Of a DNA stretch of 27,589 nucleotides, positions 1 to 27,589 are shown piece by piece. Numbering within the stretch: the first letter of the stretch is position 1; every line of letters starts with the position of its first letter. A program made the position numbers and the translations under genes. Origin of the DNA: Pseudomonadota bacterium. Lineage in GTDB: Bacteria; UBA10199; 2-02-FULL-44-16; JBDRGF01. The DNA lies in contig JBDRGF010000079.1 in assembly GCA_043818055.1 (NCBI GenBank), positions 1 through 27,589 of the forward strand, in the 5' to 3' direction. Below the pieces are notes generated by a model, which saw only the letters and a program-made list of their open reading frames with translations, was not told the origin of the DNA and ran no database searches.

Positions 1-8
1 TTTTCATC

Positions 9-1814
9 TTGAATATCTACATCCTGCTCTCTTTAATTGCATGCTCTTTCTTCACACACCAAAATCCGATCTTTCTCTTTCTTGGCAACTGTTTCCCTAG
101 CCCTCTCCCAGCAAATCACCCACTCATTTCGTCATTGAGCCCATTTTCTTATACCTATGCCGGGCCAGATCCTGCTGAAGGACTGCGTGAATTTATCAAA
201 GGTCCTGCAATCATTGATTGTGGAATGTACTGTCAGTTAAGCTTGTACTATGCAATTATGACAACTATTGGAGATGAAAAATTCAATTCTATCTTCTCCA
301 AGAAGCCATTAACTCTTGGGGCTATATTATTTGACCCGGATCATAACGATTTATTTCCATTCTTAAGCAGTACTCCTCAAAGCGATGAGCCTTTGTTATT
401 TGGCGTTGGATATGTTGCTGGAGATCCAAATTATGAGATAGAACATCCAGGCGGAGCTTATGGTGGAAATAATTATGTTTTTGTGAAGGATGAAGAGGGT
501 AGTCAACAATCGATACTGTTGTTCGACCCAAACAGTTCCCCTCAAACAGCCAACTCGATAGAGGAAGTTAGAAGAGCACTTTTTGCGCATATGTCTGATC
601 CGCCTTCAGAATTAGATATAGACCCGGATATTTTACGTCATGCACCAACAGAAAGATTGCTTAAGGTCGATCGCTTATCATATTTCGGCTGGGGAGCATT
701 TATACAATATATAGCTGTGAGCACGACATTCCCAAATTGCGGTCAAACTGAACAACCATCAGAAAAATCCGAAAGCAACAAGGCAAAATGGACTCTTGAA
801 AACTTTCCAGTTCTGCCTGGACAGGAAATAATGTTTGAAAGTGCAAAACGATTCACTTCAGAGCGTCCTGCTTGTTGTTACTTTTATGGACCTCCGGGGA
901 CAGGAAAAACAACTGTGGCAAGGCTGACGCTGGAACAACTAGTCAATTCAGGTGTTGATCCCGAAACAATATTGTGGATCGATCATAATGATGTTTCGAT
1001 TGTGGATATGTCGATTACTTGTAATCCTGAAACAGGTTTGCCAGAGTTTGACCCTTCTGCATTAAGAGAAAAAATAACTGGTGCCATTTCATGGCTCTTT
1101 GTTGATGACGCAAACATTGAAGGTGCAAGATTAGAAGCGCTTATGAAGTGTGTATTTGACTGGTATTATGGTCAAGATAGAGATGAACCAAGATCCCTTT
1201 TAATCACCGCTAACACTCCATTGGCTTTTACTGAAAAACAAGTTTACAGGAGTGTGTCGCTTTTGCACCCTGCTGTAACTGGCATGTCCATTGTGCGAAT
1301 CGACATTCCCAGCTTAAGAAGAAATGCTCTCATCGATTCGTTGGGTGAGCTTCTCAGCCACAAACTATCGGGTGAATCTGTCGGTTATGTTTTGTCTGAT
1401 GAATCAGAACTTAAGGAGATTGAGGCCATTCCTGATGAACAAAAAATTATGATTCCATCATTTCCAAAGGACTGGGATCACAGATCAATAAGCATGCTAA
1501 ACCCCTCTCAACGAGAATATTTAGAACCAATGCCAAGTGGATACTATTCATTAAAAACTTATGCTGGTTCTGAAAAAGAGATTGTCATCCTTGAGATATC
1601 TTCAAACGAACAAAGTTTCAGAAATCTAAAAAATGTTCTTACAGAGGCTTTTAAAAAAGAGAAAAAAGTGGTTTTGATTTTAAAGCATGGATTAACAATG
1701 AATGCGGTAGAAGAAGGGCTAAAAAAAACACTCAGGGAAAGGATCAAGGAGATGGAAAAAGTAATGGATAGGTTCAGGTCGTTATTTGCGGCTCACAGCA
1801 CCTTAAACAAATAG
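9..1814 (+). CDS. Hypothetical protein: N-terminal Tgl (transglutaminase)-like Cys domain fused to a DnaA/IstB-like AAA+ ATPase; may be 5'-truncated by the window edge
   Basis: 601-aa ORF whose frame is open back to the window start. Walker A GPPGTGKT (nt 888-911), Walker B LFVDD, and an upstream 'WTLENF' motif. The N-terminal segment PAEGLREFIKGPAIIDCG...YYAIMTTIGDEKFNSIF resembles Bacillus Tgl. Confidence 0.55.
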   Translation: MNIYILLSLIACSFFTHQNPIFLFLGNCFPSPLPANHPLISSLSPFSYTYAGPDPAEGLREFIKGPAIIDCGMYCQLSLYYAIMTTIGDEKFNSIFSKKPLTLGAILFDPDHNDLFPFLSSTPQSDEPLLFGVGYVAGDPNYEIEHPGGAYGGNNYVFVKDEEGSQQSILLFDPNSSPQTANSIEEVRRALFAHMSDPPSELDIDPDILRHAPTERLLKVDRLSYFGWGAFIQYIAVSTTFPNCGQTEQPSEKSESNKAKWTLENFPVLPGQEIMFESAKRFTSERPACCYFYGPPGTGKTTVARLTLEQLVNSGVDPETILWIDHNDVSIVDMSITCNPETGLPEFDPSALREKITGAISWLFVDDANIEGARLEALMKCVFDWYYGQDRDEPRSLLITANTPLAFTEKQVYRSVSLLHPAVTGMSIVRIDIPSLRRNALIDSLGELLSHKLSGESVGYVLSDESELKEIEAIPDEQKIMIPSFPKDWDHRSISMLNPSQREYLEPMPSGYYSLKTYAGSEKEIVILEISSNEQSFRNLKNVLTEAFKKEKKVVLILKHGLTMNAVEEGLKKTLRERIKEMEKVMDRFRSLFAAHSTLNK

Positions 1815-1968
1815 TGCTTCGACAAATTATTTTTCATACTAGCAACACTTAAAACTAGCAATCCACCAGCGCCCCCAAGTTATGCAGCCCCAGCTATACA
1901 GCGGGACAAGTGGCCAGGATCAATGTAGTGAAAATCTCGTTAATCAGGCTTTTACCACATGCTGTCTT

Positions 1969-3252
<1,284 letters not shown>

Positions 3253-3416
3253 TTACCTTACGTTAAAATCTCACATTCAACTTGCGTTTTTACTTGTTAA
3301 GCTGTTGTTATTTAAACAAAAAAGATCAGTTGTCAATCTTTAATGATGATCATGCGCGCAGGCTCACAAGTTGAAGCTTGAGTTATTTAAGAGTTCATGT
3401 AATGAGGCTTTTCTCA

Positions 3417-4346
3417 TGAGAGAAAAAGCGCTTAAATATCATAAGGCTCCCCGGCCGGGAAAGATGGAAACGCTCCCTTTCAAATCGTGTTCAAATCAGC
3501 TCGACCTTTCGCTCGCATATACCTCCGGAGTGGCTGAACCATGTATCGATGCAGGGGTTATCAATGCCGTGGAGATCACAGGCAAGAGTATGGGGAAGAT
3601 CAAGGTCGTCATAAATGGCGCGGGGGCTGCCGGAGTGGCGACGGCGAAGATGCTTGTTTCGATAGGCATTAAATAAAAAAGAGAATATATGGCTATGCGA
3701 TAGAAAGGGGCTCGTGACCCTCGATCGCACCGATCAGGAGCCTCATAGAGGAGAATTTGCTAAAGCAGGAAAGCGAAGAGGGCTTGCAGAAGTAATGAAG
3801 GATGCGGATCTGTTCATAGGGCTCTCAGTAGGTGGCGTTGTTTCAAAGGAGATGATAGAGAGCATGGTCGCAAGGCCGATAGTCTTTGCGCTGGCAAATC
3901 CGGTTCAGGAGATATTGCCTGAAGAAATCTTAAAGGTGAGATCTGATGCCATCATAGCAACAGGGGGGTCTGATTATCCAAATCAGGTCAATAATGTTTT
4001 GGGCTTTCCATTTATTTTCAGAGGGGCGCTCGATGTCGGGGCAAAGTGCATCAATGAGGAGATGAAACTCGCCGCAATAAAAGCTTTAGCAAGTCTTGCT
4101 AAGGATCCGATATTGAAAGAAGTTTTAGAGGCATACAATCTTGATTCTTTGAAGTTCGGTCCCGATTATTTTATTCCCAAGCCGCTCGATCCGAGGGTGT
4201 TGTTATGGGTTGCATCTCAGGTTGCAAAGGCAGCGATCGATTCAGGGGTAGCAATGCACCCATTTAGCGGCCTAAACGAGTATAAACTGACCCTTCAAAA
4301 GAGGATTTCCCTCCTCGGTCAAAAACTGAAAAGACTTCAATTTTAA
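3417..4346 (+). pseudogene. Malic enzyme (MaeB-type ME domain) pseudogene with an internal deletion and a frameshift
   Basis: N-terminus ALKYH..PGK..DLSLAYTSGVAEPC joins directly to AGVINAVEITGK...GAGAAG, so the intervening catalytic segment is missing. An extra T at 3674 creates TAA; removing it restores GIKKKENIWLCDRKG. The C-terminal part retains FALANP and SDYPNQVNNVLGFPFIFRGALD. Confidence 0.85.
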
Positions 4347-4380
4347 TGGGTTAACTTGAAACCCATTTATGGAAAATCCG

Positions 4381-4396
4381 TGGCATATTGGTTGCA
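4381..4396 (+). promoter_or_regulatory. Putative sigma54 -24/-12 promoter
   Basis: TGGCATATTGGTTGCA: GG-N10-GC spacing matching TGGCA-N6-TTGCW, just upstream of the ORF at 4409. Confidence 0.55.
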
Positions 4397-4408
4397 TGTT
4401 TGTAATCA

Positions 4409-4810
4409 ATGGCTATGGAACATCTAACTAAACAGTTCTCTGAAAGACTCGCGAACCGGTTAAGGCTTGGTCCCCGGGATACATCCTACCTCGAGATTAC
4501 ATTTCCGGGGGAGCGGGGTAAGGTGACGGTCGTCGTTGGCAGGACTTTGCAATCGCGATGCAAGGGGCGGGATGCTGAGACGCTCGATGTTCATCGATAT
4601 CTGCATGTGGAGGGGGTTTATAATTGGAACGGAAAATCCCTTGAATTGAAGGCGACCAGCTCGGATCCTAATTGTGATGAACCAATTTTAGGTGTGCAGG
4701 ATGGAGGCAAAGTGACAGTTGGCGTTGGCGTGATGGATGATCTCTGGACAGATCTCATGGATAAGATAGAGGCGGAGGTTGAAAAGTCGAATTATTCGAA
4801 GGTCTTTTGA
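4409..4810 (+). CDS. Hypothetical protein (133 aa)
   Basis: The ORF fills the intergenic space, follows a sigma54-like motif, and overlaps the nadC 3' end convergently by 19 nt. No recognisable motif. Confidence 0.6.
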   Translation: MAMEHLTKQFSERLANRLRLGPRDTSYLEITFPGERGKVTVVVGRTLQSRCKGRDAETLDVHRYLHVEGVYNWNGKSLELKATSSDPNCDEPILGVQDGGKVTVGVGVMDDLWTDLMDKIEAEVEKSNYSKVF

Positions 4811-5631
4811 ATGAGCAGTGTAAGATCTGCCGCCTTAGCCGAATGAGTGATTTCACCACACGATATGAAGTCCGGATTAACTCCCGCGTATTTTTCTATA
4901 TTATCAAATGTTATTCCACCTGAAATTTCAACCTTAACCTTTCCACTTGCGAAGTGGATGGCCTCCCTGGCATCTTCGAGAGTGAAGTTGTCGAGCATCA
5001 CAATATCGACGCCCTCATCTATCGCCTCTTTCAATTCATCAATCGACTGAACCTCAATTTCGATCGTCAGTTTTTTTTTGTTATGTTTTTTTACCTTTGC
5101 GATGGCGTTTTTAATACCACCTGCGAGGCGAATGTGATTTTCTTTGATGAGATACGCGTCGAAAAGTCCAAACCTGTGATTTGTCCCGCCTCCCAGCCGC
5201 ACGGCCTCTTTTTCAAGCTCTCTCAAACCGGGGGTTGTCTTGCGCGTATCGAGCAGCTTTGTCTTTGAAGTTTTGAGCTTCGCTACAAATTTCGAAGTGA
5301 GAGTTGCGATGCCGCACAAGCGTTGCAAAAAATTGAGGGCAGTGCGCTCGGCAGTCAGTATTGCCTGGGCTTTTCCCGTGATCCTTGCGATTGTCTCATT
5401 TGGCGAGGCGCTCTTTCCATCCCCGATGATGATTTCATATTTAATTTTCGGATCGAGCCTTGTGAATACCTCTTTAGCAATTTCCTGACCCGCGACAACG
5501 ATCCTCTCCTTTGTCATTATAACAGCTTCTGCGTTGAGCTTGGGATTGACAGTCGCCTCTGTCGTGATGTCGGCCTTACCGATGTCCTCGTGGAGTGCAA
5601 TTTCGATTATGTTAGATATTTCGTTTTTCAT
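4792..5631 (-). CDS. nadC: Nicotinate-nucleotide pyrophosphorylase (carboxylating), QPRTase
   Basis: ERTALNFLQR, LLDTRKTTPGLR, NHRFGL, LIKENH, IEIEV, MLDNF, EISGGI. Confidence 0.97.
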   Translation of the reverse strand: MKNEISNIIEIALHEDIGKADITTEATVNPKLNAEAVIMTKERIVVAGQEIAKEVFTRLDPKIKYEIIIGDGKSASPNETIARITGKAQAILTAERTALNFLQRLCGIATLTSKFVAKLKTSKTKLLDTRKTTPGLRELEKEAVRLGGGTNHRFGLFDAYLIKENHIRLAGGIKNAIAKVKKHNKKKLTIEIEVQSIDELKEAIDEGVDIVMLDNFTLEDAREAIHFASGKVKVEISGGITFDNIEKYAGVNPDFISCGEITHSAKAADLTLLIQKTFE

Positions 5632-5637
5632 ATTTTT

Positions 5638-5697
5638 GTAGTGGCGGGTCCCTGTGCCCGCCTTTGAAAAAGGGCAACCACAGGGGGTTGCCCCTAC
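5638..5697. repeat. REPIN-like doublet (two inverted GTAG-type REP palindromes)
   Basis: GTAGTGGCGGGTCCCTGTGCCCGCC-spacer-GGGCAACCACAGGGGGTTGCCCCTAC. The right arm is the exact reverse complement of 19324-19349. Confidence 0.8.
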
Positions 5698-5715
5698 ATT
5701 AAATTTCCAGAAGAT

Positions 5716-8352
5716 CTAAAGATTTTTCAATGATTCTTCAAACTTCACGAGTCTTTCTGTTAATGCTGTCATCTTTTCCCGTTCTTTATCGACTATATCC
5801 TTTGGGGCTCGTTCGACGAAATTTGTATTTGAGAGCTTTTTCTCCAACGCTGCCTTTTCGTCCGTTGCTTTTTTTATCTCCTTCTCAAGGCGCGACTTTT
5901 CGGCTTCGATATCGATCAAGCCGGCGAATGGGATGAATAGGGTGCCGAAGGTGAGGGGAGCCTTTGCGGATTTTTCCACATCTTTCTCTTTATCTGATAT
6001 ATCCAAAGATTCGAGCCTTGCCATGTCCATTATATAGTTTTTCTGGTTTGTTATTTCGCTCGTGCTTGATGCAAATATACTGGCGCTTATTTTTTTGCCG
6101 GGAGCGACGGAATGTTCGCCGCGGATCTGGCGGATGGCGAGCACCGGTTCCTTTATGAATTTTTCAAAGGTTTGTGCCTCGGTGCTGTATGGATTTTCTT
6201 TTTCGGCTGCCGGATATGCTGATATCATGATGCTCTTCACATCATCCTTTCCGATGTGCTGCCAGATCTCCTCTGTGATGAATGGAAGAAACGGGTGTAG
6301 GAGTTTGAGGGTGGAAGAGAGGACATGAAAGAGGGTTGCCTGAGCTGCCTGTTTAATCTTCGGTGCACCTTCTTCGCGCATCGCCGGTTTGATCGCCTCG
6401 AGGTACCAGTCGCAAAAGTCGTTCCAGACGAAATGATATGCGTGACTCGCTGCTTCGTTAAAGCGGTAATTATCGAGCGATGCGTTGATGTTGGCGGTCG
6501 CAAGATCTAAGCGATTGAGTATCCACTTGTCTGCGATGGACAGGTGCTTTGAATCTGCTTTAGCCCCGTTATAGTCGTTAAGATTCATCATCGCGAATCT
6601 CGATGCGTTCCACAGTTTGTTGCAGAAGTTTCTTCCCATCTCGAATTTCGAAACCGAGAGCTTTAAGTCCTGTCCTTCTGAGGCGAGCATCATGAGAGAG
6701 AAACGCAAAGCATCCGTTCCGAATTGATCGATGATCTCGAGCGGATCGATGCCGTTTCCTAAGCTCTTGCTCATCCTTCGTCCCTCTTCGTCGAGGATCG
6801 TACCGTGGATATATACGTCGCTGAAAGGGACCTCATTCATATTTTCAAGCCCCATCATCACCATGCGCGCCACCCAGAAGAAGATGATGCCTCTGTCTGT
6901 GACTAGTAAGTTAGTAGGGTAGAATTTTTCAAGTTCAGGCGTCTTGTCCGGCCAGCCCAAAGTCGAGAATGGCCAGAGGGCTGACGAGAACCATGTGTCG
7001 AGGACATCCTCATCCTGCCTTAGATTTTTGGAGCCGCAATGCGGACAGATTTGAGGTGTCTCCTTTGACGCAATAGGCGCACAACCCTCTTTGTCACAAT
7101 ACCATACAGGAATTCTGTGCCCCCACCAGATCTGTCGCGATATGCACCAGTCGCGGACGTTGTCGAGCCACTGCAGGTAAAAATCTGTCCATCTTGCGGG
7201 ATGAAACTTCACCTTTCCCTCTTCAGTCGCCTTGATCGCCTTTTCAGCAAGCGGGCGCATCTTCACGAACCACTGGTCGGAGAGGCGGGGCTCTATGATG
7301 CTGTGACAGCGATAACAGTGACCGACCGCGTTTTGATGATCCTCTATCTTTTCCAAAAGCTCTGATGTTTTTAGCTCCTCTACGATCTTCGCTCTGGCTT
7401 CTTTTGTCGAAAGACCTGCATATTTTTTACCGGCGTTCTCATTCATCGTGGCATCGTCGTTCATGACGTTAAACTGTGGGAGGTTGTGTCGGAGCCCGAT
7501 CTGAAAATCGTTCGGGTCGTGAGCGGGGGTCACTTTCACAGCCCCTGTTCCGAATTTGGCATCGACAAAGTCATCGGCTATGATCGGAATTTCCCTCTCA
7601 GTCTCTGGAAGATGAACGCGTTTTCCTATCAGATGTTTGTATCTTTCATCCGAGGGATTGACTGCGACAGCAGTATCTCCCAAAAGTGTTTCAGGGCGGG
7701 TTGTTGCGACGACGACGAACTCCTTTTCCCTCTCTACAAGCGGATATCGAATGTACCAGAGACTTCCTTTTTTATCCTCGTGCTCGACCTCGTCATCGGC
7801 GAGCGCCGTGAGGCATCTCGGACACCAGTTGATGATATATTTCCCCTTGTAAATGAGTCCCTTTTTATAGAGTTTGACGAAGTTTTCCTTAACCGCATGA
7901 GAGAGCCCGTCATCGAGCGTGAATCGAAGTCTCGACCAGTCGCAGCTGGAGCCCAATTTTTTTAGCTGATCGATGATCCGGTTGCCGTATTCATCTTTCC
8001 ACTTCCAGATTCTCTTTATCAGCTCATCTCTTCCGATCTCGTGTCTGCGTTTTCCCTCTTTATCGAAGAGCGCCCTCTCGACGACATTCTGCGTGGCGAT
8101 GCCGGCGTGATCGACGCCCGGCTGCCAGAGGGTAGCAAAGCCCTGCATGCGCTTCCAGCGAATGATCAGGTCCTGAATCGTGTTGTTGAGGGCGTGCCCC
8201 ATGTGGAGGATGCCTGTGATATTCGGCGGCGGGATGACGATGCAGTATGGCTTTGGGTTATCGTTCGGTGCGAAAAGATTGTTTTCTTCCCAATATTTAT
8301 ACCACTTCTTCTCAACATCCTTCGGCTGATACGCTTTTTCGAGTTCTTTCAT
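5716..8352 (-). CDS. valS: Valine--tRNA ligase
   Basis: PPPNITGILHMGH (HIGH), DHAGIATQ, DWCISRQIWWGHRIP, RMSKS (KMSKS) and a C-terminal coiled coil. Start chosen at MKELEKAYQP. Confidence 0.98.
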   Translation of the reverse strand: MKELEKAYQPKDVEKKWYKYWEENNLFAPNDNPKPYCIVIPPPNITGILHMGHALNNTIQDLIIRWKRMQGFATLWQPGVDHAGIATQNVVERALFDKEGKRRHEIGRDELIKRIWKWKDEYGNRIIDQLKKLGSSCDWSRLRFTLDDGLSHAVKENFVKLYKKGLIYKGKYIINWCPRCLTALADDEVEHEDKKGSLWYIRYPLVEREKEFVVVATTRPETLLGDTAVAVNPSDERYKHLIGKRVHLPETEREIPIIADDFVDAKFGTGAVKVTPAHDPNDFQIGLRHNLPQFNVMNDDATMNENAGKKYAGLSTKEARAKIVEELKTSELLEKIEDHQNAVGHCYRCHSIIEPRLSDQWFVKMRPLAEKAIKATEEGKVKFHPARWTDFYLQWLDNVRDWCISRQIWWGHRIPVWYCDKEGCAPIASKETPQICPHCGSKNLRQDEDVLDTWFSSALWPFSTLGWPDKTPELEKFYPTNLLVTDRGIIFFWVARMVMMGLENMNEVPFSDVYIHGTILDEEGRRMSKSLGNGIDPLEIIDQFGTDALRFSLMMLASEGQDLKLSVSKFEMGRNFCNKLWNASRFAMMNLNDYNGAKADSKHLSIADKWILNRLDLATANINASLDNYRFNEAASHAYHFVWNDFCDWYLEAIKPAMREEGAPKIKQAAQATLFHVLSSTLKLLHPFLPFITEEIWQHIGKDDVKSIMISAYPAAEKENPYSTEAQTFEKFIKEPVLAIRQIRGEHSVAPGKKISASIFASSTSEITNQKNYIMDMARLESLDISDKEKDVEKSAKAPLTFGTLFIPFAGLIDIEAEKSRLEKEIKKATDEKAALEKKLSNTNFVERAPKDIVDKEREKMTALTERLVKFEESLKNL

Positions 8353-8465
8353 GAATTGATTCCTTTTATTAACGTAGGGGTTACTTTTAAACCCACCCGA
8401 TAATTGTTTGCAATGACTAAGAGAATTCTTCCTGATTGTCAATTAACACCTTAGAATATAAACTA

Positions 8466-8493
8466 AAAAGCCCCGAGGATCCCCCGGGGCTTT
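8466..8493 (-). terminator. Rho-independent terminator after lipoprotein paralog A
   Basis: AAAAAGCCCCGAGGATCCCCCGGGGCTTT hairpin with a T-run on the minus strand. Confidence 0.8.
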
Positions 8494-8515
8494 AGCTTCT
8501 GTACAGAATGCTACA

Positions 8516-9373
8516 TTATTGTGTGTAGTCTACCGTAAATGTGCTGCCATCACAAGGGGCGCCGCATCCATCCACTACAAGCTGAAAATCGGCCTTGTCT
8601 GAACATCCGACAGTACCTCTTGAGAGTTTTAAACCACATTTGCCATCAGTATTGCTCTCCCATGTCCCGCCTGATGTGCTGTTGTCATCCATCACAAAAG
8701 TGACTCCGCCTCCGGTATAACGGTTCTGGCTGCATGTGCCATTTGAATACAGTCCAGCCGTATCTGTTGGAAGCCCTAGAGCCTGTTGGCAGCCCATATC
8801 CGTAAACATCCAACGGATATTTGCAGAACCACCAGCACCAGTAGTTGCTGGCTGCTGTGTTGCTGGCGTTGCAACATCAGAACACGCCGTCTTTTTGCTT
8901 GTGAATGTGACCGTGTCGCCGCTCTGGCTATCGACTATAGTGAGAGTGTTGCAGTTGGTCGAAAGTGTGAGCTTTCCTTCGGCATTTATATTTATGTTAT
9001 TTCCATATGTATCAGTATCATAGAAACTGAACTGTGCGGTAGCGGTCTCAGAAGAAGTAGTAGCCTTTGTTTCTGGCGCAACTTGTACAGGGGCTGTCGC
9101 AATAGTTATTGTCATCGAACCTTTAACCTTTGTGTCATCCCCCATTGTTCCTTCCATATTCAGGTGATGATAAGATGCTTTGGTTAAGGCCATGGTCTTT
9201 AGGGAATTCGCATCACTTGTATTCTGTGACCAGACTCCAATTAGATTGTCATCCGTAACCGAGGCCGAACCGGAAGCAGTAGGTTGTTGCTGTGTATTTG
9301 TACTCTTTGAACAATAGATGAGTGAAACCGCCAGCACCAGCACTGCCATTCCGAGCAAAATCTTTTTTATCAT
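8516..9373 (-). CDS. Cys/Thr-rich two-domain lipoprotein, paralog A
   Basis: Signal peptide ending SLIYC. Shares NLxGxW, GTMGDDT, C..L...D...T.TS...CSD, WMFT, GLY..GTC and PCDG with 10384-11172. Confidence 0.8.
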   Translation of the reverse strand: MIKKILLGMAVLVLAVSLIYCSKSTNTQQQPTASGSASVTDDNLIGVWSQNTSDANSLKTMALTKASYHHLNMEGTMGDDTKVKGSMTITIATAPVQVAPETKATTSSETATAQFSFYDTDTYGNNININAEGKLTLSTNCNTLTIVDSQSGDTVTFTSKKTACSDVATPATQQPATTGAGGSANIRWMFTDMGCQQALGLPTDTAGLYSNGTCSQNRYTGGGVTFVMDDNSTSGGTWESNTDGKCGLKLSRGTVGCSDKADFQLVVDGCGAPCDGSTFTVDYTQ

Positions 9374-9472
9374 AAATCCCCCCTATTTTTGCCCTTCAAA
9401 GGGCATGTTTTTGTCTGAAAACAACGTCATTTCTAGTACTCGATTTTCGTCAAGATATCAAGTCCGAACAAC

Positions 9473-9505
9473 AAAAAAGCCCCGAGGTTTTCCCGGGGCT
9501 TTTTT
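9473..9505 (-). terminator. Rho-independent terminator after paralog B
   Basis: AAAAAAGCCCCGAGGTTTTCCCGGGGCTTTTTT, a bidirectional-type hairpin. Confidence 0.85.
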
Positions 9506-9523
9506 ATAAAACATAAAATTAGT

Positions 9524-9994
9524 TTACAGGTCAGAACATGAAGTTCTGTCGCTGGTAAGGGTAGTTACTGATCCATCTTCAGAATCTGTCGCATTCAACG
9601 CTGTGCAATCTGTGTTGATAGTGATGAAGGCCGTTGAAGTCTCTCCATTGTCAAAGAAAATCGAGACGTAGCGGTTAGTCAGCGTGCTGGTTTTTACAGA
9701 TGTTGTTGTAGCAACATTGCTCAATGTCACAACTCCTGTGCCGGTTGTGTTGTCACCAAGGGTAACATTTGCATTTAATGTGGTGTCGTTGACCTTTGTG
9801 AATGCCATTGTTGCTATATCATTCACATCTGCGTTGTTGTTTGTCCATGTTCCTTCGAGATTGTTGGCAGTTACCTTTCCTCCGACAACGGTGCTGGCAT
9901 CGGGTTGGTTTGCAGTCCCTGTAGCTCCTCCACACGAGATAAGCGACAAGCTGATTGCTGCCATTACGACTAAAACATTCAATTTCTTAAACAT
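9524..9994 (-). CDS. Lipoprotein, paralog B (N-terminal domain only)
   Basis: Start MFKKLNVL after RBS AAAGGAGG; lipobox LISC. Homologous to the N-domain of A and C, ending at TSCSDL. Confidence 0.85.
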   Translation of the reverse strand: MFKKLNVLVVMAAISLSLISCGGATGTANQPDASTVVGGKVTANNLEGTWTNNNADVNDIATMAFTKVNDTTLNANVTLGDNTTGTGVVTLSNVATTTSVKTSTLTNRYVSIFFDNGETSTAFITINTDCTALNATDSEDGSVTTLTSDRTSCSDL

Positions 9995-10053
9995 ATTTCC
10001 TCCTTTGTTATAAAGACGAAGCGCTCTATATGTTATAGATTCAGGATTTGCAA
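9985..10053 (-). repeat. Duplicated promoter/RBS block, copy 1
   Basis: 68/69 nt identical to 11163-11231. Contains TTGCAA-N17-TATAGA, the palindrome TCTATA-N3-TATAGA and an AGGAGG RBS. Confidence 0.9.
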
Positions 10054-10332
10054 TGAAAAAGATTCTGACCTTTGGACACAAGTCAGTGATGCTTGATAAA
10101 TATAATTTACAAGAGGCCATAAAATGATTTTTTCGTTTTTTTATCATTCCTCGCCCCACAAAGAGCGCGGGACGACAATTAGGGGTTAACCGGACAACGC
10201 TGCATCGGGGTGCAAGATGACATCGTAGGCTCATAAAGCTGCATTAAAATGAGTTCTCTTGCTCTTTTGAGTTATAACTAATTGGGTCAGTTTTAATATC
10301 CAACTTTCATTAATATATCAAGCCCGAACAAC

Positions 10333-10363
10333 AAAAAAGCCCCGGGAAAAACCGGGGCTTTTT
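10333..10363 (-). terminator. Rho-independent terminator after paralog C
   Basis: AAAAAAGCCCCGGGAAAAACCGGGGCTTTTT; the flank ATATCAAG.CCGAACAAC is shared with the 9473 terminator. Confidence 0.85.
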
Positions 10364-10383
10364 GAAAATAAAAAGTTTTCCAA

Positions 10384-11172
10384 TTATTGTCTTGGTCCAT
10401 TAGGATCTACAGTGAATGTTCCATCACAAGGGTGACAGTTTGCAACTTCGAGTTGATACTCTGCAGTTGTTGCACATGTAACGTCGCCCTGTTGAAGTTG
10501 AACTTCACAATTCCCTAATGTTCCAGTTGTCGCTCCTACAGCGATGTTCACGGTCACGCCACCAGCGTCGACAGTTGTGGTCGTGCAAGTTCCTGCTCTA
10601 TAGAGGCCATTAGTATCCTCAGGCATCCCTTGGCCGGTACAGTCGCCAACTGGAGTAAACATCCAGTAAACTGTGGTTGTAGTTCCTCCACCATCAGTAT
10701 CTGTGCAGGAATTGTTAGCGCTTGTGAAAGTTGCAGTAGCGCCATCCGCATTATCGGTAAATTCCAAAGTTTTGCAGTCTGACGAAATTGTTGTCAGACC
10801 AGTCGCTGAGGCGGATTCAAATCCATCCGTAATAAAAAGTGTGGCGAGTCTGGAAGTGATTGTGCTTGTTTTTGAGACATTAGTTTTTTCTACGTTTGCC
10901 GCAACATTTGCCGTAACGGCACCTAAAGTAAGTGTGCCGGTAATTGCTGTGTCATCTCCCATAGTGCCAACAATGTTCAGGAGTGTGTCCGAAGCCCTTG
11001 TCATGGTTAAGGTTTTGATGTCATCAGCTGCAGTTGTGTTCTGAGTCCATGTGGCTGCAAGATTGTTTGTTGTCACCTGTCCACCGCTGGCGCTGCTGCT
11101 TCCACCACCACACGAAACGAGTGAAATTCCAAACATTACCATCACTACTAAAACACTCAATCTCTTAAACAT
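10384..11172 (-). CDS. Cys/Thr-rich two-domain lipoprotein, paralog C
   Basis: Lipobox LVSC and AAAGGAGG RBS; homologous to A over its full length. Confidence 0.85.
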   Translation of the reverse strand: MFKRLSVLVVMVMFGISLVSCGGGSSSASGGQVTTNNLAATWTQNTTAADDIKTLTMTRASDTLLNIVGTMGDDTAITGTLTLGAVTANVAANVEKTNVSKTSTITSRLATLFITDGFESASATGLTTISSDCKTLEFTDNADGATATFTSANNSCTDTDGGGTTTTVYWMFTPVGDCTGQGMPEDTNGLYRAGTCTTTTVDAGGVTVNIAVGATTGTLGNCEVQLQQGDVTCATTAEYQLEVANCHPCDGTFTVDPNGPRQ

Positions 11173-11231
11173 ATTTCCTCCTTTGTTATAAAGACGAATC
11201 GCTCTATATGTTATAGATTCAGGATTTGCAA
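11163..11231 (-). repeat. Duplicated promoter/RBS block, copy 2
   Basis: 68/69 nt identical to 9985-10053. Confidence 0.9.
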
Positions 11232-11240
11232 CGAAATTCT

Positions 11241-12434
11241 TTAATTAGATAAGACTTCTTTTATGGTAAGGATAGCTCTATCGAGATCCTCTTTAGATAT
11301 AACAAGCGGCGGGGTGAAGCGAATCGTGTTTTCGTGTGTCTCCTTTGCCAATATGCCTTTTGCCTTTAGCGCTTCGCAGTACGATCTGGCCTTGGTATTT
11401 AGCTCAATGGCTAACATTAGCCCTAAGCCCCTTACCTCTTTGATGACGGGGGATTTGATATTCATAAGTCCCTTTTTAAAATGTTCTCCCAGCTTTTCAG
11501 AGCTCTCACACAGTTTTTCGTCGATTATGACATCAAGGGCGGCCATGGCCACAGCCGATGCCAGAGGGTTTCCACCGAATGTCGAGCCGTGGTTTCCAGG
11601 TTTAAAGACATCCATGACATCGTCATCCGCAACGATAGCGGAGACCGGATAGACACCGCCGCTGAGTGCCTTTCCTATGCATATGATATCTGGTCGGACA
11701 TCTTCATGCTGGCAGCAAAATAGTTTTCCGGTTCGACCTAATCCCGTCTGGATCTCATCGGCGATCATAAGCACATTTTTACTCTTTGTGATTTCACGGG
11801 ATCTTTTTAAATATCCCTTTTGTGGAATTTTTACGCCTGCCTCACCCTGAATCGGTTCGACCAGGAAGGCACAAGTGTTTTCATTGATCGCCTTTTCAAG
11901 AGCTGTGGTATCGTCATAGGGGATGATTTCAAATCCAGGTGTGAATGGTTCATATCCATCCCTGCAAAGTTCATCTGTAGAAAAACTCACAATCGTCGTT
12001 GTTCTTCCATGAAAGTTTCCAGAACAGACTATGATCTTCGCCTTGCCTGAAGGAATTCCTTTTTTTGTATAACCCCATCTTCTCGCAGCTTTGATGGCGG
12101 TCTCAACCGCCTCTGCGCCGGTGTTCATGGGGAGGGCTTTGTCGTATCCAGTGAGCTTTGTCAATTTCTCCAAAAAATTTCCCATTTGATCATTGTGAAA
12201 GGCGCGCGAAGTGAGCGTCAATCTCTCGCACTGTTTCTTCAAGGCTTCGATGATCTTAGGATGGCGATGCCCCTGATTTACAGCGGAGTAAGCTGAAAGC
12301 ATATCTATATATCTTTTTCCATCGACATCCTCGACCCACGCACCTTCGGCCTTCGATATCACGACATCGAGAGGATGATAGTTGTGCGCGCTGACCCGTT
12401 CGACCTGGTCGATAAACTGTTGAGTTTTTTTCAC
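11241..12434 (-). CDS. rocD: Ornithine--oxo-acid aminotransferase
   Basis: SAHNYHPL, SAYSAVNQGH, MNTGAEAVETAIK, EPIQGEAG, DEIQTGLGRTG, GKALSGG (PLP Lys), HGSTFGGNP. Confidence 0.96.
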   Translation of the reverse strand: MKKTQQFIDQVERVSAHNYHPLDVVISKAEGAWVEDVDGKRYIDMLSAYSAVNQGHRHPKIIEALKKQCERLTLTSRAFHNDQMGNFLEKLTKLTGYDKALPMNTGAEAVETAIKAARRWGYTKKGIPSGKAKIIVCSGNFHGRTTTIVSFSTDELCRDGYEPFTPGFEIIPYDDTTALEKAINENTCAFLVEPIQGEAGVKIPQKGYLKRSREITKSKNVLMIADEIQTGLGRTGKLFCCQHEDVRPDIICIGKALSGGVYPVSAIVADDDVMDVFKPGNHGSTFGGNPLASAVAMAALDVIIDEKLCESSEKLGEHFKKGLMNIKSPVIKEVRGLGLMLAIELNTKARSYCEALKAKGILAKETHENTIRFTPPLVISKEDLDRAILTIKEVLSN

Positions 12435-12551
12435 AAGTGACTCCTTTATATTTTACGTCATTGGTTCATTGCTAGATCTGCTATGCGCCGCGATCTTTGT
12501 GGTATGCGTTTTTCGTTTTTAGCGCACAGCCCACAGCGCATAACCCATAAC

Positions 12552-13409
12552 TTACCTTTCAAACAGATGTTTTACTATAAACCACACATTCTCTTTTCTC
12601 TCCCTCAAGCGTCTTAGCATGTAAGGTAACCAGTGGCTGCCGAAGGGGACGTATATACGAACTCTATAGCCCTCAGCAATGAGTTTTTTTGCGAGCCTTC
12701 GCTGCATTCCCATCAGCATCTGGAATTCGAAATTATCCTTCGATATCATGTGCTCTTTGGAAAACTGTTGTATGGTCTTGATGATCGCCTCGTCGTGTGT
12801 GGCTATGCCGTGATAGATGCCGGATAGCAGGAGACTTTTGGCGAGCGAGATATACTGATTTCTAATCTCATTTGTTTTTTGGAGGGCGATATCAGCAGGT
12901 TCTTTATATGCCCCCTTGCACAGCCTCATTGAAATGTTTTTGTCTAGCATATTTAAGACATCTTCGTGTGTTCGTATGAGCATTGCCTGTAACACCGCGC
13001 CGATGTTTTTATGATCTTTGTGGAGTTTGCGAATCATATCAAGAGTTCTTGTCGTGTAGTCAGACCCCTCCATGTCGATTCTCACAAAGGCATCGATTTT
13101 TCCTGCTTTGATCAGAATCTTTCTTAAATTTTCTTCGCAAAAATCGAGATCGATATCGATGCCAATCTGTGAAAGTTTGACAGAGATGTTTTTATCGAGC
13201 GACATCTTGTCGAGGGCGTTTAACATCTTGAGATACATGTCGGTAGCGTTAAGCGCCTGGTCTTTATTCGTAACGCTCTCTCCGAGATGGTCGAATGTTG
13301 TAAAAAAACCTATGCGATTTAATTTGCGAATGACTTTCAATGCTTCGGGCAGAGCCTCACCCGCGATAAATCGTTTAGCAAAATATGTGATCGGAGCCAT
13401 CCAGTTCAT
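12552..13409 (-). CDS. Monofunctional proline dehydrogenase
   Basis: RFIAGE, ISVKLSQIG, VRIDME, RLCKGAYKE, IATHD, EFQMLMG, YVPFG..W.PY..RRLRER. Confidence 0.95.
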   Translation of the reverse strand: MNWMAPITYFAKRFIAGEALPEALKVIRKLNRIGFFTTFDHLGESVTNKDQALNATDMYLKMLNALDKMSLDKNISVKLSQIGIDIDLDFCEENLRKILIKAGKIDAFVRIDMEGSDYTTRTLDMIRKLHKDHKNIGAVLQAMLIRTHEDVLNMLDKNISMRLCKGAYKEPADIALQKTNEIRNQYISLAKSLLLSGIYHGIATHDEAIIKTIQQFSKEHMISKDNFEFQMLMGMQRRLAKKLIAEGYRVRIYVPFGSHWLPYMLRRLRERKENVWFIVKHLFER

Positions 13410-14957
13410 TTATTTTTTCTCACAATATGATTTTGCCTGCATGAAGTAGAGGAGGTAATCTCTCCCTCCCGCCTTCGAACATGTGCCGCTCATGTTGTAT
13501 CCGCCGAATGGCTGCACATCGACTAGTGCCCCGGTGCATTTTCTATTTATGTAGAGGTTTCCAACGTGAAACTCTTCTTTCGAGCGTTTGATCTTATCGG
13601 GATTCTTCGTGAATACCGCCCCTGTCAGGCCATAATCTGTGTTGTTGGCGATTTTTAGAGCATCATCATAATCTTTTGCCTTGATGACGGAGAGTACCGG
13701 GCCGAATATCTCCTCCTGCGCTATTTTGGCGTGAGGGTCGACATCGGCAATAACTGTTGGCTGGATGAAGAAGCCTTTGGAATCGTCCCCGGTTCCGCCG
13801 CATATGAGTCGCCCCTCTTTTTTTCCGGTTTTGATATAATTCATTATTTTATCAAATGCATTTTTACTCGATACCGGTCCCATGTAATTTTTCGGATCGA
13901 CGACATCTCCAATTGTTATCTTCTTCACCCTCGCTTCGAGTTTCGTCAGGAAGGCATCGTAGATCTTTTCATCGACGATAGCCCTCGAGCATGCTGAACA
14001 CTTCTGTCCCTGAAATCCGAAGGCTGCAACTGCGACACCTTCAACCGCTGCGTCTATATCAGCTTCGCTATCTACTATAATCGCATCCTTGCCCCCCATC
14101 TCAACGACAACTCTCTTGATCCATTTTTGATTCGGTCTCGTTTTCCCGGCCTCTTCGACGATGTGGAGTCCGACCTCCCTTGACCCAGTGAAGTTTATGA
14201 ATCTTACATGCGGATCCTTGACGAGCATCTCGCCGATCTCGCCGCCGCTTCCTGTTAAAAAGTTTATTACGCCCCGAGGCAGCCCGGCTTCTATCATTAC
14301 CTCCATAAATTTATACCCGATGATCGGCGTGTCGGAGGCGGGCTTTAATATCATCGTGTTTCCACATACGATACCAGAGACTGTGATGCCGGTGAGTATT
14401 GCGAGGGGGAAATTCCACGGTGGAATCGCTACTCCCACACCAAGCGGTATATAAAAGGCTTCGTTTGTTTCACCCTGGTAGGGGGTCACGTCGTGCCCCT
14501 TTGCGTATCGCAGAGCCTCCCGGCCGTAGAACTCCAGAAAATCTATCGCTTCGGCCACATCCGCATCGGCCTCCACCCAGTTTTTTCCTGATTCAAAGAT
14601 CATCCAGGCGGCGAGTTCCAACATTCTTTCTCGCATGATCTCGGCAGCCTTGAAGAGGAGCTCGGCTCTCTCCTGAGGGCTACTTTTTTTCCATCTCTCA
14701 AATGTCGCAAGTGAATTATCCAGCGCCTTTTTGGCGTGTTCTGTTTTTCCTCTCTGAGCAATTCCAACGATTTGATTTTTTAGAGAGGGGTTGATCGATG
14801 TGATCTTTTTGTCCGAGATGATTTTTTCACCATTGATAATCAGGGGATATTCCTTCCCAAGTTTAGCTTTCACATTCTGAATGGCCTCGATCATTTTCGA
14901 TTCATTATTTTTATCGCTGAAATCTGTAAGTTTCTGATTTTTGAATGGTTCGATCAT
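13410..14957 (-). CDS. pruA: L-glutamate gamma-semialdehyde (P5C) dehydrogenase
   Basis: EAIDFLEFY, PWNFPLAI, FTGSREVG, EMGGKD, FGFQGQKCSACSR, EEIFGP, GNLYINRKCTGA. Confidence 0.95.
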   Translation of the reverse strand: MIEPFKNQKLTDFSDKNNESKMIEAIQNVKAKLGKEYPLIINGEKIISDKKITSINPSLKNQIVGIAQRGKTEHAKKALDNSLATFERWKKSSPQERAELLFKAAEIMRERMLELAAWMIFESGKNWVEADADVAEAIDFLEFYGREALRYAKGHDVTPYQGETNEAFYIPLGVGVAIPPWNFPLAILTGITVSGIVCGNTMILKPASDTPIIGYKFMEVMIEAGLPRGVINFLTGSGGEIGEMLVKDPHVRFINFTGSREVGLHIVEEAGKTRPNQKWIKRVVVEMGGKDAIIVDSEADIDAAVEGVAVAAFGFQGQKCSACSRAIVDEKIYDAFLTKLEARVKKITIGDVVDPKNYMGPVSSKNAFDKIMNYIKTGKKEGRLICGGTGDDSKGFFIQPTVIADVDPHAKIAQEEIFGPVLSVIKAKDYDDALKIANNTDYGLTGAVFTKNPDKIKRSKEEFHVGNLYINRKCTGALVDVQPFGGYNMSGTCSKAGGRDYLLYFMQAKSYCEKK

Positions 14958-15067
14958 ATTCCCCCTTTTTTTTAAAATTAATCCAAATTATCTGCCGAAA
15001 ACTATAAAGTCAATTGTCATAGAATGAAATTTGCTTTATTATGGTAAAAAATCTGAAAGGAAGCAAA

Positions 15068-16192
15068 ATGAAAAGAGCAAAACTAATTTATGGAGTGCCC
15101 GATCTCAATCCTGACCTCTATTATATAACCCGGTTGAAGATGGGCGATCCTACGACCTGTCTCGTGGCGAATGGAAAGAGCTATCTCTTTATCGGCGGAT
15201 TTGAATATCCGAGGGCATACAGGGAGGCTCACGTCGATAAAGTCGTGAATTGCGACATCTATGTCGAACGGGCGAAGAAAAAATTTGGAAAGAGCACTAT
15301 GCTCAATACACTCGATCTCTTTCTAAAGGATCTAAAAGTTAAAGAGCTTGAGATGCCGCAGGAGAGTTCATTTTATCTGGTCGATTGCTTAAGAAAATCA
15401 GGTTTTAAAGTGATAGCAGGGGATAAACCATTTTTTCAGGAGCGGCTTGTGAAGAGCGCCGAAGAGGTTAGGGAGATCACAAGGCTGCAAAAACTAAATT
15501 TTGCCGCGATGGATCTGGCAAGGGAGATGCTCAAAAAAAGCAGGATCAAGGGAGACAAACTTTTTCTGCGCGGTAAGATACTTACAAGTGAAATGGTGAG
15601 AGATGCGATTGATACCTTCCTATTCGAGAAAGGGTGTCTAGCCACATCAACAATTGTCGCCTGTGGCAAACAGGGGATCGATCCGCATGAGAGGGGAAAG
15701 GGGCCTCTTCGTCCGCATCAATCTATCATAATAGATATCTTCCCTCAGTCGAAGGAGTCGAGGTATTGTGCGGATGCCACGAGGACATTTTGCAAGGGTA
15801 GGCCGACAGATGCTCTGATTCGCATGTATGATGTGGTAAAAAAGGGGCAGGAGTTGGGTCTTTCAAAGATCAAGGCTGGTGTTAATGGAAAGGTAGTGCA
15901 TGAAGCGATCTGCAAATATTTTGAGCGAAAGGGATATAAGCTCAAGGTGTTGAAACACAGGAACGAGGGCTTTATCCACGGAACCGGCCACGGTCTGGGG
16001 CTTGAGGTGCATGAGGAGCCGGTGAGGATTGCGACTGTCGATTGTAAAATCAAAAAGGGATTTGTTGTAACAGTCGAGCCGGGACTCTATTATTCAGATA
16101 TCGGTGGAGTTCGGATAGAAGATCTGGTATATGTGACATCTTCTGGTTGTGATGTTCTGGGAAAATACCCCAAAAATCTAATTGTGTCCTGA
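15068..16192 (+). CDS. Xaa-Pro aminopeptidase/dipeptidase (M24B)
   Basis: IDIFP, YCADATRT, HGTGHGLGLEVHE, TVEPGLY, GGVRIED. An alternative start lies at 15041. Confidence 0.92.
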   Translation: MKRAKLIYGVPDLNPDLYYITRLKMGDPTTCLVANGKSYLFIGGFEYPRAYREAHVDKVVNCDIYVERAKKKFGKSTMLNTLDLFLKDLKVKELEMPQESSFYLVDCLRKSGFKVIAGDKPFFQERLVKSAEEVREITRLQKLNFAAMDLAREMLKKSRIKGDKLFLRGKILTSEMVRDAIDTFLFEKGCLATSTIVACGKQGIDPHERGKGPLRPHQSIIIDIFPQSKESRYCADATRTFCKGRPTDALIRMYDVVKKGQELGLSKIKAGVNGKVVHEAICKYFERKGYKLKVLKHRNEGFIHGTGHGLGLEVHEEPVRIATVDCKIKKGFVVTVEPGLYYSDIGGVRIEDLVYVTSSGCDVLGKYPKNLIVS

Positions 16193-16332
16193 ACGTCAAA
16201 TTACCTTTAAACTAAAGTCAATAAATTGACGCTATGGGTTTTTTACGCCTTTAAAAGCCTACCGCGGTTCAGTTGTTAAATGTAACCACTTGAAAACGAA
16301 GATATATTTTTAAAAGACCATTGTGAGTATTT

Positions 16333-16348
16333 TGGCACGTGACTTGCT
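16333..16348 (+). promoter_or_regulatory. Sigma54 -24/-12 promoter
   Basis: TGGCACGTGACTTGCT, a full match to TGGCACG-N4-TTGCW, about 30 nt upstream of ATG 16380 and its AGGAG RBS. Confidence 0.8.
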
Positions 16349-16379
16349 ATGTTGTGTGTGCAGACAGGAGAGGGATAAT

Positions 16380-18200
16380 ATGAAAAAAACAATATTCAAG
16401 CATGCATTTGTACTTGCCGTAATTCTATTGGTATCGGCATGTGGGACCGGGCTGAATGCGCCTACGCCGGATGACAATCCAACAGATCTCGGTTTTATAA
16501 CAAGTCTGCAAATTTTGAGTAGCGATATCCAACAGGTTTCAGGTGGAACTGAGGTTACCTTCAGCGCTACATCGGATCAGGTAGAAGGGTTGACGGGCGG
16601 TGCTGTAATATTTATGGCATGTTATAACAATGCCGCCAGCATCGATTTTGCTGTTGTCCAGGAGGCGTTCAATATTTTTCATAGCGATATAACTGCTGTT
16701 ACAGCTGACGTTTCAGCGCAGAACAAGGCTTTTGGGACAGCACCCTTTACGATTTCAACTGCGAACAGCATCTATGCACCTTCAAATGGGACAACATGTA
16801 TTGCACCAAATTCGGCAACCTCTTACTGTACAAGATCAGCAGGCGCTGGTTGTTTCTCTCAGAGCCTTTTGGCTGGAAGTAACACTGTGACAGTAGCTGG
16901 AGGTCTAGTAGCTGGTAGTAACATCGCCGTCTATGTTGCCGATTATCGTGGGACATCGGAATCAACCGCAGCAACTGCAATAGTTGGGAGTGGAGTTTTT
17001 AATGCGACAGCTGCAAGAACTATCACCTTCACACAGGCCCTCGATGGCCCAGGCATGGGTTTTGTGCAGTTTGGAGATGTGATGATCTTTTCCGGTGATT
17101 ATCTGTTTAGTGCTGATGATGATAAGATTGGCGTCTTTGAACTGACAAATGGATTGTATTCACTGAAAACAACAATTGATATCAATCTGATGTTTCCTGC
17201 GGATTTGGGTTTTGATATCAGGTCGATGACTATGATCGATCCGGATGGTGATGGTGTTAAAGATATGCTTGCTGTCGATATTCATGGCGTATTCGATCTT
17301 GCCTGGAGTAATCGTGTAGTTTTTATACCAAATCCGACTGCACAGGGGGCTTTGGTAACGACTTATCAGTATGCGATAAAGAATGATACAAATGACAACG
17401 GTTTTGGATTTTTTATCGACTTGTTAAGAATCGGCGAAAATAATTATTTTATTGCGAGTGATAATGAGATCACAGTTGGTGTTATCGGTGGCGGCGTACA
17501 CGTCATTCCTTTTGGGGATATCACCGCTGTAGCTATGCTTGATATCACAGATCAGATCTACGCCCATATTCTGGGAACAGCTGACGCGTGTGGAGCTGGT
17601 GAGTTTGTTCTGATGGGGGAATATATAGTTGCCGATAAATGTCTAAACCTTAATGCAAGTAGAAGTTATCAGGTAGTTTCTTTATCCATTTCGGATGTTG
17701 GGGCAGTAATTTCGCTCAATGAGGTTTCGAGTGTGAGTGCTGACTATCCTGATACGTACACTGGAAACAGCGTGAGATTGTCAGCTTTTGAAAATAAACT
17801 CTATATGAGGGCCATTGCAACTGCAAATCAGCGTACTGACATGTTTGTGTACACGCTATCTGATGGTGTCTTTTCGCTCTCAGATTCCTATCAATGGGGA
17901 GATGCTGCTGCCATTATAGAAGGTAATCATATTGGAGAGTTCATAGGACTTGGTTATAGAAATAACTGGTCGGTTGCTCTGGTTCACGGAGAGGGAAATG
18001 TTGTCGCAGGTGCGTTCACAGATGCTTTCGATTCTGTTTATGATAATTTCAGTGGAGCGCTTGGTGCCACTGCCATCCAATACAGTGCGTTGTTCGGCGC
18101 TATGACGGTGACAGCAGCGAATAATATGGCGATGTCTGATAGCGGGATAATTGCTCAGGTCGATGTCCCAACACGCTTTGTCAGCATCTCCGTGCCGTGA
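16380..18200 (+). CDS. Large beta-rich lipoprotein of unknown function
   Basis: Signal MKKTIFKH...VSAC lipobox; Cys-containing N-terminal region; beta-rich C-terminal half with a DPDGDGVKD (DxDxDG) Ca-binding-like motif. Confidence 0.8.
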   Translation: MKKTIFKHAFVLAVILLVSACGTGLNAPTPDDNPTDLGFITSLQILSSDIQQVSGGTEVTFSATSDQVEGLTGGAVIFMACYNNAASIDFAVVQEAFNIFHSDITAVTADVSAQNKAFGTAPFTISTANSIYAPSNGTTCIAPNSATSYCTRSAGAGCFSQSLLAGSNTVTVAGGLVAGSNIAVYVADYRGTSESTAATAIVGSGVFNATAARTITFTQALDGPGMGFVQFGDVMIFSGDYLFSADDDKIGVFELTNGLYSLKTTIDINLMFPADLGFDIRSMTMIDPDGDGVKDMLAVDIHGVFDLAWSNRVVFIPNPTAQGALVTTYQYAIKNDTNDNGFGFFIDLLRIGENNYFIASDNEITVGVIGGGVHVIPFGDITAVAMLDITDQIYAHILGTADACGAGEFVLMGEYIVADKCLNLNASRSYQVVSLSISDVGAVISLNEVSSVSADYPDTYTGNSVRLSAFENKLYMRAIATANQRTDMFVYTLSDGVFSLSDSYQWGDAAAIIEGNHIGEFIGLGYRNNWSVALVHGEGNVVAGAFTDAFDSVYDNFSGALGATAIQYSALFGAMTVTAANNMAMSDSGIIAQVDVPTRFVSISVP

Positions 18201-19298
18201 TTATAAATTGCCAATTCTCTTGCCACACAATTCAAGAAGAGAAGGGCTGTTTTTAGAGTTGGATTTGAATTCATCTGTCCATCTCTTCTGATAGGCTTGA
18301 TAGATTTTTTCGAGTAAATCATTTTTGATATTTTTCCAAACTACTTTTTTTGATTTCACAAAAGTTGTTTCATCTGTATATTCCTCTTCGGGCCAGCGCT
18401 CTTTTAGGGCGTCATAGAGTGTGAAACCGTTCTCTGCCAATTTTTTAAGCTTTGTCCAGTACTCCCTCACATCAGACAGATACTCTGGAATATCGAAGGC
18501 GCGCGAGCCTGCGTCATATATCGTGCAGCGCTCTAGTGGATAGTTTAAGCTCTCATACTGGCTGAGTTCGAATTCAGGTGCGAGTATAGAATCGAATCGC
18601 ACGAAATCTGTGCCGGGGATGCCGATTTTGAGCTCCGTCTTCGAATCGACGAGTTTGAATTTCCCCTCGAAATAGACGATGTAGCAATTGCCGAAATCGG
18701 GTGAGAACTCCCGGAATATCGCATCATATTTTTCGAGAATCTTTTCGATCTTGTGGCAGCCGATTGTGAAGAAGATTAAGTTTTTTACGGAGGCATTTGT
18801 CTTTTTCAGGTGTTCAACTAAAACCTCTAAGCCGTTGTCTATCGTGACGCCGGTTGCAACAACATCAGCTATTAGTATTGTAGCGTTTGGAGGGAAGCTG
18901 AATTTTCTATACGCATTTTCTTTGACACCCCAGCGACCATCCTTTTTAAAACGCTGTGAAGTCATGAATGATGTGCGGTGTCTGTTGAATCCAAAGGCAA
19001 GGCTGAGTGCGCTTCTCAGATCGAAATTGAGTCCACCACGCAGGAAATTTAAAATACAGATCGACTCCTCATCCTGTTTTTGAAGAATCTCTTTGGCGAA
19101 TGGAAGACCTTTTAATGTTGCTGTCATCGCCACCAGCATGAGAGTCGTGTATTGGCATCCTAAGATTTCAGGCCGGTTGCAGATAGCTCTTGATTGAGGA
19201 GTTGATACGATAAAGCGTTTAAGCGAATCGTTGAAGTCGCCACAGAGCTTATAGACCGACGCCTCTTTGGATAAATTTAGTGTTTCTAAATATTGCAT
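18201..19298 (-). CDS. Type I phosphoribosyltransferase-like protein (distant UPRTase-like, extended)
   Basis: ILNFLRGG, PRPP loop ILIADVVATGVT, and YDAGSRAF (cf. UPRTase DAGDR). Start MQYLETL chosen because the longer ORF begins inside a REP. Confidence 0.7.
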   Translation of the reverse strand: MQYLETLNLSKEASVYKLCGDFNDSLKRFIVSTPQSRAICNRPEILGCQYTTLMLVAMTATLKGLPFAKEILQKQDEESICILNFLRGGLNFDLRSALSLAFGFNRHRTSFMTSQRFKKDGRWGVKENAYRKFSFPPNATILIADVVATGVTIDNGLEVLVEHLKKTNASVKNLIFFTIGCHKIEKILEKYDAIFREFSPDFGNCYIVYFEGKFKLVDSKTELKIGIPGTDFVRFDSILAPEFELSQYESLNYPLERCTIYDAGSRAFDIPEYLSDVREYWTKLKKLAENGFTLYDALKERWPEEEYTDETTFVKSKKVVWKNIKNDLLEKIYQAYQKRWTDEFKSNSKNSPSLLELCGKRIGNL

Positions 19299-19323
19299 AT
19301 AGTCAGCTTTCAACGATATAAAT

Positions 19324-19383
19324 GTAGGGGCAACCCCCTGTGGTTGCCCGTTTATAAGGGCAGCCACGGGGGGGCGCCCCTAC
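19324..19383. repeat. REPIN-like doublet
   Basis: GTAGGGGCAACCCCCTGTGGTTGCCC-GTTTATAA-GGGCAGCCACGGGGGGGCGCCCCTAC. Confidence 0.85.
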
Positions 19384-19407
19384 ATATAAGAAAAAAAGAG
19401 CCTCGTA

Positions 19408-20271
19408 TTATATAGATGCGAGAAGCGTCTCAAAATCAGTGAGATCCTCTCCCTGATTCCATTGGTTGATAGTGTAGAGCGCTTCAAGTCCAACCTTTAT
19501 CAAATCGGATTGATCGACCTTTTCAAACTTCGTTGTCTTTTTATTATCGTGCGGAGATACGACCAGATCTATACAGCCGGCCTGAATCCGTCTCTTTTGT
19601 TTCTTCATCATAGCCTCGTGATTTAACATGTCGGCCAGGATAGCGAAGACGGAGAATTCCATCTCTGTTGAGAGCACCCCCATCTTTTTATAAGCTTCGA
19701 GCGTCTCTCTGCGGACATCCTCCATCGGGAAGCCGTCAGGGTTCTCTACGGCGTAGAGTTCATCTTTGATATGTATATGCCCGTGCCAAAGATCTTTTTC
19801 CATGGTAAATCCACGTTTTAGTGCTGCGCTGATGATGGCCAGACTAATTTTCATGTCTGCGATTGCAGGGTATTCTTTGAATATCCATTTGGTAGTGGTT
19901 CCCTCATCCCTTACCGCCCCATTTGCGACGACGAGGTGCTTGGGTTTAACAAACGGTTGCAGTGAGCCGCATGTGCCGATTCGCACAAGATTGATGTTAT
20001 CAGCTTTTACCGAATCGAGTATTTCGGGGAGGATTATTGCAGTCGAGGCTGGTCCCATACCAGTGTTGAAAGCGGTTACAGGGATGCCTCTGTATGTTCC
20101 ATTGATACATATGAAACCTCGGTTGTTCGCGATCTCTTTGGGCTTATTCAGAGATTCGGCTATTTTTTCAACCCGCTCAGGAGAGCCTGAGCTGATTATA
20201 TTTCCCGAAATTTCACCCCTTTTGACAGGAATGTGATAGCATCTTCCATCTTTAAATCTAAATGTGTCCAT
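19408..20271 (-). CDS. Nucleoside phosphorylase, uridine phosphorylase family (PNP_UDP_1)
   Basis: YHI, GSPERV, NRGF, TGMGPAS, RIGTCGSLQ, AVRDEGTT, EME. Confidence 0.88.
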   Translation of the reverse strand: MDTFRFKDGRCYHIPVKRGEISGNIISSGSPERVEKIAESLNKPKEIANNRGFICINGTYRGIPVTAFNTGMGPASTAIILPEILDSVKADNINLVRIGTCGSLQPFVKPKHLVVANGAVRDEGTTTKWIFKEYPAIADMKISLAIISAALKRGFTMEKDLWHGHIHIKDELYAVENPDGFPMEDVRRETLEAYKKMGVLSTEMEFSVFAILADMLNHEAMMKKQKRRIQAGCIDLVVSPHDNKKTTKFEKVDQSDLIKVGLEALYTINQWNQGEDLTDFETLLASI

Positions 20272-20465
20272 TGCGCCCTCCGCACTGTTTTATATATTGT
20301 TACTATCCGCCCGTCAATAAAGCTGAAGGTTTTATTATTGATTTATTTTTCATATTCCTCTAGTTGTATCGGCTCTCATAAAACAAGGAGGAAACTATGG
20401 AAAGGACCGTTCATTTAAACGAAACTAAAACAGGGAAAAAACAGTACAAGGGGGAGGATGTGAAT

Positions 20466-21869
20466 ATGAAATACAAAGTGAAAGATATCGGTTTGGCTAG
20501 CTGGGGAAGAAAAGAGATGGAGATCGCCGAAAAGGAGATGCCCGGCCTCATGACAATCAGAAAAAAATATGCGGCCGACAAACCTCTTAAAGATGTGCGG
20601 CTCATGGGATCCTTGCATATGACGATTCAGACTGCCGTGCTCATCGAGACATTGATAGATCTCGGTGCTCAAGTCCGCTGGTGCTCGTGCAATATATTTT
20701 CCACGCAGGATCAGGCAGCTGCTGCGATGGCTGAACAGAATGTCGGTGTATTTGCCTGGAAGGGTGAAACACTTGATGAATACTGGTGGTGTACAGAGAG
20801 GGCTCTCGATTTTGGAAATGGCGTAGGTCCCAATCTCATAGTCGACGATGGTGGCGATGCGACGATGATGATTCACCTTGGCTATGCAGCTGAGGACAAG
20901 CCAGAGCTTTTGAAGATTGATGAAAATGATTCCGGCGATTTTATCTCGCTAAAAAATATCCTGAAAAAAATCAGAGAAGAAAATCCGACGCGATGGCATG
21001 ATGTGGTGAAAGATTGGCACGGTGTCTCCGAGGAGACGACGACAGGCGTGCATCGTCTCTATCAGATGGCGAACGACGGAAAGCTTTTGGTGCCCGCTAT
21101 CAATGTGAACGACTCCGTTACGAAATCGAAGTTCGACAACCTCTACGGTTGCAGAGAATCGCTCGCGGATGGTTTGAAGCGAGCGATGGATGTCATGATC
21201 GCTGGAAAATATTGTGTAGTCTGCGGATACGGCGATGTCGGAAAGGGCTGCGCTCAATCGATGAGGGCATATGGCGCGAGGGTTGCGGTGACCGAAATCG
21301 ATCCGATCTGCGCATTGCAGGCGGCGATGGAGGGTTTCGAAGTGACGACAGTCGAGGATACACTGGGCAAGGGCGATATATACGTAACATCAACCGGCAA
21401 CAAGGATGTGATCACAGCTGAGCATATGTCGAAGATGAAGGATCAGGCGATCGTCTGCAACATCGGCCACTTCGACAACGAGATCCAGGTTGAGAAGCTG
21501 GAAAAATTGAATGGTGTGAAAAAGACAAATATAAAACCGCAGGTCGATCGTTATACTTTTAACACCGGCAATGCTATCTATCTTCTTGCTGAAGGGCGAC
21601 TTGTGAATTTAGGCTGTGCGACCGGGCATTCATCATTTGTGATGTCGAATTCATTTTCGAATCAGGTGCTCGCGCAGTTGGATCTTTGGAAGAACAAAAG
21701 CGAATACAATCCGGGTGTATACACGCTTCCTAAGAAGCTCGACGAAGAGGTTGCACGCCTTCATCTCGATAAGATCGGCGTGAAGCTGACAAAGCTTACG
21801 AACGAGCAGGCAAGCTATCTGGGCATTTCGACAGATGGTCCATATAAGCCGGATCATTATAGATATTAG
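20466..21869 (+). CDS. ahcY: Adenosylhomocysteinase
   Basis: [73 protein letters not shown]. An alternative in-frame start lies at 20397. Confidence 0.98.
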
Positions 21870-21893
21870 TTTAAAATAAAATGTTTTGTTTTT

Positions 21894-21919
21894 GTAGGGG
21901 CGGCCCCCTGTGGCCGCCC
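21894..21919 (+). repeat. Single GTAG-type REP
   Basis: GTAGGGGCGGCCCCCTGTGGCCGCCC, a variant of the 19324 REP with compensatory stem changes. Confidence 0.8.
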
Positions 21920-21939
21920 TCTAAAACTGAGGTGGAATT

Positions 21940-22410
21940 ATGATTATGGAAAAGGCAGTCATCAAATCACCAATCGGCTCTTTGAAGATTATCATTGAAG
22001 ATGATAAATTATGTTCAATTGATTTTCTAGACAATGCTGAAACTAGCTTGCCGGAAAAACAATCGCTCACATTGAAAAAGACGATCAAACAGCTGGGCGA
22101 ATATTTTGCAAAAGAGCGCCGTGAGTTTGATCTGCCAATTTCTTTTGAAAAGGCCACTCCCACAAAATTTGAACTCAAGGCATGGAATGTGCTGCTCAAA
22201 ATTCCATATGGAGAAACAATATCTTATAAGGCTCAAAGCAGGAAGATAAAGACCCTTGCATATCGCTCAGTCGGCAAAGCCAACGGCAAAAACCCATTGC
22301 CGATTGTAGTTCCCTGCCATCGAGTCATCATGTTTGACGGCAAACTGGGAGGCTTCTCCAGCGGCATCTGGCGTAAAGAATTTCTATTGAAGTTGGAAGG
22401 GACAATCTGA
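21940..22410 (+). CDS. ogt: Methylated-DNA--protein-cysteine methyltransferase
   Basis: SPIG, IPYGETISY, NPLPIVVPCHRV active site, KEFLLKLEG. Confidence 0.95.
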   Translation: MIMEKAVIKSPIGSLKIIIEDDKLCSIDFLDNAETSLPEKQSLTLKKTIKQLGEYFAKERREFDLPISFEKATPTKFELKAWNVLLKIPYGETISYKAQSRKIKTLAYRSVGKANGKNPLPIVVPCHRVIMFDGKLGGFSSGIWRKEFLLKLEGTI

Positions 22411-22441
22411 GCGCAAATGCTGGAGTTAGTCCTATATTGGC

Positions 22442-23245
22442 TTATGGTATAAATTGAAAATCTTCTATGATTATTTCGGTTTCAAGCCCATCTGATGGTG
22501 GAAGCTCATTGAGTAACCATAAAATTATACCAACCTTTTCTTCTCCCTTTGGAGGGACATCAGTTCCAAAGTATTTCCATTGTGCAATTAGATCGTTTGT
22601 GTTCGATGAATTTGGGTCATTGCCCTGTTTACTTTCGAAAATAACTGAGCTGGCTCTCCATTCGATTGTGTGAATAGATTCCTCACTGTTCGAAGGAAGA
22701 ATCACAGGGAAGCGCTTGATGTGGCCTTGAATAGTAGATGGTTGTACGACATATTGGCCGATGTCATTATTCTCGATTCCCCATTTTGAAAATTCAATGT
22801 CAATTTCACGATTATTATAATCCGGGTTGTCATCCCAAGTGAAGAGTCCAAATACAATATTTTTATCAAGTTGATCGATAGAAGCGCTGATTTTAAAGAT
22901 ATAAGTTCCGTATCCGAAACTTGTAAAAGAGCTTAAATGTGCACAATACCATTCGCCATCCTTCTGTGTAATCTTTATGTGGAGTTTTCCTAAGTCGTCC
23001 ATCCAGACGTTGTTGCTTCCGTTAGAATAATAATTTGGCCCTGGAGTTGTTTTTTTATCTATAGAAGAGTGGATTTTCCATGTTTCGCCTGCAAATGTAA
23101 TTTGATCCTGTCTGACCTCTGTTCTTTCTTGTGTTTGAGATTCCTGATCTGATGAAAATCCTGAAGGTTTTTCCTGTATGTTTACGCTATTGCAACTGAT
23201 AATCGAGGTTAAAAAAATAATTATAATAACAAGATTTTTTACCAT
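22442..23245 (-). CDS. Glycoside hydrolase family 16-like lipoprotein
   Basis: Signal with IISC, FGYGTY, and the catalytic EIDIE motif (REIDIEFSKW). Confidence 0.8.
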   Translation of the reverse strand: MVKNLVIIIIFLTSIISCNSVNIQEKPSGFSSDQESQTQERTEVRQDQITFAGETWKIHSSIDKKTTPGPNYYSNGSNNVWMDDLGKLHIKITQKDGEWYCAHLSSFTSFGYGTYIFKISASIDQLDKNIVFGLFTWDDNPDYNNREIDIEFSKWGIENNDIGQYVVQPSTIQGHIKRFPVILPSNSEESIHTIEWRASSVIFESKQGNDPNSSNTNDLIAQWKYFGTDVPPKGEEKVGIILWLLNELPPSDGLETEIIIEDFQFIP

Positions 23246-23353
23246 GGTCAGTATTATGTCTCGAAATTCCAATTTGTCGAGCCTATTGTAGTGCCATAAT
23301 TTACAGAGCATATTGACTTTATTATCCATATAGAGGTAGATACGGCAGGTCAA

Positions 23354-23420
23354 GTCTAACGGTAGGATGGTTGGTTTTGCCTGTCTAGGTTTTTACCCTG
23401 CCGCATGGCAGGGCGAATCC
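23354..23420 (+). pseudogene. Degenerate tRNA-Gln-like copy interrupted in the T-loop
   Basis: Shares CTAACGGTAGG, TGCCTGTCTAGGTT and CGAATCC with the intact tRNA. It has a 22-nt insert at 23392-23413, a broken anticodon arm and no acceptor stem. Confidence 0.7.
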
Positions 23421-23536
23421 AGGTTTATTTGGTGATTGTTCTTTACAGTTTAACGTATAACCCGCCTTCGCCTTTCAGGCTATGGCGCGGTCTAAGGATC
23501 TGTAAACTTCGCTTCGCTCAGTAACAGATTCTAAGA

Positions 23537-23607
23537 TCGGGGATCGGCTAACGGTAGGCCTGCAGACTCTGACTCTGCCTGTCTAGGTTCGAATCCTAGT
23601 CCCCGAG
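23537..23607 (+). tRNA. tRNA-Gln(CUG)
   Basis: Acceptor stem TCGGGGA/TCCCCGA, anticodon arm GCAGA-CTCTGAC-TCTGC, T arm CTAGG-TTCGAAT-CCTAG, discriminator G; CCA not encoded. Confidence 0.95.
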
Positions 23608-25059
23608 CACTGGTGGACAAGAGGCCCATTTCACGAAGTTGTGGAATGGGTTTCTTATTTGATATTCAATAGTTGAGCCGTTGAGCGTGCAGTTCGATAG
23701 AACTAGTTTTAAAAGTTTACGCTTCTCATCATTGGTTGCCCGCAAGTAGAGTCTATGTGCATTCTTAGCGAGTTCGAGAAGTAGTTTGCCATTTTCATAG
23801 TAGGGGATATCGGCCTTGCTATATGCTATTAACTTGTTTTCATAAGTAGCCAGCTCATCCTGCCATCTGTTTGTGTTCTTACGCCAGAAGTTCTCGCTTA
23901 TTTTGCCGTCAAGCTTGTCAGTATAGGATTGATCTATCCTTGACCTTAGCATGTCAATTTTAGAGCGAAGAGAGATGATCTCAGAGTCTCTGAAGCGATT
24001 CTTGTCATTGTAACTTTCCTTGAGGGACTTAACGACTTTATCAATCACAGGTTGAGAGATCTGTATGCTTTTAAAGATATCTTCAAACTGATCAGTTAAC
24101 TTCTCTTCGCGAACATAGCTCTTTTTCAATGAACATTCTTTTTTGGCTTTGCTACAGTGATAATAAACGTATCTCTCTTTTTTAATCTCAGAGACTACAG
24201 AACAACCACAATCGGCACAGGTGAGTAGTCCAGCATAAGCAAAGTCACCCTTGCGCTTGTATTCGCCTTTATTTCGCTTATTGAAAGCCTTTTGAACTCG
24301 ATCCCAAAGCTCTTTAGTGACAATTGGCTCATGAACTCCATGATACTGCTTTCCGCTATATACAAAGTCTCCATAATAAACAGGATTCTTTAGAATTTTA
24401 TCAAGATTAGCTTTTGAAAGAGGTTTTCCATGTTTTGAAGTAAGATAGTTATCTATAGCCCACTGGTGAATCATAACCAGCGAATATTCGCCAGTTGCAT
24501 ATAACTCATAGATTTTCTTAATTAGAGGGGCTCTTTCAGGATCTATAAGCATTATATGTTTTTCTTTGTCATTCAGATAGCCAGTGGGAGCTTGTCCAGG
24601 GTATTCACCATTAGCAGCTTTCTCATACAAGCCTTTCTTGACCTCTTCTGATAAGTTGTCGATATAGTTCTTAGCCATCAGGACTTTGATGCCATGAATA
24701 AACTTCTGATGTGATTTAGAATCCTTGGATAGAATCTCACTTTCTTTTACAAGATGAATTTCAATATCTGAAACATCATCAAGTATAACGTAGTCTTTAA
24801 AATTGCGATATAATCTGTCAGTTTTTTCAACGAGAAGGGCCTGTGTGGATTTGCACTGTTTTAAATAATCAACCATAAGCCCAAATTGCTCACGGCCTGT
24901 TGACTTTGCTGTTTCAGCATCAGCGAATGTTTTAACAACTTGAATTTGATTTTTTAAGGCATATTCTTCAAGGAGCTTGCGTTGAGCGGGGATTGAGAAT
25001 CCTTCTTTCTCTTGCTCTTTGCTGGACACTCTACAGTAGATAACCCCTTTTTTTAACAT
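23596..25059 (-). CDS. Large serine recombinase (integrase)
   Basis: Catalytic YCRVSS, EKTDRLYRN, recombinase domain (APTGY, ILKNPVYYG, HEPIV), Zn ribbon CADC...YYHC..C, coiled coil. Confidence 0.95.
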   Translation of the reverse strand: MLKKGVIYCRVSSKEQEKEGFSIPAQRKLLEEYALKNQIQVVKTFADAETAKSTGREQFGLMVDYLKQCKSTQALLVEKTDRLYRNFKDYVILDDVSDIEIHLVKESEILSKDSKSHQKFIHGIKVLMAKNYIDNLSEEVKKGLYEKAANGEYPGQAPTGYLNDKEKHIMLIDPERAPLIKKIYELYATGEYSLVMIHQWAIDNYLTSKHGKPLSKANLDKILKNPVYYGDFVYSGKQYHGVHEPIVTKELWDRVQKAFNKRNKGEYKRKGDFAYAGLLTCADCGCSVVSEIKKERYVYYHCSKAKKECSLKKSYVREEKLTDQFEDIFKSIQISQPVIDKVVKSLKESYNDKNRFRDSEIISLRSKIDMLRSRIDQSYTDKLDGKISENFWRKNTNRWQDELATYENKLIAYSKADIPYYENGKLLLELAKNAHRLYLRATNDEKRKLLKLVLSNCTLNGSTIEYQIRNPFHNFVKWASCPPVLGD

Positions 25060-25196
25060 ACATTTTCCCTCTCATTGATCTGATTGAGTAGCTCAAAAAG
25101 CTCGCCTAAAGCAGTAATATCCTCATTTGATAAATCAGGCAACAATTCCTTTTCTCTATCCTCATCATGGTGCTTATGTGTTTTTGAGGGGTTCAT
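25053..25196 (-). CDS. Small acidic protein (47 aa), below the ORF-track cutoff
   Basis: MNPSKTHKHHDEDREKELLPDLSNEDITALGELFELLNQINERENVC*. It starts 1 nt after the primase stop and overlaps the recombinase ATG. Confidence 0.6.
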   Translation of the reverse strand: MNPSKTHKHHDEDREKELLPDLSNEDITALGELFELLNQINERENVC

Positions 25197-25197
25197 T

Positions 25198-27387
25198 TTA
25201 ATTGCAATAAACCTCTCTGAAAGCCTGTTTCTCAGCCTCTTCTCTAGTTAAGCCGCTATCAAACTCCAAAATTGCAGCTCTTTCTTCGAAATCTTCTAAT
25301 TGCGAAGAAGATAAACGATCCTTGTTGATTTCGCTGCACACTTGCACACTTTCTTCTAACATATCGACTGTAGGAAGAATTTCCTGTGTACAAGGTAGCT
25401 CATCACCTAAAGCAATACGCAATGGTTTACGTTTTCTATCCTCATTATTTTTAAGATATCCTTTTGAGAGACATTGGCTTACGCGTCTAGCTACGGCGGA
25501 TCTATCTAACTTTAGATAATCAGTAAGCTGTTTGATACTTACTTCTTCAGATTCTAAATTATTGCATAACTCTTTTACAGCTTCTATGGTCTCCAACACA
25601 GTTTTTGAGACGGATGCTTCAATTCCTTCACTCATGATATTTTTTACAAGCTCACGAACCTTTTGATAGTCCTCAAGAGTGGCAATTATTTTTCCATCCT
25701 TATCTTTTCGTCGGCTGGCTTGGTGTAAAATTGCATGAGTTTTTATGAGTGAGAGAAGTTGTTTAAAGTCTCTTCTGAGTCTGATTGATATGGGAGGTAT
25801 GAGTGATGCAAGCTTTTTAGCAAACGGTATTGTGACTCTTGATTCTGCGAGATTCAGCCATTCTTGAAAGTTATGCCAAATACCATAATCAAGTTCATTA
25901 CGGTTTGATTCTTCGGCTAGAGATAGGAATATATCCTTTGTTTGATTATTATCATCAGATACATGTAAGCTGAATAATCGTGTTTCATTCTCAGGGTGAA
26001 TTTTAATTGCTGTTGTGGTGATTATGCATCCTGTTGGGCCCTCTTTTTCTATTAGTCTGGATTTGCAACCATCTTTTGTGCTGTCTACTGTTTCGTAACG
26101 AATTTTTCCTTCGCTAAGCAATGACCGAAGTAAGTATTGAGCTATATCACCGCCCATTCCAGCGGCTTCATACAAAACTAAAAAACGATGTTTTAGAGAT
26201 TCTTCTGAATATGCTAGAGCATGTTCACTCATTGCGCTAATATCGTGATATGCTGATTTAGGAAAAAATTTTAGAACTTGTTCAACGAGATAACTTTTTC
26301 CTCCCGATGAAGGGCCTTTTACAACTATAGATACAGGTCGATCCAAAGATCTGCTGATCAAGCATAAAAAGAGAATCTGGGCATTTTTTGTATCACCGAC
26401 AAACCCGTTTCTTTTTAAATCCTCTACAAAACACTGAAGAATATCTTTTTGTTGGGCGATATCCTTGCAAAGATTCCAATTGTTAAGAATACCCAATTGT
26501 TTTTTTTCTGATGAGTATTTTAAAAAAGTGGTGCCTTGGTTTAGATAGCTATTAAAACGTTTCTGAAAAGAATTTGGATTATCAAGGTAAAGTGAACTTG
26601 GATCTTTATATGATTCAAGATCAACAAGTATCACTCGTTCGTTGATTTTTGAGTTTTCAAGCCATTTAAGAATTGATTGTCCGCCCTGATCTGGTTCTAT
26701 GATAACGTATATCTTTTCAATTTTATCGAGATGAGAACTCCAGCCCACTTTCCAGGTATTTGCTCCTGGTATGCCTATAGCTGGGAATTTATTATACCAT
26801 AAGGTGTGACAGTCTGACTCTCCTTCACATAGGATTATGCGCCCAATTTGCATCGCTTCAGCAATTTTGTTTAATCCATAGAGGTGTACTTTATTGTCTG
26901 TTTTCCATCTAAAGCGGTCATTTCCGCTGAGATCAAGGCGGTATCTAATGGATAGAACAGAGCCATTTTTATCAAAATAAGGGATTCTTATTTTCGGTTT
27001 TCCGTTCTGCTTAAGATCGGACAGTCCATAGCTTTTCAAAATGTCGATAGGGATGTTTTTGTGTGCAGAATATTCTTCTAGTGAACATCCCTTTGCACTG
27101 GATTTATTGTTGTTTTTGAAGCTGTTATTGTAATCATGTGCATGTGTGTATCCATTTTTTGATGATCCACTAGGTATGTTAATTCCTAACCTTTTAGCTA
27201 GATCAATCCATCCACCACCAGCATTGCATGTATCACAATACCATGTTTTTTTATTGGGATTCCATCTTGCAGAAGGGTTATGGTCATCATGTGCTGGACA
27301 TAAAAATCGTATTTCATTTCCGCACTTCTTGCCTTGACGTTCAGATATACAGCTCTCTATCTTGTTGATAAAAATGGACTCAGTCAT
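25198..27387 (-). CDS. Primase-ATPase fusion (CHC2 Zn finger + TOPRIM + P-loop ATPase + HTH)
   Basis: CPAHDDHNPS..CDTC, ILCEGESD, GIPGA, EPDQGG, Walker A GPSSGGKS, VLYEA, ENETR, HTH LKLDRSAVARRV, and tail FEERAAILEFD. Confidence 0.85.
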   Translation of the reverse strand: MTESIFINKIESCISERQGKKCGNEIRFLCPAHDDHNPSARWNPNKKTWYCDTCNAGGGWIDLAKRLGINIPSGSSKNGYTHAHDYNNSFKNNNKSSAKGCSLEEYSAHKNIPIDILKSYGLSDLKQNGKPKIRIPYFDKNGSVLSIRYRLDLSGNDRFRWKTDNKVHLYGLNKIAEAMQIGRIILCEGESDCHTLWYNKFPAIGIPGANTWKVGWSSHLDKIEKIYVIIEPDQGGQSILKWLENSKINERVILVDLESYKDPSSLYLDNPNSFQKRFNSYLNQGTTFLKYSSEKKQLGILNNWNLCKDIAQQKDILQCFVEDLKRNGFVGDTKNAQILFLCLISRSLDRPVSIVVKGPSSGGKSYLVEQVLKFFPKSAYHDISAMSEHALAYSEESLKHRFLVLYEAAGMGGDIAQYLLRSLLSEGKIRYETVDSTKDGCKSRLIEKEGPTGCIITTTAIKIHPENETRLFSLHVSDDNNQTKDIFLSLAEESNRNELDYGIWHNFQEWLNLAESRVTIPFAKKLASLIPPISIRLRRDFKQLLSLIKTHAILHQASRRKDKDGKIIATLEDYQKVRELVKNIMSEGIEASVSKTVLETIEAVKELCNNLESEEVSIKQLTDYLKLDRSAVARRVSQCLSKGYLKNNEDRKRKPLRIALGDELPCTQEILPTVDMLEESVQVCSEINKDRLSSSQLEDFEERAAILEFDSGLTREEAEKQAFREVYCN

Positions 27388-27589
27388 TTTCCGCCCCTGA
27401 GTCTTCTGTGAAAAGCTCATCAACGCTCACACCTAGATATTTGCAGAGCTCTTTTTTTTGCTTTTCGGTTGGAGTAATCCATCCATTGACTATTCTGGAG
27501 ATTGTCGCTCTGTCGATGCCAAGGACTTTACTTAGTGCACATGCTGGTACTCCCTTTTTTAGAAGTGCTATTTGAAAAGTTTGTTTATT
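27380..27589 (-). CDS. XRE/Cro-type HTH regulator (5' end outside the window)
   Basis: Manual translation: NKQTFQIALLKKGVPACALSKVLGIDRATISRIVNGWITPTEKQKKELCKYLGVSVDELF...*. Its stop overlaps the primase start (ATGACTGA). Confidence 0.85.
   Translation of the reverse strand, partial: NKQTFQIALLKKGVPACALSKVLGIDRATISRIVNGWITPTEKQKKELCKYLGVSVDELFTEDSGAEND

Follow-up and report, generated by a model that had tools for sequence, protein, structure and literature searches.

According to our reading of the window (the whole stretch of DNA that was analysed, i.e. the entire contig C79 of 27,589 nucleotides), to which we assign a probability of about 0.6, its last part represents the junction, on the tRNA side, between host DNA and a mobile element; the integrase gene of this element likely spans its own attachment site attP, and excision would swap in a tail that likely is a degradation tag. 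The two final residues of the integrase and its stop codon would thereby give way to a tail of roughly 15–35 residues.

The integrase gene ends in the antisense of a host tRNA gene

The junction consists of the following features:

23537–23608, plus strand: host tRNA-Gln(CTG), intact, called by ARAGORN, with G73 at 23607 and without an encoded CCA
23596–25059, minus strand: large serine recombinase (LSR) in its integrated form, 487 residues, C-terminus ...PPVLGD*
23596–23598, minus strand: stop codon of the integrase (CTA on the plus strand), antisense of tRNA positions 62–64, left on the host side by the predicted crossover
23605–23606: predicted crossover dinucleotide, tRNA positions 71/72, in the codon of Leu485; deduced from relatives
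23607–27589: mobile element, which leaves the contig at its end; GC content 37.7% compared to 44.9% on the host side

An initial annotation of this DNA had noted that the 3' end of the LSR gene overlaps a host tRNA-Gln(CTG) in antisense, and this observation was confirmed. The tRNA is the only one with a CTG anticodon for Gln that was called in the assembly. Both ARAGORN and the translation of the reading frame agree with the further details given there, namely the terminal PPVLGD*, the position of the stop, an overlap of 12 nt and the transcription of the gene toward the tRNA. The overlap amounts to 12 nt up to G73 and to 13 nt up to the end assigned by ARAGORN. Reading of the sequence places A72 at 23606, and the stop is read from C62-U63-A64, which belong to the 3' strand of the T-stem. 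The claim that the last codons and the stop are supplied by the antisense of tRNA-Gln also holds, with the host share becoming smaller: Because the crossover is predicted at 23605–23606, the host contributes only Gly486, Asp487, and the stop. Given this prediction, the element itself encodes PPV and the larger part of the Leu485 codon.

The protein is a member of the large serine recombinases. Its Resolvase, Recombinase, and Zn-ribbon domains each exceed the Pfam cut-off; the catalytic domain PF00239 scores 78.9 bits (cut-off 23.3), and PF07508 and PF13408 are likewise above their thresholds. The catalytic residues R10, S12, D81, R82, and R85 are invariant across 100 homologues, and the zinc ligands C281, C284, C302, and C309 are conserved. 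The top Foldseek matches are serine integrase complexes (E 6e-21).

The overlap with tRNA and tmRNA genes is a family trait

For a survey of the family, 186 loci were examined, which originate from genomes (80), metagenomes (80), viral contigs (24), and from the genome of the window (2). Sixteen loci with an unmatched C-terminal part and 21 that end at a contig edge were excluded, which left 149 evaluable ones. In 92 of these, including the window itself, the gene reads into a tRNA or tmRNA gene on the opposite strand; one locus has such a gene nearby without overlap, and for 56 none was called, many of which end in tRNA-like peptides or in another conserved tail. The targets comprise 12 kinds: Asn (39), Gln (23), Asp (9), His (6), Glu (4), Ala (3), tmRNA (3), and Val, Cys, Ser, Pro, and Leu with one case each. 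Relative to the T-loop, the phase of the reading frame is identical in 87 of the 92 loci. The overlap with tRNA or tmRNA genes is thus a trait of the family. Altogether, 6504 of 8000 scored candidate proteins pass an E-value of 0.001, the trait having been checked for the 186 loci alone.

These data bear on the most trivial explanation, according to which the overlap is due to chance or to misassembly and the gene contains no att site. The missing far end of the element in this assembly would fit it. A misassembly is ruled out because the junction is bridged by a 216-nt contig of the independent sequencing run X3 (study P3), which corresponds to 23554–23769 with one letter different; X3 stems from another study than X1, the run that carries the window DNA best. 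Chance is ruled out by the frequency of the overlap (92/149) and its common phase (87/92). Together with nine relatives for which both ends are at hand (see below), this refutes the explanation at the level of the family and leaves it next to no probability for the window.

A FastTree tree of 94 proteins, which carry 14 different target labels, requires at least 32 changes of the target, compared to a mean of 49.7 and a minimum of 41 for shuffled labels. In the clade of the window (support 1.0), two members are at tRNA-Gln and one is at tRNA-Asn, and a tailed form is included as well. Among phages and plasmids no close relative was found, the best full-length matches reaching 29% and 33%.

Several loci deviate from the common pattern or lie at its margin. 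Three viral contigs (L183, L184, L187) form a subgroup that reads into tRNA-Leu or tmRNA with a phase shifted by one base, and the related viral contigs L176, L180, L185, and L186 end in other tails, e.g. KKCA or YAAA. In two genomes of the host order, more distant recombinases or fragments thereof face tRNA-Gln(CTG) and tRNA-Asn (L012:1704–2492, L009:1378–1596). In the genome of the window (G000), a tRNA with a 233-nt intron (C31:27786–28094, minus strand) escaped the default scan. With introns allowed, ARAGORN assigns it to Thr, but its 3' half resembles tRNA-Asn, which is otherwise absent from the list of tRNAs.

Gene content of the element and its surroundings

Beyond the integrase, the visible 4 kb of the element contain the following features:

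25053–25196, minus strand: unannotated reading frame of 47 residues, overlapping the start codon of the integrase; candidate directionality factor or regulator
25198–27423, minus strand: primase-like protein of 741 residues with a CHC2 zinc finger and matches to the PHROG families primase and primase/helicase
23619–23656, plus strand: terminator-like hairpin plus T-run for the tRNA, antisense inside the last codons of the integrase; z-score −3.7

The primase-like gene is likely the replication gene of the element. The 47-residue frame was matched in three other loci (L016, L018, L102; phmmer E 1e-5 to 1e-6) among 110 upstream reading frames and had no Atlas match at ≥0.9; in the alignment, its closest relatives keep the pattern of an amphipathic C-terminal helix. 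Distant relatives have small genes at its place that, labelled by eye, are presumably helix-turn-helix-like. Profiles of Pfam, NCBIfam, and PHROG detected no known directionality-factor family among the genes in the visible 4 kb. At the position of the hairpin, 47 of the 92 overlapping loci fold with z < −2, compared to 4 of 92 in a control stretch located 200 nt further in.

On the host side, a divergent reading frame of 303 residues (22442–23353, minus strand) lies next to the tRNA and is without match in Pfam, NCBIfam or PHROG. A stretch of 14 nt (23378–23391) is an exact copy of positions 23576–23589 of tRNA-Gln about 200 bp upstream; its genome-wide E-value of 3.5 means that it may be due to chance. 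Immediately before the tRNA, a 15-nt repeat (23507–23521) occurs that is also found on 10 other contigs and represents a second host repeat family.

Relatives with both ends

For the 91 other loci with an overlap, 510,694 nt of upstream DNA were searched for far arms, and for 21 loci up to 20 kb more. A far arm was found in eight cases (L017, L018, L040, L042, L065, L083, L091, L162), and the ninth two-ended case is a second family member in the genome of the window (contig C58). The far arms of L017 and L065 were conspicuous on the DNA match alone, among the matches listed; most others were picked by the peptide motif D-x-F/Y-R-T/N plus a required core match. For this reason the motif counts are inflated, and the same is true for the finding that the predicted crossover falls inside the shared core of all nine relatives. 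The motif scan for tails yielded eight matches on the integrase strand and none on the opposite strand.

The shared cores have a length of 6–13 bp, and in all nine relatives the stop of the integrated form lies outside the core; therefore, excision would add a tail. A core that includes the stop, the outcome that would have spoken against differing C-termini, did not occur in these relatives. The proposal that attP lies at or within the 3' end of the recombinase gene and that integrated and excised forms differ in their C-termini is thus borne out by nine of nine two-ended relatives, from which it is transferred to the window.

The closest of them are L017 and L018, with tails of 25–26 residues. 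The best model for the window is L017, which is 62% identical, also resides at tRNA-Gln(CTG), and also ends in LGD*. Its core of 13 bp ends one base short of the TAG. In its far arm, the reading frame stays open for a further 26 residues, the last of which are IAA*. These ends agree with a break in GC content, which is 45.4% inside and 59.3% and 63.0% outside. L018 (60% identical, tRNA-Asn) has a tail that is homologous to that of L017 and ends in LAA*.

Three further loci are of interest on their own. The element on contig C58 (10846–26771; G000, L200 and L201) is complete with 15.9 kb and its integrase is 34% identical to that of the window; the cargo consists of a type I restriction-modification system, two ThsB-type TIR genes, and a YhcG nuclease. 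Its insertion site is not a tRNA gene but a REP hairpin of the GTAG type, and the flank of this copy mimics a T-loop. The tail encoded by the far arm has about 33 residues and QAA as its end. In L083 (3600–6100), five orphan integrase tails are stacked at a spacing of 400–900 bp upstream of an integrase at tRNA-Asn, which resembles a cassette array. The closest relative from genomes (L016:1275–2774, 70%) exists as tailed form on a 4.6-kb contig that lacks a tRNA, and faces a gene for 631 residues.

Predicted crossover point and probable recognition of the T-arm

Two further features of the window refer to the arms of the att site:

23587–23593, plus strand: T-loop motif GTTCGAA (T-loop read from the sequence at 23588–23594), 13–19 bp from the predicted crossover; predicted binding motif of the zinc-ribbon domain (ZD) in the attB arm
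23607–23630: element-side att arm; TGGAC at 23614–23618, 9–13 bp from the centre, mirrors the GGAY of the other arms

The att sites of the relatives are imperfect inverted repeats about one centre, as in serine integrases. Symmetry peaks between tRNA positions 72 and 71, with values of 82/216 in the nine rebuilt attP sites and 85/216 in the nine natural junctions. For each of the two sets, none of 1000 shuffles reached the peak at any centre, and swapping of arms gave a mean of 68 compared to the observed 82. Arm positions 9–13 are complementary in 9–17 of 18 junctions. Read outward, the arms contain GGAY at 10–13 bp, which in the tRNA arm corresponds to positions 62–59. The T-loop motif is located at 13–19 bp in the tRNA arm, and at 18–24 bp in the far attP arm of the relatives. 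At a shift of 5, far attP arm and tRNA arm give 41 of 63 matches, compared to 5–21 at other shifts. The integrase-side arm, which is also protein-coding and part of the terminator hairpin, gives 9/63 at shift 5, which means that it is without the shifted T-loop motif. In the model for the LI/A118 integrase, as far as given in the relevant part of the paper, the ZD motif occupies positions 16–24 in attP and 11–19 in attB (Rutherford et al. 2013, PMC3783163).

From these patterns it seems probable that the integrase recognises the invariant T-arm of tRNAs. Such a recognition would explain the many targets and also the use of different tRNAs by close relatives. The element on C58 may be regarded as a natural test, which supports the T-loop rule: Its rebuilt target is a copy of a host REP hairpin, of which a pattern search found 59 intact copies, and only three sites of the genome contain the core plus a T-loop-like motif in register, namely the flank at C58, the end of tRNA-Gln, and the end of a tRNA-Asn.

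The tail of the free form

The tails vary widely across the family, both in length (15–37 residues) and in sequence. Eleven of 23 tails end in Ala-Ala. None of the 92 integrated ends does so, and among 1642 long reading frames of this genome the number is 6. The ending had not been used as a search criterion; the 23 tails are not independent (five stem from L083 and two from L053), 12 of them lack Ala-Ala, and two natural junction tails without Ala-Ala (L048, L070) are outside this count. Among 269 homologous proteins, Ala-Ala ends occur in 0 of 186 with a C-terminus of the tRNA type and in 8 of the 83 others. The tmRNA tag of the host ends in LAA, and ClpXP reads ends such as Ala-Ala. That the tail acts as a degradation tag is given somewhat less than even odds, judged by sequence features; we nevertheless rank it above the three other functions discussed below.

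Beyond the att arm, nine tail pairs that are not independent of each other were compared over 153 codons. The differences fall on 34 first, 31 second, and 52 third codon positions; 26 codons carry a silent change, and in 50 the residue is altered, a preponderance that counts against the proposed reading. Base differences amount to 117/459 inside the tails and to 163/270 just past the stop (ungapped). These numbers argue modestly for a coding constraint on the tails beyond the att motifs. A search with the tail region as protein query returned merely four proteins.

The AlphaFold model of the tailed relative P0003 (70% identical; 141 sequences) has a mean pLDDT of 92. Long helices at 335–382 and 388–414 form the embedded coiled coil, the last ordered helix (471–479) ends about five residues before the crossover, and residues 481–499 have pLDDT values of 46–54, which is weak evidence for disorder of the tail because the alignment mixes tail types. 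A single-sequence fold of P0011 was uninformative, with a pLDDT of 39. Since the ordered fold ends before the crossover, the integrated form keeps all predicted domains.

The same model bears on the suggestion of the initial annotation that the two C-termini may act as a directionality switch. Spelled out, the tailed form would integrate, the tail-less form would excise, and no separate directionality factor would be involved. The swap is indeed strictly tied to the integration state, and the profile searches of the visible 4 kb are compatible with a missing factor. On the other hand, the tRNA arm and the far attP arm exhibit the 5-bp offset by which characterised serine integrases determine direction, the coiled coil of the P0003 model is intact in both forms, and small genes lie just upstream in many members, the 47-residue frame being the candidate factor here. 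With the predicted fold ending some five residues before the crossover, a switch of this kind is not supported and we consider it very improbable.

A tail that is needed for full activity would have a different effect: As in Mx8, integration would leave a weakened integrase and thereby stabilise the element. The modified integrase of Mx8 is reported to be less active, and a lock-in of this type has been proposed for the rumA ICE (in passages of PMC4701971) and for DsiB (in passages of PMC3146451). The conservation of tails beyond the att arm in close relatives and the natural full-length forms that stacked elements yield (L053, L025) would agree with it. Against it stand the order of the P0003 model, which extends only to helix 471–479 and is subject to the mixed-tail caveat, and the wide differences of tail length (15–37) and sequence across the family. 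We regard this function as unlikely.

A similarly low chance is given to the possibility that the tail is a neutral by-product. Here, attP would overlap the end of the gene for compactness, the peptide would be nothing else than att DNA motifs in translation, and both forms would behave alike. Because the codons for D and F-R-T coincide with the GGAY and T-loop DNA motifs, the conserved D-x-F/Y-R-T/N is no proof of a protein function; moreover, integrated tails of one to more than 40 residues are tolerated, and the fold of the P0003 model is complete before the crossover. Neutrality does not, however, account for the excess of Ala-Ala (11/23 tails compared to 6/1642 background frames), nor for the third-position bias and the better conservation of the tail compared to the DNA past the stop, which are seen more than 25 bp from the crossover.

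Search for the far end of the window element

It had been suggested to locate the distal att site. This was achieved for the nine two-ended relatives; for the window element itself, the far end was not detected in the assembly by means of 12-mers, blastn, a core and peptide scan of 3077 sites, a weight matrix, or short tblastn. The weight matrix recovered the held-out far arm of C58 with 32.9 bits, the next site scoring 17.8. Since the far end is not assembled, the tail of the window element is deduced from its relatives.

Two candidates were rejected: C60:19963 (13-nt match) continues as an ordinary open coding frame, and C127:4867 (7-nt core plus motif) lies antisense in a host gene for 420 residues that is devoid of an element context. 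Loose ends behind 23608 that were seen in runs X1 and X4 do not occur in the assembly; the one in X4 probably is the tRNA of another organism, with four differences in 47 letters. Four sequencing runs listed no joints, and neither a circle nor an empty site was found for the window element. Run X2 covers the element side and not 22109–23529 of the host, a gap in filtered contigs that proves nothing. The viral contigs contained no exact copy of the element arm. Likewise, the tRNA-Gln loci of relatives gave no empty site and belong to other families; 11 of 12 are without such an integrase within ≤1.5 kb per side.

Proposed mechanism

The model comprises five steps. The first is what the loci display: the gene, its overlap with the tRNA, the drop in GC content, and a phase that is common to 87 of the 92 homologues, which read into 12 kinds of tRNA or tmRNA. 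The second is the crossover at tRNA positions 71/72 with the stop outside the core, which is seen in the relatives and predicted for the window. Taken together, these two steps are very probably correct. In a third step, the integrase would read the T-arm, GGAY at 10–13 bp being contacted by the recombinase domain and the T-loop at 13–19 bp by the zinc-ribbon domain; the T-loop motif at 18–24 bp of the far attP arm, i.e. the 5-bp shift, would represent the ordinary distinction between attP and attB. Fourth, the element would restore the 3' end of the tRNA and supply a terminator from the last codons of the integrase. In the fifth and weakest step, the tail, which often ends in Ala-Ala like the tmRNA tag of the host, would shorten the life of the integrase encoded by the circle. 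The integrated form would be folded, tag-free, and stable, with the direction still set by the att geometry and a directionality factor. The strictest version, namely that the clade both reads the universal T-loop as attB motif and cuts a ClpXP-type degron off its own C-terminus on integration, must be considered doubtful.

If the T-loop reading is true, switches between tRNA species need few changes, and it provides a testable rule for the moves of one enzyme family between tRNA targets. The tail swap may constitute a second layer of control, by protein stability, beside the known att geometry; with removal of a degron, a stability switch controlled by integration would be built into the integrase gene. 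Both together would make these enzymes a toolkit provided by nature, with which DNA could be inserted in one step at the native tRNA genes of many bacteria and which could be tuned by means of the tail, and the clade concerned would be a very large, uncharacterised one. Because the repeat left behind has just 6–13 bp, standard island finders would likely miss such elements. Furthermore, the C-termini of homologous proteins in databases are mostly of the tRNA antisense type (186/269, by rough patterns); therefore, proteins synthesised for engineering may represent the integrated and not the integrating form.

Comparison with known systems

The layout as such is already known, whereas no published description was found for the targeting of many tRNAs, the T-loop rule, or the tag-like tail. 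In the full-text literature, with most subscription papers and supplements outside its scope, neither a tRNA-targeting clade of serine integrases nor a T-loop reading nor such a tail was found. The word 'tRNA' is absent from the main text of Durrant et al. (PMC10083194), and the pertinent parts of PMC12884075 and PMC9513070 contain nothing further. The Islander paper, in the section concerned, describes serine integrases as not known to target tRNA genes and confines its search to tyrosine integrases.

Closest by description is DsiB from the ssrA islands of Dehalococcoides, a serine integrase whose 3' end always overlaps attL and whose stop lies beyond the island; its authors suggested that full function may be confined to the circular form and to copies located behind another island (McMurdie et al. 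2011, passages of PMC3146451). Like the window LSR, it is a serine integrase with a 3' end overlapping att, a likeness that was judged from the description. Differences are the restriction to tmRNA as target, the length of about 540 residues, and a second small recombinase, DsiA; the passages on DsiB contain neither a crossover model nor a degradation tag (PMC3146451). In the visible 4 kb, the neighbours of the window integrase are the 47-residue frame and the primase, and the target is tRNA-Gln; tmRNA serves as target in 3 of 92 relatives. With 112 bits, the LSR is far below the cut-off of 900 of the CcrB profile NF047343, and CcrA, CcrC, and XisF are also far below theirs. By the tests made, the window LSR is not an equivalog of CcrB or DsiB.

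In the serine integrases of streptococcal rumA ICEs, the att site likewise lies inside the integrase gene; these are conjugative elements with one protein-coding target, in contrast to the many tRNAs used here (passages of PMC4701971). The initial annotation had named Mx8 and SSV1 as examples of att sites inside integrase genes. Besides these tyrosine cases, serine integrases with this layout have been published (PMC3146451, PMC4701971, each in part). Mx8 and SSV-type elements have attP inside the integrase gene, alter the protein on integration, and are listed as exceptions among tRNA-targeted islands in that the gene extends across attP; Mx8 exchanges 112 residues for 13, and SSV integrases are split from their catalytic part (passages of PMC4701971, PMC4383910, PMC8371274). 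A changed product of a gene that contains attP is common to these systems and to nine of nine two-ended relatives, and is predicted for the window. In contrast to the tyrosine recombinases of Mx8 and SSV, the window protein has serine recombinase domains only and keeps all predicted folds intact.

With the LI/A118 integrase, the LSR shares the domain order, and this enzyme is the best sequence match for the full C-terminal domain among solved structures. The ZD positions of LI/A118 fit the T-loop motif at 18–24 and 13–19 bp, if one allows for a numbering in the paper that may be offset by one base; a difference is that just one attP arm carries the shifted motif here. LI/A118 inserts into comK, and its att site is located outside of the int gene.

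A precedent for control by a tag is the integration-dependent immunity of mycobacteriophage BPs, whose attP lies in the repressor gene (passages of PMC4557955). There, the gene that crosses att is the repressor, whereas here it is the integrase itself and the tag is putative. The removal of an ssrA-like tag by integration, which controls stability in BPs, may have a counterpart here, Ala-Ala ends being enriched among the free-form tails (11 of 23).
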